A stretch of 64,000 nucleotides of DNA, taken from Candidatus Bathyarchaeota archaeon. GTDB taxonomy: Archaea > Thermoproteota > Bathyarchaeia > 40CM-2-53-6. Shown here piece by piece: positions 1-64,000 of this stretch; within the stretch, counting starts at the first letter, position 1; each line of letters starts with the position of its first letter. The notes below the pieces were generated by a model. The model was not told where the DNA came from, did not search any database, and was given only the letters and a program-made list of their open reading frames with translations. The stretch lies in NCBI GenBank assembly GCA_963706285.1, contig CAVPLU010000012.1, forward strand, positions 64,001-128,000, given 5' to 3'. A program made the position numbers and the translations under genes.

Positions 1-7
1 ACGCATC

Positions 8-541
8 ATGGATGCGCTTTTGAAGCTGAAGATGCAGCTTTCACGGCTGGACAGAACGGCTCAGAAGATGCAACAGCGTGACACCACATTGTACAACAAG
101 TGTGTAACGGCGGTACAGCAGAAGAACGCTGAACTTGCTTCGATATATGCTAGTGAATGCGCGGAAATCCGCAAGATTGCAAAGGTCATCCTACACAGCC
201 AACTCGCGTTGGAACAAGTGGCTCTAAGATTAGATCTAGTTCTCCAATTCGGCGAAGTCGCACAGACCATGAAACCCGTTGCTGCCGTCGTTAAGACCAT
301 CAAGACACAGCTGCAAGGCATACTTCCAGAAGTATCCATGGAGCTTGCATCAGTAAACGAATCGCTCGAAGACCTAGCGTCACAAGTTGGCGACACCGCA
401 GAGGAATCATTTGCCATACCGGTTTCCGGAGAAGACTCGCAGAAGATTCTGAGCGAAGCAAACGTCGTTGCAGAGCAGAAGATGCGCGAACGCTTCCCAG
501 ACCTGCCCCCTGTTCCGCTGCAAGAAGCAAGAATCCAGTGA
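8..541 (+). CDS. cdvB: ESCRT-III/Snf7-family cell division protein (CdvB paralogue), probably 5'-truncated by the window edge
   Basis: Helical Snf7-like sequence (ASIYASECAEIRKIAKVI...LALEQVALRL, KILSEANVVAEQKMRERFPDLP) typical of TACK CdvB proteins. Confidence 0.8.
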   Translation: MDALLKLKMQLSRLDRTAQKMQQRDTTLYNKCVTAVQQKNAELASIYASECAEIRKIAKVILHSQLALEQVALRLDLVLQFGEVAQTMKPVAAVVKTIKTQLQGILPEVSMELASVNESLEDLASQVGDTAEESFAIPVSGEDSQKILSEANVVAEQKMRERFPDLPPVPLQEARIQ

Positions 542-636
542 GCTTAAACCGCTCCTGGATTCGCGTTCCCTTTTTTACGCGTTTTTCGAAAGCCATATAG
601 CCTATTCATTCACGCTGCCCCACATTGTGGGGTCAG

Positions 637-1050
637 ATGAAGAATTTCTCTAGAACCCTCACGCTATCAACCAGGGAAAAATATCAACTCATAGATATCA
701 CACAGGAAATCGAGGAGATCGTGTCGGAGTCTCAAGTTGCGGAAGGCCTGTGTTTGGTGCATGCTTCACATGCGACCGCAGCCATAATCTGCAATGAGCA
801 TGAAAACGGACTAATGCATGACATCCTGAAAAAGGTCAAAGAACTCTTTCCTGCAAGTACGGGGTATCTTCATGACCGGATCGATGACAACGCATCTGGC
901 CACATAGCTGCAGCGTTGATTGGGGCATCATGCACGTTCCCGATTGGCAAGAGCCGGCTCGTTCGCGGCACCTGGCAGAACATATTTCTGCTCGAATTGG
1001 ACGGTCCACGTTCCAGACGTGAAGTAACGATTCGTGTTATGGGCGAATGA
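637..1050 (+). CDS. yjbQ: YjbQ/UPF0047 family protein (secondary thiamine-phosphate synthase)
   Basis: Motifs HATAAIICNEHE, HDRIDDNASGHI, GTWQNIFLLELDGPR. Confidence 0.9.
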   Translation: MKNFSRTLTLSTREKYQLIDITQEIEEIVSESQVAEGLCLVHASHATAAIICNEHENGLMHDILKKVKELFPASTGYLHDRIDDNASGHIAAALIGASCTFPIGKSRLVRGTWQNIFLLELDGPRSRREVTIRVMGE

Positions 1051-1271
1051 CCAAAGTCCAAGCCTACAGCCCCCGTTACCAGCAAACGACGCCCCTGCAG
1101 ATTCGCCGATTCCAAACGCGCCCTCTTCCCCAACGGCAGGATAACTGGATCCAAGTTGAAGTTGTGGCGCTGATATCACGACTTTGACATATCGCTTAAA
1201 GGTAGCCTCATCTCAAGTCGCGATCTGTGTCACATAGCCTGAGATCTTCACAGACCAGTAGCAAATGAAGA

Positions 1272-3200
1272 GTGAAGAAATTGTCGAGTAAGGGTGAGGA
1301 GCATGCACTCAAACGCGAGGTCGGATGGTACGGCTCCTTTGCAATGGGCTATGCTGACGTTGGAGCGGACCTCTACGTTGCGATAGGGCTAGTTGCATTC
1401 TATGCTGCAGGCGCCTCACCGATTGCCTTCGCCATCGCGTCCATAACGTATGTTTGCACTGGCCTGGCTTATGCAGAACTGGCGACGGCTTACCCATACG
1501 CTGGCGGGGCTCACGTCTACTCGATGAAAGCCTTCAACGACCTGATCGGGTTCATTGCTGGTTGGGCCGTCATGCTCGACTATACTGTTGACATTGCCTT
1601 GTTCTCCCTTGCAAGTGCCGGGTATTTGAGCTTCTTTTTCCCATCACTTCACGGACATTGGATCCTGGCAATTCTGGGACTCGACATCAGGATTTCAAAC
1701 ATCGGTCTCGTTGCGTTCGCAATGGTGATCGCGCTGCTTCTTCTCAACTCTGTAGGGATAAGGGAGTCCTCCGCCTTCAACGAGGTGCTCGTATCCCTTG
1801 ACATTGGCGTTGAATCGGTTATTCTTGTCGCGGGTATCTTGTTGGCTTTCAGCATGGCACTTTTTCTTAGCCAAGTTGTTGACTTTGGTGCGCCCTCTAC
1901 GTTCGCTCACATTGACTATGTTATGCCGAGCCTTGGGACTCAAACGCAGAATTTCATTTACGGCATCACGCTCGCTATGACCTCATTCATCGGTATCGAA
2001 TCCATTGCTCAAGCTGCCGAAGAAACCAAGAGACCGCAACGCTGGATTCCCCGAGCTAACAAGCTCTCAATAGTTTCTGTGGTGCTCTTCGCGGTTGGAC
2101 TATCGACACTGAGTATGAGCCTGATGCCGTGGCAGGACTTGGCAGCTTCACAGACGGACCCCATGGCCGCAATAGCTTCTAGGATTCCATACATCGGGCA
2201 CTTTCTCGGGCCCATTGTTGCCTTCACTGGATTCACCATCTGTTACGTGTCCACGAACACTGGCGTCATAGGTGCCTCTCGTGTGGTATTCTCAATGGGA
2301 AGATTCAATCTCATGCCGACATGGTTCTACAAGGTCCATGGGCGGTTCCGAACGCCCGTCCGTACAATCGCTGTCTTTGGTCTCATTGGCGCCACGATGG
2401 CACTCCTAGGTGAACTACGTTTCGTTGCTGACCTGTACAACTTTGGGGCCCTGCTTTCTTACGTGATTGTGAACATCTCGCTTATCGTTCTGAGAAACAA
2501 AGAACCTGATGCATATCGCGCGTGGAGACTCCCGGGCACCCTCAAGATTGAAGCTTTTGGTAGGAGAATCCTCGTCCCGGTGATCAGCGTTATCGGAGCA
2601 CTCTCGACTGGCGCGATGTGGTTACTCGTCGTCGGATTTCACGCCGAAGGCAGAATTGTGGGGACTATCTGGGTTGCAATTGGAGTGGTCGGCTTTATCG
2701 CGTTCAGGAGATCGCGCAAGATGAGCGTCTTTGGAAACGAGGTGGGAAAGACCATCGCCCCGGGGGCCTACATGATGAACGCAACCGTGCTCATTAGGAC
2801 TCCTGATGATGAGCGGGCAATCGTCGACGCTCTTAAGTATGAACTGGACAAGCGTTTTCGGATCCGTCTTCTGAACATCGTTGACCCGCGCGATTTTGGA
2901 TTGAGCACTGAAAACATACGTGACTACTCCCAACTCAAGATATGCCAGGCTATTTCACAGAAGGAATTGCGATTTGTTGCAAAGGAGCTTGGTTCGGAAG
3001 GATTTGAAGTCGTGTCACACGCCGAAATAGGATCGACACGGTCTATTGTGGAAAGAGAGATGGAGTCAGAAGACAACGATGTGGTTGTCCTCATCAAGAG
3101 AAAGACGTTAAAAGGCAATCTGGAAAAGAGAGAAGACACGGCGTATGCAGTAGCTTCAAAATACTCGGGGAAGCTTATGATCGTTAGGAGAGGTGATTAG
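1272..3200 (+). CDS. APC-family amino acid permease with C-terminal USP-like soluble domain
   Basis: About 12 hydrophobic segments; YAELATAYPYAGG, GIESIAQAAEE and FRTP motifs; roughly 140 aa soluble alpha/beta tail. Confidence 0.88.
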   Translation: MKKLSSKGEEHALKREVGWYGSFAMGYADVGADLYVAIGLVAFYAAGASPIAFAIASITYVCTGLAYAELATAYPYAGGAHVYSMKAFNDLIGFIAGWAVMLDYTVDIALFSLASAGYLSFFFPSLHGHWILAILGLDIRISNIGLVAFAMVIALLLLNSVGIRESSAFNEVLVSLDIGVESVILVAGILLAFSMALFLSQVVDFGAPSTFAHIDYVMPSLGTQTQNFIYGITLAMTSFIGIESIAQAAEETKRPQRWIPRANKLSIVSVVLFAVGLSTLSMSLMPWQDLAASQTDPMAAIASRIPYIGHFLGPIVAFTGFTICYVSTNTGVIGASRVVFSMGRFNLMPTWFYKVHGRFRTPVRTIAVFGLIGATMALLGELRFVADLYNFGALLSYVIVNISLIVLRNKEPDAYRAWRLPGTLKIEAFGRRILVPVISVIGALSTGAMWLLVVGFHAEGRIVGTIWVAIGVVGFIAFRRSRKMSVFGNEVGKTIAPGAYMMNATVLIRTPDDERAIVDALKYELDKRFRIRLLNIVDPRDFGLSTENIRDYSQLKICQAISQKELRFVAKELGSEGFEVVSHAEIGSTRSIVEREMESEDNDVVVLIKRKTLKGNLEKREDTAYAVASKYSGKLMIVRRGD

Positions 3201-3471
3201 CATGGCAGCAGGCGTCGTTGTGATACTGAACATTTTCGTGCAGTCAAAGGAGCTGGATAAGGTCACGAAGAAGTTGCTGGCGCTCGCCGAGGTCAAAGAC
3301 CTATACGAAGTCACAGGAGAGTGCGACCTAGTCGCCATAATCGAAACCAAGGACATCGCAGAATTCAGGACATTCATCAAAGACAGGGTACTCGCCATCG
3401 AAGGTATACGGAGCACAGTCTCATCGGTGATTCTTTTCACACACAAGAAAGAAGGCAAGGCTGTATCCTGA
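3193..3471 (+). CDS. Stand-alone Lrp/AsnC ligand-binding (RAM) domain protein
   Basis: EVKDLYEVTGECDLVAII...IEGIRST motif, no HTH; overlaps the permease stop. Confidence 0.85.
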   Translation: MISMAAGVVVILNIFVQSKELDKVTKKLLALAEVKDLYEVTGECDLVAIIETKDIAEFRTFIKDRVLAIEGIRSTVSSVILFTHKKEGKAVS

Positions 3472-3935
3472 TGCGGCAAAATACTCGGAAAAAGCCTCCG
3501 GTCAAGATACTCATCCCAATAGCAGACCGTGCAGACAGGCAGTTGATGACGAGAGCGCTGTACGCTCTATCTGCCTTTAAGGATCCCGAGATTGTTCTGT
3601 TTCACGTTGTCGAAATGCCCAGTCGCACCGTACCCATTGAGGTAGTGTCACACAAAGAAGAGATTGCGCTTGCTGACGAAATCCTTTCCCCGATTTCCGA
3701 ATGGCTCAAGGAACAAGACTACGCCACTCGCAAGAAAATCGTAATTGCTCGTGACGTTGCAGAAGCAATTGTCAGCGAAGCGAATGCTGATGACTATGTC
3801 TTTGTAGTTATGACAAAGCGCGAGCCAAAGAAAGGCGTTGGCGGTCTGTTTCACCGCAGTGTCAGCGAGCGCGTGATTAGGCAGGCCAAGTGTATGGTAT
3901 TGACGACATTAACGGCCGACTCAGGCGCGAAATGA
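3471..3935 (+). CDS. Universal stress protein (UspA family)
   Basis: KILIPI...LFHVVE...SVSERVIRQAKCMVL; ATG overlaps the upstream TGA (TGATG). Confidence 0.85.
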   Translation: MRQNTRKKPPVKILIPIADRADRQLMTRALYALSAFKDPEIVLFHVVEMPSRTVPIEVVSHKEEIALADEILSPISEWLKEQDYATRKKIVIARDVAEAIVSEANADDYVFVVMTKREPKKGVGGLFHRSVSERVIRQAKCMVLTTLTADSGAK

Positions 3936-3987
3936 TAACGTATTCTCGGCGAAAACTAAATAGACGTGCGCAACCGTACACGCTGCC

Positions 3988-4090
3988 GTGAGGCGTTTGA
4001 GGGAACAGATTTGAAGTCGCTGGTTGTCGCGGGTGGCTCTGTTCCAGGGCCGTAAACCCGAGTTGCATTCTGACTCAAACGTTCCATCAC
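3988..4090 (+). ncRNA. Candidate structured RNA / proS leader (multibranch fold)
   Basis: GCGTTTGAG(3993-4001)/CTCAAACGT(4074-4082) closing stem, GGAACAGA/TCTGTTCC inner stem and two short hairpins, in an intergenic gap; family not recognised. Confidence 0.4.
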
Positions 4091-4106
4091 ATATGGTGTT
4101 CTGCAG

Positions 4107-5552
4107 TTGAGCAAAGAGATTGGAATCACTGTTACGAAGAAAGACGACCTCTCTGAGTGGTACACTCAGGTCGTCACGAAAGCGGGACTTGCTGACTACG
4201 CTAGCGTCAAAGGATTCATGGTTCTGATGCCCTATGGTTACTCGATATGGGAGAAGATCAAGGAATTTCTTGACAAGCGCCTCAAGACTATGGGCCATAG
4301 CAACGCCTACTTCCCGTTGCTGATTCCAGAGAGCTTTCTCAAGAAGGAGGCTGAGCATTTCTCGGGCTTCACACCTGAGGTTTTCTGGGTAACCTTAGCC
4401 GGGAACGACAAGCTCGGAGAACGACTAGCAGTCAGGCCGACTTCTGAAACTGTGATCTATGATTCATACGCGAAGTGGATCAGAAGCTGGAGAGATCTCC
4501 CGCTCTTGATCAATGTCTGGAACTCTGTTCTTCGAGCCGAGATCAAAATGACTAAACCGTTCATGCGGACCTCCGAGTTCCTGTGGCAGGAGGGGCACAC
4601 TGTTCACGCCGACAGACAGGATGCTGACAAAGAGGTCATGGCGATTCTTGAACTGTACAGACAACTTATCGAAGAACAGCTTGCGATCCCTGCGCTCACA
4701 GGATACAAGACTGACCGCGAGAAGTTCGTTGGTGCTCTCTACACGACGACCCTCGAATCTATGATGCCCGACGGGAAAGCTCTTCAGATGGGCACATCGC
4801 ACAATTTGGGACAAAACTTCTCCAAAGCTTTCGAGATCAAGTACCTTGGGAAAGACGAGCAGTCGCATTATGCGTGGAACACTTCGTGGGGGGTCTCATG
4901 GCGACTGATCGGTGCAGCTGTTATGCTTCACGGAGACGATCGTGGATTGATCATCCCGCCACGCATTGCACCGGTGCAAGTAGTCGTCGTACCAATTCCC
5001 TACAAGGGTGCTGAAGGAGTGGACGTTACGAGTCAAGCCAAATTGGTGGCAGTAAAGCTGCAGGAAGCTGGAATCAACCTCACCTTTGACGACCGTACGC
5101 AGTACACGCCTGGTTGGAAATTCCATGAGTGGGAGTTGAAAGGGGTCCCCCTGAGGATTGAGATTGGTCCTCGAGATATCAGCCGTCAACAGGTCACTAT
5201 GGTTCGGAGGGACACATCAGAACGGTCAGTCATTCCTGAGGCAGACGTGATCAATGAGACAAAAAGGTTGCTTGATGCGATTCAATTATCCCTGTTCGAG
5301 AAGGCAAGCCATTTGCTCAAGGAGGCCATCTATGACGTACGTACCTACGAGGACCTGAAACAGGTCATCGAGACCAAGGGCGGATTCGCTAGGGGCTGTT
5401 GGTGCACGGAGACCGCATGCGAAGACAAGATAAAGGACGAAACAGGCGCCACAATTCGTGTCGTTCCTATACAAGACGAGCAAGTCTTCTCTGGATGTGT
5501 CTGTTGTGGAAAGCCTGCCAAGAAGGTCGTCTACTTCGCTCGGGCATACTAA
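4107..5552 (+). CDS. proS: Proline--tRNA ligase (archaeal/eukaryotic type)
   Basis: RPTSET, EFLWQEGHT, SWGVSWRLIGA and WELKGVPLRIEIGPRD motifs; C-terminal Zn site and ARAY end. Confidence 0.98.
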   Translation: MSKEIGITVTKKDDLSEWYTQVVTKAGLADYASVKGFMVLMPYGYSIWEKIKEFLDKRLKTMGHSNAYFPLLIPESFLKKEAEHFSGFTPEVFWVTLAGNDKLGERLAVRPTSETVIYDSYAKWIRSWRDLPLLINVWNSVLRAEIKMTKPFMRTSEFLWQEGHTVHADRQDADKEVMAILELYRQLIEEQLAIPALTGYKTDREKFVGALYTTTLESMMPDGKALQMGTSHNLGQNFSKAFEIKYLGKDEQSHYAWNTSWGVSWRLIGAAVMLHGDDRGLIIPPRIAPVQVVVVPIPYKGAEGVDVTSQAKLVAVKLQEAGINLTFDDRTQYTPGWKFHEWELKGVPLRIEIGPRDISRQQVTMVRRDTSERSVIPEADVINETKRLLDAIQLSLFEKASHLLKEAIYDVRTYEDLKQVIETKGGFARGCWCTETACEDKIKDETGATIRVVPIQDEQVFSGCVCCGKPAKKVVYFARAY

Positions 5553-5634
5553 GCAGCCATTAGGACGCCCGCCTTCTCGCGGGCACAACGTTTAAGCGAA
5601 CTTACCTAGATCTAGGTCGCAGCTGTGAATACGA

Positions 5635-5913
5635 ATGGGCAAGAAAAGGAAATCCGGAGGACGGAAGGGCGGCTCAAGAGGCAGCAGCACACTGGTCCAA
5701 TGCACCAACTGTGGCATGCAAGTGCCGCGCGACAAGGCAAAGCGAGTGACCAGCTTCGTCTCCTTGGTGGAGCCGTCCCTAGCACGAGAACTACGTTCTC
5801 ACGGGGCCTACATTGCTCGACAGAGAGTCTTCAAGTACTATTGCATCTCATGCGCTGTCCATTTCGGAGTCTCCAAGGTCAGATCACGTGACGAGAGACG
5901 CTCCACATACTGA
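5635..5913 (+). CDS. rps26e: Ribosomal protein S26e
   Basis: KKRKSGGR...VQCTNCG..VPRDKA...YCISCAVH..VRSR. Confidence 0.96.
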   Translation: MGKKRKSGGRKGGSRGSSTLVQCTNCGMQVPRDKAKRVTSFVSLVEPSLARELRSHGAYIARQRVFKYYCISCAVHFGVSKVRSRDERRSTY

Positions 5914-6044
5914 GTGTCTTCGTGGCCAGACGCGTCTGCCCCTCAACGTTTGGACATCAGATGGGTCACGTTGCACTTCAAGAGCGCAAGTGCAAAACGC
6001 CAGAACCTAGGAGCGCTACGAACCTCCGCTGCATGTGAGCGCTC

Positions 6045-6659
6045 TTGTTAGGCAAGGCTTCTAAGTTAGTGGAACCTGTCTTTCGTTGGTTTGCACAGGC
6101 TCTTCACGAACTGGGTTTGAAGCCCAACCACATCACTGGCTTGTCTTTCTGTTGTAGCCTATTGGCCGCCTCTTCATTCGTGATAGTGACTGACCACATT
6201 CTCCGAGGAATCCTAGCAGCAATCTTCCTTTTGTTGTCCGGACTTTTTGATGCCACAGACGGATTGATGGCTAGGATCTACGGTGAGGAATCCCATTTTG
6301 GCGCGTTCTTTGATTCCGTGCTTGACCGCGTCTCTGAGATTGCTATCTATTGGACTGCGATATATTCAAGCCTAGTTGATTGGTCAATTGGTTTTATCGC
6401 TCTGTCAGGTTCGCTAATGGTAAGCTACTCCCGCGCACGTGCCGAGCAACTAGGTTCCGAAATGAAGGGCGTCGGCATCGCAGAGCGGCCAGAACGACTT
6501 CTCATCCTAGCAGCCTCGGCGTTTCTGAATCAACTGAACATAGGGGCACTTTTGATAGCCGTGCTTTCCATAGTAACACTCCTCCAGAGAATCGTCCACG
6601 CAAGCTCTACCCTGGTCGACACCCAAGATCGGAGTTATGAGCAAGAAGTAGCCGGCTAA
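6045..6659 (+). CDS. CDP-alcohol phosphatidyltransferase (archaetidylinositol-phosphate synthase-like)
   Basis: DATDGLMAR...GAFFDSVLDR, SYSRARAE and ERPERL motifs. Confidence 0.92.
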   Translation: MLGKASKLVEPVFRWFAQALHELGLKPNHITGLSFCCSLLAASSFVIVTDHILRGILAAIFLLLSGLFDATDGLMARIYGEESHFGAFFDSVLDRVSEIAIYWTAIYSSLVDWSIGFIALSGSLMVSYSRARAEQLGSEMKGVGIAERPERLLILAASAFLNQLNIGALLIAVLSIVTLLQRIVHASSTLVDTQDRSYEQEVAG

Positions 6660-6727
6660 GGTCTAGTCGGGACTTATTCTCCGCTCCAAAGACTGCACCT
6701 GACGATCATGTTGACCCCGAGCGAGTG

Positions 6728-7999
6728 TCAGGGAAGTACCTTGAATGGAAAGAGCACGTAGAAGCCTCCAATCACGGCAGCGATGTAGAATAGCACAATA
6801 ATTCTTGGCGGTGCCTGGTCAACAATCATGCCCGCGACCGATGCAGCAACTGCTGGGACAGTGTTGAGGAAATAGAATATGTACATGATCCTATGCGCGA
6901 TCAATGCGGCCGGTATGAAAGTAAGGTATGTTATTGTGAACCATGCGAGCATGAACAACGAAAATTCGTTTCTTGTCTCATAGTAGCGATATAGGTTGTA
7001 CAACATGGCCGGAATAGTGAGAAAGACTATCGTTGGGTTCATTGCTCCGACGAAATCCACGCTCGGATATGTCCGGGCAACATTACCATCCGAATACACA
7101 GTAACATTCACGGTCGCATAGTGGATTTTCACTTCATTCAGGAGCCAATCCCAAGGGTAGCTCCAGATATCAGTCGGGCTACGCACGTCGGGAGCTCGGA
7201 GCGCAAAAGTGTAGCTGTAGATATGTGATAGATGCTCAAACGGGTTCTTGTAACCTGCCCAAAAGAAGTCAAGCAAGGCCATCAGCGCAATGAGCGATCC
7301 CACATACACGATGGCATATTTTTCGAAGACTGCTGCGAGACTCTGCCAGTCGACTTTCCTGCTTCTCGAGAGAAGTGCTTTCCCCAGGTGGAAAACGCCC
7401 AGAGTCACGGCTCCATATATTCCTGATATCTTGCAGAGTGTAGCCAACGCCATCCCGAATGCGCTGAGCTTCATTCTACCTGAGAAGTACCAATAGAACC
7501 CGAGCAGCATGAACCCTAAGACGAATATGTCCAAGGTCGCGATCCTACTATGAACAAAGACGAGAGTGTCGAAACTGAACAGAAATGTGCCCAATAGAGC
7601 GGTCATTGGGTTTCCTGAGACCTTCTTGAGAAGGAGGTATAGCACGAAAATTGAGAGAAGACCAAATACTACGCTTGGAAGTCGCCATCCCCACCCATTG
7701 TCTCCTATGATGCTCATTGAAAGAGCAATTAGGAGCTTCGCTAGGAGCGGATGCTCCTGGTTCACTGAATCAATCCCAGGTACGGCGTTTGCAAAAACGT
7801 TCGGTTGCTGAGGCAACCGGAGAATAATCCTCGCCACATTTACGTAGTACGTTTCGTCAAAAATCAACATCCCTGTGGGTTTGTCCAGCCAAATAAGTCT
7901 AAGGAAAGCACTAACAATGAAAAGATACATGAAGGCATGATCGTACAAGTTTTTCCTCGGGTGAAAATCAACCGCGAAAAGTCTTCTCAGGCTAGACAA
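6728..7999 (-). CDS. GT39/PMT-family membrane glycosyltransferase (dolichyl-phosphate-mannose:protein mannosyltransferase-like)
   Basis: IFDETYYV, EHPLLAKLLIA, GWRLPS and SRIATLD motifs; C-terminal WSYPWDW and YIFYF block. Confidence 0.85.
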   Translation of the reverse strand: MSSLRRLFAVDFHPRKNLYDHAFMYLFIVSAFLRLIWLDKPTGMLIFDETYYVNVARIILRLPQQPNVFANAVPGIDSVNQEHPLLAKLLIALSMSIIGDNGWGWRLPSVVFGLLSIFVLYLLLKKVSGNPMTALLGTFLFSFDTLVFVHSRIATLDIFVLGFMLLGFYWYFSGRMKLSAFGMALATLCKISGIYGAVTLGVFHLGKALLSRSRKVDWQSLAAVFEKYAIVYVGSLIALMALLDFFWAGYKNPFEHLSHIYSYTFALRAPDVRSPTDIWSYPWDWLLNEVKIHYATVNVTVYSDGNVARTYPSVDFVGAMNPTIVFLTIPAMLYNLYRYYETRNEFSLFMLAWFTITYLTFIPAALIAHRIMYIFYFLNTVPAVAASVAGMIVDQAPPRIIVLFYIAAVIGGFYVLFPFKVLP

Positions 8000-8080
8000 A
8001 CAGTCATCATTCCTTTCCGATTTGGGTTCTCCTAGGCGTTTCCCTTGCGGGTTCCAACCTGACGAAGACCATTCAGGTCA

Positions 8081-10024
8081 CTACATCCTTTCCGAGAGGC
8101 GGATACCCAAGACTGCCATCGAGTTGGCCAAGACAACTCTGAGTGCGCGAATAAGCATAAGCCTCGAGGCTTTCAGCTCTGGTGTGTCTGCGCGAAGCAC
8201 GTTCACTTTTTCGTAATATTCATGAAACTTCTCAGCAAGCACATTGGCATAGCTCGCGATCTGTTCAGGCCTTAGTCTATCTGCGGACTCCGCGAAGATC
8301 ATCGGGAACTTCCCTATCTGCAGAATCAGGAGATGTTCAAGCGGGTCAGTCAGAGCGCTGTATTCGGGGGCCTCTTGGACATCGCCGGCTTTGGATAGAA
8401 TTCCGCCTGCTCTCGTGTAGGCGTAGTTGATGAAAGGAGCGCTGTTCCTTTCCAGACTTAACACGCGATCCCAAGTGAAGGTAATAGTCTTCGTACTGGA
8501 TGTCGAGAGCATCGCATATTTTATCGCCGCCAACCCTACTGTCCTGCTGATCTCTCGCCGATCCTTGTCGGAGAGAGTCTCCTCTCGGGACGAGATCTTC
8601 TCTTCTGCACGCGATACTGCTTGACTGATGATTTCATCAACACTGATGTATCTTGCTCTACGTTTGGACATCTTGACACCCGGCAACTCGACAATACCGT
8701 ACGCGTAGTGAACCAGATTCTCCGCAATCTGCTTCTGGCCGAGCGCGTAGAGTGCAAGCTTCAGCTGCATCTGAGCCAGTTTCTGCTCAGATCCTATTAC
8801 ATTCACAACTACGTCTGCGTCACGAAACTTCTTGATTGAATAGGCGATATCGCGCGTGACGTAGAGCGTTGACCCATCGCTTCTCACAAGCGTCAGCTGG
8901 GGCACTTCGTAGTTCTCAGCAAATCCAAGAGCCTTGTCTAGTCCGTGTGCTTTCGCTATCTTGTCGACGTCTAGCGCGAGCGATGTTCCATCTGTGATTG
9001 CAAATGGACTTGAGGACAACTGCTTCATCGAATCTCGGACTTCGCCACTCCACACCAGTTCGCTTTCCCAATCCCACTTATCAAACCGCACTTCCATTTG
9101 TTCAAGAGTGGCACGAATGCCTTTAAGAGATAATTCGACAACTTTTCTCACGATGTCTCGTGTCTTATCGTCGTCTTTCTCGTACCGAATGACGATCTGC
9201 TCAACCTCACGCATCGGGGCCGTTCTTGACCGGACGGATTCGACGGTCCTGTGGAAGAGCGTTGAATCGATTGACTCAAGCTCCCCCGCGACGGATGTCC
9301 AGTCCTCCAGTTCGCCGGAAAGCTCCGGGATCTTCTGTGTAGGGTCTGAGGTTTCACGGAGCCGTGAGATCTCAGTTTTCAGGGTTTCAATCTGAACTGC
9401 ACAGTTCACGCAGGCATAAAGGAGGCCCAGCCACTGGTCGGGTTTGCCAATGGGCGTTGGTTCACCTAGAAGGGAGTAACCGTAGGCGAGCATTGCCACT
9501 TGCTTCCCTACGTCGTCAATGTAGAACCTTGTCTGAACTTTGTTACCTCTGGCGCTCAAAATCCTGGCTAGTGCATCACCCAAGATTGTGTTTCTTGCAT
9601 GACCCAAATGCAACGGTCCACTCGGGTTCGCACTCGTATGCTCAACCACTATCCTCTTGGGTTCCGGCGTAGTAGTCAGTCCATAGTGTCCTCCTGCGGA
9701 TATCGAATCCGTAAGAATCTCCTGGCCAGCCTTAGTGAAGTCCAGATGGAAGTTCACGTACCCTGATCCAGCGGGTTCAACTCGATCTATAAGATCAAAC
9801 GTAGACACGTCTATGCGATCTGCGATCTTCTTCGCTATCTCCATCGGGGGAGTTTCAAATTTCTTCCCAAGTTCAAACGGGACTGATGATGCCAACTGGC
9901 CGAATTCTAGTGATGGGGGTTCCTCGAGCATTGCGTCAGGCAAGTCCAGATGATAGAGCTCTTGAATAGACGACGCTAGGGCTTGCGTGCATTGTTCTCG
10001 GAACCTTGTGAGAGTTGGTGGCAT
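8081..10024 (-). CDS. argS: Arginine--tRNA ligase
   Basis: VEHTSANPSGPLHLGHARN (HIGH), RSDGSTLY.TRDIAY, KMSKRR and DALR-type C-terminus. Confidence 0.97.
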   Translation of the reverse strand: MPPTLTRFREQCTQALASSIQELYHLDLPDAMLEEPPSLEFGQLASSVPFELGKKFETPPMEIAKKIADRIDVSTFDLIDRVEPAGSGYVNFHLDFTKAGQEILTDSISAGGHYGLTTTPEPKRIVVEHTSANPSGPLHLGHARNTILGDALARILSARGNKVQTRFYIDDVGKQVAMLAYGYSLLGEPTPIGKPDQWLGLLYACVNCAVQIETLKTEISRLRETSDPTQKIPELSGELEDWTSVAGELESIDSTLFHRTVESVRSRTAPMREVEQIVIRYEKDDDKTRDIVRKVVELSLKGIRATLEQMEVRFDKWDWESELVWSGEVRDSMKQLSSSPFAITDGTSLALDVDKIAKAHGLDKALGFAENYEVPQLTLVRSDGSTLYVTRDIAYSIKKFRDADVVVNVIGSEQKLAQMQLKLALYALGQKQIAENLVHYAYGIVELPGVKMSKRRARYISVDEIISQAVSRAEEKISSREETLSDKDRREISRTVGLAAIKYAMLSTSSTKTITFTWDRVLSLERNSAPFINYAYTRAGGILSKAGDVQEAPEYSALTDPLEHLLILQIGKFPMIFAESADRLRPEQIASYANVLAEKFHEYYEKVNVLRADTPELKASRLMLIRALRVVLANSMAVLGIRLSERM

Positions 10025-10164
10025 CTTGAACTCCGCCAAGCTATCATGATATACGCAGGCATCGTACGGGCACAACTTACTGAATAGATTTGGGGGAACG
10101 CTGGAAATGTGGACCTACCTGATTGCGTAATGACGCAGCTTAAGTATCTTTCATGGAACTATCT

Positions 10165-10180
10165 GCCTGCAGCTGCAGGC
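10165..10180. promoter_or_regulatory. Perfect 16-bp palindrome between divergent argS and tRNA-Arg
   Basis: GCCTGCAGCTGCAGGC, about 20 nt downstream of TATA-like CTTAAGTA (10139-10146); function unknown. Confidence 0.35.
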
Positions 10181-10232
10181 GAGAGAAAGAATGTGTTCTT
10201 GCTCCCTGTTGGCTGAAATGTCGGGCGGGCTT

Positions 10233-10333
10233 GGGCGGGTATAGAAAGGGCAGTTTCTCCCGATGCCTAGCCAGGATAGGGCACAGGCCTCCGGAGCCTG
10301 GAGTCGCGGGTTCGAATCCTGCCCCGCCCGCCA
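10233..10333 (+). tRNA. tRNA-Arg(CCG) with a 23-nt BHB intron at position 9/10 (10242-10264); CCA encoded
   Basis: Spliced cloverleaf: GGGCGGG TA|GCCT AGCCAGGATA GGGC A CAGGC CT-CCG-GA GCCTG GAGTC GCGGG TTCGAAT CCTGC CCCGCCC G CCA; strict BHB at the junction. Confidence 0.93.
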
Positions 10334-10386
10334 AGTGTACAAGATACGCGGTACCTTTTCGCAAACGCATTCTTCGTGCAGTGAGT

Positions 10387-11193
10387 TCATCTCGGTTTTC
10401 GAAGGAAGAAAACGAAGAGCACTACGAGCGTCATGCAAGCGACCGTTCCTACTTTTGAGAACTCCGGGATAGGGATACTCACGGTAGTGAATTGAACGTT
10501 TGAATCCATATTCGGGCTGTCGAAGTATGCTTGGTAGCGCCATCCCTCGGTGGTTGAGCCTACAATCACAAAAAACGCCAGAATATGGCCTTTTGAGATT
10601 GTTCGATTGACCGCGAAAGTCAGAGTGTACTTCGTCGGTGATTGACTCAGTATACTGCCAATATCGTACTTGTACTGGTAGAATTGATCACCAATTGGGT
10701 TGCCTGTGGCATCGGTTTCAGTCAGACCGAATGCGTACCCAGACGCGATTGGCACAGGATCGAGCGAGCTCATCCAAACTGTCATGGTTGCATTTCCTTG
10801 GATCGTCATGTCCGCGGCGAGCGGCTGAGTGATCCATGAAACGCCACCAACCCAAGCGTCGATCAATGCAAACCACAACCGTGTACTCTGGTGGATATTG
10901 CAGGATACAGCAGCAGTTCGCGCAGTTGCATACGTGGGGGGATTTTCATCAGCGCCATCGTAGATCAATATCGACGAGTTTGAGCTCGCATAGACTGAGC
11001 GATACATGTGGAAACTCATCTTGACTAGTCCCGATTGAGAGACCTGTTCCTCAGCCGCAGCTGCATGTACAAACTGCACGTAGAGCACAAAATTTGCTGT
11101 CAGCATCAGGACCACTAAGGCAAGGGTGCACCAGTTCTGCCAACCGATAGGAGATCGCTTGAGAAACAATATCGGACGCGTTCGATCAGGCAT
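10387..11193 (-). CDS. Secreted surface protein with PEF-CTERM-like sorting tail
   Basis: N-terminal signal peptide, beta-rich body, C-terminal IPEFS + TM helix + RKPR. Confidence 0.75.
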   Translation of the reverse strand: MPDRTRPILFLKRSPIGWQNWCTLALVVLMLTANFVLYVQFVHAAAAEEQVSQSGLVKMSFHMYRSVYASSNSSILIYDGADENPPTYATARTAAVSCNIHQSTRLWFALIDAWVGGVSWITQPLAADMTIQGNATMTVWMSSLDPVPIASGYAFGLTETDATGNPIGDQFYQYKYDIGSILSQSPTKYTLTFAVNRTISKGHILAFFVIVGSTTEGWRYQAYFDSPNMDSNVQFTTVSIPIPEFSKVGTVACMTLVVLFVFFLRKPR

Positions 11194-11307
11194 GTCATGG
11201 TTGACTTAAGGCTTTCACTATGAGATGCCTGAACGGTTCCTTCGATTATGTGACTTAGTGCGCAAGCATGAAGCGGTACTAGCGTTGGAGCTTGGTCAAA
11301 CAATTCA

Positions 11308-13927
11308 TCATTCTTGGTCAGCACAAGACCGTCTTCTTTGCAGTGCATAGACCATAATCAGGGAAATGGCTAGGATGAGCCCGCCTCCTTGAAGCTCAGG
11401 GAGAGGTTCACTAGGATACTTCAGATTGATATCCATAGGCGTCACCGAGCCGAGGGACAATTGCACTTCAGCTCCTTGAGTTGTGTATCCTGGGGATGCT
11501 GCTGCGATCATGTACTTCCCGGTCGGTAGCCACATCTGATAGAAGCCGTCCAGAGAGCTTGTATAAGCTTCCACGGGACCATAGGCTGTCACTGTGGCCC
11601 ATGAAATCGGAATCAAGTCTCCGTACATGTTGAATCCGGAGACGGTTCCGAAGACACGGCTTAGCTTCTCAAAGCTTACTGGGACAGTCACTATGCTTTC
11701 AGGGGTTGTTGTGACGGTTAATGTGTCAAGCTGCGAGTAACCAGGCACCCATACCACAACCCGATATGATCCAGGAGGTAGGCCGTAGTCCTTCTGCAAT
11801 TGACGGTCCGTGGTATCATAGAAGTTCACCCACCTCAAGGCAGGATTTCCCGCGTAGTTTCGGAAGCCGGCCGTCCAAACCGTCGAGTTGGCAGGGATCC
11901 GTGTCGCATTCGCAGCTACGAGAATCCCGTGAGTATCGTAAAGCTCGATTCGTACTGGTGGCCCTGGTGGCTGCATCCACGTGTAGGGTGTCGTATCGAT
12001 AGGCGCGATCAGACCCTCCGTCCTAAACGTCAATATCAGATTGATACGGGTGCCAGGTCAGCAAGTCCATCATCATGTCGCTCGCGCTTCCAAGCGACAC
12101 CACAACCGTATACTCCCTGGCCTGAAGATAGCCCACCGTGTAAGCCCTCAAGAGATACCGGTCAGGAAGTAGACCTGTCACATTGACGAAATTTACAGTG
12201 CGCGTACCATTCTTGTAATACGTTACAGTGCCCGTACCATTCTGCCTTCCGTTTGCAGTATAGAGTACTCCAGCTGAGCCTATCAACTCGAACCTGATAG
12301 GCGCATTAGGATACAACCAAGCGACTTCTAATGGCGGAGTCTGCCAATTCACCGATCGCAAAGCAATGAGTAGACTGCCCGCCCTAACCAAATCGTAACT
12401 GAGACTAACCACCGTGCAGCCTCCCCCAATCGCTGCCTGAACAAGCGTTGTCTGCACGTACCCAGGAAAAGAAGCCTGAATCACATACACTCCAGTAGGC
12501 GGTCCGTAAACTCCTCTTGAACCAGAAACCCCAACCAGCACACTCCCGTTGATGCTCACCCGCACTCACAAGAGTACCATACGAACCCCCAAGCGATCCA
12601 TCAGCAGCATACACACTAACCCTCAATACCCCGTCTTGCGGGACACCACAGTCCTCAAGCTTGACACCCCGGCACAAGTCGCCGCCCTCAGACTCACGGA
12701 AATGCACCGTAACAAGGAACGAGCCGCTCCCCCAAAGATCCATATTAACCACGATCTCACGCGAATAATCAAACACGTGAACACGAACCACATCATTCTG
12801 ATAATACCCATTCACACGAGCATTCAGATAATAATCGCCAAGCGCGAAACCAGAAACGTAATCCGCATAATCCTGCGGAACATGACCATCCAACTCCACC
12901 GACCCATTCAACATGAAATGATAATACGAAAGCAGCGGATCGGTTCTACCAGTCACAGAAACTACAAGACCGCCAGAATAATCCGACAATTCTATCGTGA
13001 TCAGCGACGAATTAGACACGCTACCCCAAGGAACTGGCCCGCTAACACATTTCGAAGTGATGAGGCCAGTTATTGTTGCGCTTGGATGCAAATAGATGTC
13101 GACGCCTTCCAACGATTGACCAGTAGAAACAGTAACCCTCTCACTCATCTCTAATGGAGTGAAGCCATCCGCTGAAGCATTCAACGTGTACGTTCCCGCC
13201 GCGAGGCCATAGATAGTGTAGGCACCATTCGCGGAAGCGATTGAAGTAAGCCTGCGCCGTGACGGTTCTACCTTGCCTAGTCGTACCTTCCGCAATAACC
13301 CTACCCGACACATCAACAGGCTCAGCGTACATTCCTTGCGTCCCATTCATCACGCGACCAGAAATGTACGCTGGATCCAAATCACATTTCACCACAACAG
13401 TCGGAAAATTCTCCGCACCTATCGACTGCCCATCCGTGAAGACCTTAACGAAATACCTACCACACACGGTAGGAGCTTCAACGTTGAACAATCTTATGAA
13501 GTAGCTACCGATCGGAATAGTACCGTTCTCGACAACTATCCTCCACCAGCCAGGCGCGATAGCATCCCTCGATCCCTGTCTGCCTAGAGATATGCGGTTG
13601 TAGTCATTCGTTATGCTGGTCCAAACACTCACGGTGCCCGATTGCTGAAAACCAAACTCAGGCGGCACATAAACCACAATCGAAGACACAACCTCGCTTA
13701 ACGTGACGTTTAGAGAGATGTCGCCTGTCGAATTCTGCAGTATAGCACCCTTCGGATAATCCAGCTTCACCACGCTGTCAGACGTGCCCAAATCATGAGC
13801 ATACATTCCAGGAGACATCTGCACCTTAGCCTGACCTCCCGGATTTGCTAAGGCATCTCCAGGGACGCAGCCGGTCTGCAATGACCAGCAACAGTATGAT
13901 GAGCAATAGTCGCTTAGAACAATTCAT
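11308..13927 (-). CDS. Large secreted protein with repeated carboxypeptidase-regulatory-like (transthyretin/Ig-like) domains and PEL-TM-RRR tail; several frameshifts
   Basis: Signal peptide from ATG 13927; four consecutive ORF pieces with G.Y.I.GL..GTY and PGY motifs; ends PLPELQGGGLILAISLIMVYALQRRR. Confidence 0.7.
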
Positions 13928-13978
13928 CTTCAATCCGCCGGAAGGTCTTGAACAATCCAAGACCGACGTGTCGCCGAG

Positions 13979-14383
13979 CTAGGTTGTTGTAGGCGTCGAT
14001 TCTTCCTCTATGGGCAGTTCCGACATATCTTCGACTTCTTCTCCTTTTCTCCGTCGAGCATACACCATAGCAATTCCCAAGACTGCCAAGACTATGAGAA
14101 AACCGCTCAGTAACGAATTGATGACTAAGATCTCGCTGGATGTCAACGGAAGTGAACTTGTTGCACGTGTGAAAGCAGTGAAAGCAGTGTTGGTTCCACG
14201 TGGAAAGGTTTGGGAAGGAAAGAACATGTCTTGGAGGTAGGCATATGCACCGTTCAGAATTCCTGCCACTAAGCTTGCGGATGCCAACCTCTTCTTGGAA
14301 ATCCTCGGGCTCTTAGATCTGATTGCCGATCCCACTGCGAGGCCGGCAACGATTACTGGGATTATGATTGATACCTGTGCCAT
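13979..14383 (-). CDS. Hypothetical 3-TM membrane protein with acidic tail
   Basis: Three hydrophobic segments; TATA-like TTTATAAG upstream, shared with the divergent gene. Confidence 0.7.
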   Translation of the reverse strand: MAQVSIIIPVIVAGLAVGSAIRSKSPRISKKRLASASLVAGILNGAYAYLQDMFFPSQTFPRGTNTAFTAFTRATSSLPLTSSEILVINSLLSGFLIVLAVLGIAMVYARRRKGEEVEDMSELPIEEESTPTTT

Positions 14384-14504
14384 AGAGCTCGCCTAACTTT
14401 TACCTGAGCTTCGAACGCATTTATATAAGGATGCTAAGAGGCCGTCATCAGGGAAAAATAGTCTTGGTGCTTCCGAGTGTCCACAACCCCGATCCGGAGA
14501 TGAT

Positions 14505-15485
14505 GTGAACGTGAATGCTCTCGTTGTGTTGAAAGAACGAGCGATTTTCGCATTCGTATTGTTGTTGCTTCTTGCGCCGATCGGCGTTGTTGTCGGTCAG
14601 AGCGCTACACAATTGACCGTAACCGTTACTGGTCAGACGTTGACTGCAGGTTTCAACAATAATGTCACGATAACGGTTACGGACAGCTACTTTTCGGGGA
14701 ACGTGTATCCGTCCTCAGCGATTTACGATGTGGACGTCGCCGTATCGTTGCCTACTCCGCTACAAATGTTCGGAGATAACCATTGGCACTACGGTACGAT
14801 CGCGTTGAAGCAGTCTGTCACCATTAGCCTTCAAGTCTATGCGCCTATTTCAGCGATCGGCAGCTCGTATCAGGGCACAATTACTGTGAATTATCGAGAG
14901 CTTGGTGACATATCCTACACTACGGAGACTCATCAGGTTAGCTTCGCAGTTCGCGGCTGGATCAGCCTAGTACTCTACGGTGTACAGGTGACGGTGACCG
15001 CTGCCGTGCCTGGCGGTAACGCAACAATCTCCGGCAACCTCCTCAACAGCGGAAACCTAGCCGCCTACAACGCGAACGTGACAGTCAAGTCAGACGCGTT
15101 AGCGTCAACCAGCGTCTCAAGCCTATTCTTGGGTGAAATTGATCCTAACATACCTAGACCATTCAGCCTCCTAATCAACTTCAAGAAAACCCTAACCGAA
15201 GGAAACTACTCAATCACAATCAAGGTAACCGCAATCGACACAAACAACCCAGCCTCACCATACAGCGTCCAACAAACATCACGAATCCAAATAAGAAAAC
15301 CCGTCGTGCAACCACCGCAACAGCGACAGCAGGAAAGTGGCGTCACTGGAATGGTTCTTGAGATCCTACGATTTCTCTATGGATTGTTCTTCGGTTTCTG
15401 GAGTCTTGCAACATCGGTCTGGCCGACCTACTCGTACTTCAGTGCTACAACCGCGTTCATCCTTGATGCCCGCCACGCAGGATAG
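14505..15485 (+). CDS. Secreted COG1361-like Ig-fold (S-layer-type) protein associated with the ABC exporter
   Basis: Signal peptide, LLNSGNLAAYN and FLGEIDPN motifs, C-terminal hydrophobic segment; next to a MacB-like ABC system. Confidence 0.7.
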   Translation: MNVNALVVLKERAIFAFVLLLLLAPIGVVVGQSATQLTVTVTGQTLTAGFNNNVTITVTDSYFSGNVYPSSAIYDVDVAVSLPTPLQMFGDNHWHYGTIALKQSVTISLQVYAPISAIGSSYQGTITVNYRELGDISYTTETHQVSFAVRGWISLVLYGVQVTVTAAVPGGNATISGNLLNSGNLAAYNANVTVKSDALASTSVSSLFLGEIDPNIPRPFSLLINFKKTLTEGNYSITIKVTAIDTNNPASPYSVQQTSRIQIRKPVVQPPQQRQQESGVTGMVLEILRFLYGLFFGFWSLATSVWPTYSYFSATTAFILDARHAG

Positions 15486-16714
15486 AGTCCAGCCAGCGTT
15501 GCCAGTACGACAGGGAATACCAAAGAGAAGAGAATGAGCCCGCTTGAGAATACAGGGTGAATAGTCATAGTCGCGGCGGCGCTACCGCCCCCACCTCCAC
15601 CACCGAAACCGGTGAATCCTCGTCCACCGCCAATGCCAAAGCCCGCGAACATTCCACCCATGAGGTAGGCAAGCATGAAACCAAGCACCAATCCGAAAAC
15701 ACCGCCGAGCATCCCCGTCAGGGCAGCTTCAGCTAGGAAGATGCTCATTATCTGCTTGGGCCTGAAGCCCAATGCCTTCATTACGCCGATTTCTCGCGTT
15801 CGCTCCATCACGGATACGAACATGGTGTTGATTATGCCCACAGCAGCGACGAATAGCGAGACAGCACCAATACTCCCCAAGAACAAGCTCAATTGGCTGG
15901 TGATACTCGTAATGCTCGACAGGATTTGCCCGGGGCTCACAACCCGCACGTTTGATGAGTAGTAGGTTTCGATTGCTGATTGGACGTTAGCGACATCGTC
16001 GGGCGTCGCGGTTATTACGTAGATGCCCGTGTAGACCGGGGTTTTCGCTAGAAATTGGACAGCCTGTATGGGTATGAAGACTGTGTCGTCTACGTTCGAG
16101 AACAACGCCGAACCGTATTGGCTCAAGATCGCGCTAGCAAGAACCGTGTAGGCAGTTCCTCCTCCCCTAGCTCCCCTGATGCCTGAAACTGTCATTGAAA
16201 CCATCTGCGTGATTTGCAGGGGGGTACCCGAGGTCGGGTATGCAATCCCCCACCCCACGACCGCAGAGGTCGTGGCGCCAACGTCCGGTAAGGAACCGGC
16301 TGCAATTGTCAATCCGTTGTATAGCACGAACAAGGCGTTCAGATCTAACCCAACAAGAGTCGTCTGGAGAGAGGACCCACCGACGTTCATCGTTGCTCCA
16401 TACTGGTAGTACGGATAAGCCGCAATGACCCCGCTGATTGTCCGTAGGTAGCTTACGTCACTGTCTGTAAGTTGGAAGGAACTCGAACTCTGCGAACCAG
16501 AAGCGAATTGTCCGCGTGCTGGCTGAATCGTCAGAACGTTCGCACCCGTTTTCTGGATTTGGCTCGTAATACCTGCACTGAGCCCGCTTGAACTCGCGAC
16601 TAATGCTAGGATAATGGCTGATCCCACCGCAATTCCGAGCATAGTCAAGACGCTGCGGACCTTTCTGTCCATCAGAGCCTTGAAAGCTAGCCTGAATGTA
16701 TCTGCGAGTCTCAA
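15428..16714 (-). CDS. ABC transporter permease, MacB/FtsX family
   Basis: RSVLTMLGIAVG, SVMERTREIGVMKALG and GLYPAWRAS motifs. Confidence 0.95.
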   Translation of the reverse strand: MRLADTFRLAFKALMDRKVRSVLTMLGIAVGSAIILALVASSSGLSAGITSQIQKTGANVLTIQPARGQFASGSQSSSSFQLTDSDVSYLRTISGVIAAYPYYQYGATMNVGGSSLQTTLVGLDLNALFVLYNGLTIAAGSLPDVGATTSAVVGWGIAYPTSGTPLQITQMVSMTVSGIRGARGGGTAYTVLASAILSQYGSALFSNVDDTVFIPIQAVQFLAKTPVYTGIYVITATPDDVANVQSAIETYYSSNVRVVSPGQILSSITSITSQLSLFLGSIGAVSLFVAAVGIINTMFVSVMERTREIGVMKALGFRPKQIMSIFLAEAALTGMLGGVFGLVLGFMLAYLMGGMFAGFGIGGGRGFTGFGGGGGGGSAAATMTIHPVFSSGLILFSLVFPVVLATLAGLYPAWRASRMNAVVALKYE

Positions 16715-16901
16715 TAGGAGTCACTTCCCTTCCGAGAAATCCTGCACAAAGCGCTTTCTATCCTGATCAAATCGAACATCATTCTTCCAAGTGAGAATGG
16801 CAAACATGTCGGCTGCCTTGCTACGCTTAACCGAGTCATCATTGCTTGCCCTGTCCTTGCCTTGAACTCATGTGCAAATACTCCAAATGTGAGTATTGGC
16901 G

Positions 16902-17642
16902 TCACGCTCCTGTGTAGGAATCCATCCGCTGAAGATACTGCTCTTTCTCAATCAGCCCATCTTTGATTGTGATCACGCGATGCGTCATGTTAGCAACATC
17001 TGGATTGTGGGTCACTAGAACGAATGTAGTGCCGAGGGTCTTGTTGACTTGGACAATGTAGCTGAGAACCTCGTTAGTGGTCTTCGAGTCCACGTTTCCA
17101 GTCGGTTCGTCGCCAAGAACGAGAGCAGGCTGAGTGACCAGCGCCCTCGCGATCGCGACGCGTTGCTGCTCTCCGCCGCTAAGTTCTGTTGGGCGCTTGT
17201 TCGCTTTCTTTGCCAGCCCAACTGCGCTTAACATCTTCAAGGACCTGCTCCTGCGAATCTTGTCTGATACGCCCCTTGCTATCAGTGGCATCTCCACATT
17301 CTCAATTGAAGTGAGTCTCTGAATTAGGTTGAAGGTCTGGTAGACGAAACCAATCTTCTGGTTTCGAAGGATAGCAAGCCCATCTTCATTCAGCCTCTTC
17401 AAGTCAACGCCATCGATGATGACACGCCCTGATGTAGGCGGGTCAAGCGCACCAATCAGGTTAAGGAGCGTCGATTTCCCACTACCTGAAGGCCCAACGA
17501 TCGACACGAGTTCACGCTTTCCTATCTTAAGATTCACGCCCCTGAGAGCCGGATAGTCCATGTGCCCTACACGATAGACTTTCGTAACGTCGATCGTTTG
17601 AATCGCTGGAGGGCTTCGCGCTGTCAATTCTCTCTCAGCCAC
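16902..17642 (-). CDS. ABC transporter ATP-binding protein, LolD/MacB family
   Basis: GPSGSGKST, LSGGEQQRVAIARAL, DEPTGN, VTH. Confidence 0.96.
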   Translation of the reverse strand: MAERELTARSPPAIQTIDVTKVYRVGHMDYPALRGVNLKIGKRELVSIVGPSGSGKSTLLNLIGALDPPTSGRVIIDGVDLKRLNEDGLAILRNQKIGFVYQTFNLIQRLTSIENVEMPLIARGVSDKIRRSRSLKMLSAVGLAKKANKRPTELSGGEQQRVAIARALVTQPALVLGDEPTGNVDSKTTNEVLSYIVQVNKTLGTTFVLVTHNPDVANMTHRVITIKDGLIEKEQYLQRMDSYTGA

Positions 17643-17726
17643 GTGTGGGTTCGAATGGTCGAGGATTTACGTGTTTTTCCTGCGTTTTCTCACATCAATC
17701 GTCCAGAACGATTCGAAAGCACACTT

Positions 17727-17828
17727 TGGAGCCGGGGGTGGGAGTCGAACCCACATTCTGCGGCTCTGCAGGCCACCGCCTGAACCGTTCGGCCTTCGGT
17801 GGTCACATCAGTTGTGACCAACCCCGGC
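17727..17828 (-). tRNA. tRNA-Cys(GCA) with a 26-nt intron at position 8/9 (17820-17795); CCA encoded
   Basis: Spliced: GCCGGGG T|G GCC GAACGGTTCA GGC G GTGGC CT-GCA-GA GCCGC AGAAT GTGGG TTCGACT CCCAC CCCCGGC T CCA; intron hairpin GGTCACA/TGTGACC with relaxed BHB. Confidence 0.92.
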
Positions 17829-17862
17829 ATTTTCCCCGGCAGTCGAAACTTCAATTCTTGCC

Positions 17863-17870
17863 GTATAAGT
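17863..17870 (-). promoter_or_regulatory. Putative TATA box of tRNA-Cys
   Basis: CTTATA on the minus strand, about 25 nt upstream of the leader copy of GCCGGGG at 17840. Confidence 0.5.
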
Positions 17871-17992
17871 CTATTGAACAGAGTATCAGTATTGACGCAA
17901 CCGGCTTCATTTGGGGTGGCAGCATCTTTTTGTTTGATCACTGTCAGGCACATGGTTAGGAAGACCTCCCGATGGAACGTGGACAGGCGTTC

Positions 17993-18268
17993 ATGATTAG
18001 GCTATGCTCAGATAAGGCAGCCTACGAAGCCGTTCCAAGAAGGAGAATCAAGGTGGATCTGGCAAGGGTCAGGCGCGTTCTCCAGTTGGCGGGAAATTGC
18101 GAGATCACTCTTTGGACTCGTCAGCTGATGGTTGTTAAGCGAGAGGATGCGATCGAGATCACGATTGTTGATGATGGTCGCATGATCATCAGGAATGTCA
18201 CGGATGAACAGGCCGCTCGAAGCATCGCAGAGACTCTATTGCCTGAGCTGACGGCAGGGGAACATTGA
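17993..18268 (+). CDS. Small protein resembling the C-terminal domain of the neighbouring ThiF/MoeB protein
   Basis: RLCSD...IKVDL...EITIVDDGRMIIRNVTDEQAA aligns by eye with WLCGK...LRIDL...EITLFAHGRMLIKGVSSEQEA. Confidence 0.75.
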   Translation: MIRLCSDKAAYEAVPRRRIKVDLARVRRVLQLAGNCEITLWTRQLMVVKREDAIEITIVDDGRMIIRNVTDEQAARSIAETLLPELTAGEH

Positions 18269-18269
18269 C

Positions 18270-18944
18270 CTAGGCTTCTAGTATCTCCGCATTCTCCAAT
18301 GCGCGTCTAACCATGTGGTTCACATCCAGATGCGTCTCAGACTCTGCAATCTCGTCAGTTCGAGAATGCGTCCTTGGTTTACGCGTTGGGATTCCGCAGG
18401 CTGCTACGCCAGGGCTTATTGAGAGCTCGAATGTTCCGATGGTCTTGGCGACGCGTTCAATCTCGTCTTTGTTCATCCCGACAAGGGGTCTGATGACGGG
18501 AAGCCCCTCTGATGTCGAATCCGTCACGAATAGATTGTGCAGCGTTTGGCTGGCCTTTTGTCCCACGACATCTCCTGTAACTATGCAGTCTGCCATTTCT
18601 CTGCGTGCGATCTCGCTTGCGACTCTAAACATCATTCTTCTTGATATCACGCACGCGAGGTTCCGTTGGCAGGAGCTGACTATTTCCGTAAGGTCTGGAG
18701 AGTGTCCAATGATGTAGGTTCTGATTGGTGGAGAACGCGAGTAGGCCCTGACCTTTCTAATGCTTTCAATAGCGATCTCTTTTCCTCTTCGGTCAGCAAG
18801 CGGGTAGCTGTCAAAGAAAACGCTGATTGCAGCCATACCGGCCTTTATGATAAGCCATAGAGCGACAGGGGAATCGATGCCTCCGGAGATCAGACATACT
18901 GCTCTCCCTCGGTCAGCGCCCTGCGGCGAACTTCGGCTCACCAT
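18270..18944 (-). CDS. thiI: ThiI-like PP-loop sulfurtransferase, catalytic domain only (no THUMP/NFLD)
   Basis: LISGGIDSPVA, RRMM..A, TGDVVGQKASQTL.NL, RPLVGMNKDEI...A..IGT; likely start ATG 18944. Confidence 0.8.
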   Translation of the reverse strand: MVSRSSPQGADRGRAVCLISGGIDSPVALWLIIKAGMAAISVFFDSYPLADRRGKEIAIESIRKVRAYSRSPPIRTYIIGHSPDLTEIVSSCQRNLACVISRRMMFRVASEIARREMADCIVTGDVVGQKASQTLHNLFVTDSTSEGLPVIRPLVGMNKDEIERVAKTIGTFELSISPGVAACGIPTRKPRTHSRTDEIAESETHLDVNHMVRRALENAEILEA

Positions 18945-18955
18945 TTCTGTTGTTG

Positions 18956-20011
18956 TCAAGCGTAACGACCTGGTCTTTTGCCAACCTTGTCCATGATTTT
19001 TCGATATACTTCGATCGCTTCTTGTTCGGAACTGACTCCTTTTATCAGCATCCTCCCGTGAGCGAAAAGAGTGATCTCGCGACCTGCGTATTGAAAGACC
19101 AAGGCCATTGGAGTCCTTAGGTGGATGCGAGTTCCCTTGCCGAGGCGCTTTGGAACGGACCTGAGGTCTATCCTGAGTTGCCTCGATGGATTGATATTCA
19201 CGGTTTCTTTGCCGCAGAGCCACGTGAGTCTCTCTTCAGCAGGTTGTTGAATTGGCTGGGCTACTTGGCACACTTTGCAGTCGCTTCTGATCTGAATATC
19301 TACCGTTCTAAAGTCCATCTCTCGAAAATCGCAAATGAGTAGCTTTCCTTCAAGTGAGGGTTGAATTCCAGCGAGCAATTTGATCGCTTCGGTAGCTTCG
19401 AGTGCACCGATGCTTCCGGTTGTTGTGCCTAGCACACCTCGCGTCTCACAGGTGGGCAAGTATTTGTCGTCGAGGCCTGGCATTATGCATTCCAAACATG
19501 GCGTCTTTGGCGACCTGAATACGGATATGTTTCCCTCCATCCCGATTGCACCCGCGAAAACGTACGGGATCGAGTGTTTCACGGCCGCGCGATTGATTAC
19601 GTATCGAGTTGCCATGTTGTCAAGGCCGTCTACAATACAGTCGCAGTCAGCGACTATTTCGTCGACGTTTGCTTCACGCACATTTTCGGCAACCGGCTCA
19701 AGACGAACTTGAGGGTTGAGACTCTTGAGTCTTCGGACTGCCGCCTCGACCTTTGGGGTTCTCACGTCCTCTACGCCATACAGGATCTGTCTTTGGAGGT
19801 TGTGAGTCTCGACAGTGTCTTGGTCGACCACTCGTATCCTGCCGACTCCGGCCATTGTGAGGTATGCTGCAGCAACTGCGCCTAGGCCTCCTAACCCTAT
19901 TATCGCTACTGTTGCGTGCCTCAGCTTCTCTTGCCCTTCGTGGCCCAGCTCCCGCATGACTTCCTGTCGTGAGTAGTAATCTCTCAGAGAGACATGCTGC
20001 TTCGTTCTCAA
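18956..20011 (-). CDS. ThiF/MoeB/UbaA E1-like adenylyltransferase with extra C-terminal domain
   Basis: YSRQ, GLGGLG, NLQRQ, DGLDN..TR, CLEC, TCETRGVLG, CKVC. Confidence 0.93.
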   Translation of the reverse strand: MRTKQHVSLRDYYSRQEVMRELGHEGQEKLRHATVAIIGLGGLGAVAAAYLTMAGVGRIRVVDQDTVETHNLQRQILYGVEDVRTPKVEAAVRRLKSLNPQVRLEPVAENVREANVDEIVADCDCIVDGLDNMATRYVINRAAVKHSIPYVFAGAIGMEGNISVFRSPKTPCLECIMPGLDDKYLPTCETRGVLGTTTGSIGALEATEAIKLLAGIQPSLEGKLLICDFREMDFRTVDIQIRSDCKVCQVAQPIQQPAEERLTWLCGKETVNINPSRQLRIDLRSVPKRLGKGTRIHLRTPMALVFQYAGREITLFAHGRMLIKGVSSEQEAIEVYRKIMDKVGKRPGRYA

Positions 20012-20096
20012 ACTGGTTCGAGAGGCGATATGACAACTCGGCTATTAAGGCTCAAACCTATGCTTGACCCGGTCGGGTCCTAACCGCCATGTCTAG

Positions 20097-21053
20097 TCAG
20101 GGGAACTTGTAGCCTAACGAGTTGTGGGGGCATGCATCTGCGCATTCCCCGCACAGTATGCACTCTGGGTCATTGAATTTCTCCCAGGGTAATGACAGGA
20201 TTCTGATCTGCATTGGGCAAGCTGCTTCACAGTGAGGACATTTGCTGCATTTCACGGGATCCCTCTTCATGCCCAAGAAGCTGTACTTCTGAAATGGAGC
20301 CATCTTGGCGCCCACAGGACACAGGTACCTGCACCAGAATCGTGGGACCCTGTACGCGCCATAGAAGAATGCTAGCAGAATAATCAGTTCTGCGTAGATC
20401 AAGACCGGAATTGAGCGGATCCACTCTAAGAACTGATTGGCAGAGAGCACCTCGAAGAATGTTGGGGCTACATTCACCTTGAGGTAGAGGAGGGCTCGGG
20501 GAATCGTTGAGAATAGGGTGCCTTCGGGCGCCAAGGGTATTAGAAGCCCGTTTGCAAAGACTCCCAGGGACGTCTTGTATTCGTCACCGAACCCCAACCA
20601 GAGAGAGATTGCCAGCGATATGCTGATCAAGAGAGCGATTGCCACAATGAAATACTTGAGGCGTTTTCCGCTCTCATGAGTGCGGACGTTGACTTGGCTA
20701 AGCGTTCCTTTCGCCGTTGTCACCATGTCTTGGATGAATCCCATCGGGCAGACCCAACCGCATAATGCTCTGCCCAGGAGTGCACCAATTATGAACACGA
20801 AGGCAAGTGCAAGCCACGGCATAATTGGGCTTGCAAGGGCTACTTGGATCACGTCCAAGCTGCCGTAGGCAAGATTCGTTGGCGCATCTACACTCAACAG
20901 TATTGGAAGAGGGATAGTGTATCGCTGAAGCCTTAGGTTAGGGTAGACTTCAGCCAGCAACAAACCGTTCAAGAATAAGATAGACAAGAGTTGCACGATG
21001 AAACGCGGTATGCCGTACATTAACTTGAATCGTTTCTTGTCTTTGTCAGCCAT
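20097..21053 (-). CDS. Membrane 4Fe-4S protein (NapH/MauN/YccM family)
   Basis: GRALCGWVCPMG, RFWCRYLCPVG and two ferredoxin CxxCxxCxxxCP motifs. Confidence 0.92.
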   Translation of the reverse strand: MADKDKKRFKLMYGIPRFIVQLLSILFLNGLLLAEVYPNLRLQRYTIPLPILLSVDAPTNLAYGSLDVIQVALASPIMPWLALAFVFIIGALLGRALCGWVCPMGFIQDMVTTAKGTLSQVNVRTHESGKRLKYFIVAIALLISISLAISLWLGFGDEYKTSLGVFANGLLIPLAPEGTLFSTIPRALLYLKVNVAPTFFEVLSANQFLEWIRSIPVLIYAELIILLAFFYGAYRVPRFWCRYLCPVGAKMAPFQKYSFLGMKRDPVKCSKCPHCEAACPMQIRILSLPWEKFNDPECILCGECADACPHNSLGYKFP

Positions 21054-21070
21054 GTCGCTCCCAACTGTTG

Positions 21071-21196
21071 CTAAGGAAACAATACAGTATACGACTCAAG
21101 CAATCTTGCAAGAGCTTGTGTGTTTCCGAGATACAAGGTCAAAGTGACGAAGGTGAGCCCCAAGAGAAGTGTAAATGAGGCGATGACGCGCTTCAA
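21071..21196 (-). CDS. Small single-TM protein (41 aa) upstream of the 4Fe-4S gene
   Basis: Translated by eye: MKRVIASFTLLLGLTFVTLTLYLGNTQALARLLESYTVLFP (TTG start), ending 17 nt before the next gene. Confidence 0.55.
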   Translation of the reverse strand: MKRVIASFTLLLGLTFVTLTLYLGNTQALARLLESYTVLFP

Positions 21197-21450
21197 TGAG
21201 GTCCCTTCTAGATTTCAAGTTCTGCTAGAGTTTTAAGCGGATACGGATCTGACATAATTATGTCTTTCTAGACGTTTCGACCACGTAGTCGCGACTCTCA
21301 CAACAGATCGGAATCTTAGGGATCGTGGCTGAAACGCCCGCATGCCGACGCATCTTTCCCATCTCTGTAGTCTGCTCAAGGCTTATGTGATCAGAGGCGG
21401 TCCACGATGAAGAATCTCGGGTTCGACAACTCGGATGCATGTGACAAGAT

Positions 21451-21792
21451 ATGCGTGCTGCTGTTTCACTCTGGAAAAAGATTCGGTTGACTGCGGGCCA
21501 AAGAACGAAGGGGAAAGCATCGCACATGCTTCCAATCCGGGACCCAGATCTGCTCGTGATGGCTGAAACGACACGCCGAAAGATGGAAGCCGAACGCACC
21601 CTGGAAACTGTTTTCGAAAAGGTAAAGCCAATACTCCGTGGAGAGGTAGAACCGGCACGTCCAGCTCGACCATCCGAGATACCGACCGATCTCAAAGCGC
21701 AAGTCTCGGCTATGACTGACCCCGAGCAGAGAATCCGCGCCATTGTAGAATTCAAACTGTCTGGGAAGATGCACCAGAATCATCAGGACTAG
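21451..21792 (+). CDS. Hypothetical protein (start uncertain, possibly frameshifted)
   Basis: Protein-like helical C-terminal half filling the intergenic gap. Confidence 0.45.
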   Translation: MRAAVSLWKKIRLTAGQRTKGKASHMLPIRDPDLLVMAETTRRKMEAERTLETVFEKVKPILRGEVEPARPARPSEIPTDLKAQVSAMTDPEQRIRAIVEFKLSGKMHQNHQD

Positions 21793-21968
21793 ATCACAAA
21801 CGCGCAAAGTTGACTTCAAGGTGCAACAACGTTACGTCTGGAAGTATATCCTCGCATTGCTGGACCGCCTCGTGAGTTGAGATTTCCGAGCGGAGCCCAT
21901 GGGCTCGTAATATGGGGACCTTATGAGCTTCCTCCGCATCGTTTCTGTCAGCACCCACGGTGCAAGAG

Positions 21969-23348
21969 ATGGCAAGTCTGGAAAAACCTCAAGGCCTTTT
22001 TGTCACAGCAGATAATGCGTCGATGTTCGCTGACCTCTACGAGCTCACCATGGCTGCAGCGTACTTCGAGAACCAAATCCCAGAAGAGGCAGGTTTCGAA
22101 CTATTCGTAAGACATCTTCCGAAGAACTTCTCATACATTGTCGCGGCAGGACTCGAACAGGCTCTCGACTACATCCTTAAACTCAGCTTCTCTGACAAGC
22201 AGATAGATTTCCTGAGAGAACATCCATCTTTTAGTCACATTGAGCAGAAATTCTTCGAATATTTGAGAGAGTTCAAGTTCAAAGGCGACGCTTGGGCGGT
22301 TCCCGAAGGAACCGTCGTCTTCCCAGGCGAACCACTCTTTCAAGTCGCTGGGAACATCATCGAAGCACAAATTGTTGAGACGTACTTGCTAGCTATGATC
22401 AATTTCCAGACTCTAATCGCTAGCAAAGCATCTAGGGTCGTTGAAGCCGCGGCGGGCCGAGACATCATTGAATTCGGTTCCAGGCGAGCCCATGGACCTC
22501 AGGCTGCATTGCTTGCGGCAAGAGCGTCGTACCTTGGCGGTTGCGTCGGGACGTCTAACCTGTTAGCAGGATATGAGTTGGGCATACCGACTTACGGGAC
22601 GATGGCACACTCGTTCATAATGACGTTTGACTCAGAGCGGGAGGCGTTCCTTGCCTACAAGAAGGCTTTCCCGGACAACATGGCGTTGCTGATAGACACT
22701 TACGACACGATTGAAGGAGCAAAGACGGCTGCTAGTCTCGGGGTCTCCCCAACGCTTGTACGCTTGGACAGCGGTGATCTCCTTGACCTGAGTGTGAGGG
22801 TCAGACGCATCCTTGACGAAGCAGGACATAAGAACACGAAAATCTTTGCGAGTGGAGATCTGAACGAGTACAAAATCCGCGATTTGGTTTCCAAAGGCGC
22901 ACCGATCGACTCTTTCGGTGTGGGAACGGAGTTGGTTACATCAAGAGATGATCCTGCTTTGCCGGGCATCTATAAGCTAGTCGAACTCCGTCGAGGGTCA
23001 CAGACCATTCCTAGGGTTAAGTTGAGTCCGGCCAAAGTCACGATCCCAGAACTCAAGCAAGTGTTTCGGGCGTACAATAGCTCAGGCCTAATCGAACAAG
23101 ACATTGTCGCAATAAGTGACGAGCACTTCGAAAACGCCACCACTCACCCACTGCTCACGAGAGTGATCGACAAGGGGCAGATAGTGTACCGCTTTCCATC
23201 CCTGTCGGAATCTCGCGAGTTCGGACGAAAACAGATGCAGACCCTCCCGCGAGAGTTCAGAGATCTAACGGTCGTTGCCGAGGCACCAGTGCGATTGAGC
23301 CCTAAGCTCTCTGCCTTGTGTGAGAAACTTTACCACGGAATAGCCTAA
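21969..23348 (+). CDS. pncB: Nicotinate phosphoribosyltransferase
   Basis: DLYELTM, EFGSRRAHG, GTMAHS, LIDTYDT, RLDSGD, FGVGT. Confidence 0.96.
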   Translation: MASLEKPQGLFVTADNASMFADLYELTMAAAYFENQIPEEAGFELFVRHLPKNFSYIVAAGLEQALDYILKLSFSDKQIDFLREHPSFSHIEQKFFEYLREFKFKGDAWAVPEGTVVFPGEPLFQVAGNIIEAQIVETYLLAMINFQTLIASKASRVVEAAAGRDIIEFGSRRAHGPQAALLAARASYLGGCVGTSNLLAGYELGIPTYGTMAHSFIMTFDSEREAFLAYKKAFPDNMALLIDTYDTIEGAKTAASLGVSPTLVRLDSGDLLDLSVRVRRILDEAGHKNTKIFASGDLNEYKIRDLVSKGAPIDSFGVGTELVTSRDDPALPGIYKLVELRRGSQTIPRVKLSPAKVTIPELKQVFRAYNSSGLIEQDIVAISDEHFENATTHPLLTRVIDKGQIVYRFPSLSESREFGRKQMQTLPREFRDLTVVAEAPVRLSPKLSALCEKLYHGIA

Positions 23349-23489
23349 GCACTATTGAGTAGGGACCTCAGCCAAGTGCCAAGCGACATCAGTCGATCAG
23401 GGAACCCACTCTATCGGAATGGGGCTCAAAGCTGAACACTTAAGTGAGGTGCCTAGCATCCAACGCGCGTCAGCAGAACCGAACGATTC

Positions 23490-24375
23490 GTGATCGCGAT
23501 GACTTTTCTCGCCAGCATAGGTAATTACATTGAGGTGACAAAACCTAAGACTGTTGCCTTGTTGGTTTTCACTTCCGTTGCTACCACGGCAATAGCAGCG
23601 CTTTCTGCAAAATGGTTCGTGCCATCCGTATTACTGGCAGGCTTGATTGCGATAACCGCCGCCTCGGCCGGATGCAATACTGTGACATGCTATATCGACA
23701 GGGACATCGACAAGGTCATGCGCCGAACGAGTCACAGACCGATTCCTACGGACCGTATCGAGCCCGCAGAGCGTGCACTGGTCTGGGGCCTCGGCTTGAT
23801 AGCGTTGGGGCTTGTGATCGGTTTGTGGATCAATCTTGTTTCTTTCGTGATTCTGGCGCTTGGTGTGCTGGATAATGTCGTTGTGTATAGTCTTTGGCTG
23901 AAGAGAAGGAGCTCGCTCAACATAATCCTGGGCGGCTTCAGCGGAGGATTGCCAGCAATGTTCGGATGGAGCATGATCACTGGAACAATCAGTCTCCTGC
24001 CAATCCTGCTTGCCGCACTAGTGGTGTTGTGGATTCCCAGTCACATTTGGAGTCTCGCAATTCTCAGCAAAGAAGACTACGCTCTAGCAGGCGTACCGAT
24101 GCTACCGGTTGTGATGAAGGAAAAGGTCGCATTGCGATGTATTGTTGCTACTGTGCTTCTGATGATTCCCTTCTCCTTGGCGATCTATTCAGAAGGAGGC
24201 TTTAGCTGGATCTACGCTGCATCCGCCAGTTGTTCTGGGTGCTGCCGTCTTGGTGTTGAATGTGTATTTGTTTTTCCGTCCGACGAGACAGAACGCCTAC
24301 CGAGCGTTCAAGATTTCGAGCCCTTACCTATTCCTGCTGTTTCTCGCGATGGTCATCGACAGAGTTCTTCTCTGA
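23490..24375 (+). CDS. cyoE: Protoheme IX farnesyltransferase (heme o synthase); one frameshift near 24230
   Basis: TKP, DRDIDKVMRRTSHRPIP, YSLWLKRR, W.P.H.WSL and DY..AGVPMLPV; C-terminus (FKISSPYL) in another frame. Confidence 0.92.
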
Positions 24376-24389
24376 GCGACGTTCACATC

Positions 24390-25569
24390 TTAGTATCCCA
24401 GTATTCTCATCAGGATATCTACTCCAATAGGAATCTTGCACGTGACGACCTTCCTGATTCCTGATGTTTGCAGAATTCCCATGGTGCGATCGAAGATCCT
24501 GTCGTGACGCATGAAGATATCCGCGAATCTTCTCATTCGTGCTGAATTCGCAAGTTGGCGGCCAAAGACGCTCTTCCATCTGGTCTCGTAGCGAGATAGC
24601 GGTGTGTCTTTCTTCACATGGAGAGCTGCAATTTCGCCTGCAATTCGCCCTGACACCATAGCGGTGGGTATTCCTCCGCCATTCGTAGCCATCACCATGC
24701 CGGCTGCATCTCCGACCAGAAGAAGCCTGTCGGAGTAGGTCTTGGATACGGCCCCGTCAATTGGCAGAGGATCCGCGATCATTGTCAAGGATGTTGCCTG
24801 AATGTGACTTGTCGGTTGTGAGAGAACACTTGTGAACAAAATAGTCAAGCCGATCCTTCGCTCGTCCGGACTTGAACGTGGTTCGAATTCCTATTCCTAT
24901 GTTTGCGGTTGTGGAGCTCTTCGGAATTATCCACCCGTATCCGCCGGGCGCGATGGCGGTGCTCATGTACATCTCGGTAACATCAGGTTCTACGGTCAGA
25001 TTGTCCATGACATACTGATAGTTTACAGCGACATTCTCCGGACGCATATAGCGATCACAAACGAGTCCTCCTGAAGTGGCCACTTCAGATGGAAAACCAT
25101 CAGCGGCAATTACCACCTCTGCGTCTAGACACTCCGGTTCGGTCGTTCCAACTTCGATCTTGCGTTGATCTTCTGAGACTCGAACTCGACGCCCGAGCCT
25201 GATTTCCACGCCAAGCCTATTGGCTTCCCTTGCCATCTTCTGCTCTAGAAGGATTCGATCAAGCACGTATGCTTTGAACGGGAACTCCCAACATTTCCCA
25301 CTCGGAGAGAACATACGAAGCGTTTCACAGGTGTTAGCTATGACATCGGGGGGCATTTCGAAAAGGTGTTCGAAATCCTCGGCTCCCGGTAGAAGGTCCA
25401 GCATCTCCTCTTTGCATGGGAAATACTCTCCACACTTTACGGGCATGCCGATTGTTGTCTTCTTATCGAGTAGTAGGACCGATGCTCCGCCTTCCGCTGC
25501 AGCGATTGCGGCCTGCAGACCAGCTGGGCCGGCTCCTACGACGACTATTTCGAAACGCTGTGAGTCCAC
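24390..25569 (-). CDS. Geranylgeranyl reductase family protein (DGGGPL reductase-like); one frameshift near 24800
   Basis: VVGAGPAG, PVKCGE, IAADG, PGGYGWIIPK, LVGDAAG...GGGI. Confidence 0.9.
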
Positions 25570-25694
25570 CAATTGCCATTCAAGCCGTGATATGTAGTCG
25601 CGGCTCGAGCAGTAGGGGAGTTCATTTTTAAACACTCTTCCGGATTAGAATTGGTCAATTCATAAGGGCATGATATATAAATCAGGATAAGACT

Positions 25695-26774
25695 ATGTCT
25701 AGTAAATACCATGAGGAGGAAATTGGTTTGGAAGCAAGAAAAGTACAACGCGTCGGCTACTCGACTCTCACAGTCTCTCTGCCTCGCAGCTGGGTCCAGG
25801 AAGTCAATCTCAAACAAGGGGACGTAGTTTCAATCAGAAGAGAGGATGATGGATCGCTTAGAGTGTTTACTGGTCTAGAGCAGAAGCATGAGGAAGCAAA
25901 AAAGTGCATAATTGACGCTGACCTGTGCGACAAACCCGACCTCCTCAGTCGAATCATCACAGGGAACTACATACTTGGCCATGACACAATCCAAGTGGTC
26001 TCCAAACGAGAGCTTAAACCCGAGCACCTTGAAGAAACCAGACGAGCAACCCAAAGGCTGACCGGTCTAGGCATAGTCGAACAGACTCTGAAGCAAGTGA
26101 CGGTCCAAAGCTTCGTCGATCCCACGAAATTCCCTGTTTATGGGCTTATTCGTAGGCTCCACATAGTGGTTTCCTCGATGCAAGAAACCGCTGTCAAGGC
26201 ACTCGTCGAAAAGCGACCAGATCTTGCGAACGAAGTGTCGCACATGGAAACGGAGGCTGACCGAATCTACTGGCTCGTTGTCAGACAACTCCTCCTTGCA
26301 ATTCGCGACAGAAGCGTGGGCGCAAAGATCGGAATATTATCACCAACTCACGTCGCAGGAAATAGGGTGGTAGTGAAGACCTTAGAAGAGATGGCTGACT
26401 CCGCAGAAAATATCGCGAAAGAGGTGTTGTCCGTGAAGGAGCTAGGCGCCGCAAACGAGCAGATACTCGATGGGATTACGAAATTCAGTGTAATGGTTCA
26501 GTCCGTCTCTGAAAAAATGATGAAGTCATTGTTGACTCTTGACGTCAAACTAGCTAACGATGCGATTGCCGGCAGTGAGCTGGCCATGAAGGAGCAAAGG
26601 AAATTGACAGAGAAAATTCTTGGCTCGGTGAAGGACGTTGGTCTTGCGGTTTGCCTACGTACAATCGTTTGGAATTTAGCCGACATTGCCAAAGACGCTA
26701 AGATCATTGGCGAGATCGCAATAAACCGCACTCTAGAGGCGCCCAGCGAGATCTGCAGACTCGAAAAAGCCTAG
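25695..26774 (+). CDS. AbrB-PhoU phosphate uptake regulator
   Basis: RKVQRVGYSTLTVSLPRSW AbrB domain followed by PhoU helical repeats. Confidence 0.9.
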   Translation: MSSKYHEEEIGLEARKVQRVGYSTLTVSLPRSWVQEVNLKQGDVVSIRREDDGSLRVFTGLEQKHEEAKKCIIDADLCDKPDLLSRIITGNYILGHDTIQVVSKRELKPEHLEETRRATQRLTGLGIVEQTLKQVTVQSFVDPTKFPVYGLIRRLHIVVSSMQETAVKALVEKRPDLANEVSHMETEADRIYWLVVRQLLLAIRDRSVGAKIGILSPTHVAGNRVVVKTLEEMADSAENIAKEVLSVKELGAANEQILDGITKFSVMVQSVSEKMMKSLLTLDVKLANDAIAGSELAMKEQRKLTEKILGSVKDVGLAVCLRTIVWNLADIAKDAKIIGEIAINRTLEAPSEICRLEKA

Positions 26775-28204
26775 AGCACGGTTGCGATCCGTAGCACAAG
26801 CGAGAAGAACGGTTCGGGGTAGACCCCGATCAGGACCGTGATTGCCGTCGACAACGCTAGCACTCCCACAAAGAGGCGAGGCTCTTTTACCGGGGTCATA
26901 TCAGGCGCTTCGTCAAGATACATTCGTTTTATGACCCAGCCATAGTATGCAAGAGAGAAGGCACTGTTCAACACACCTGCTAGCGCCAACCAATACAGGT
27001 TTGAGTCCATAGCGGCGGTGAAAAGGATCAATTTGCTCATGAATCCACTAAGAGGAGGCACCCCTGCAAGCCCCAGCAATAATATGCTCAAGGTAAATGC
27101 CGTGTAAGGCATCCTCTTCCCCAAGCCAGAGTAACCGTCGAGAGTGGTCGTTGATAGCATCATCAAGACAGCTGCAGCCGCCAAGAAAGCTGCAGACTTC
27201 ATGACCGAATGATTCAGTATGTGGAATAGAGCGCCTCCTACGCCAAGTGCGGTGGGCGCAGCTAGACCGATCATTATGTAACCTGACTGGGCGATGCTGG
27301 AATAGGCGAGCATACGAGTGAAACTCTTCTGCATCAACGCTCCGACATTTCCCAATGTCATCGTCAGCAAAGCGACCACAGCAAAGATCGTTGACCAATC
27401 ACTCTTGAAGAAAACCAAAGCGACAACGAAGATTCTCAGTAGCGCCGCAAATCCGCCGGCTTTTGTTCCCGCTGCCAGCAATGCAGCAATCGTTGTGGGA
27501 GCACCTTCATATGCGTCTGGTATCCACATGTGGAATGGAACCGCTGCAACTTTCATTCCGAAACCGGCGACAAAAAGTGCTACAGCGAGAATGCTCAGCG
27601 GTTTCAGCAATAGATTCTGAGAACTCAAAGTCTCACTAATCGTAATGATATTAGTGCTTCCTGTCACTCCGAAAAGCAATGATATAGCATAGATGATCAG
27701 GCCAGATGACAACGCGCTGGTCAGGAAGTACTTGACGGCTGCCTCATTGGAAGCTGGGTCCTTCTTGAAAATGCCCGTGAGAACATATGTTGGGATGCTC
27801 ATCAATTCCCATGAAACGAATAGTGCGACCAAGTCTACAGATAGCGCCACCAACATCATTCCAAAGGTAGAGAAGAGAAGTAGGCCATAGTACGCCAGAT
27901 TGTTCTCGTCCTGCCTCATGTACGATATCGATGCAATGTTGACAAGCGTCGAAATGAACAGAAAGATAACTGCAAAGAACATAGAAAACGCATCGAAGTT
28001 GAGCACACCATAGACAAGTATCGGCTGTGGCGAATTTCGGAAGAGCACTACAAGAGCCGAAAAGAGTGAGATTACCAGCGCTGCCATAGTCCAGTAGGGC
28101 ACAAGGTTCCTGGCGCCTAGCCGGCGGTGCAATTGACCGACAGCGGGGGTCAGCAAACCGAAGAGCGGAAGCGGCGCCAGTATCAGTACAGTAGACCAGT
28201 CCAT
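26771..28204 (-). CDS. nuoN: NADH-quinone oxidoreductase subunit N
   Basis: EAAVKYF, KVAAVPFHMWIPDAYEGAPT, RMLAYSSIAQSGY. Confidence 0.95.
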   Translation of the reverse strand: MDWSTVLILAPLPLFGLLTPAVGQLHRRLGARNLVPYWTMAALVISLFSALVVLFRNSPQPILVYGVLNFDAFSMFFAVIFLFISTLVNIASISYMRQDENNLAYYGLLLFSTFGMMLVALSVDLVALFVSWELMSIPTYVLTGIFKKDPASNEAAVKYFLTSALSSGLIIYAISLLFGVTGSTNIITISETLSSQNLLLKPLSILAVALFVAGFGMKVAAVPFHMWIPDAYEGAPTTIAALLAAGTKAGGFAALLRIFVVALVFFKSDWSTIFAVVALLTMTLGNVGALMQKSFTRMLAYSSIAQSGYIMIGLAAPTALGVGGALFHILNHSVMKSAAFLAAAAVLMMLSTTTLDGYSGLGKRMPYTAFTLSILLLGLAGVPPLSGFMSKLILFTAAMDSNLYWLALAGVLNSAFSLAYYGWVIKRMYLDEAPDMTPVKEPRLFVGVLALSTAITVLIGVYPEPFFSLVLRIATVL

Positions 28205-28353
28205 GTCTGAACCTCGCAGATCCGTAGCTGTTCAATCAACGACATATTAAGACCTTAGTCCGATCCCCGTGATCTCACGGTCAGCTATGCGGTTCACAAA
28301 AAGCTATTTGCTGCTCCCACTTCACCTCAGGGCGGGAAGCTCAAGGACGGAGA

Positions 28354-28677
28354 ATGATAGCTTTGTCATCGCTTGAAGTCATGAAGAAAATAGTAGATGC
28401 AGAGAAACAAAGCCAAGAGATACTCGAAACAAGCAAACTAGAGATCTCCGAAATGAAGAGAAATATTCCTAACAGAACCGCTTCAATGAGACAAGAGATC
28501 CTTCGCAAAGCAAATGAGGAAAGGCAGAAGGCACTCGCCGAAGCTGAGGGAGTCGGTGCTCAAGAGGCTGATAAGATAGCCTTGGAAGCGAAGAAGCAGG
28601 TTCAATCACTATCCCAGATCTCGAAGGACAAACGAAACCAAGCCGTGGAAGCAGCCATCAAGCTGCTCCTTTCATGA
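28354..28677 (+). CDS. atpH: A/V-type ATP synthase subunit H (peripheral stalk)
   Basis: Charged coiled coil (SLEVMKKIVDAEKQ...AVEAAIKLLL) heading the E/C/K block. Confidence 0.75.
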   Translation: MIALSSLEVMKKIVDAEKQSQEILETSKLEISEMKRNIPNRTASMRQEILRKANEERQKALAEAEGVGAQEADKIALEAKKQVQSLSQISKDKRNQAVEAAIKLLLS

Positions 28678-28695
28678 CGCGTGAGGTGATTATCG

Positions 28696-29321
28696 ATGAG
28701 TACCGGTTTAGACAGACTCGTGGAAGACATCATGAAGGAAGGCAGGGTAAAAGCCGAAGAAATCAAGAGAGAAGGCCTAGACTCAGATCGAGGATAGCGT
28801 CTCAAGAGCAAGAGCTGACGCCATCAGAGAAGCAGAAGAGATCGTTCGAAACACAAAGACTGAATGCGATGCTGCTGTCAATAGACGACTAAGCCAAGAG
28901 AAACAGAAAGCTCGCATAGCCTATCTGACTGAGAAGAACAAGGTCCTCGACGATATCATGAAAGAGGTGCGACACAAAGCTTGTCGAGCTTTGTAGCGAC
29001 GAATCCCGATATCGCCCGTTTCTAGTGAAATCAATCGCCCGTGGAATTGAAGCAATTCCATCTGACAGGAGTCAAAGTTGCTTTGTCTGGATACAGACCT
29101 GCGTCGATACCGAGGCTCGAAGTTGCTTGAGGAAGTACTTGCCACTGTGAAAACCCCAAAAACAGCCGTGCTCAGCAGATCAGTCTATTGAGACAATAGG
29201 GGGAGCCATTGTTACTTCACAGGATGACAAGGTGCGAGTGGACTGTACCTTGGAGGCGAAGCTCGAACTGACCAAGACACAGTTGCTTACCGAAGTATCC
29301 AAGATACTCTTCACTTCCTAG
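28696..29321 (+). pseudogene. atpE: A/V-type ATP synthase subunit E; multiple frameshifts (error or decay)
   Basis: MSTGLDRLVEDIMKEG start and IETIGGAIVTSQDDKVRVDCTLEAKL...EVSKILF end lie in different frames. Confidence 0.8.
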
Positions 29322-29344
29322 TCAACGATCAAGAAGCTGGCGAA

Positions 29345-30412
29345 GTGGCAGTGTCAACGAGGCGAGCTTCAAGTTATGCTCAAGTCTCAGCATCCGTTCG
29401 CGCGATGAAGGCGAAGATGTTTGGCGCGAACGGCTACGACCGTTTGCTGAGATGTTCGACTTCATCTGAGTGCATATCGATCCTGCAGGAAGAAGACTAT
29501 TTTGAGAGGTCAGTCAGCAACAGGCGAACTGTTGATCCAATTTCATGGCAGAGACTCTTCGATGCCAAGATGACGCAAGCTTGCAAAGAAGCTCGCCAGA
29601 CTGTCCCCGGATGATTGCGCACGACTGCTGGATGAGTATGCGAGCCAATATCGTCTCGAATCTCTGAAAAGTCTAGCTTGAGGATGATGGTCGCGCATGA
29701 AATTGAAGGACTACAGTCAGATACCTGCGCGGTGATCTGAAAGATGACTCTCTTCGTAGCGCCGTGGAAACGCGGAACGTAGAACGACTAGTCCAAGCTT
29801 GCCGGGTGCTCTACCTCTCTATGGCGAGATTTCTTCTGCTTTGGCAGAGAAGAAGCCTCTGCCTTTCATCGAGGCGATCGTCGACAAGCACGCTGCTTCA
29901 CACGCATTGGGACGCTACCGATATGCGCGATTGGATGGACAAGCAGTCTGTTCAAGGAGTTGGTTGGTGAGCAAATTGACTGAACCAATCTCCTCCTCAT
30001 AGCTCGATCGAAAACGCTCGGGATCTCGAATGATGATCTTCAGCAGATGCTGGTACCCGTGAACTATCGCATTGGTGGAGCGCATCGTGGAAGCGATCAA
30101 TGCGGGATCCACGACCAACGCCTTGAGAGCCTTTCTCAAAGACAGCCTACGCTAGCTCAGTGGAGAGATTCCTTGATACCTTCAAGGAGGGTGACTCGCT
30201 TTACCCGCTAGACGTGCTGCTTCGAAGACAACACGCAACCAGTTGCCTGTCGGCCTTTACCGGCTTCCCGTTCTGCGCTGGATTGCCGCTTGCGTTCGCA
30301 TATCTCATGAACTACGAAGCATCAGATGTACAATCGATAGTGTTCGGCAAACGTGATGGCCTCGCGACTGGAAAGGATCGAGCAGTTTCTCATTCTCCAG
30401 AAAGTGTTATAA
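29345..30412 (+). pseudogene. atpC: A/V-type ATP synthase subunit C; multiple frameshifts
   Basis: YAQVSASVRAMKAK N-terminus and PF..GLPLAFAYLMNYEASDVQSIVFGK C-terminus. Confidence 0.78.
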
Positions 30413-30439
30413 TAGACTCGTGAGGTATCCCGTCAGCTC

Positions 30440-30796
30440 GTGATCTCAGTGCCGTCCAAGTCGAGACGAATGCTGCTTGCAGCTCTTCTGATGCTGATCG
30501 GAGTAGCTACCATTATCGCTCATGGCTGCAGTATCGTATTCTCAGCCAGACCTCACCCCAGCAACAAGTACCCGGCATCCCTGAGAAAGGACTCTTTCTG
30601 GTCGGTGCAGGAATTGCAGCAGGTCTCGCAGCGTTAGGAGCTGGCGTAGGCCTTGGAACCGCAAGCGCTGCAGCAATAGGAGCGATCGCTGAGAAAGCTG
30701 AGTTGTTCGGCAGAACTCTTCTCTACATCGTGCTGATTGAAGCCATCGCGATCTACGGACTCGCCATGTTCTTCATCATATTCAGCTTGCTGTTAG
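30440..30796 (+). pseudogene. atpK: A/V-type ATP synthase proteolipid subunit K (c); frameshifted
   Basis: Frame from 30601 reads VGAGIAAGLAALGAGVGLGTASAAAIGAIAEKAELFGRTLLYIVLIEAIAIYGL. Confidence 0.85.
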
Positions 30797-30843
30797 ATCT
30801 GAGGCAAGCGAAACGATATACGGTGATCCAATTTCGAGCACGT

Positions 30844-32842
30844 CTAGTGTGAGTGTTGCGCTGGATATCCAAAGGGCTTGAACGCGTACGCCTGAATCCA
30901 CGCGTAGAATTTCAAGAACCATTCGACCCAGTGAAGCCTTAGATCCTGAAGGAAAACGAACGCCGTTTCCAGGATCAGGATCATCATGAATGTCAGTACG
31001 AGCGAATATGGGAGCACCAATGTAGATGGGCGTCCCGAAGAGGATGCCAAGAAATAGGATGACTAAACACATCATGTATCATCTTCATCGCCATTATTCG
31101 AATGTAAGAGATCGTGTGCGAGATCGAGGCAAACATGGATTCCATCCAGTCACCAATTCCCTCGAATGGCCCTGCGATTCGAACTTTGCGCAGCTAACAT
31201 CAGTGCAGAAGGCAATGCCCAGCAATCCAAGGACCAGAAGGAAGGTTCGACAAGAACATAGGATATCAGACCGAAACCATGCGCAAGAATAAGATAGCCA
31301 AGTGTCACGTAGAACCAAAGCCAGAGACCTGGGCCGCCGATCAATTCACCGTATTCCTTGATTCTTGACTTTGTTCACGATATCCAGCACTAGCCCAGAC
31401 GATACGTGCACAATTCCGATGATGATCGACACTTTGACGAAGCGTTATTGGATGTTTGAAAGGATCAAACCAGAGCGGACCGCTCAGCCCTGTCAGTTCG
31501 ACGGAACCATTCTTCGCTTCCCATGAAGCTCCCATACAGAAAACCGAAGACTATCGCCGCAAGCACCTCCCAATATCAGCAAACCGGATCCGTCGAGTAT
31601 CATGTTGAATAGGCCACCGAGACCGGCGAATGCTCTGCTCCTGGAAACCGCGTTCCTTTCTTCTTTGCATAGAATAGTCCGGATCGAAAGCAAGACGAAG
31701 AGCAGCCCGTGCCCGACGTCTCCGAACATCAATCCAAAGAATAGCGGGTAGGTTACAATCCAGAGAATGGTAGGATCCAGTTCCGTGCTCGCAGGAGTCC
31801 CAAAACCTACGGTTAGCCGCTGGAAAGAGCCCTGTTCCGCGAGGGTTTCGAAGTAGCGTCGGGCTGCCTTGCCCGACCAGTCCTGCACTACGCAGTGACC
31901 GTCGGAGACTTCGTCTAGTGCGCTCGAAGCTCCTCGAATTCGGTTCGCGGGCAACCATCCTTCGAGCACGTAGGTTGATCCAGTCTTTCCGCAGACGTCC
32001 CTTCGCTTCTTCGACGATCTTTTCACCATCGACCAACTCGCCATTGATGCAGCCACTCTGACATTCTCGAGAAACCAGTTCGTTGATCTTTGCTCTTGAG
32101 TTCGTGTTCTCGCTCTCTTGTCTTTTCGATCCAGCTGTCCGGTTGGAATCGAATGTTCTTTGAGCTTGAACCTCTGCGACTTTCAGGTCTAGGGCTTGAC
32201 TCAGAACGCTCAATTACTGCGCCTTCGCCCTTGCGAGCCGCAAGCACATCTGCCACCTGATCAGTTATCGCTCTCCTGATGGTTTCAGTCACGTTCTCTT
32301 TCTCGTGGAATTGTCTGAGCGATTCGATCTTGCTGAAGTCTCTGGTGGGTTCAGAGCCGTCGAAGATTCTGAACAGTTATCTCCTCAAGCCTGTGTCTGC
32401 CCTCTGGAGAGTTGACGTCAGCGATCTTCATCATTTCTCTGACACTCGCACCTAACTCGTGTCTGCAAACCTGTGATCTTCTCTGCGGCTTCCAGTCTCA
32501 CGTGATAGCGCTCACGTCCTGCTCTAGAGCTCGTATACTCGATTTTCGATTTCACGAATCTGTTCTCGGAAAGCGACTCAGCTGACCTGAATGGGTTCGA
32601 TCGTTACCGGCAACTGGTGGCAGAGCGCTGTGAGATTTGCAATCTTTGAACTAATCGTAACGAGTCGATAGAGTCTTTCGGATGTCGGGCAGGGAGAAAC
32701 TGCACCCTCGTAGCCTTTGAGCATGTCTTTTACATCAAGCAATTCGATGAGCTCTGGCGTCACGAAGGTATCTCATGACGGAGTCGAAGTGGTCTTTGTG
32801 AACAATGATCTCAATGCGCTTCATTCTTGCGGGGAATAGCAT
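30844..32842 (-). pseudogene. atpI: A/V-type ATP synthase subunit I (a); many frameshifts
   Basis: MLFPARMKRIEI start, EGWLP, ELDPT...YPLFFGLMFGDVGHG and LRLHWVEWFLKFY...FKPF fragments. Confidence 0.85.
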
Positions 32843-33047
32843 GTTGGACACCTCTTGGCGAGAACTACCTCACGGGGTCCGTCGATCCTCTTAAGACTTA
32901 ACCTTTTGAGTGCTCTGTGAAATCATCGTTCCGTAATGATTCCGATGGGCCGTCACTGCCCGTACTCGTGACTGGATCGTTGGTCATTTGAGGAGATGAG
33001 TTTTATTGCATCGAGTGAGTATTTCTACTCTTGAGGTCAACGTCGTC

Positions 33048-33225
33048 ATGCCAAAATGCGACAAATGCGGCGACGAATTCAGGGACCTTCAAGAATGCGA
33101 TTTCTGTGACAAGTATTTCTGTTCAGCAGCATTACGCGGATCATATGGCATGGGAACAAAGACACTCCGGATTAGCATCAGAAGAGGGCCGGTTCTGGAG
33201 AAAGAGGACATCACAGCCCGATTAG
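33048..33225 (+). CDS. Small AN1-like zinc-finger protein; one frameshift near 33125
   Basis: MPKCDKCG...ECDFCDKYFC then QHYADHMAWE in the adjacent frame. Confidence 0.6.
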
Positions 33226-33268
33226 ATCCGAGCATCCGTCTAGGTGCGCTACCCGAGGCCTAGGCTGG

Positions 33269-34710
33269 CTAGGCTCCGAACCGTCGCATCGATGATTGCT
33301 CAAAAGAGGAGCAGGATAGATTCCGAGCAAGAGTAAGCGGAACGAGAAAAGCAGCAAGCGCCAAGAGCTCGAATCTAGGCGCTTCATTCCTTGTCAGAGG
33401 ACGGGCGGGTGCACTCATCAGAACTCTGCGAAGCATCCACACAAAGTAGCCAGCGGTTATGGCTGGAATGAGCACTACGAATGCTAGGAGGAGATTCACT
33501 TTGATCGCGGAGAGGATCACCATGTATTCGCTGATGAAACTTGCAAAGCTTGGAAATCCCATCGCGCCAAGAGATGCCAGTACTAGTAGAAGAGCAGTGA
33601 ATGGCATCACTTTTCCTAGGCCAGAAAGTTCTCGGATCGTCCTGGTCCCCATCTGATGGTGTATCACACCTGACATCAGAAAGAGCATTCCAATGGCACA
33701 GGCGTGATTGAACATCTGGAAGACCGCTCCAGAGAGCCCCATTGCCGTGAAGGTGAAGGCGCCTAGCAGAACGTATCCCATGTGGTTTATGCTCGTCAGC
33801 GCAATCATACGCTTCAGGTCCTGCTGAACCATTGCCACAATAGCACCATACGCCATCGTCAAAATCGCAAGGCCGATCAGTGCTGGTGAGAGAACGCGTG
33901 ATGCTTCAGGGAACAAGCTCAACAAGATGCGAATGAAACCGTATCCTCCCATCTTCAGCAGCAGACCGGCAAGCAGGACGCTGATCGGTGACGGTGCTTC
34001 AACGTGAGCATCCGGAAGCCACGTGTGGAATGGAACGACAGGAAGTTTGACGGCGAAACCGAAGAACACAGCGACAGCCATGGGTATCTGCAGCATCAAA
34101 GGCACTTTCATGTTCGACAGAGTCACAAGATCGAACGTGTGAGGTTGAGAGAAGACGTAGAGAGCGATGAACCCTAGAAGCATCACGGTGCTGCCAACGT
34201 GTGTGAAGATCAGGAACTTCATCGCGGCGTACTTTCTCCTCGGTCCTCCCCAGACTCCTATGAAGAAGAACATGGGAATGAGAACTAGCTCCCAGAATGA
34301 CGTAGAAGAGAATCAGATTGAGCGAGGTGAAGACTCCAATTATCGATCCTTCGAACAGTAGAAGAAGCGCATAGTACGGGCCTATGGCGAACTTGATCTC
34401 TCGCCATGAACCCACTGTAGAGAGCGTCGTCAACAGCGTTGAGATTATCAGCAGGGGCAGGCTTATTCCGTCGATTCCGAGCACAAATGTCAGGCCGAAT
34501 GATTGCGCCCAAGGAAAAGTCTCGACCATCTGAAATCCTGTGCGTTCTAGTCTGGAAGGTGGCAAATGCCCACAGAGCAAGAACGAGCGTAGTGACTGAT
34601 ATCAGCAGAGCAAGTGCCTTGGCGGCTTTCTCGTTGATGCGTGAGACCAGAAATACCAAGAGGGCTCCAGCTATCGGAAGCAGCACCATTGTCGAGAGTA
34701 TGCCGACCAT
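33269..34710 (-). CDS. nuoM: NADH-quinone oxidoreductase subunit M (second copy); frameshifts near 34530, 34290 and the 3' end
   Basis: LGIDGISLPL, WGGPRRKYAAMKF, PFHTWLPDAHVEAP, LLLKMGGYG. Confidence 0.92.
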
Positions 34711-34716
34711 TTGAGA

Positions 34717-36820
34717 TCACTTTCCCAAGAAGACTAGCGCGATTACAATTAGGAAGACTCCGAACGCAAAGAGCAGCAAGTATTGCTGAACCATTCCGGT
34801 TTGAAGCCTTGAGATAGCACGGGAGAAGCGTTTACCGGTCGCGGCTATGCCGTTCACTGCCCCGTCCACGACCCGGACGATCGAACCTGTCGCCGCCGCT
34901 TGATATGCCGACTGACAGTCCGGAGACTCCGCCGCTGATGCGGTCAAAGAATCTGGATTCGACCCACTTACCGAGAGAGTGGCTCAAGGCGATTGTTCCG
35001 TTCACGAAAACGACATAGTAGGCCGGATTCACGTAGAGTCTGTTCCACAGGAAGTTGTATCCGGATCTTAGCAGAGGGTTCTCGAGCATCTTTGATGCGT
35101 CGATCTTCCTTGAGATGTAAAGCCCGTATCCGATTGCTCCACCCACAGCGAGGACTAGGACTGTGGTAAGAGTAGCTGCCAATTCTGGAGAAAGATATTG
35201 AAGAAGGCTCTCATTGGGGATTCTCTCGGGCACATTGCCAACAAGGGTCAGGCCTCTGCTCAGAAATCCGGTGAGAGCTTCTTCAAATAGAGGCCCGGCG
35301 AGGCCAATGATGATTGATGAAGCAGCGAGTAGGAGGTACGGGATATACATGATGGGGCGAGCCTCGTGGATGACTACTCCTTCGTGTTCCAGCTCTTTGA
35401 TGTGTGCACTTTTCGGTCCAAGAAACACCCATCCAATGATCTTGAGGCTGTAGACGAATGTGAGTGTTGCTGTGATCGCGGCGAGCACGTAGAGCCAGAG
35501 CTGTCCAGACTCCCATGTGACCGCTAGGATGGCGTCCTTGCTCCAGAATCCACTGAATGGAGGGACCCCCGACAAGGCCAGAACGCAAACCAGCATTGTC
35601 ACAAAGGTGAGTTTCATGTTTGATCTGATGCCTCCCATCTCGTTCATGAATCGAGTTTCACAGGAGTGTATGACAGCCCCGGCAGCCATGAAAGCCGCGG
35701 CTTTGAAGATCGCGTGGTTCATCAGGTGAAACAAGCCCGCGGTGTAACCGGCGGCAAATTGCATGCCCATCCCGCCGACGCCGATCGCGAGCATCATGTA
35801 TCCTATCTGAGAAGCAGTCGAGTATGCCAACGTCTTCTTCAGCTCTTTTGCAACAATCGCTTGAGCGGCTGCAGCGAGAGCTGAGATCGCTCCGATCCAT
35901 CCAACAATCTCGAAGAATGTGAAAGGCTGACCGTACGCAATGATGGCAGCGAAGAAGATAGGTCCGGCGCGTGCTACCAAGTAGACTCCTGCCTTCACCA
36001 TTGTGGCAGCATGGATCAAAGCGGAAACTGGTGTGGGGCCAGCCATTGCATCAGGTAGCCATTCGTGCAATGGAAGCTGAGCTGACTTGCCGATTGGGCC
36101 CCAAAGCATGAGAAGCGCCGTCGGCAGAAGGAAACCTGTTTTCGCCAAATCGCCTGCCCAGCTAGTGTTTCGGGACAGTTCAGCAAGATTTAGCGTTCCC
36201 GCAGCCGAGTAAATGATGAAGATTGCAACGAGCAGACCGATGTCCCCGATTCTTGTCATTATGAATGCTTTCAGTCCCGAATGACTTGGAGGGTAGGTCA
36301 TCGGTATTCCCCAAGTTCTGTGCCCCTCGGAACCTACCCACTTGTCAGGCTCGTCAGTGTACCAGTAGCCTATCAACCCGTAGGAACATAACCCGACGCC
36401 CTCCCACCCAAACATAAGTTGCAGCAAATTGTCTGAGAGAACCAGCAATAGCATGTTTCCGATGAAGTAGTTGATGAAGAACCAGTATCTTGTGAGAGTC
36501 TTCTCTCCCTGCATGTAACCGATGCTATACACGACAATTAGGAAACTGACCCATGCGACTACATTTGACATCAAGACACTTAGTGGATCGACAAGCATGC
36601 CTGCTTTGATTCCGAGAGAGGGGATCCACTGGACCTGCAGGTCATATGTCTGACCGTCCAGAACGTCCGGAATCATCATCGACGCCAAGATCGCGGCGAG
36701 TAAGGGAAAAACGGCAGCGACTATGTTTCCTCCCTTGCGATTAATTCGGGAGACCGGCACGACTACGAGTGCGCCAACCATCGGGAGAATCCAAACGAGC
36801 CAAGGGACTATCGTGTTCAT
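34717..36820 (-). CDS. nuoL: NADH-quinone oxidoreductase subunit L; frameshift near 34878
   Basis: GWEGVGLCSY.LIG, GKSAQLPLHEWLPDAMAGPTPVSALIHAATMV, GFWSKD; terminal LQTG-TM in another frame. Confidence 0.95.
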
Positions 36821-36830
36821 TGTTCAACCC

Positions 36831-38318
36831 TCATTTGATCATGGTTGAAATTTGCGTGAGTATTCCGCTGATCACGGTATCAGGCAAGATTCCCAAGATA
36901 ATCGCCACTGCAGCTAGTATGATCAGTGGAACGGTCATCGTGAAGGGAGCTTCTACTACTTCCGTCAGTTCTGCAGGCAAGCGCCCGAAGAAGATGCGTT
37001 TCATTGTCCACAGAGTATATCCGGCCGTGAGCGCTGTCGAGATGACTGCGCCGATCGCAACAATCAGCTTCTGTAGCGTGAGAGGATGCATCGCGGAATT
37101 GATGGATCCGAAGAAGATCAAGAATTCTGATATGAAACCGCTGGTAGGCGGAACGCCCACTATCGTTAGGAACCCGATTAGGGCAGCTGTGGCGGTAATC
37201 GGCATCTTTCTTGCGAGTCCTCCTAGCTTGGATATGCTTCTAGTTCCATGCGCTTGCACTATGATTATTCCAGCAACCATGAACAAGATGCCCTTGCCCA
37301 TTCCGTGGCTCAGATAATGAAACATCGAGCCAGAAACACCATCAATTTGGACTGAAGCGATCCCAAGTAGAATGTATCCCATCTGACTTACGCTGGAGTA
37401 TGCCATCAGACGCTTTATGTCGTCTTGAACGAGCGCCATCAGTCCGCCGTACACCATCGTGATCAACGCCCAGATGCTAAGCTGAAATGAGATCGCGCCG
37501 ATCAATTCGGGAGAGATTGTCATGAGAATTCTCACGATGGCATATCCTCCGATTCCGATCATTGCAGGGGAAAGCAGAGCACTGATTGGAGTAGGAGCCT
37601 CCGCGTGAGTGGAAGGAAGCCAGACGTGAACACCGAAGGTCGCCATCTTCACGAGGAGTCCCGTGAGGATCATGAGTGTAATCCAGAACCCGTAGGGTTT
37701 CGGAATGACGGCAGATGCCAGTGACGATAGGTCGAATGTTCCTGCGACGCCCCATAGTGTCAGGATCCCTGCCAGAAGTGTAAGTGCTCCGACATGTGTC
37801 CACATGAAATACATGAATGAGATCTTGTCTCTGTCGCCGTATCCCCATCGAGCAATCATGAAATACGAAGGAATCAACATCAACTCGAAGAATAGATAGA
37901 ACTCGATCAGGTTGGTGGCAAGTACAGCTCCGATCATTCCAGCCGCGTAGAGTAGATACAACGCGAAGTAGAGACCGTACTCCTTAGATTCTTCACCCAC
38001 CCTGTTAGATTCTTCACCCAGCCTGTGCCTCATGTACGGCATTGAATAAACTGAGATGACAAAGCAAAGCAGGCTGACTGTAAAGACGATGGGTACGCTT
38101 AGTCCGTCAGCCCTGAAACCGAAGTACCCGATTGGTTCCCATTGGAATTTCTCCATAACATTTCCTTGCAGAGCCGAGAAGATGACAGTCAGTGTGGAAA
38201 GACCAAGGGGAACCGAGGTGATCCATCCCACCCGTGATCCGAGTCGGTTCGAGAGGAACCAAACCACAGGGACAAATGCAAGCGGCAGGGCAACGCTCAG
38301 GAAAAGCAGTGAAGACAT
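36831..38318 (-). CDS. nuoM: NADH-quinone oxidoreductase subunit M (first copy)
   Basis: FFELMLIPSYF.I..WG, HVWLPSTHAEAPTPISALLS, KRLMAYSSVSQMGY, GFISEF. Confidence 0.9.
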   Translation of the reverse strand: MSSLLFLSVALPLAFVPVVWFLSNRLGSRVGWITSVPLGLSTLTVIFSALQGNVMEKFQWEPIGYFGFRADGLSVPIVFTVSLLCFVISVYSMPYMRHRLGEESNRVGEESKEYGLYFALYLLYAAGMIGAVLATNLIEFYLFFELMLIPSYFMIARWGYGDRDKISFMYFMWTHVGALTLLAGILTLWGVAGTFDLSSLASAVIPKPYGFWITLMILTGLLVKMATFGVHVWLPSTHAEAPTPISALLSPAMIGIGGYAIVRILMTISPELIGAISFQLSIWALITMVYGGLMALVQDDIKRLMAYSSVSQMGYILLGIASVQIDGVSGSMFHYLSHGMGKGILFMVAGIIIVQAHGTRSISKLGGLARKMPITATAALIGFLTIVGVPPTSGFISEFLIFFGSINSAMHPLTLQKLIVAIGAVISTALTAGYTLWTMKRIFFGRLPAELTEVVEAPFTMTVPLIILAAVAIILGILPDTVISGILTQISTMIK

Positions 38319-38321
38319 AGA

Positions 38322-38630
38322 CTATCCTCTAAGACGATTGAGTTTCCGAAGGTCTATTGTTCCGTTGAGTCTAAACGCCACAAGTATCAAGGCCAACCCT
38401 ACGGTGGCCTCCATTGCGGCTGCTGCGATCGAGAAGAAGACAATGTTCCAACCTGTCAGAATCGGCGGATTAGAGTATCGTGCAAATGCCACGAGGTTGA
38501 TGTTTGCAGCATTAACAATGAGTTCCACAGAAAAGAGTAGGCGGATAGCATTCCTCTTCGAGACCAGACCGTAGATGCCGATTCCAAGTAGTGCAGATGA
38601 TAGAATGATGTAGCTACTGAGTGGTTCCAT
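38322..38630 (-). CDS. nuoK: NADH-quinone oxidoreductase subunit K
   Basis: KRNAIRLLFSVELIVNAANINLV, AAAMEATVGLA, LRG end. Confidence 0.95.
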   Translation of the reverse strand: MEPLSSYIILSSALLGIGIYGLVSKRNAIRLLFSVELIVNAANINLVAFARYSNPPILTGWNIVFFSIAAAAMEATVGLALILVAFRLNGTIDLRKLNRLRG

Positions 38631-39138
38631 TAGATTTCTCCTCCCGCTCAACTTTTACAAGTGTTAGGCCGCCAACAACAGTGGCTCCGATGAGGAGCCC
38701 GAGGATCACAAGAGGAACAGCATAGGATGATGCCAATAAGCGACCGAGTTCCCGCAATGTGACTTGATAGAGTGCTGGCGCTTCCACAGAGCCAGGCATG
38801 AGCATGATGACGGCGCCTGCCATTGCAAGCGCGACCAGGCCAGCAACGAGCGCTCCTCCACGACCGAGACGACTCGGTTCTTCTTGCTCCACGATCTTCC
38901 CAGACTCTCTTCTGACCAGCATGATCGTAAAGAGAATCAAAACTACGACTGCACCTACGTATACGGATATTTGGAACATCGCCACATAGTCAGCGCCAAG
39001 AAGTATGAATAGCCCAGCCACTCCGATCAGCGAGAACGCGAGGCCGACCGCACCATAGATCAGTTCTTTGACTTCTAATGCGAAGATGGCCGACACGATG
39101 ATAAGACCGCTGATGGCAAGGAACGCAATGTCGACCAT
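38614..39138 (-). CDS. nuoJ: NADH-quinone oxidoreductase subunit J
   Basis: ADYVAMFQISVYVGAVVVLILFTIML. Confidence 0.93.
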   Translation of the reverse strand: MVDIAFLAISGLIIVSAIFALEVKELIYGAVGLAFSLIGVAGLFILLGADYVAMFQISVYVGAVVVLILFTIMLVRRESGKIVEQEEPSRLGRGGALVAGLVALAMAGAVIMLMPGSVEAPALYQVTLRELGRLLASSYAVPLVILGLLIGATVVGGLTLVKVEREEKSNGTTQ

Positions 39139-39139
39139 T

Positions 39140-40135
39140 TTAGATCCCCCAAACCCAACCTAGCCCACTGATGATCAGGGCAATGGTAACAAAGATATTC
39201 GCTAATGCTAGGAGGAGCAATCTAGTCCAGCCCGCCTTGAGCAAGATGTCCACTCTAACTCGTGGAAAGGTTCCTCGGATTATAATTATGACACTGGCCA
39301 CGATGAATGTCTTCAGAACAACCCAGACGGGTTGAGGTACAAAACCGAAGCCAGACCATCCTCCAAGAAATAGCGTCGTGATCAATGCGGACATTATGTA
39401 TAGTTTAGTGTACATTGCCAAGAACCCTAACATGAAAGCGGGGCCAGTGAGCTCAGTCATCCACCCCATAACCAGTTCACTTTCAGCTTCAGGCAAGTCG
39501 AACGGAGTCCTTTCAAGCTCAGCCAGCGCGGCTGTGAAGAACACTACAAAACCTAGTATTTGCGGTATCACGAACCATAGTCTCTGTTGAGCCTCCACGA
39601 TCTTTGTGAGATTCAGTGTGCCTGTCATCATGACTATGCCCAGAACTGAAAGCCACATCGGCACCTCGTAGGCAACCTGTTGGAACAAAGACCGCAACCC
39701 GCCGAGAAACGGATATTTGCTGTTGCTTCCCCAACCGATCAGAAGAATGACACTTGGGAATAGCGACATAACAGCAAACACGTAGACAAGACCTACGTCC
39801 ATATTTGCAATAACAAGCCCTTCACCGAATGGAATAGCTACTGCAGGAGCAAATGCGAGGAGCATCAAACCCAACGCGCAGAGCATTAGTAGTTTCATGT
39901 CAGCGAACTCTGGAAAAATCATCTGTTTGAACATCAATTTGGCGCCGTCGGCTATTGGCTGGAGTATACCTGAGAGACCTGCATACAAAGGTCCTATTCT
40001 AAGCTGGACGCGTGCAAGCACCTTTCTTTCCAGCCAAGTAAGAAAAGCAGCACTCAACATTACGTTGAGGAAACCGGGGAAGAAGACCAATTCGAGAAAC
40101 GTGCGTGAAGTGATTATCCTCACAGCAAGGTTCAC
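39140..40135 (-). CDS. nuoH: NADH-quinone oxidoreductase subunit H
   Basis: ERKVLARVQLRIGP, QPIADGAK, RTPFDLPEAESELV.G, PRVRVD. Confidence 0.96.
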   Translation of the reverse strand: MNLAVRIITSRTFLELVFFPGFLNVMLSAAFLTWLERKVLARVQLRIGPLYAGLSGILQPIADGAKLMFKQMIFPEFADMKLLMLCALGLMLLAFAPAVAIPFGEGLVIANMDVGLVYVFAVMSLFPSVILLIGWGSNSKYPFLGGLRSLFQQVAYEVPMWLSVLGIVMMTGTLNLTKIVEAQQRLWFVIPQILGFVVFFTAALAELERTPFDLPEAESELVMGWMTELTGPAFMLGFLAMYTKLYIMSALITTLFLGGWSGFGFVPQPVWVVLKTFIVASVIIIIRGTFPRVRVDILLKAGWTRLLLLALANIFVTIALIISGLGWVWGI

Positions 40136-40168
40136 GATCTCTTGAGGAGCCGGAAGTAGCCAACTATG

Positions 40169-40531
40169 TCACCAGAACTCTCGTTTCCCTGATAAGTACA
40201 AAGCGTAGGCCAGTGGTGCGATGAGGACAGCAACGAAAATCATAAACAGGTAGTTTTGAGTCAAGGATACTGTGGAGAAGGCGAGCCCCCAGGTGAAGAG
40301 AAACATCGCCACGACATCGAAGGCGATGAACATGATCAGATACGGATAGTATTGCATCATGTAACGTTGTCTTGCTTCGCCCAAGCGAGTCTGACCAGAT
40401 TCGAAAGGTGCATCTCTGATTGGGTCTCTTCCCTTTTCACCCATCAGCCAGCCAAAAAGCAGGAGCGGAAACGCGACTAGGAAGACTAGTATTTCGAATA
40501 TTGCCACAAGACTCCAGACATCAAGCACCAT
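40169..40531 (-). CDS. nuoA: NADH-quinone oxidoreductase subunit A
   Basis: PFESGQ, QYYPYLIMFIAFDV. Confidence 0.93.
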   Translation of the reverse strand: MVLDVWSLVAIFEILVFLVAFPLLLFGWLMGEKGRDPIRDAPFESGQTRLGEARQRYMMQYYPYLIMFIAFDVVAMFLFTWGLAFSTVSLTQNYLFMIFVAVLIAPLAYALYLSGKREFW

Positions 40532-40690
40532 TCAATTCTTCCTCTGCAAAGCTGTGGGCAGATCTTGCAGTGACTAAGCGGTACGAATATAAAGCGTACT
40601 GCTCAATTCACAAACTCGAAATACGAGCTGGGATCTGATAGTCTTCCCCCTAGAACAAGATGAAGTCACATGACTTGGAAATCGCCTGGA

Positions 40691-40822
40691 ATGACGCACA
40701 TGTGGTGCCCCAAGTGCAAGCAACAATATGGCACCGACGTAGAAGTGATTTTGAAGGATAACAAGATCGTCTACAAGTGGAAATGCAAAACCTGTGGAAG
40801 CGAGAACTACTCCGAAGACTAG
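40691..40822 (+). CDS. Zinc-ribbon microprotein (43 aa; alternative ATG at 40670)
   Basis: Translated by eye: MTHMWCPKCKQQYGTDVEVILKDNKIVYKWKCKTCGSENYSED, two CxxC motifs. Confidence 0.7.
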   Translation: MTHMWCPKCKQQYGTDVEVILKDNKIVYKWKCKTCGSENYSED

Positions 40823-40827
40823 GCTCA

Positions 40828-41754
40828 CTAGATCTCTCGCTCGAGTGAAAAATTCGCGAGCTCTTCTAGAGCCGCCTTTCCTTCACCCTCTTTCAGGATA
40901 GTAATCTCAGATTTTGCCTTCTGGACATGTTCCTTTGACGCACGGGTTGCGAAAGCAATGGCCTTTTGCCTTAATGCCTCAGTTGCGTCATCCCTGTTCT
41001 TGTTCTCGTTCCGATCTAGCATCTCTGACACAGGGTTACGGAGTGCGGTCTCTCCTAAGTAGTGGGCAAGTACCAGGTTGGCTCGTTCGCGCTTTGACGA
41101 GTTGACGTTGCCAGTGAGGTCCAGTATGTCGTCTCGGATCTGGAACGCAACGCCCACAGCTCTTCCGTAGTTATACAAGGCGCTGATCTCTTCGCGAGAT
41201 CCGCCGCCAACAATGCCGCCTATCCCCGCAGATGCACCAAAAAGCGATCCCGTCTTCAAGTCTGCGATGTTGAGGTAGTGCTCGACATCTATGGCGAGCT
41301 CTGACACTACGTCGAGTATCTCGCCTTTGCTGAGCTCAACGAGGGCCCATCCGATCATCTTCATAATCTTCGGATCCTTGTAGTCCGATAGAACGTGGAC
41401 TCCTTCTGACGCCAGAAACAATCCCGCGCTGATCGCTTTGTCGTCGTTGAAAGCGACGTTTAGGGTGGGTGTGCTCCTTCGCATTCTATCCTTGTCGATT
41501 AGATCATCGAAGATCAACGATGCGGCGTGTACAAATTCGACGGCCACGGCCGCATTCAGCGCAGATTTTTCTTCACCTTTTACAGCCTGTGTGGCAAGCA
41601 GAACCATTATTGGTCTCAGGCGTTTGCCTCCGGTCCTGAACGTATACCTCACGAGTTCACTTGCCTCGCTCTGCTCGAACCCGGACGAGAGGATCTCGTC
41701 TATGCGTTCGTTCACGATCTTACGTTTCTCTTCTATGAGGTGCTGAAACTCCAT
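40828..41754 (-). CDS. Polyprenyl diphosphate synthase (GGPP synthase family)
   Basis: GGKRLRP, HAASLIFDDLIDKDRMRR, KTGSLF, AFQIRDDILD. Confidence 0.93.
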   Translation of the reverse strand: MEFQHLIEEKRKIVNERIDEILSSGFEQSEASELVRYTFRTGGKRLRPIMVLLATQAVKGEEKSALNAAVAVEFVHAASLIFDDLIDKDRMRRSTPTLNVAFNDDKAISAGLFLASEGVHVLSDYKDPKIMKMIGWALVELSKGEILDVVSELAIDVEHYLNIADLKTGSLFGASAGIGGIVGGGSREEISALYNYGRAVGVAFQIRDDILDLTGNVNSSKRERANLVLAHYLGETALRNPVSEMLDRNENKNRDDATEALRQKAIAFATRASKEHVQKAKSEITILKEGEGKAALEELANFSLEREI

Positions 41755-41837
41755 TCAGTCCACATCTGGGAGATCCCACATTTCGATATCAGTCCTAGAT
41801 AAGCAGACAAGTAGCTCACAACTTGGCCAGATTAGCC

Positions 41838-42527
41838 TCATTTTTGGCAGGCCCCGGCCAGGTCTTCGATCGCGGCCAACTGATCCTTTGCCTTGACGAT
41901 CCCGCTGGCCACAAGAACTCCTTGAGTGCCGAGCCTAAGGGCTTCCCTAACATCCTCTCCGGAAGTGATTCCTGCCCCGCAGAGGATGGTGACCTCAGAG
42001 TTGATTCGCCTGATTCTTGCCACGGTGTCGGTGATTACTTCGGGCTTCGCTTTGGAGACGGCTACCCCGCTGCCGATAAGTTCGGGCGGTTCCACAGCTA
42101 TCATATCGGGACCGAGCGATGCAATCGCCGCGGCAATGGGCGCTGAATTCGCACAAACCACGGTCGCAAGCCCAAGATCTCTGGCTCTTGTGATAGTGTC
42201 CTCGATTATGTTAGCTTCAAGCCTTCGCTCAGAATGATTGACGAGGATTCCAGAGGCGCCGGCTTCAAGCACCGACTCAGCCAGCACATGACCAGTATGG
42301 GAGCCAGGTTGGATCGGATCCATGTGCTGAGCGAACACTGGAACCTTTGTCTGTTGCGAAACGAGTCTAAGATCGGTCGCCTGAGGAGCGACCGCCACCG
42401 TTACGTCGAATCTTTTGCTCGCTTGCTCCGCGTAATTTGCGAGTTGGACGGCTTTGTTTCCCGTTGCTTCGAGATAGCACTTGAAATTGACCAGAACAAG
42501 CGGAAGAGAGATCTTGCGGCCGGTCAT
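41838..42527 (-). CDS. tpiA: Triosephosphate isomerase (archaeal type)
   Basis: VNFKCY, NHSE, AVEPPELIGSG, CGAGI, GVLVASG. Confidence 0.97.
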   Translation of the reverse strand: MTGRKISLPLVLVNFKCYLEATGNKAVQLANYAEQASKRFDVTVAVAPQATDLRLVSQQTKVPVFAQHMDPIQPGSHTGHVLAESVLEAGASGILVNHSERRLEANIIEDTITRARDLGLATVVCANSAPIAAAIASLGPDMIAVEPPELIGSGVAVSKAKPEVITDTVARIRRINSEVTILCGAGITSGEDVREALRLGTQGVLVASGIVKAKDQLAAIEDLAGACQK

Positions 42528-42648
42528 CAGATCCACCCTTGCACGAACACGCACAGCCATGCACAAACTTAAGCCTTCATAGAACGTCAGAACGGGATTT
42601 CAGAACTGTAATATATTCCAGGTCTGGGATAGCCTGACGCGAGGATCC

Positions 42649-43764
42649 ATGTCTACTGTCCCTCGAAAAACCACAGTGTCTGTGATAAAGGCTGACGTGG
42701 GCTCCGTTGCAGGTCACGCAACGGTTCATCCTAAGCAGATTGAGGCCGCGCGCAAGTTCCTAGAAGAAGCGCGAGGGAAAGGAACGATCTCTGACTTTCA
42801 TGTAACCCACGCCGGAGACGATCTAGAACTCATAATGACTCACACGAAAGGAGAGAACGCAACAGCCGTGCATGAGATGGCTTGGCGATGTTTCAAAGAA
42901 ATCACGGAGAAAGTGTCGAAACCTCTCAAGCTCTACGCCGCGGGTCAGGATCTTCTTTCTGACGCCTTTTCCGGCAACCTCAAAGGAATGGGGCCTGGCG
43001 TTGCGGAACTTGAATTCGCAGAGCGACAGAGTGACCCTGTGCTGATCTTCATGGCCGACAAGACCGAACCCGGTGCATGGAACTTTCCCGTCTTCAAGAT
43101 CTTCGCAGACCCATTCAATACTGCAGGCCTGACCATAGACCCCGAATTACATGATGGATTCATCTTCACAGTCCTTGACGTTGTTGACAATATCTCGGTT
43201 GACATCAAATGTCCCGAAGAGATGTACGACCTGCTTGCCTTGATAGGGACCCCAAGCAGGTACGTCATTTCGAAAGTCCGTCGGCACGACGGTTTGCCAG
43301 CCGCAGCTGCTAGCACGTCGCGCCTCTCATTGATTGCTGGCCGATATGTGGGTAAGGATGATCCTGTCTGCATCGTGCGTGCGCAGCATGGGCTTCCAGC
43401 AGCGGGTGAGATTCTGGAGGCGTTCGTTTTTCCTCACCTGGTTGCTGGCTGGATGCGAGGATCACATCATGGCCCCTTGATGCCTGTTAGTGTCGAGGAT
43501 CACCAGAACAAGACCAGTCGTTTCGACGGCCCACCGCGAGTGGTAGGTCTCGGTTTCCAAGTGGGTGATGCGAAGTTGGTCGGCCCCGTCGACCTGTTTG
43601 CTGACCCCTCCTTCGACAACAGTAGAGAGACTGCCAACTTAGTTGCTAATTATATGAGATTGCACGGCCCATTCATGCCGCACAGACTTGGTCAGGAAGA
43701 GATGGAGTATACAACCATGCCCGATGTCATGAAGAAACTGAAGAGCCGTTTCGTGAAGACGTAG
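42649..43764 (+). CDS. fbp: Bifunctional fructose-1,6-bisphosphate aldolase/phosphatase
   Basis: SVIKADVG..GH, GDDLEL, YAAGQDLL, DKTEPGAWN, YVGKDDP, GWMRGSH, MEYTT. Confidence 0.97.
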   Translation: MSTVPRKTTVSVIKADVGSVAGHATVHPKQIEAARKFLEEARGKGTISDFHVTHAGDDLELIMTHTKGENATAVHEMAWRCFKEITEKVSKPLKLYAAGQDLLSDAFSGNLKGMGPGVAELEFAERQSDPVLIFMADKTEPGAWNFPVFKIFADPFNTAGLTIDPELHDGFIFTVLDVVDNISVDIKCPEEMYDLLALIGTPSRYVISKVRRHDGLPAAAASTSRLSLIAGRYVGKDDPVCIVRAQHGLPAAGEILEAFVFPHLVAGWMRGSHHGPLMPVSVEDHQNKTSRFDGPPRVVGLGFQVGDAKLVGPVDLFADPSFDNSRETANLVANYMRLHGPFMPHRLGQEEMEYTTMPDVMKKLKSRFVKT

Positions 43765-43833
43765 CTCTCCACTTCTTCATGTGCGCAGAAACGCTATTAC
43801 ATCACAAGGCGAATCTTCAACGAGGCTCTACGA

Positions 43834-44777
43834 TTGAAGCTCAGAGTTCTAATCTGTGATCCAATTCACCAGGATGGCGTCAAGCTTCTTCGCGACGCGG
43901 GTTGCGAGGTCGTTGAGAAGCCAAAGATAACCCAAGAGCAACTTCTGCTGGAAGCCAAGAATTTCGATGTGCTCGTAGTGAGAGGGAGAACCAAGATTAC
44001 AGCGGAGGTAGTCGCTGTGGCCCCTTCGCTTAAGGCCGTTGCCCGGTCAGGAGTTGGCCTCGACAACATTGACCTTGAAGCTGCCAAGAAACGCGGGATA
44101 GCCGTCTTAGTCCACGCCTGGCGCTCCTGTCGTGAGCGTTGCGGAACTTGCAATCGGCCTGATGCTCTCTCTGTTCAGACAGATACCTTTGGCGGACCAA
44201 GCTATGAAACAGGCTGCAGTGGACGAAAAGCCAGCTGATGGGACGCGAACTCCACGGAAAGACGCTCGGAGTTGTCGGGGTCGGCGGTCGAATTGGCGCC
44301 GAGGTGGCACGAATTGGAATTCAGGGATTCGGAATGAAGGTCCTTGGATACGACATCGTTGATGTGACAGACAAGGCCAATGATCTCGGTTTCGAGATAT
44401 GCTCTGACCTCGATTCTCTGATTGAAAGAGCGGACATAGTGACGATTCATGTTCCGTACCTTCCGTCCACTCATCACTTGATAGATAGTTCACGGATCCG
44501 TCGCATGAAGCAGGGATCCATACTCATCAACACGTCGCGCGGCGACATTGTCGACGGAAAGGCTCTGCTTAGCGCCATCAAGGAAGGACGGATTTCAGGC
44601 GCGGGCCTTGACGTGTTTCATGATGAACCTCCTAAGGAGGACTGGGAGAAAGAACTTGCCGCATTGTCAGGCGGCATTTCCGTCTGCACACCTCATGTCG
44701 GTGCTCAGACCTCAGAATGTCAACGACTCGAAAGCACAACCGTGGCAAAAGATATCGTTAGACTGTTTGGAAGATGA
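43834..44777 (+). CDS. D-2-hydroxyacid dehydrogenase (SerA-like, no ACT domain); two frameshifts
   Basis: RSGVGLDNID, SVAEL, GKTLGVVG.GGRIG, INTSRG, LDVF..EP, TPHVGAQT. Confidence 0.9.
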
Positions 44778-44782
44778 ATTGG

Positions 44783-45107
44783 ATGAGTGCCACATTCAAG
44801 GACTTTGAGCGATTGGACATACGGGTCGCAAAGCTCGTTTCGGTTGAGAATATGCCAGGGATGAAGAAAGCTCATGAAAGCCAAAGTGGACTTGGGCGAC
44901 CGAATCGCCAACGCAGTCTTGGGTGGCGCTGAATACTACAAGCCCAACGACCTTGAAGGCAAAACGGTTGCCGCAATAGCAAACATGGAACCGAAAACTG
45001 TCGCCGGAGTAGAATCTGAATGCATGCTATTGGCAGCAGATGACCATGGCAAACCGATCTGGATAACTTTCCCAGATAGCCTTCCTCCTGGCACCAAGAT
45101 ACGGTAG
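44783..45107 (+). CDS. tRNA-binding OB-fold protein (Trbp111/CsaA); one frameshift near 44868
   Basis: FKDFERLDIRV...KVDLG...ANMEPKTVAGVESECMLLAA...PGTKIR. Confidence 0.88.
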
Positions 45108-45357
45108 GAAGATTCTCGATCCGTCCCGGTCAGAACGGTTGAACTTTGTGTTTCCTCGTTTGATCCGTTTGAGGGGGCTGCTTCGCTGTAGAGGTTGTTC
45201 CGGCGTATGACTCTGAAGGTTCTCAGGGGAGAGTTGTATCTACTCAGGCGACAACGATTCGTGCCTTGGTTGGCATGTGGATGCGCGTCGATGAGCATCA
45301 GCGCTTAGATGCTCTTGAGGCAAGGATCAAGAAGTTGGAAAAGCAGGTGGTGAAAGG

Positions 45358-45879
45358 ATGACCGACAAAGTCGAAAAGCTTTCCGAGCGCGTGTCCAGGT
45401 TGACTCCTGACGGTAACAGTCAGGCGCTGGCGCTCACAGCCGAAGAAAGGAACATGGTTAGTTACTTCTGGAGTCAGCTACACTGGATGCCTGATGAGTT
45501 TGAGGAATACTGGGCGATCCGGACCCGGATGGAGGACATTCATGCTGCTGTAGGTTCCGTCCATTTGGGCGCGGAAGAGAATCGGGAGTACATGAAGCTT
45601 AGCGAACGAAGCACAGAACTCGTTCACGACATACTTGGGAAGCGCGTACGCGCTAACAATGTCATTCGTGACATGATCTGGCCGGAGCTTGCTCCACGTG
45701 TGGTAAGATGCTGTAAGCTTCAGGAGAAACCGCAACTCACCGACGATGAGGTTGAAGAGTTGAAAGGGCTGATGGAATGGTTCAGCAAACTACGGCAGGA
45801 GGCTTTGAAGACAAGCTGTCAGGGGTTGCAAGCTGTCGGCGGAGAAGGCTATGGAAATGTTGAAAGAGACAGAGTGTGA
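45358..45879 (+). CDS. Hypothetical helical protein
   Basis: 173-aa ORF preceded by SD-like GGTGGTGAAAGG. Confidence 0.6.
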   Translation: MTDKVEKLSERVSRLTPDGNSQALALTAEERNMVSYFWSQLHWMPDEFEEYWAIRTRMEDIHAAVGSVHLGAEENREYMKLSERSTELVHDILGKRVRANNVIRDMIWPELAPRVVRCCKLQEKPQLTDDEVEELKGLMEWFSKLRQEALKTSCQGLQAVGGEGYGNVERDRV

Positions 45880-46012
45880 GGAATGCGGCAATGCGGGAGA
45901 GCAAGCGAACGCCGTTGGCGCCAGCACACAATAGCACGCAAGACCCTGATGTTGTCAGGGCAATGAACCTTGAATAGAGTTAGCGTTCAACACTGGGTGG
46001 GAGAAGCGACGC

Positions 46013-46492
46013 TTGCCGAAGCCTAAGCCGCAACGGATTCGTAAACCCGTCCTGATCGGAATATCCGCCCTGATCGGTTTTGCTGCAACATTTGGTTTCG
46101 ATATGATCTATGACGTCCCCGGATTGATCTACCCCGTCATTGATGGAGTAATCACAGCAACCCTCTCGGCTCTGCTGGCATTTTTCGGGTGGTCGCGAAG
46201 TGGGCAAAGGTTCAGAGAAGTTCTGGTGCTAATGCTTGTCCTGCCATTCCTTCAGTACATGTTGTCGGGCTTGGCATTGTCGATAGCTTATGGAATTCCT
46301 CTTCAGGCGGGTATGATAGTGCCATTGGATCCTAATGGTATTGCATTCCTTGTTGTCAACGGGGTGGTGTTTGCCGTGATTGGCGTTCTGTCGAGCTCCC
46401 ACGGTTTATCGGTCCCCATCTCTCTCGGAAGCAAAGGAACAAGAGTCGAGTCGAGAGAGAGCATGGGACTAGGAGCTGCAAATGCTAGTTAG
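46013..46492 (+). CDS. Hypothetical 4-TM membrane protein
   Basis: Four hydrophobic segments. Confidence 0.65.
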   Translation: MPKPKPQRIRKPVLIGISALIGFAATFGFDMIYDVPGLIYPVIDGVITATLSALLAFFGWSRSGQRFREVLVLMLVLPFLQYMLSGLALSIAYGIPLQAGMIVPLDPNGIAFLVVNGVVFAVIGVLSSSHGLSVPISLGSKGTRVESRESMGLGAANAS

Positions 46493-46711
46493 ATTCAAAG
46501 GCGACTACGAAGCCTCCTTCCAATGACACGACACAATACACCAGAAGACCAAATACGGAACCTGTCTCTCACACTATGTTCATGTGACGACACATTCACG
46601 GCACGAGAAGAAGCAAAGAATTATTCTAGCGTGCAAACTCAAACGAACCTTATATATTCACGCGATTAATGGGTGCGCCACCTTACTAAGCAAAGCCACG
46701 GAGATCCCTTC

Positions 46712-47641
46712 ATGGAAAGACGAGCGACCTTCACAATTTGCTTGTTGACCATTCTGGCATTCTCGTGGTCAGCAACCTGTGCACACGCTTCGTCAGTCAA
46801 CTACGCGATTCATGGCGGAAAGGTGACCGTGGAACTTTCCCTGCAGTTCTTCCAGAACGTCACAGCAATGCCAAGCGTGAGCCAGACGTTCTCGGGTGCA
46901 GCGTCTCAGAGTCTTTCATCCGCAATAGAAGGCAGCCTCAGAAACGAGGCCCGCAGCGCCTCAGTTTCCTCGCTTTCAGGTGATCTGAAATCAACAGGTA
47001 ACTGGATCAACACGACAATCCGATTCGATATCAGCGGGGTTTCCACCCAAAATGGGAGCCTCCTGAATCTGAATTGCTCTTGGATTCGCTTCAAAGTAGC
47101 CAACGATCTCAAGCTCGGAGATCTTAGCTACAACCTAATCGGAGCGACCTACATCAAACCAACATTTGAGAAGTATGCAGACTTTCAGATCGCTCCCCTC
47201 AATGCAACCGTTTCTGGAGTCGTATACAGACTTGACACATTGGATGTGACTCCTGAAGTCGCGGCTCAGAAGGCTGGCAACGCGACACTGCTTGACTTTA
47301 GCTACGTTTCACCGCCAGTTGAAGAGTGGAAGATGTCATTCAACTTAACTCAGGCTTCAACAACGTGGACTTACGCACCAGTTCCCGCTGTTGCAATGCA
47401 AATGGCGGTAACACCGAAAATTGGAGCGGCATTTCATCTGGATGCTTCGTATGCCTACAACGCGACCCTTTCAGTCGATGGATTCGCTCATGTGCACGCA
47501 GACACAATAACCACGGATGTTTCAAGTGGTTATGAACCGCTGCTCATGCTGGCTGTCGTGATCGCGACTTTCGCGGTCGCTGTGGCGACAAGTTGGGTTT
47601 ACAGGTCTCGACGAAAGCAATTGCCTCGAAGACGAAAGTAG
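46712..47641 (+). CDS. Secreted, C-terminally membrane-anchored protein
   Basis: Signal peptide (AHA cleavage site), Ser/Thr/Asn-rich beta body, TM + RSRRKQLPRRRK. Confidence 0.75.
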   Translation: MERRATFTICLLTILAFSWSATCAHASSVNYAIHGGKVTVELSLQFFQNVTAMPSVSQTFSGAASQSLSSAIEGSLRNEARSASVSSLSGDLKSTGNWINTTIRFDISGVSTQNGSLLNLNCSWIRFKVANDLKLGDLSYNLIGATYIKPTFEKYADFQIAPLNATVSGVVYRLDTLDVTPEVAAQKAGNATLLDFSYVSPPVEEWKMSFNLTQASTTWTYAPVPAVAMQMAVTPKIGAAFHLDASYAYNATLSVDGFAHVHADTITTDVSSGYEPLLMLAVVIATFAVAVATSWVYRSRRKQLPRRRK

Positions 47642-47646
47642 CGCCG

Positions 47647-48171
47647 CTAAGCGCTTATTCTGGCGCTCGCCATTTTGGTGAGGGCATCTTCGCCGAATGA
47701 GCTTGAGAAGTGCTTAAGCAATATCCCTCGATAGAGTGCAGCCTCGTCCTCGCTCATGTACTGGAACATGTACGGGCCTTGGTATGGCGATGGTGCTCCG
47801 TCTCTTGTTATGAACTCAATGTGCATGAGCGGCTCTCCGCATTTGATGGTTATGGGCTGGCGATCGTTGCTCAGATTCACAAGCTCCAGCGCCAATCGTC
47901 CGACGAAACCGCTGTGGACTTTGGCGGCGTTCAAGAATGATAGCCCCATTCTTCCATATCGACTCTTGGCAGTGAGGTGAGCCACGTAGTTCGGAGGAGT
48001 GAAAACCACCTCGTGCGAGATTAGATTCTTGTGCTCCAGATAGTGCAGCGTCGTCTCATCTCTGACGGTTAAGACATATCCGTCACCATCTAGAAGATCG
48101 AAATCGAACGGGTGAACGCACTTGAAGGAGTTGACGAGTTCAAGGAGTTTGTCTTTTCCCAGTATGCCCAA
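47647..48171 (-). CDS. dcd: dCTP deaminase/dUTPase-fold protein
   Basis: AKSRYGRMGL, VHSGFVGRLALELVN, PYQGPYMFQ. Confidence 0.8.
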   Translation of the reverse strand: MGILGKDKLLELVNSFKCVHPFDFDLLDGDGYVLTVRDETTLHYLEHKNLISHEVVFTPPNYVAHLTAKSRYGRMGLSFLNAAKVHSGFVGRLALELVNLSNDRQPITIKCGEPLMHIEFITRDGAPSPYQGPYMFQYMSEDEAALYRGILLKHFSSSFGEDALTKMASARISA

Positions 48172-48239
48172 CGCTCGTATCCCACCTGTCTGGTGAACTG
48201 CTCCATTCCTCTGTTTTGTGAGTTTCGGATCGCAATATG

Positions 48240-48755
48240 TCAGGCAGAAGGAACGGCTGTGAAGGGCAGTTTCAAGCTCGCGCCACCAGCGTTCTCCTGG
48301 ACTTCCGGGGCAACCTTCAGCATAACGACGGTATTCGTGCCGAATTGAACAAGGAACGGAACAGAGACCGAGATCACGCTGGATTCTAGCTGAAGATTTC
48401 GTGAAGCGCCGTTGGTTATCATCGTCGCGTTCGTCACCTTCACGCGTATTGCTTCATACTGCCCGAGAGGCAGGCTACCCAACGCAACAACCTCGCTCAT
48501 GTTAGTCATTGCCAGATCTACAAGAGTTGATTTGTTTGATATGGACTGCCAAGCCGACGGCCCGCTAATGTCCAATCGGTGGGCACTGATTTCCGAGATG
48601 GTGACGTAGAGATGGTCTGCGTGAAGAGAGGTTGTCGAGGACAAGGTCACCTTCACGCCTCCGTTTATCAGCGGCGGAAACACTATGAGAAATGCCACTA
48701 CAAGCAGCACGATCACGGCGATGATTCGTTTTGCCCGCATCGTCTTCAGCTTCAA
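48240..48755 (-). CDS. DUF4382-like membrane-anchored Ig-fold protein
   Basis: N-terminal TM; HLYVTISEISAH...VDL...LPLGQYEAIRV pattern. Confidence 0.65.
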   Translation of the reverse strand: MKLKTMRAKRIIAVIVLLVVAFLIVFPPLINGGVKVTLSSTTSLHADHLYVTISEISAHRLDISGPSAWQSISNKSTLVDLAMTNMSEVVALGSLPLGQYEAIRVKVTNATMITNGASRNLQLESSVISVSVPFLVQFGTNTVVMLKVAPEVQENAGGASLKLPFTAVPSA

Positions 48756-49045
48756 GCGGCTCTATCAGAAGTGAATTCCATATAATCGTATCTTCGGTCA
48801 AGATACGTTCTTGTACAGACTGCTCGCTTCCGAGCGCCTCGTCCTAGCCGACGGTGAGACGTGGAGAGAAACAAGCGAAACGTTAGCTGCTGACTTCACT
48901 GTATGAAGATCCAACCCAGTGACGCCATCAGTAGTATGCGAGTGCTTCACCTAGTCGATTAGTGCATTTCATGCGGAATGGTTATCTAGCGCCAGACGAG
49001 CGTCGCTAGGTTGATCTCTAAAACCATTGGAGACTGAGATAGGGT

Positions 49046-49483
49046 TTGCCGAAGAATATCCTGGCTCCTGTCGATGGTTCTACGTACATGGAACGAAACG
49101 TCAGATACACGTGTCACATCGCCAAGAGTATGGGTTGTGACATGACGCTACTTTACGTGGTGACGATGCCGATCGGCATCATGTCGGACTACGGATATGC
49201 ACCTCCTGCATTTGTCGACATTGAGCAGTTTCGACGAATCGGCTCCGAAGTTCTTGAGAAAGCCAAGAAGATTGCACAAGAGAGCGGAATAGATGCCAAG
49301 ACTAGGCTGGAGGTAGCGTCTGGGAACGCTGCACAGAAGATCCTTGAAGTCGCCGAGAGCGGAGGGTTCGACCTAATCGTCATAGGCTCCAAGGGCCACA
49401 GCCTTCTCAGAAACGTGCTCGTCGGAAGCGTCTGCGACACAGTTTTCCGCCACTCTAAGTGTCCGGTCCTGGCGATACGGTAG
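49046..49483 (+). CDS. Universal stress protein (UspA family)
   Basis: NILAPVDGS, DLIVIGSKG, VGSVCDTVFRHSKCPVL. Confidence 0.95.
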   Translation: MPKNILAPVDGSTYMERNVRYTCHIAKSMGCDMTLLYVVTMPIGIMSDYGYAPPAFVDIEQFRRIGSEVLEKAKKIAQESGIDAKTRLEVASGNAAQKILEVAESGGFDLIVIGSKGHSLLRNVLVGSVCDTVFRHSKCPVLAIR

Positions 49484-49783
49484 AGCCGAACAGCCACCAG
49501 CCGTACATGTGAAATATGCTGTTACTTAGCAGCCTTGGCTTTTCGTATTACGTCACCGTTGGACCTGGTGAACTTGATGCTGTCGCCTTTCTCAGCTCGG
49601 CTTCAACCCTATTCATTAACGAGTTATCTACACCCTCGAAAGGGGTCTAGCACAGCAATCCAGAGAACTCGTATCGATTGAAAAGAAAGAAACCAGAAAA
49701 AAGGGAAGTCGGCAAGAAGCGAACCCGAACTCCTTCTGGTCGAGTTTGCTTCTATGCTAACAGAATAGCCTTGTCGTTTTTGT

Positions 49784-49951
49784 CTAGTAGTGGTGGTAAT
49801 CAGCGTGAGGTGGTATCATGTGACGATCAAACCACTTGTAGTCATAATGTCCTCCGAAGTACGGATAGTCATAGAACTGTACGGGGTAGTACCAGTACTG
49901 CGGATAAGAGTACTGAGGATAGTACCAGTATTGGGGATACCAGTATGACAT
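49784..49951 (-). CDS. Tyr/Trp/His-rich repeat microprotein (55 aa)
   Basis: MSYWYPQYWYYPQYSYPQYWYYPVQFYDYPYFGGHYDYKWFDRHMIPPHADYHHY; strong SD AGGAGGTGA at 49967-49959; repeats vary at synonymous sites. Confidence 0.85.
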   Translation of the reverse strand: MSYWYPQYWYYPQYSYPQYWYYPVQFYDYPYFGGHYDYKWFDRHMIPPHADYHHY

Positions 49952-50033
49952 ACCTCTCTCACCTCCTAACCACTCATGAACTACTGCCTAGACGCTAGAG
50001 AAAGTGCGATTGACTGTCGACGAGTTTCTCAGG

Positions 50034-50303
50034 CTAAAGGTGGTGCCATTGAGAGCGTCCACAGTTCGGACAGTAGTCAATGCCTGCATCAGTTGTAGCA
50101 ATCAAGGGCTGGAAGCAATACCTGCAATCCTCCATCCTCTCCACTTCTTGAGAATGGTTGGCAATAGTGCGGATCCATTCAGAGCCAGGCTTCGGATAGA
50201 CGTACCAGTGCTCATGTGGAAATCCATAGTCGTGGTATTCATACGTCCGATGTGCTGGACAATAAGCCACATCCGGCAGAGCACTTAACCCTCTATATGA
50301 CAT
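50034..50303 (-). CDS. Tyr/His-rich zinc-ribbon small protein (paralogue 1)
   Basis: MSY...YCPAH.TYEY...EDCRYCFQPLIAT.D..IDYCPNCGR.Q.H; alternative ATGs at 50309 and 50315. Confidence 0.75.
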   Translation of the reverse strand: MSYRGLSALPDVAYCPAHRTYEYHDYGFPHEHWYVYPKPGSEWIRTIANHSQEVERMEDCRYCFQPLIATTDAGIDYCPNCGRSQWHHL

Positions 50304-50572
50304 ACTCATTTTCATCCTTCCCTGCCATAATGGTAAAGCAAGGTCAGCATACATCTTTCAGTTTACAAGCGTTAGATATTGACGCCCCCGACAAGATGTG
50401 CACAGAAACATTGAGTTCTGGATCAATGTGGTGTAAAGCCTAGTAGTATTCAGCGTTAAGAAAACCTCAACCGAGGAAATCCGCAAGCCTCATGTGCTCG
50501 CTGTCAGCTTCAAGCCCTCGACGAGATGCGAGTGGCAAGGTCTTTATTGGGAAACAGAGAATTCACCAAGGG

Positions 50573-51376
50573 GTGCAACAGGTGCAGGTCTCAATCGATG
50601 GAACAACGATACACTACGTTGACTCCGGAGATCCTGCAGGCTAGACCCATCGTTCTTATTCACGGATTTCCGTTCAGTCATGAGATGTGGAGCCCACAGA
50701 TCGCCTTTCTAGAAAAGAAGCTGCGTGTCATCGCCTACGACGTTCGAGGGCATGGCAAGAGCGATGTTGGCGACGGCCAGTACACCCTCGAACTGTTCGT
50801 GGACGACCTCATAGGTCTGCTAGACCATCTGAAAATAGAGAAAGCAGTCTTGTGCGGGCTATCGATGGGGGGTTACATTGCTCTGAGAGCGATTGAACGA
50901 AACCCTGAACGCTGGCATGCTCTCGTTCTCTGTGACACCTCCTCGCAGGCCGATTCGAATGAAGCTAAGCTTAGACGTGCAGCCACGATAAGGGCGATTA
51001 AACGTGAAGGCGTGAAACCATTCGCAGACACATTCTTGGAATCAGCCTTCGCTCAGACGGCCAAAGACGCCGAAGCTGAGACTGATGATGAAGAAGATCA
51101 TCGAATCGAATTCGCCCATTGGAATTTGCGGAACCCTCCTTGCGCTTGGCTGGAAGAACAGATACAACAGCCGCGTTGAAAACAATCAACGTTCCAACGC
51201 TCATTCTTGTTGGAGAACTCGACAAGATTACCCCGCCCGTCCTCTCGCAGAGGATGCATGACGAGATCAAAGGGTCCGAACTTCACATTATTCCTCATGC
51301 TGGACATTTGAGTAACCTTGAAAACTCGGCGGAATTCAACAAGTGTCTGCTTGACTTCCTACAAGGACTGACTTAG
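50573..51376 (+). CDS. Alpha/beta hydrolase (PcaD/enol-lactonase-like); frameshifts near 50640 and 51060-51150
   Basis: LIHGFP, DVRGHG.S, GLSMGG nucleophile elbow, GELDKITP, AGHLSNLE. Confidence 0.9.
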
Positions 51377-51662
51377 AACCACTTAGCCATCAGATGATGC
51401 TTGAGCTTTGGCCTATTGCTGACTCTAATATGCTGGCATTTTCGAAGGCTGGCCCGCAGTTGATGCCAGCGCAAGTGCTCGCCAGACTCTTGGACGAGGC
51501 AAGGTATCTTTCTCACACTCAGGCGTATCATGTTTGGCGAAACCATTGATAGACCCTCCTTAGCTCTTGTCTCTGTTCGGAAAAGAGCCTACAATGGTTA
51601 GCGGTCGTAAACTGGAACACGTATGCTGGACTCGTCCATTCTCTTCTTACAGTGAAATTGAA

Positions 51663-51917
51663 ATGAGCTACGTATACCAAGCGTTACCGGGGTACTGTCC
51701 TTGGCATCAGAGCTACGACTATGACTACCTGTACTCCTACAGTCCTCAGCCACTATCACATGTGGACATGCAGCATTATCCTCTTGTAGGTGAGCATCAC
51801 GGCGGGGTACACATCTCAGAGAACTGCAAATACTGCTTTCAACGGCTGGTAGCCACCCAAGATCCAAGCATAAACTACTGCCCACAGTGCGGAAGGTATC
51901 AGCCGCATCGAATCTAA
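51663..51917 (+). CDS. Tyr/His-rich zinc-ribbon small protein (paralogue 2)
   Basis: MSYVYQALPGYCPWHQSYDYDY...ENCKYCFQRLVATQDPSINYCPQCGRYQPH. Confidence 0.78.
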   Translation: MSYVYQALPGYCPWHQSYDYDYLYSYSPQPLSHVDMQHYPLVGEHHGGVHISENCKYCFQRLVATQDPSINYCPQCGRYQPHRI

Positions 51918-52041
51918 ACATACTTTCCAAAACGACATTGGGGGCCCCAACGGCCCCCGTAGGCACAGTAGCTGAAACCTTCCACAATTCGATTATCTGC
52001 TTTACCCTTGAGATAGAAAATAATCGTTTCAATTCCTTTGA

Positions 52042-52989
52042 CTAGGCAATGAGTTGGCTGGTAGACGAGGCGATCTGTATCGGCGCTTCGCCGCACAGTT
52101 GAGCGATCCTGTTCCAGTTATGTTCGACTTGCCTCCGCAATTCTTCAAGATCCTTGGTGAATTCTGGCGCGAACAGGTGCCTGAATCTGCCTTGGGGTTT
52201 GAGGAATTCCTCAAGCGGGATTGGTTTCGGTATTTTCATGCTGAGTTTGTACTTTCCATTTTCCACTTCGTAGAGAGGGAAGTACCCGGTCTGGACGGCT
52301 AGCCTGGCGAGCTTGATCGTCTCACTGGTCTCGAATCGCCATCCGAGAGGACATGGCGCCAGCACATGTATCACCGCTGGACCTTTGATCGCTGTAGCTC
52401 GCCGAACTTTGGTTATGTAATCGTTCCAATATGCAACGGAAGCCGTGGCGGCATATTCCACTCCATGTGCAACACAGATGCCGATGAGGTCCTTCTTCGC
52501 GTCTGTCTTGCCAGGGATCTTTGAGCCTGCGGGTGTGGTCGTTGTGGCTGCCCCATATGGTGTTGCGCCAGACCTCTGTATTCCGGTGTTCATGTATGCC
52601 TCATTGTCATAGCAGATGTAGGTGAAATCGTGCTTCCTCTCGAGAGCGCCCGACAGCGCTTGGATTCCAATATCAAATGTGCCTCCGTCTCCGCCAAACG
52701 CGACTATGTCAACCGCGTCGGCCTTTCCCTCTTTTTGTAGGGACGCTTCGATCCCCGACGCTACCGCAGAAGCGTTCTCAAAGAGTGTGTGAACCCAGGG
52801 CACCTTCCAGGCTGTGTCAGGATAGATTGTGGTCGCAACCTCAAGGCAACCGGTAGCGTTCACAATGATTGTGGGCTTCTGCAGGGCTTTTAGTGTGATG
52901 CGTGCCGTGGTTGCAGGACCGCAACCAGTGCACATTCTGTGGCCTGGACCGAAGGACTCTTGCGTTGAAAGCTCTTTCAGACTGACCAC
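52042..52989 (-). CDS. porB: Pyruvate/2-ketoisovalerate:ferredoxin oxidoreductase beta subunit
   Basis: GHRMCTGC, ATGCLEV, GGDGGTFDIG, DNEAYMNTGIQRS, PCPLGW. Confidence 0.95.
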   Translation of the reverse strand: MVSLKELSTQESFGPGHRMCTGCGPATTARITLKALQKPTIIVNATGCLEVATTIYPDTAWKVPWVHTLFENASAVASGIEASLQKEGKADAVDIVAFGGDGGTFDIGIQALSGALERKHDFTYICYDNEAYMNTGIQRSGATPYGAATTTTPAGSKIPGKTDAKKDLIGICVAHGVEYAATASVAYWNDYITKVRRATAIKGPAVIHVLAPCPLGWRFETSETIKLARLAVQTGYFPLYEVENGKYKLSMKIPKPIPLEEFLKPQGRFRHLFAPEFTKDLEELRRQVEHNWNRIAQLCGEAPIQIASSTSQLIA

Positions 52990-54183
52990 TAAGCTCGCAC
53001 TCCCATGAAGGTCACCGGATCGTCGATCTCAGCACCATTGGCCTGATGTAGCGCGGTTTCGAATATGCCTTCGATGTCGCTTGGTTTGATGTCTCTTCCG
53101 CCTAAACCGCATATGACGTTGAAGATCTTGGTCTGAATACCTGTAAGTACTTTGGTTGAGGCGATATCGCTGCATAACGCACCGTAAGGTGCCCCGAATG
53201 ATATGGCTCGGTCAATTACGCCGACGCTCTTCGCTTTTGACAGCACCTCGTGCAACTTCTTTTGTCGGGAAAGGTCTGTACTGCCAAAGCTTGACAACAC
53301 CGACACGCTTGCCTTTCTGCCTCATCTTTGCTGCAACAGCGCGAGCTGTTCCGGCGACGCTGCCCATGCATATCACCGCGGCATCGGCGTCTTCCATGTC
53401 GAAGGCGGATAGTTTTGAGTATTGTCTGCCCGAGATTTCTTGGAACTCATCTGCTACTGAAGCAATAACCGGCGGTGCGTTCTTCATTGCCTCGACTTGC
53501 TGTCGTTTGAACTCTGTATAGTAGTCAGGGAGCGTCAGCGGTCCGAAGGTCATTGGATTCGTCGTGTCCAGCTTATAGAGTGGGTTCCTCTTGCCGAGGA
53601 AGGCGCTGACTCTGTCATCTTCGAGTACGGCTACGCCTTCCATTGCATGAGAGATCGTGAATCCGTCTAGGTTCACGGTCACTGGAAGCGATACCTTGTG
53701 ATCTTCTGCGATCCTGAAAGCCTGGATAGTCCAGTCATATGCCTCTTGTGCGTTCTCCGCATATATCTGGATCCAGCCGCAGTCTCTGGAACCCATCATG
53801 TCTGAGTGGTCGTTGTGGATGTTGATAGGCGCGGAGAGTGCCCTGTTAGCAACCGCCATAACAATCGGCGTGCGCAAACCTGAAGCGAGGTAGAGCACCT
53901 CATGCATCAATGCCAGTCCTTGGCTCGATGTTGCCGTGAACACCCGTGATCCAACAAGGCTGGATCCAACGCATGCCGAGAGCGCTGAGTGCTCGGACTC
54001 AACGCAAACAAACCGAGTGTCAACTTCCCCGTTTGCCACATAGTCGCTGAATCGTTCAACCATTATCGTCTGAGGAGTTATCGGATAGGCGGCAACAACG
54101 TCAACTCGAGCTTGTTTGGCTGCAAAGGCAACAGCCTCATCGCCATTCATTCCGACGATCTTCTGAGAAATCGTCTTCGACAA
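52989..54183 (-). CDS. porA: Pyruvate/2-ketoisovalerate:ferredoxin oxidoreductase alpha subunit; frameshift near 53250
   Basis: AYPITPQT, ESEHSA, ATSSQGL, NRALSAP, RPFP, GLGGRD. Confidence 0.95.
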
Positions 54184-54184
54184 C

Positions 54185-54472
54185 TCAGCTCTCCTCCATC
54201 ATCGTAATAGCTTTCATGGGACATTCGGTGGCGCAGATCCCGCATCCTTTGCAGTAATCATAGCTGAACTCGATTGTCTTCGGTCCGCGCAGGATCGCAG
54301 GTTCTGGGCAGTAGATCCAACATATCAGACAGTTTGTGCATTTTTTTGCATCCAAGGTCGGACGCTTGAGTCGCCAAGTTCCGGTCTTGTTTCGCTCAGC
54401 AGATCCGGGAGTCACAAGTACTGCGCCCATAGGCAGCGAACTCCATCCGGGCTTGTCTTCTGCTGCGCTCAT
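54185..54472 (-). CDS. porD: Oxidoreductase delta subunit (2x4Fe-4S)
   Basis: KTGTWR, CTNCLICWIYCP, YCKGCGICATECP. Confidence 0.95.
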   Translation of the reverse strand: MSAAEDKPGWSSLPMGAVLVTPGSAERNKTGTWRLKRPTLDAKKCTNCLICWIYCPEPAILRGPKTIEFSYDYCKGCGICATECPMKAITMMEES

Positions 54473-54475
54473 TCC

Positions 54476-55024
54476 TCACTCCACCGTCTCATAGACACGC
54501 CGTATTAGCTCTACGTTCTTCTCTCCGAGGCTTCCCGAGAAACGATCCTTGATCGCCTTCTCAATCGAGCTTAAGGCTGCGAGTGGCGCAACCTTTGCGA
54601 GCGCACCCAGCATTGCAGTATTAACGATTGGCCGCCCAGCGATCTTCATCGCCAGATGTGTTGCGTCTATGGTTCGAACTTGGCTCTGGCTCAATGAGAG
54701 TGTTGAAGCCATCTCACTTGACCGCTTGGGAGAGTTCAGAACCACTTGCCCATTTTCTAACAGGCCCTTTGTGACTCTGACTGAAGCTAGGAGTGAGGAG
54801 TCGAGAACCACAACGAATCCCGGGTTGTAAATCTGGCTTCTTGTTTCTATTACCTCGTCGCTTATCCTCGTAAATCCAGAGATGGGAGCGCCAAGTCGCT
54901 CAGGCCCAAATTCCGGAAAGGCTTGGACATGTTTACCCTCAAGAAGGGCAGCCTGGGCAAGCAATCTGCTTGACGTGATCACGCCCTGCCCAGCCCGTCC
55001 ATGCCATCTTACCTCATGAAGCAA
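54476..55024 (-). CDS. porG: Oxidoreductase gamma subunit
   Basis: EVRWHGRAGQG, FPEFGPER.GAP, NTAMLGA. Confidence 0.95.
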   Translation of the reverse strand: MLHEVRWHGRAGQGVITSSRLLAQAALLEGKHVQAFPEFGPERLGAPISGFTRISDEVIETRSQIYNPGFVVVLDSSLLASVRVTKGLLENGQVVLNSPKRSSEMASTLSLSQSQVRTIDATHLAMKIAGRPIVNTAMLGALAKVAPLAALSSIEKAIKDRFSGSLGEKNVELIRRVYETVE

Positions 55025-55436
55025 TGAGAAATCTCCCGAAACTCTCGGGCGTGTACGCGAAAGCTACATATTAACAGCACGCAGGTCAATTTTCTATATA
55101 GGTTCGACAATTCGCTGTGAGTTCATTGTTAGAAGGGACGAGTTGAATCCTCTGGAAATCGCGCGTCCTATCGGATTCTTTCACGCGGAATCGGAGCATC
55201 TCACTCACGCCACGTGTTTTCGCGATGCAACTTGCCGATCTTGGAGGGCGACAGCGATGTCTGAGTTCAGCTTCTGAATGAGCACTTTCAAGTAGCTTTT
55301 CTTTGATTGACCGGCAAATGATTCCGTCAATCGACTTATCCTTTCATGTGGAGCACTAGATGCTTACATGTGATCTCTGCAACACGCGACAAAACTGAGA
55401 TATGCTGGGTCGCGACAGAACTTGGTCTGACAAGGC

Positions 55437-56144
55437 TTGACGTACTCCCCCATCATCGCAGTTCTCGTATCTGCATTGTTTGCGGCCATTTCCGATCTTG
55501 CTGGAGCTATACTCTTTCTGAAGTCGAGGTTTCGGTCTATTCAAACCAGGTACGCTGTAGGGTTTGCTTCTGGGATTCTGGTCTCCGCCGCATTCCTTGA
55601 ACTTATTCCGCAGGCTGATGTGTCGACAAACGCGCTAATCGTTCTCCTAGGCTTCTTCACATTCTACTTGGTCGAGAAGGCGATAATGCTCCACTCTTGC
55701 GGTGAAGCTGAGTGCGAAGCGCATACTGTAGACTGGATCTCTATCGTCGGAATGGCTTCTGACAACATTGTTGACGGAATAGGTATTGCGATCGGTTACG
55801 CGACAAATCCCTCCCTTGGTCTCGTGATCACTTTGGCAGTAATCGCTCACGAGATCCCTCAAGGCTTCACGACAGCAGCACTCGCAACCAGATCGGGATT
55901 TCGCGTGTGGCGAATCATAGTTTTTCTCCTTATTGCGGGTGCCATGTATCCAATCGGAGCTGCGCTGGCGTCACTCATACCGGCCAATTTCTACACCATG
56001 GCAATAGCATTTGTTGCAGGTGACTTCATCTACATAGGCGCGGGAGACCTTCTCGGGGAAGCCCATAAGAAGTTCAACGCAAGAGTGGTCATCTCAGTAG
56101 TTCTGGGCGGCCTAATCGCTGTAGCTCTCAACTTCCTCGGCTAG
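55437..56144 (+). CDS. ZIP-family metal transporter
   Basis: DNIVDGIGI, HEIPQG, AGDFIYIGAGDLLGEAH. Confidence 0.92.
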   Translation: MTYSPIIAVLVSALFAAISDLAGAILFLKSRFRSIQTRYAVGFASGILVSAAFLELIPQADVSTNALIVLLGFFTFYLVEKAIMLHSCGEAECEAHTVDWISIVGMASDNIVDGIGIAIGYATNPSLGLVITLAVIAHEIPQGFTTAALATRSGFRVWRIIVFLLIAGAMYPIGAALASLIPANFYTMAIAFVAGDFIYIGAGDLLGEAHKKFNARVVISVVLGGLIAVALNFLG

Positions 56145-56303
56145 AACTGGCTTGAGGTCAACCAAATCCTCTAGATCGAGACTCACGTTTTCTAGTCCAT
56201 CACGACGACTCGCTACTCGCATGCATTGTACCATTCGCGTGCCCACCGTGGCCGAAACTGTTATCGTGATTGGAGCTTGAGTATGCCCTAGAGGCCGAAA
56301 GTG

Positions 56304-56876
56304 ATGACACAGAAGATGATTCTCTACCACGAATCCTCGGGCGATGCTAACACCGAGGCCACGCTCCTTGCCGCTAAAGACAGAGCTGCAGCATTGGGGA
56401 TTCGCGAGATTCTCGTGGCTTCAACGGTCGGCAAGACCGCTGTGAGAGCCTTGGAGATATTCAACGGATTCAGGCTGATCGTGGTGCGTCACCATACGGG
56501 TTTTCGGCGCCCTGGATCGCAAGAAATGACAAAACAGAACGAGGATATCCTAGTCAAATCGGGTGTACCGATGGTGACCGCAGGTCATGCTTTCTCAGGT
56601 GTCGAACGTGCAATGAGAATAAAGCGAGGCACAATAGGGCCTTTGGAACTCATGGCCGACACGCTCAGACTCTTCGGCGAGGGCACAAAAGTCTGCTTGG
56701 AGATCACTGTTATGGCTGCAGACGCGGGTGCGATTCAAGTGGATCAACCAGTGATCGCGATCGCAGGAACCGGCGAAGGAGCGGATACTGCATTAGTGGT
56801 TCAGCCTGCTCACTCGAACAACTTCTTTGACCTCTACGTGAAAGAGATCATAGCAAAGCCCTCAGCTCGAACATAG
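56304..56876 (+). CDS. Pyruvate-kinase C-terminal-like alpha/beta protein (MTH1675 family)
   Basis: NTEATL, VAST.GKTA, HHTGF, HAFSGVER, KVCLEI.VMAADAG, GADTA. Confidence 0.88.
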   Translation: MTQKMILYHESSGDANTEATLLAAKDRAAALGIREILVASTVGKTAVRALEIFNGFRLIVVRHHTGFRRPGSQEMTKQNEDILVKSGVPMVTAGHAFSGVERAMRIKRGTIGPLELMADTLRLFGEGTKVCLEITVMAADAGAIQVDQPVIAIAGTGEGADTALVVQPAHSNNFFDLYVKEIIAKPSART

Positions 56877-56947
56877 GGTCGAGGACACTGTCGGCACGTA
56901 CAATAGAGGTTAAGATCGCAGTATCATCTACTTATCTGGGGGTCCGA

Positions 56948-57292
56948 ATGCAGCTTCGTCAAATGCTGTGGGCTCCGCGTCGGGTTCCCGTATGCGTGTT
57001 CGAAAAGACTCGTGGGAATAGTCTGACCTCTGATCGTCGACTCATCTTCCTGGGAAGGATGACTGTCTCGCCTTTGCTATCCATCGGCGCTACAGGATAT
57101 TTCGCCTATCTGGCTAACTGGGGGCGATTCCGCTCGATCGTGCTATCTGAGCTGAAACGTATCATGTCAGCTGCGGGCCTTGACAACTCGTATCAGATAG
57201 AGAATTGGTTCATGGCTAAGGATCGTTTGATTATTCATGTCGCAAAGAACTCTCAAGAAAAATGCAAGCCAATCCAATCTACTATACAATAG
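56948..57292 (+). CDS. Hypothetical protein
   Basis: 114-aa ORF with no recognised motif. Confidence 0.35.
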   Translation: MQLRQMLWAPRRVPVCVFEKTRGNSLTSDRRLIFLGRMTVSPLLSIGATGYFAYLANWGRFRSIVLSELKRIMSAAGLDNSYQIENWFMAKDRLIIHVAKNSQEKCKPIQSTIQ

Positions 57293-57329
57293 GGGACGAC
57301 ATTGGCTGAGACGAAGATTCCTCGAGACT

Positions 57330-58330
57330 GCATTAGGGTAAGATCAATGATGGGCGTTCCATTTTTTGGAAACGATCAGCTCTCGTCCAAGACCTCTCGC
57401 TATCGTGCAAGTATTGTGGTTCAAGCTCGCTAGTCAAGCGCGGAAAACGACAGACAAAGCTCGGCGTGAAACTTCAGTATGAGTGTAAGGCGTGTGGACG
57501 ATGGTTCGTCCAGAACGGAACGCATCTTCCACGCGCACGAATAGATGAACGCTTACAAGGCATGGCTGTCGATCTCTATTTCAGCGGGTTCAGTGTTCGC
57601 AAGATCAAGCGGTTCCTAGAAGAATACTACCACGTCCACAGTCAGCCATGTTGCGATCTACAAGTGGCTTCGCAAATACAGCCAACTACTAGACAGACTA
57701 CACGCGCCAATTCAAGCCTACAACAGTCAGGCGTATGGAACGCGGACGAAATGATGGTCAAGGTTTCACATGAGAAGGTTGACCCAGTTAAGGCGCATAG
57801 AGGACGCTACTTCTACCTCTGGAATGTGGTGGACAACCAAACACGGTTCCTACTAGCAAACAAACTCAACGCTCAATCGTGGCTATCCAGAAGCACGAAG
57901 CGTATTCCAAGAAGCACGACAAGTTGCCCGACAAGCTCCAAGCGTCGTCATAACGGACGCGGCCAAAGCGTACGAGGGCGCATACGCTGAAAGCGTACCC
58001 GAACTTCGCAAGATCGTTCACCTAAGCCGATGCAGTCTACGATCAGGCCACAACGCAAGAATCGAACGGTTCCACGGCTCAGTCCGTGAACGCGAGAAAG
58101 TCATGCGATCACTGAAGCATCAGAAAAGCGGTCAAGAACTCCTAAACGCCTACCGAGTCTGGTACAACTACATTCCGACCACACATGAGCTTAGGCGGCC
58201 TAACGCCAGCACAAGCCGCAGAAATCCCACTAGACCTCGGACAAAGCAAGATGCTCAACCTAATCCGCAAAGCACGAGGACTAATCGCTAGACATACGAA
58301 GAGTTTCTACTACGACACAGGGTCACTGCT
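57330..58330 (+). mobile_element. Frameshifted DDE transposase (IS6/IS240-like catalytic domain with IS1-like zinc ribbon); ends not defined
   Basis: CKYCGS...QYECKACGRWF, W.ADEMMVKV, YLWNVVDNQTRFLLA, IERFHG.VREREKVMR, YN...HMSLGGLTPAQAA across several frames. Confidence 0.85.
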
Positions 58331-58691
58331 GAAATATGGACATGGCTTGTGTGAGTGGCTGATCTCTTTCGGTCTCATAAGCATGTTTCCAAGTGTGCCG
58401 AGAAATCGGCCCGAATTGCTCGCATTCGACAACAGTCGGTGATGAAGGGAAGAGCTGTCGTGCAGGCAGCGACACGAGCTGTAGTATGCGACAGTCTACA
58501 AGTCATCAACGATGAAGGTGAGGAACGCTACGGATGGAGGAGCCTAGCGCATCCGCGAACAGCCTTGACAGAACACCGAAACCCGATTCAACTTACGTGA
58601 CAAAAGTTAACAGAACCTGATTCTTTACGCTCCAAGAAATTGGAGCCTGCCCAGATGCTTCCGTGGATTTCGCGCGTTGCCTGAGATTACC

Positions 58692-59054
58692 TCAGCCGGC
58701 CTTGGGGTTACTCTCCATGATTCCGAATGCGTTCCCTTCGGTGTCGACGCAGTAGCAGAAGTATCCTATGCCTGGGATGGCTGTTTTCGGTGTGACGGTT
58801 TTGCCCCCTGCCTCGATGATCTTCTTGGCGAATTCGTTGACCGATGTAACTTCGATCGTGTTGACTGTGGTCTTCTGAGTTTCCCTAGTCATGATCGCAC
58901 CGTTGATCCCCGGCTGGTTGTCTGGTCCCGTCGTGGCGAGCCAGTAATCGATCGGGCCCCATTTTTCGATCTTCCAGCCGAACACTCTCTCGTAGAACTT
59001 CACAGCTCGACCAGGATCGTCTGCGGGAATCTCGAAATGCACTACCCTAGGCAA
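58692..59054 (-). CDS. VOC/glyoxalase family protein
   Basis: VVHFEIPADD..RA..FY..VFGW, GINGAI, DTEGN.FG. Confidence 0.93.
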   Translation of the reverse strand: MPRVVHFEIPADDPGRAVKFYERVFGWKIEKWGPIDYWLATTGPDNQPGINGAIMTRETQKTTVNTIEVTSVNEFAKKIIEAGGKTVTPKTAIPGIGYFCYCVDTEGNAFGIMESNPKAG

Positions 59055-59145
59055 AGAACTTGCACACTCATTGTTGACAACGTCCTTTCAGCTTCAAAAG
59101 CGTTGGGAGGTCCTTCTTGATGCAGGTCGCGGATCGATTATCCAA

Positions 59146-59276
59146 TATGGGGTAATTCAACGACTTCAATACGAGCTTCAGCACGTAGTCTTGATGTGTT
59201 AGTGCACCCGGGGGCCCATTTACCCCATTTGGGAATACTTATCCAGACAGACACCATTCTATACTATGGGGTAATT
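59146..59276. repeat. Three copies of WATGGGGTAAWT (two direct, one inverted)
   Basis: TATGGGGTAATT at 59146-59157 and 59265-59276; ATTTACCCCATT at 59218-59229. Confidence 0.7.
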
Positions 59277-59712
59277 GTACGTGTCCATCCCTGAGACGAT
59301 CAAGGACAAGGAATACTGGGCCGAGTACATGAAAAAACATGGCTTCGCAACCCCCAAGATCGAGGCCGATCGCACCAGCATCGGCGACTTGAAAGTATTC
59401 TGCAGCATACTATTCCCATACAATCCAAGGAAGGCTGAGCTGGCAGAAGCGATCCTTCGAGAAATGAGCCGAGCTCGCCTCAGCAAAGTCGAACTGTACA
59501 AGGACCTGGCTCCAAAACTGATCCGAGAGAAGCATTGCTCTGCGAGAACGCTAAGCCAAACTTGGCAGTCGCTTCTAAGGAGCGGCCTCCTAAGCCGCGC
59601 AAGAAGAAATGAACCAGCACAACTAAGCGACAAGTTCTCTAACAGATTGGAAATGCTCGCACGCTATTGGCGCGAAAGGATCGTCGAAATACCCAAAGGA
59701 GAACTGGCCTAA
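59275..59712 (+). CDS. Hypothetical protein, possible winged-helix DNA-binding
   Basis: Helical basic protein with CSARTLSQTWQSLLRSGLLSR...LSDKFS, resembling a wHTH recognition helix and wing. Confidence 0.65.
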   Translation: MYVSIPETIKDKEYWAEYMKKHGFATPKIEADRTSIGDLKVFCSILFPYNPRKAELAEAILREMSRARLSKVELYKDLAPKLIREKHCSARTLSQTWQSLLRSGLLSRARRNEPAQLSDKFSNRLEMLARYWRERIVEIPKGELA

Positions 59713-59863
59713 TCCTCGAATCTTGACCTCATTGAACGCAACGCCATCCTCAGTGAATGTGCTCATGCCCCCAATGGGTTGCGGGCTCTCCGGCACGTTG
59801 GCCGTTGCGAAAACTCGGCAATCCAATTTTTTGGATTGTTTCTGAACAATCCAGTTTTTTGGA

Positions 59864-60286
59864 CTACGCGGTGTATCGATTGTCAGTCTTTGGAGCGGCT
59901 TGACTTGCAGCCGGACTGGGAAGGGGCGGCAACGGGGCCGGAATGCCAATCGTCTTTGAGATCAAAATCGCTTCCGCGATCGCCGTGCCTGAAATGGCTT
60001 GAATGACTTGCCCTGGAGGAGCTTTCTTCTCCTTCTGTTCCTGAAGGATCTTCTGCAGCTCATCCTTCTCGCCTTGGATCTTTGCGCGACCTTTGATGCT
60101 GATCTGCGCGATCGCAGGCGTGAAGTTAACAGTGAACACGAACGGCGACCGTAGGCTCCCGTCGCTCTGCTCTTCTATCCCAAGCACGTTGATGTTCACC
60201 CCTATCTGAATCTGCGACGGCAAGTCCTTCTCGACATCCCACAAACGCTCGCCTGTCATGTTCGTCACAAATACGTTGACCTTCAC
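59864..60286 (-). CDS. Conserved archaeal hypothetical protein (possibly SecB-like beta-sheet fold)
   Basis: PFVFTVNFTP.IAQISIKG.A...I..SK.IGIP.PLPP pattern. Confidence 0.7.
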   Translation of the reverse strand: MKVNVFVTNMTGERLWDVEKDLPSQIQIGVNINVLGIEEQSDGSLRSPFVFTVNFTPAIAQISIKGRAKIQGEKDELQKILQEQKEKKAPPGQVIQAISGTAIAEAILISKTIGIPAPLPPLPSPAASQAAPKTDNRYTA

Positions 60287-60421
60287 CCTGCAAACCTCAA
60301 CCTACTACGCAGTCCCTCACGCCTCTTTAACCTTGTCAAACCACCCCTGTCACGACTCGGTTCGACTTGACAGAAAGCCTCAAGTCATGGTTTTATGCGT
60401 GCGTTCCATTTTCCTATCCAT

Positions 60422-60446
60422 ATTCCGTTCCGCTTTGGAACGGAAT
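60422..60446. promoter_or_regulatory. Perfect 10-bp inverted repeat upstream of an AbrB-like gene
   Basis: ATTCCGTTCC-GCTTT-GGAACGGAAT. Confidence 0.5.
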
Positions 60447-60462
60447 GCACATCGACTGACAG

Positions 60463-60732
60463 ATGATCGAATTGCTGGAAGTTTTGGCAAATTACGTCGC
60501 GACGAGAAAAAGAGGAAGAAACGGAAAAGTGTACGAATCGCCGCGGATCTACCTTCCAACGAAGCTGACGTGTGATTCGGGCTTTCCGCTGGCTGGAAGG
60601 ATGACTAGAGTGAGAGTAAGGGTAGAGGGAAGGCGCCTGGTCGTAGAGAAGGCGTCAAAGAAGGATCTGAGGAGATTCGGCGAGTTGCCTGTCAAACGGA
60701 CCAAACGTAAGAAACGCAGGAAGAGGCGATAG
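60463..60732 (+). CDS. Small basic protein, AbrB/SpoVT-like swapped-hairpin candidate
   Basis: PRIYLPTKL..DSGFP...VRVRVEGRRLVVEK with Lys/Arg tail. Confidence 0.65.
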   Translation: MIELLEVLANYVATRKRGRNGKVYESPRIYLPTKLTCDSGFPLAGRMTRVRVRVEGRRLVVEKASKKDLRRFGELPVKRTKRKKRRKRR

Positions 60733-61258
60733 TGCTCGTTACTTTGGGAGAGGATCGAGCGCGACCAGACTGATGGATACGTTCGAGGTAGCCCTCGCGG
60801 TCTATCTCCCCCGCCCTTATGCGCGTCGAGGAAATCGGCTCGAAGTCCTCAGCGACAACCATTCCGATAGAAAGTACCGGTAAAGGCCTGAGGCCACGCC
60901 GTCTCCTTATCGTGTTGATCCTGTCAGCTGTCTTCTTGGTCAGTCGGCTCACTATGAGCGCAGCAATTGTCGAGTCATTGATCGCGGGGCCGTACGGGTC
61001 GTCCAAGGGCACTATCTTTGCCCTATCAGCAAGCTGCTCCTTCTTGAGGAAGGAGATGAGTTCCCGTTTTCTTTTCGGGTAGGGATCCACTCGATGATTC
61101 TTGACGAGTCGTTTGACGAAACCGTTGCGGCTCAAGCCAATTAGGACTCGGTCGCCTGCTCGAAAAGCCGTTCTGAGGAGGATCTTGTGGCCCCTGTGAA
61201 GTGCATCGAAGGTTCCGCCAACGGCCACTTCTCGGAAAGGCGGCCTTTTTGAAGTCAG
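60692..61258 (-). CDS. coaD: Phosphopantetheine adenylyltransferase (archaeal PPAT); start approximate
   Basis: VAVGGTFDALHRGH, LDDPYGP, IN.IR..RGL, PISSTRIR.GEID. Confidence 0.93.
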   Translation of the reverse strand: MTSKRPPFREVAVGGTFDALHRGHKILLRTAFRAGDRVLIGLSRNGFVKRLVKNHRVDPYPKRKRELISFLKKEQLADRAKIVPLDDPYGPAINDSTIAALIVSRLTKKTADRINTIRRRRGLRPLPVLSIGMVVAEDFEPISSTRIRAGEIDREGYLERIHQSGRARSSPKVTSTIASSCVSYVWSV

Positions 61259-62181
61259 AGCAACCGAGCCCCTGCGAAGTCCAAGGAAGACGAGAATGCT
61301 TGCACTCTGGGAAAGCGTTTTTTGACGGCTGCCAAGACCCTGCCTGCCAAATCCTCGATGGCAATCGCGTGAACTGCTTGTCCCAGCATGTTCTGGGTTG
61401 CACCGATTGCTCCAGCGTCCTCCATCACCTCTATGAGTTGGGCAGTCTGAGGCGACATCAAGCCCAATCCATAGGCAAATTCCTTTGAGGCAGTCATGAA
61501 GTTGGATGGTCGAAGATCTCTCACGATCGATTGAAAGGCCTCCTTGCCCAACGCATTGACTTTCTTCCTCAGATCTCTTGATCGTAGGGCTTCCTTGGTC
61601 GGTATTGGACCAACACATGCGGAGACAACTTTCAGATCAGGCGGGACTGATACTCTGTCAATCACAGCAATACCGGGACCTCCACTCTTCCGAGTAATGA
61701 CAAAACCCCCCGTGAGGATTGGACCTACAGTTCCCAAGCCCGTTCCGTTAGCGATCTCTGCTCCATGCACTATTCGTCCAATCTCGTTGACGGACATTCC
61801 AAGATCTGCACCTTCAGCGAACGCAAGAGCTGCTGACATAGAACCCGCAGCGCTGGCTCCGTAGCCTGCGCCAATCGGAACACGTACATCGTGCTCGACG
61901 ATGACTTCGTACTTCTCTCCCGAGACCTGAAGAAGTCTTGAGATCGCTGAAATGGTAGTCCTCGCTTCCTTGGCAAGCCGCTTGTTGATTCGAACAGAAA
62001 TCTGCGATGTGTTTGCGTGCTTCAGTCGCACACGTGTTAGCACGCCTCTGGATATCACCAACCCGCCACCTCGGGCGCCGGCGTATGAAGGATCTTTGAA
62101 GGGGCGCCCGTCGGGCCGCTTGTCGCGAATCTCGAAGAAGCTGCTGATCCCCGCAGGTGAGAACGCAGATGTCTCATGCAT
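61255..62181 (-). CDS. Pantoate kinase (GHMP kinase family)
   Basis: AFSPAGISSFF, VPIGAGYGASAA, AEI.NGTGLG.V, QNMLGQAV; in an operon with PPAT. Confidence 0.88.
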   Translation of the reverse strand: MHETSAFSPAGISSFFEIRDKRPDGRPFKDPSYAGARGGGLVISRGVLTRVRLKHANTSQISVRINKRLAKEARTTISAISRLLQVSGEKYEVIVEHDVRVPIGAGYGASAAGSMSAALAFAEGADLGMSVNEIGRIVHGAEIANGTGLGTVGPILTGGFVITRKSGGPGIAVIDRVSVPPDLKVVSACVGPIPTKEALRSRDLRKKVNALGKEAFQSIVRDLRPSNFMTASKEFAYGLGLMSPQTAQLIEVMEDAGAIGATQNMLGQAVHAIAIEDLAGRVLAAVKKRFPRVQAFSSSLDFAGARLL

Positions 62182-62927
62182 TTGCGTTCTTGCTCTTCGC
62201 TGCTCGCCCGATTCTGAGACTTGGCAAAGTCGCCTGTACTGCCTTGACTATGGGCGGGGTAAGCACCAGTAGGAACGGGATCTCAGACAAGTAGGTCCAG
62301 AGCGTGGTTCCGTATGCGAAGACGATCGGCAGAGGGCTAGAACCCAGACCCAGAACTTGAGGCATCACAAACAAAGAGCTGTACGCGACTAACCCGAATC
62401 CGATTATGAGGCTTCCTAACGCGAGCCCGATTGACGAAGCCGCTTGCACATCCGCCCAAGACGAGCGCGCCAGATAAGGCACGGCGACCAGCGCGACCAC
62501 AAGGGCACTGATTCCCGGCGAGAATTGACAATGTTGACCCCGAAAGACGCGTACACGCCGTACGCCGCTATGATGATCGGAGCCGCAATGCCTGCAATGA
62601 TATTTCCGTATCTTGCTGCACCTTTCAGCGACCTTTGGAGAGAAATCCTAGAACACTGAATGCGACAAAGTTCGATGGCACACCGACGAGAAGACTGAGG
62701 AGCGCGTCGTGATGACCGTAGACTACGTCGGCGATGAAGATTCCAACTGCTGCACCTACGCCGCCGACCCATGGCCCAAAGAGAACCGCGAACGCGCCAG
62801 GAACAAAGACTTGGGGCCAGAATCTAACCCCGAAGAGAGTCGGAAGCGAGGCTGACAGTACACCCAAAGCGGCGTATAGCGCCGCGTTGAGGGAGGCCGT
62901 GGCTACCTGTAGTGCGGTCTCTCTCAT
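62174..62927 (-). CDS. ECF transporter S-component (QueT-like); frameshifted
   Basis: AALYAA, GVRFWP, VLFGPWVGGVGAAVGIFIAD; coupled to pantoate kinase. Confidence 0.78.
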
Positions 62928-63303
62928 CTCAAATCGTCAGAGGCACGAGGCGCATATGCCTTAACACTTCCCTAGAGACACTGGGCATGTCTCCAAAGTG
63001 TATATAGAATGGATTTCAGCATTTCCACTGGAAATCGACGAGCGCTAGGACCACCGCGCCGCATCCTTTCTGTCTGAACTTCGATGAGCTCCAAGCGCGT
63101 TTTGATTACTTTTGATGGTGAGTTGCTGCATCTTCGCGACATCTGGAGCTTCCATGATAACAATTCCGAATTCTGCGAATCCACAGTGACCAGAGAGTGG
63201 ACACTCGCTTTTTCGCGCCCAGTCGCAAGTCATCAACACTGCGGATCAAGAAGATCCGGATGTGAAGGTTTTTACGGGCACAAGCGCTCTCAACTGTTTG
63301 CGT

Positions 63304-63468
63304 AGCCCGGTGGTGTAGCGGTCAAACAGCCTAATGGACTAGGCATAGCAATGGCGCCAGACCAATGAGGCCACTAGATGGCTCTGGATCCCGCACTAGG
63401 AGAAGAAACCTGCCGACGGGAGTTCGAATGGTTCGTTAGAGAACCCGAACATCTCCCCCGGGCTACCA
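63304..63468 (+). tRNA. tRNA-Gln(CTG) with four introns: 63326-63342 (21/22), 63351-63379 (29/30), 63388-63407 (37/38), 63429-63451 (59/60)
   Basis: Removing 17+29+20+23 nt leaves a 76-nt cloverleaf AGCCCGG TG GTGT AGCGGTCAA|GCAT A GCA|GG CT-CTG-G|A CCTGC CGAC GGGAG TTCGAA|T CTCCC CCGGGCT A CCA; each junction has a BHB or BHB-like motif. Confidence 0.88.
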
Positions 63469-64000
63469 TCAACCACCGCCATTAGATTAGAGGTGGTTTC
63501 TCATCAGGGCAATCAACGCCATGACCCACGCCTTTCCGGCGTTGATGAGAACTCTCAAAGCGGCCCCTCTTTCCCGGAAAGCGGCCCCTCTTTGGAGGAT
63601 GTGATCAAGCACCATGCTAGCGGTCCACCACCTAGACGGCAACAAGTGCAATCTTCTACCCGTGGAATCTGGCTCAACTGAGGACTCTCCTGCTGTGACG
63701 AGCCTGGCGTGACTCAAATCCATGCATCTGAACCCAAAGACATCATTATGCTTCCAAGAAACCGATTAGCTACGCACTAGCCCGTTGACGCTTCTTCTTC
63801 ATCACAAGTGAGAGGCCCGCAACACCCAATATCACTGCCACAATTGTCGCAACAACCATCGGCATTTGCAGCAGGTCTAGGGACCATGGACCACCGTTCG
63901 ATGTCGTTCCTGTCTCTGTCTGAGTTTGATACTGACTTCTCACAAAATAGTAGATGCCGTCCGATCCTAGTGCGGCTACGATGCAGCATGCATTCCCTGA

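Follow-up and report, generated by a model that had tools for sequence, protein, structure and literature searches.

A Bathyarchaeia tRNA-Arg(CCG) gene with a predicted intron between positions 9 and 10 and a leader copy of its 5' acceptor strand

The tRNA-Arg(CCG) gene and its interruption

The window, meaning the whole 64,000-nt stretch of DNA analysed, carries on its forward strand a tRNA-Arg(CCG) gene that is interrupted near its 5' end and preceded by a leader in which the 5' strand of the acceptor stem occurs a second time; a tRNA-Cys(GCA) gene on the reverse strand is a second such case (Table 1).

Table 1. Positions of the features of the tRNA-Arg(CCG) and tRNA-Cys(GCA) loci in the window
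Feature	Position	Strand	Remarks
TATA-like candidate promoter, CTTAAGTAT	10139..10147	+	about 74 nt upstream of the leader copy; conserved in the genus
Two small leader hairpins	10165..10200	+	GCCTGC/GCAGGC, 10165-10180; GAGAA/TTCTT, 10183-10200; read by eye from alignments
C-rich element GCTCCCT	10201..10207	+	conserved in the genus; complementary (with G.U) to the leader copy; RNAalifold pairing
Leader copy, CGGGCGGG	10222..10229	+	repeats the 5' acceptor strand after a C that faces G73; putative surrogate (decoy) strand
Spacer CTT between leader copy and exon 1	10230..10232	+	last 2 bases lengthen outer helix h
tRNA-Arg(CCG) gene	10233-10333	+	interrupted between tRNA positions 9 and 10
Exon 1, tRNA positions 1-9 (GGGCGGG-U8-A9)	10233..10241	+	
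BHB intron, 23 nt, tRNA position 9/10	10242..10264	+	predicted
Exon 2, positions 10-73 and encoded CCA	10265..10333	+	anticodon CCG 10291-10293; Rfam match 10265-10322; ARAGORN cloverleaf on the spliced sequence
tRNA-Cys(GCA)	17727..17840	-	second truncated Rfam match
tRNA-Cys leader copy, GCCGGGG	17840-17834	-	
tRNA-Cys spacer	17833-17829	-	
tRNA-Cys exon 1	17828-17821	-	
tRNA-Cys intron, 26 nt, at 8/9	17820-17795	-	placed by intronless orthologs
tRNA-Cys exon 2 with CCA	17794-17727	-	

Exon 2 of the tRNA-Arg gene runs in order through GCCTAGCCAGGATAGGGC, the anticodon arm (loop CTCCGGA), the T arm, CCCGCCC, G and CCA, with its 3' end at 10333. The splice motif that the initial annotation had drawn around the interruption is present, with an outer helix h of TTGGG (10231-10235) and CCTAG (10266-10270), paired as U.G, U-A, G.U, G-C and G-C; a central helix H of four Watson-Crick pairs between CGGG (10236-10239) and CCCG (10259-10262); two 3-nt bulges, TAT at 10240-10242 and ATG at 10263-10265; and an inner helix h' of five Watson-Crick pairs between AGAAA (10243-10247) and TTTCT (10254-10258). 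Expressed in tRNA numbering, the outer helix consists of G3-C11, G2-C12, G1.U13, U-A14 and U.G15. The layout is the canonical one, a 4-bp helix preceding a 3-nt bulge on each strand, and h and h' each contain at least 2 Watson-Crick pairs, as in the strict hBHBh' form, whose flanking helices are defined in those terms in the part of PMC7714728 that was available. Cutting after the second base of each bulge does excise 10242-10264 (23 nt) and join A9 to G10, giving the predicted spliced product ...GGGCGGG-T-A + G-CCTAGCC; the junction cannot slide, because the bases that flank the two cuts differ. Since exon 1, the intron and exon 2 follow one another without a gap and in the usual order, a split or permuted tRNA gene, with its parts apart or reversed, is ruled out.

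The motif against chance and the gene finders

The BHB motif by itself occurs at chance frequency. A strict scanner (h of at least 4, H of 4 and h' of at least 4 pairs, with 3-nt bulges) finds the intron motif at 10236..10265, and on both strands of the window it finds 43 such motifs, vs. 29-50 in 10 block shuffles. Thermodynamic folding of 10229-10272 returns the same hairpin with two 3-nt bulges, the 3' bulge being shifted one base to the left, so that in this register H is reduced to 3 pairs and C4 is joined to G10. The stability of this local fold does not exceed that of its shuffles (z = -0.41). The BHB is not formed in the minimum-free-energy fold of the whole pre-tRNA. With the motif alone no more frequent than expected by chance, the case for a real intron therefore rests on context and comparison.

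The context is that of an intact tRNA gene which automated searches handle poorly, as had been anticipated: ARAGORN reports 0 tRNA genes in the 64-kb window and so misses it, and the Rfam tRNA match is truncated, covering model positions 10-63 only and starting exactly at 10265, with 33.1 bits against a threshold of 29 bits. After removal of 10242-10264 in the script, ARAGORN calls Arg(ccg), 78 nt long with CCA, as a regular cloverleaf in which the acceptor, D, anticodon and T arms are all intact. End-proximal tRNA introns are a known class, since tRNAscan-SE 2.0, according to the available text of PMC8450103, lengthens its candidates by 60 nt in seeking introns near the 5' or 3' end. Genes of this kind, invisible to ARAGORN and truncated in Rfam, make Bathyarchaeia genomes seem poor in tRNA.

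Orthologs and covariation of the intron

A search of 41 genomes with the whole precursor region, intron included, matched the window's own genome, eight of the nine other genomes of the same genus and one genome (G036) from a different family; the ninth same-genus genome, G004, gave a weak T-arm match only. An exact-pattern search (exon 1 end, a gap of 15-45 nt, exon 2 start) through 185,579 species genomes found 26 loci, 25 of them in Bathyarchaeia or Thermoproteota and one a chance match in an actinomycete. Pooling the orthologs yields 25 distinct sequences in which the intron is kept at 9/10, a count that overstates independence in that the sequences are related. Some of the pattern-search loci are Arg(CCU) genes of Bathyarchaeum-like genomes that have further introns; at L050, L052, L054 and similar loci, the 9/10 intron and a leader copy are joined by at least 2 additional introns downstream.

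The most direct comparison is offered by two orthologs, L026 and L029, which have no intron and read GGGCGGG-TA-GCCTAGCC, exactly the product predicted for the tRNA-Arg(CCG) gene, in agreement with the initial annotation of a strict BHB intron at 9/10. In a third, L028, a D-loop intron stands in place of the 9/10 intron. Among the intron-bearing relatives it is the structure rather than the sequence that is conserved. All six h' pairs in the 25-sequence alignment have changed on both sides, with 91.7% of h' cells paired, and the structure as a whole is 87.3% paired, vs. 82.3% in shuffles (0/500 reach the native value) and no more than 55.8% once partners are slid. Covariation scores 0.243, vs. 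0.155 in shuffles (again 0/500). At the fourth position of the central helix, 10 of the 25 orthologs have a G-C pair and the other 15 have G.A.

The outer helix was also said to take in two leader bases, and the relatives agree: base -1 pairs with A14 as U-A in 20/25 and base -2 is paired in 21/25, although the G1-G3 pairs by themselves would already supply a minimal outer helix. The suggestion built on this pairing, that splicing precedes 5' maturation, gains support from its presence in most orthologs; the order itself is still something that we infer.

No contig of four metatranscriptome sets could be placed on 10150-10400, and a search of RNA datasets listed none covering 9600-11400, neither of which bears on whether the gene is expressed. 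The reading of the 23 nt as an insertion in a decaying pseudogene, rather than a spliced intron, could draw on the chance frequency of the motif. It is very improbable, however, given that the exons are intact and form a canonical cloverleaf, that the insertion is found at one site across families with compensatory changes, and that a genome search for a second Arg(CCG) gene, by its exon 2, returned none. We consider it very likely that 10233-10333 is a Bathyarchaeia tRNA-Arg(CCG) gene whose 23-nt intron at 9/10 is excised by the splicing endonuclease at a canonical hBHBh' motif.

Host genome and splicing endonuclease

The genome assembly amounts to 2.13 Mb in 21 contigs, with 89% completeness and a contamination estimate of 7.5%. 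It has two EndA-family genes, encoding proteins of 186 and 174 aa, both with PF01974 and PF02778 (the catalytic and N-terminal domain families), and the 186-aa protein is closest to the crenarchaeal EndA chains 2cv8_A, 3p1z_B and 2zyz_B. Two such genes fit a two-subunit endonuclease of crenarchaeal type, which the available part of PMC5829648 names as one of two types able to cut non-canonical introns.

Interruptions are frequent throughout the tRNA genes of the assembly, for which Rfam gave no more than 16 tRNA matches at E <= 0.001 in 2.1 Mb; each of the 13 full-length ones extends over 88-129 nt. A whole-genome ARAGORN run with introns allowed made 26 calls, many with implausible intron placements, and is excluded from the counts given here. 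Loci for tRNA-Met and tRNA-Phe occur on both contig C4 and contig C20, with flanks identical where read, which points to duplicated or redundant contigs, consistent with the contamination estimate.

A leader copy of the acceptor strand

The intron is itself a further case of the BHB class, and the more interesting part of the locus is the leader copy. A second GGGCGGG sits ten nucleotides upstream of the real 5' strand, from which it is separated by a spacer of 3 nt, and the C preceding it could pair with G73. The copy is present, as GGGCGGG, GGGCGGA or GGCGGG and with spacers of 3-9 nt, in all 25 distinct intron-bearing Arg sequences, and it is kept while the spacers and the upstream sequence diverge beyond alignment. 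In 20 Arg loci that lack the 9/10 intron, no 6-nt copy was found within 30 nt upstream (0/20); the nearest, in three of these loci, lie 43-47 nt away. Within each ortholog set the acceptor sequence does not vary, and hence there is no within-family covariation of the copy with the 3' strand.

The tRNA-Cys gene shows the same association with an acceptor sequence of its own. Its intronless orthologs read GCCGGGG-T-GGCC, which places the intron at 8/9, and among 19 loci the leader copy is found in 14/14 with the intron vs. 0/5 without it. The tRNA-Cys motif is relaxed, with a central helix of 3 pairs plus G.A and an outer helix of 2 pairs only.

A scan of the genome anchored on intact T arms, and so blind to genes in which the T arm or 3' strand is interrupted, gave 31 tRNA hits, including two that occur in duplicate on contigs C4 and C20. 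All five genes with an intron at 7/8, 8/9 or 9/10 have a leader copy, vs. none of the 26 others, most of which are interrupted elsewhere; these counts, like those for Arg and Cys, come from related sequences and are not independent trials. The five copies each match the acceptor strand of their own tRNA (GGGCGGG, GCCGGGG, GCCGGGA, GGGCCC and GGGGCTG). Apart from the two genes in the window they belong to a tRNA with a CAT anticodon on contig C4 (T arm 348294, +), which has a 9/10 intron; a Ser(GGA) tRNA on contig C13 (T arm 147664, +), with its intron at 8/9 or 9/10; and a Pro-like tRNA on contig C3 (reverse-strand coordinate 51296), with a 7/8 intron. In the Pro-like tRNA the upstream copy runs on into a stretch resembling positions 8-16. 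A conserved leader element appears to be tied to the intron.

As to origin, a perfect tandem GGGCGGGTAT-GGGCGGGTAT, comprising copy and real strand, is seen in three orthologs (L019/L055, L020/L053 and L060), and this repeat suggests that the leader copy arose by duplication of exon 1. A target-site duplication was considered as the source and is ruled out, for both copies lie upstream of the intron instead of flanking it.

Promoter candidates and the long leader

Of the 9 aligned sequences from the genus, 8 retain the candidate box CTTAAGTAT and one, L025, reads CTTAATTAC; the box resembles the CTTATAC upstream of the tRNA-Cys gene in the window. CTTAAGTAT is a putative promoter of the Arg gene; alternatively, it may belong to the divergent ORF whose end is at 10075. 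The box lies closer in the tRNA-Cys gene, with a conserved CTTATAC 22 nt before the copy, and in the Bathyarchaeum-like Arg(CCU) genes, with a TTATAA 24 nt before it. With a TATA box at 22-24 nt, the leader copy in these genes should be transcribed and lie within the primary transcript.

Between CTTAAGTAT and the copy, the two small hairpins show changes on both sides that preserve pairing in several orthologs when the alignments are read by eye; RNAalifold, run on the leader alignment of the genus, did not predict either of them. What it does predict is pairing of C-rich leader elements with both G-rich strands, in which 0/14 pairs have changed on both sides, and between GCTCCCT and the leader copy there are only one-sided C/U changes. 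No other sequence group has the box, the hairpins or the C-rich element. The long leader was also inspected by eye for a C/D-box small RNA, an idea given up since the candidate boxes are weak and too closely spaced.

A proposed surrogate strand in the precursor

To our knowledge, the textbook account of BHB splicing does not address the folding conflict that arises when an intron adjoins the acceptor stem. In the tRNA-Arg precursor the central helix would be made from tRNA positions 4-7 and the outer helix from positions 1-3 together with leader bases; for introns at 7/8 to 9/10 generally, the central helix would draw on acceptor positions 2-5, 3-6 or 4-7. A motif whose central helix is made of the 5' acceptor strand and the acceptor stem itself are mutually exclusive, and in competition between the two the 7-bp acceptor stem should win. 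We propose that in the precursor the 3' acceptor strand pairs with the leader copy in place of the real 5' strand, which meanwhile would be available for building the splice motif, with the rest of the precursor remaining tRNA-like; the 3' strand would thereby be kept from displacing the intron off the real 5' strand. Once the intron has been cut out and the exons ligated, the real strand, left without its intron partner, would take over the 3' strand, and RNase P would then remove the leader along with the copy. If the copy does act in this way, the action is probably kinetic, the motif folding first during transcription and the 3' strand, which emerges late, finding a free copy. The surrogate-strand step, which we somewhat favour, would entail splicing before 5' trimming.

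Folding calculations lend the proposal weak support. Under a constraint that imposes the BHB, the optimal fold has the copy paired to CCCGCCCG at the 3' end and retains the T arm, the BHB hairpin standing between the stand-in stem and the D region. In an equilibrium model of the Arg gene the BHB share falls from 2e-3 with the copy to 6e-8 without it. Including the copy raises the share in 12 of 13 Arg orthologs (ratios of 1.2 to 4e4), L025 going in the opposite direction with a ratio of 0.05, and in 8/8 Cys orthologs (ratios of 47-680), nine having been entered and one not having matched the search expression. Even with the copy, the BHB conformer is rare at equilibrium, at most 5e-3. The native share is reached by 29/100 shuffles of the 12 leader bases, so that G-richness explains much of the modelled effect.

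The proposal competes with other accounts of the copy. It can hardly be that the genuine 5' acceptor strand is the upstream copy, with the downstream one lying in a larger or second intron: both are complementary to the 3' strand and in three orthologs both are followed by TA, but most orthologs have a CTT, TTT, AGTT, CCT or A-rich spacer where U8-A9 would be expected, the upstream copy is imperfect in several (GGGCGGA, GGCGGG), and no single excision gives the TAGCC junction of the intronless orthologs, nor can a BHB be drawn for it. A weightier view accepts the intron and takes the copy for a mere relic of a tandem duplication of exon 1, with no role in splicing. The perfect tandem GGGCGGGTAT-GGGCGGGTAT of L019/L055, L020/L053 and L060 speaks for it, as do the extension of the tRNA-Pro upstream copy into a stretch resembling positions 8-16 and a thermodynamic gain that is not specific to base order, as the 29/100 shuffles indicate. 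A relic is nevertheless unlikely in view of a copy that has been kept in 25/25 Arg and 14/14 Cys sequences while spacer and upstream sequence diverged, that recurs in five tRNA genes of one genome, each time matching its own acceptor and with 0/26 among the others, and that is missing from all 25 orthologs lacking the intron (20 Arg, 5 Cys).

Co-occurrence of this kind would be expected equally if the copy served quality control, its pairing to the 3' strand (and, in the Arg gene, to G73 as well) keeping RNase P, CCA-end enzymes or the synthetase off the unspliced precursor without being needed for the BHB. That account leaves unexplained why the copy is restricted to introns at 7/8, 8/9 and 9/10, when most of the 26 genes without such an intron, and without a copy, are interrupted elsewhere, and as the sole function it seems quite improbable; the quality-control and surrogate roles are compatible.

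Taken together, a 9/10 intron with a leader copy that we propose as surrogate strand is the best explanation of the locus, to which we assign a probability of roughly 0.8. Whether archaea at large use such a surrogate strand as a cis-acting folding aid, as yet unpublished and present with every BHB intron that borders the acceptor stem (about 3/4 to 10/11), setting the order of transcription, splicing, strand exchange and RNase P cleavage, arising by tandem duplication of exon 1 and lost with the intron, is to our minds an even wager. If they do, a conserved leader strand would be a simple, RNA-only answer to the folding conflict; it would fix the order of processing and would help to explain how introns came to settle beside the acceptor stem.

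Comparison with known systems

Archaeal BHB introns at many non-canonical positions are well established, the extreme case being acceptor-stem position 3/4, and the available part of the review PMC4090602 names 3/4, 20/21, 22/23, 25/26, 29/30, 30/31, 45/46, 53/54, 56/57, 59/60, 'etc.' A literature search for positions 9 and 10, in that wording and not in the slash notation, returned no paper on archaeal introns. The Arg intron resembles the non-canonical introns of Thermoproteales and other Thermoproteota (PMC4090602) in being a short BHB intron outside the anticodon loop, and its host resembles theirs in having a two-subunit endonuclease and many interrupted tRNA genes; it differs in its position, 9/10 being unnamed in that part of the review, in its Bathyarchaeia lineage, and in always being accompanied by a leader copy.

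A leader copy of the acceptor strand is nowhere described in the archaeal-intron and pre-tRNA-leader literature searched, that is, in the available portions of PMC4090602, PMC4033280, PMC3218864, PMC2237900, PMC4390854, PMC7714728, PMC8450103 and bioRxiv 10.64898/2026.10.13.758758. The last of these, a census of Asgard tRNA intervening sequences, offers a parallel in its heavily interrupted genes, with introns on the D-arm side that standard software misses; unlike those genes, the Arg case comes from another phylum, and the word 'leader' is absent from the main text of the census as available.

The closest functional likeness is to the leaders and trailers of split and permuted tRNA genes in Nanoarchaeum, Caldivirga and Thermofilum (PMC3218864 and PMC4090602, in the parts available), where a transcribed sequence outside the mature tRNA pairs and so enables the endonuclease substrate to form, as we propose for the Arg gene. 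In split and permuted genes the leader or trailer itself forms the BHB and is cut off by the endonuclease. The Arg gene, in contrast, is contiguous, and the proposed partner of its leader copy is the 3' end of the tRNA itself, the copy taking no part in the motif.

Follow-up and report, generated by a model that had tools for sequence, protein, structure and literature searches.

A tRNA-Gln(CUG) gene with four introns in a Bathyarchaeia genome

Can a tRNA gene that is interrupted four times be the working gene of an organism, and by what route would its inserts be removed? This question is raised by a 165-nt stretch of a Bathyarchaeia MAG, located close to the end of the window (the whole stretch of DNA analysed here, 64,000 nt). 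Judging from the sequence and its relatives, we consider it very probable that this stretch is a working tRNA-Gln(CUG) gene, apparently the only one of the genome, and that its four BHB introns would be removed by EndA.

Gene layout, splice motifs and folding

Rereading the sequence reproduced the layout proposed in the initial annotation. When four inserts of 17, 29, 20 and 23 nt (89 of the 165 nt, as that annotation had counted) are removed, exons of 22, 8, 8, 21 and 17 nt join in silico into a 76-nt tRNA with an encoded CCA, and the introns fall at positions 21/22, 29/30, 37/38 and 59/60 in Sprinzl numbering (Table 1). ARAGORN agreed, reading the joined exons as tRNA-Gln(ctg) with a full cloverleaf, 76 nt long with a 22-nt exon 1; a 75-nt version with a 21-nt exon 1 received the same verdict. 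The 22-nt exon 1 is the correct one, because relatives lacking intron 1 read ...GGTCAA straight into exon 2. In the product, the acceptor arms AGCCCGG/CCGGGCT are followed by the discriminator A73 and CCA, and the 7-nt anticodon loop CTCTGGA carries U33, CUG at 34-36 and a purine at 37. The product also has the A1-U72 pair, which is an identity element of the archaeal Gln pathway.

Table 1 Coordinates of the tRNA-Gln(CUG) gene and associated features (window positions unless a contig or locus is named).
Feature	Location	Strand	Description
Promoter-like box, GAAGG plus TTTTTA	63264..63275	+	A/T hexamer begins 35 nt 5' of the tRNA
tRNA-Gln(CUG) gene	63304-63468	+	165 nt; encoded CCA
Exon 1	63304-63325	+	22 nt; Sprinzl 1-21; acceptor 5' strand, positions 8-9, D-stem 5' strand, D-loop
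Intron 1 (21/22)	63326-63342	+	17 nt; relaxed BHB
Exon 2	63343-63350	+	8-nt micro-exon; Sprinzl 22-29; D-stem 3' strand, position 26, anticodon-stem bases one to three
Intron 2 (29/30)	63351-63379	+	29 nt; CCAGA in loop
Exon 3	63380-63387	+	8-nt micro-exon; Sprinzl 30-37; anticodon CTG at 34-36
Intron 3 (canonical 37/38)	63388-63407	+	20 nt
Exon 4	63408-63428	+	21 nt; Sprinzl 38-59; anticodon-stem 3' strand, 4-nt variable loop, T-stem 5' strand, T-loop 54-59
Intron 4 (59/60)	63429-63451	+	23 nt; strict hBHBh'
Exon 5	63452-63468	+	17 nt; Sprinzl 60-76; T-loop 60, T-stem 3' strand, acceptor 3' strand, discriminator A, CCA
Exon 5 with downstream flank	63452-63674		Flank length varies among copies, about 140-205 nt
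Further copy of exon 5 and flank	C4:264519-264679		3' of the Gln(UUG) gene
Further copy of exon 5 and flank	C3:122445-122669	-	Starts exactly at the exon 5 start (3' splice site)
Further copy of exon 5 and flank	C18:10363-10573	-	Starts exactly at the exon 5 start (3' splice site)
Dispersed repeat	about 63521-63616		Holds AAAGCGGCCCCTCTTT twice
tRNA-Gln(UUG) sister gene	C4:264371-264535	+	165 nt; introns of 25, 21, 20 and 23 nt at 10/11, 21/22, 37/38 and 59/60
Partial tRNA match	10265-10322	+	Model positions 10-63; by eye Arg(CCG), loop CTCCGGA
Partial tRNA match	17738-17794	-	Model positions 9-63; by eye Cys(GCA), loop CTGCAGA
RtcB gene (G000)	C4:105729-107043	-	Split over two overlapping frames
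GTP-dependent PEP carboxykinase gene	L165:2892-4902 = C12:130291-132301	-	Split over two overlapping frames

The box upstream of the gene (Table 1) is promoter-like in its position and its conservation. In five of the seven CUG genes of the organism's own genus, g1 (G000, G001, G003, G006 and G008), AAGGTTTTTAC lies 33-35 nt upstream, and those of G004 and G009 carry AAGGTTATTA instead, farther upstream. We report the genus-level box alone; a regex tally of TATA-like hexamers (18 of 76 genes) was too crude for use.

For the splice motifs, we applied a fixed rule. The first bulge consists of two terminal exon bases and intron base 1, the central helix pairs the four exon bases before that bulge with intron bases n-5 to n-2, and the second bulge holds the final two intron bases and base 1 of the following exon. 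All four inserts show this 2+1 bulge geometry, or its relaxed form, exactly at the required boundary, with 4/4, 3/4, 3/4 and 4/4 central pairs and inner helices of 2, 4, 3 and 5 bp for introns 1-4, and the helices quoted in the initial annotation are present at every junction. Intron 1 has a fully paired central helix (GGTC/GACT) and lacks an outer helix, whereas the BHB of intron 4 is strict, with TTCG/CGAA as central helix, GGTTC/GAACC as inner helix and the T stem as outer helix. The central helix of intron 2 (ATAG/CTAG, inner TGGC/GCCA) contains one A-G mismatch, and that of intron 3 (CTCT/GAAG, inner TCC/GGA) a C34-A mismatch. Cutting intron 3 at 38/39 yields an identical product.

As a chance control, every same-length placement on both strands of the 64-kb window was scored, and placements of equal or better geometry were counted. 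They numbered 359 of 127,940 for intron 1 (0.28%), 389 of 127,916 for intron 2 (0.30%), 994 of 127,934 for intron 3 (0.78%) and 16 of 127,928 for intron 4 (0.01%). When the boundaries were shifted from -6 to +6, the real boundary scored best for all four introns and every shift was worse. The first intron had been described as ambiguous, with a placement of the same length at 24/25 as an option. We discarded this placement, since the +3 shift leaves just 2/4 central pairs and the relatives without this intron (G003 and G008) join exon 1 to exon 2 at 21/22.

The folding of the precursor gave an uneven picture. The MFE structure (-60.3 kcal/mol) holds the acceptor stem and the BHB of intron 4 and none of the other three BHBs, and a structure containing all BHBs reaches -34.9 kcal/mol. 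We also modelled splicing intermediates as all 15 combinations of already-removed introns, using an energy model that ignores the enzyme: the central helices of introns 1-3 had a mean pair probability of at most 0.03 in all 15 states, and the intron 4 BHB one of 0.94-0.99 in the modelled states. Since folding disfavours the BHBs of introns 1-3, their formation would rely on the enzyme or on a co-transcriptional folding path.

A short pairing in the same region deserves attention. The CCAGA in the loop of intron 2 complements anticodon-loop bases 33-37 (TCTGG, within 63381-63387) and is paired in the precursor MFE. It occurs in the loop of all 29 of the 29/30 introns in CUG genes of family f1, compared with 0/6 in other families. 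Because the CCAGA-bearing sequences share ancestry, and shuffling the intron core gives a 5-nt match in 9-25% of trials, the pattern is a lead and not a result. By keeping the 37/38 BHB in check, CCAGA might impose an order on splicing and prevent simultaneous cleavage of the two introns on either side of the 8-nt anticodon exon.

Detection, host genome and splicing enzymes

The gene escapes the usual finders. ARAGORN returned 0 genes on the 64-kb window, and Rfam at gathering scores missed the Gln(CUG) gene and returned two other partial tRNAs only; these two, which resemble Arg(CCG) and Cys(GCA) by eye (Table 1), each have position 8 separated from the acceptor 5' strand by an insert of about 27-34 nt. 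With E up to 10, the only Rfam match in 63200-64000 was a chance-level sR16 match (63741-63800, minus strand). Gln(ctg) is also absent among the 26 calls made by ARAGORN -i on the whole genome, and the Gln(ttg) call among them, at C4:371614-371726, belongs to a different tRNA with acceptor GGGCCGG. The MAG contains a second Gln-type gene, a UUG sister, and the Rfam tRNA model, run on the MAG with E up to 10, found neither of the two; ARAGORN also misses the sister. The 13 full-length Rfam tRNA matches over the cut-off span 88-129 nt, compared with the 71 positions of the model, which indicates that those genes are interrupted too. An automated annotation of the ARAGORN/Rfam type would list this organism as being without glutamine tRNAs, and since the finders miss both Gln genes, the tRNA counts by which the quality of Bathyarchaeia MAGs is judged are too low.

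The inserts are also present in contigs from other public runs. The stretch 63150-63441 is matched by a 398-nt contig of run X4 with 2 differences, and 63365-63519 by a 155-nt contig of run X2 with 3; jointly they cover all four introns, although they count as only partly independent support, as one of the runs may be the source sample. The public runs listed for 62300-64000 include no RNA run, and the one RNA run from the sample of a listed run (X21, Nanopore, 74 million letters) contained no match to the locus, a result that counts neither for nor against splicing.

By drawing its comparison from the Thermoproteales, the initial annotation had implied that lineage, and this assignment fell away. 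The six best genome hits of a neighbouring 315-aa protein, at 63-69% identity, are all Bathyarchaeota or Bathyarchaeia MAGs. The MAG itself comprises 2.13 Mb in 21 contigs, with 89% completeness and 7.5% contamination.

Two EndA genes (PF01974) are present in the genome, with scores of 87.9 and 44.8 bits. The one on contig C12, in the region of C12:149004-149243 (186 aa), has as its closest solved chains 2cv8_A, 3p1z_B, 3ajv_B and 2zyz_B (E 4e-40 to 4e-31), which we take to be catalytic subunits of crenarchaeal heterotetramers. The one on contig C6, in the region of C6:75200-75433 (174 aa), is divergent, with 5x89_A as its best match at 3e-23 and weak matches to NEQ261 and PAE0789. Two such unlike subunits would fit an EndA of the alpha-beta type (alpha2-beta2 enzyme). 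A gene for RtcB is present as well, and its two overlapping frames (Table 1) recall those of the GTP-dependent PEP carboxykinase. Both cases are frameshifts or assembly indel errors and call for caution on single-base details of this MAG.

Gln genes in relatives and in the same genome

To place the gene among its relatives, a DNA search covered this genome (G000) and 60 relatives, and matches were obtained in 59 of the 61 genomes. We examined 80 loci, comprising 20 returned by the search and 60 chosen from its table, and parsed them by spliced alignment to the 76-nt CUG product. The full gene was recovered from 76 but not from L015, L135, L164 or L108, the last of which is truncated where its contig ends. 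For nine of the 76, all UUG genes belonging to genera g2 and g3, alignment to the CUG product led to parses with poor BHBs and a product of 74-75 nt. We counted these nine as doubtful and left them out of the site statistics, which use the 67 cleanly parsed genes. ARAGORN recognized all 76 spliced products as tRNA-Gln; run without intron mode on the 76 unspliced genes, it called any tRNA in only three, of which two were uninterrupted and one was a miscall.

The CUG gene was recovered from 42 of the 61 genomes (43 genes). Thirteen of these genes carry four introns, 14 carry three and 16 carry two, with none below two or above four. The four-intron genes come from the organism's own genus (G000, G001, G004, G006 and G009), from six genomes of genus g4 and from two further families; three of the 13 (G031, G035 and G040) have one weak motif. 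Four introns were also seen in 7 of the 33 parsed UUG genes, and the UUG gene of this very genome is built in the same way. Four introns are thus the local norm and not an outlier.

Within the genus g1, seven CUG genes give an identical 76-nt product from four intron layouts: 21/22 + 29/30 + 37/38 + 59/60; 21/22 + 29/30 + 37/38 + 53/54; 10/11 + 29/30 + 37/38 + 53/54; and 29/30 + 37/38 + 53/54. The first layout is shared with G001, whose sequence is 94% identical over the 271 nt searched. Across one order, at least seven insertion sites are well supported, namely 10/11, 20a/20b, 21/22, 24/25, 29/30, 37/38, and 53/54 or 59/60.

The splice motifs are maintained across these genes. At least 3/4 central pairs were present in 187 of the 190 introns of the 67 cleanly parsed genes. 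At site 21/22 (26 introns), the central helix is 4/4 in 22 and 3/4 in 4, and the inner helix has at least 2 bp in 25, with 12 distinct inner-helix sequences. At site 29/30 (35 introns), 33 have at least 3/4 central pairs and 34 an inner helix of at least 2 bp, and at 37/38 all 59 introns have at least 3/4 central pairs. The exons are conserved while the intron sequences vary, and the inner helices covary, as in GGTTC/GAACC, GGCTCG/CGAGCC and GGCAT/ATGCC at 59/60 or CCAC/GTGG, GGAA/TTCC and CTC/GAG at 21/22. One UUG gene (L117, G019:C36) has a 37/38 intron of 170 nt, compared with 14-28 nt in the other 58 genes.

For each of the four introns, some Gln gene lacks the insert and is continuous exactly across the junction we predict. 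The intron at 21/22 is missing from G003 and G008, and the relatives without it have a normal 9-nt D-loop. It is missing as well from the loose contig ends of X1 and X2, two runs whose contigs match from 63343 onward and carry GTGTAGCGGTCAA or GCGGTCAA immediately before that position. Site 29/30 is empty in CUG genes of families f2, f6 and f9, site 59/60 in G003, G004, G006, G008 and G009, and site 37/38 only in UUG genes (G025, G031, G033, G035, G043 and G051). The tRNA-Gln(UUG) genes of G043 and G051 are uninterrupted and 76 nt long, and they differ from the product of the window at 4 and 6 of 76 positions, respectively, including one anticodon base; positions 29 and 41 change jointly, and the 29-41 base pair covaries across orthologues.

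In the MAG, two Gln-type genes were found, the CUG gene of the window and the UUG sister gene, all four central helices of which are 4/4. The initial annotation had advised looking for another tRNA-Gln(CUG), and our search of the MAG found none; at 89% completeness and 7.5% contamination, the only copy means the only copy found. Other spans with Gln-type acceptor ends (C4:75464 on both strands, C8:111789 and C16:21589) reached 13-34/152 against the product and were dismissed as chance.

The comparison of the two genes bears on the origin of intron 4. This intron is identical at 22 of 23 positions to the 59/60 intron of the UUG gene and at 18 of 23 to that of the G001 orthologue, and the other five parsed CUG genes of genus g1 (G003, G004, G006, G008 and G009) have an intron at 53/54 instead of 59/60. 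The likeness between the CUG and UUG genes extends ~140 nt beyond the CCA. Taken together, the near-identical intron, the 53/54 site of the congeners and the shared flank, two further copies of which start right at the 3' splice site, point to an arrival of the intron through recombination or with a mobile 3' cassette. The sequences suggest that the T-loop intron of the CUG gene was freshly copied from the UUG sister gene, by recombination between the sisters.

Exon 5 and its downstream flank have three further genomic copies, with 82-95% identity (Table 1). They may derive from a small mobile cassette or be att-like remnants. A Pfam scan found no integrase among 14 neighbouring ORFs, and no second copy of the 3' exon was found farther along C12. 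A split or permuted tRNA was rejected: all pieces of the CUG gene are collinear, on one strand and within 165 nt, and the C3 and C18 fragments have no CGAA strand ahead of their exon-5 copy. Part of the flank is occupied by a short dispersed repeat, which recurs in partial form 14 more times, spread over 10 contigs of the MAG, and shows a very high contig depth in run X2 (up to about 3000) and no Rfam match.

Proposed splicing, alternatives and known systems

We propose the following course of maturation. Transcription from the BRE/TATA-like box about 35 nt upstream would give a precursor of ~165 nt, in which each insert would form a BHB or relaxed BHB with the neighbouring exon: the last six exon bases would supply one 4-nt helix strand and two bulge bases, and the 3' end of the intron the other strand. 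The two-subunit EndA of the alpha-beta type would cleave both bulges, and RtcB would ligate the exons into the 76-nt tRNA with its encoded CCA. The introns are probably removed sequentially and not together, because a free 8-mer (exons 2 and 3) would be lost.

It seems unlikely to us that EndA removes only some of the inserts, with introns 1-3 processed otherwise or in a strictly dependent order and intron 1 perhaps kept as an enlarged D-loop. The folding, which predicts the BHB of intron 4 alone, would be compatible with such a course, and so would the absent outer helix of intron 1 and the mismatches in introns 2 and 3. However, at shift 0 the 2+1 bulge geometry is exact for all four introns, and the same sites in relatives show 4/4 central helices and covarying inner helices. 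Moreover, the D-loop has its normal 9 nt wherever the site is empty, and the alpha-beta EndA takes relaxed motifs at non-canonical positions, according to the excerpt of PMC4033280 on which we draw.

That the gene has fallen out of use, as a redundant copy or a decaying pseudogene, is more improbable still. Its invisibility to ARAGORN and the Rfam tRNA model, together with the incompleteness of the MAG, could be read in this way, but seven genes of genus g1 have kept identical exons despite differing introns, the 29-41 pair covaries across orthologues, conservation extends to the promoter-like box, the MAG yielded no other CUG gene, and the four-intron layout recurs in 13 genomes. That the inserts are an artefact of assembly or binning and absent from the real DNA is hardly credible. 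The 7.5% contamination and the at least two genes in two frames, a hint of indel errors, give some ground for this suspicion; against it, the inserts recur in contigs of two other public runs with 2-3 differences, and G001 shares all four introns in its 94% identical stretch. The working four-intron gene remains our strongly preferred reading.

A broader reading is that the tRNA-Gln family of the Bathyarchaeia offers a live example of rapid intron turnover, of intron arrival by way of a sister gene or cassette, and of splicing ordered by CCAGA; we regard this combination as speculative. The census of this one gene in 61 genomes is a clean data set on intron gain, loss and replacement with the mature product unchanged.

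As for the published record, a maximum of three introns per tRNA gene is stated in the 2014 review PMC4033280 and also in the preprint version of tRNAscan-SE 2.0 (10.1101/614032, 2021), as far as the excerpts of both go. The initial annotation had called four introns exceptional on the strength of such a maximum and had advised a literature search. Four does exceed the published three, and our search found no report of an archaeal four-intron tRNA gene. The claim does not stand beyond that: a preprint of October 2026, of which we cite a part, describes up to five intervening sequences per tRNA gene in Asgard archaea, and four introns are common in the present lineage. A four-intron tRNA gene is therefore striking but no longer a record. 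No paper describing multi-intron tRNAs in Bathyarchaeia was found (PMC7714728 has a footnote mention, and others were judged by title), and 'Bathyarchae' is absent from the part of the Asgard preprint cited here. The Bathyarchaeia form a third archaeal group with such genes, beside the Thermoproteales, with three introns as their published maximum, and the Asgard archaea, with five in the cited part of the 2026 preprint.

The gene resembles the multi-intron tRNA genes of the Thermoproteales (Pyrobaculum, Thermofilum, Caldivirga) in its short protein-spliced introns at canonical and non-canonical positions, in having several introns per gene with a BHB or relaxed BHB at every junction, and in the predicted two-subunit EndA. 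It differs from them in having four introns, where the cited excerpts of PMC4033280 and 10.1101/614032 give three at most, in belonging to another class, the Bathyarchaeia, and in its two adjoining 8-nt micro-exons. These adjacent micro-exons raise a concrete and testable question of splicing order, for which the red alga Cyanidioschyzon merolae provides a precedent. Its nuclear tRNA genes, too, are interrupted by BHB introns, located at 37/38 and within the D-arm and T-loop, and RT-PCR revealed stepwise intron removal ordered by BHB stability, as reported in the excerpt of PMC3728597. The alga is a eukaryote with three introns at most, according to the same excerpt, and its splicing order is experimental, whereas that of the Bathyarchaeia Gln(CUG) gene is inferred. 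The Asgard archaea, although of another phylum, show a further likeness. Introns occur in 92-95% of the tRNA genes of three Asgard genomes, more than half of them with several, in the portion of PMC11291895 (2024) used here. As in the Bathyarchaeia gene, the inserts lie at many non-canonical sites, up to five per gene in the cited part of the 2026 preprint, and the Asgard sources, as excerpted, likewise describe standard finders overlooking many of the interrupted tRNA genes.
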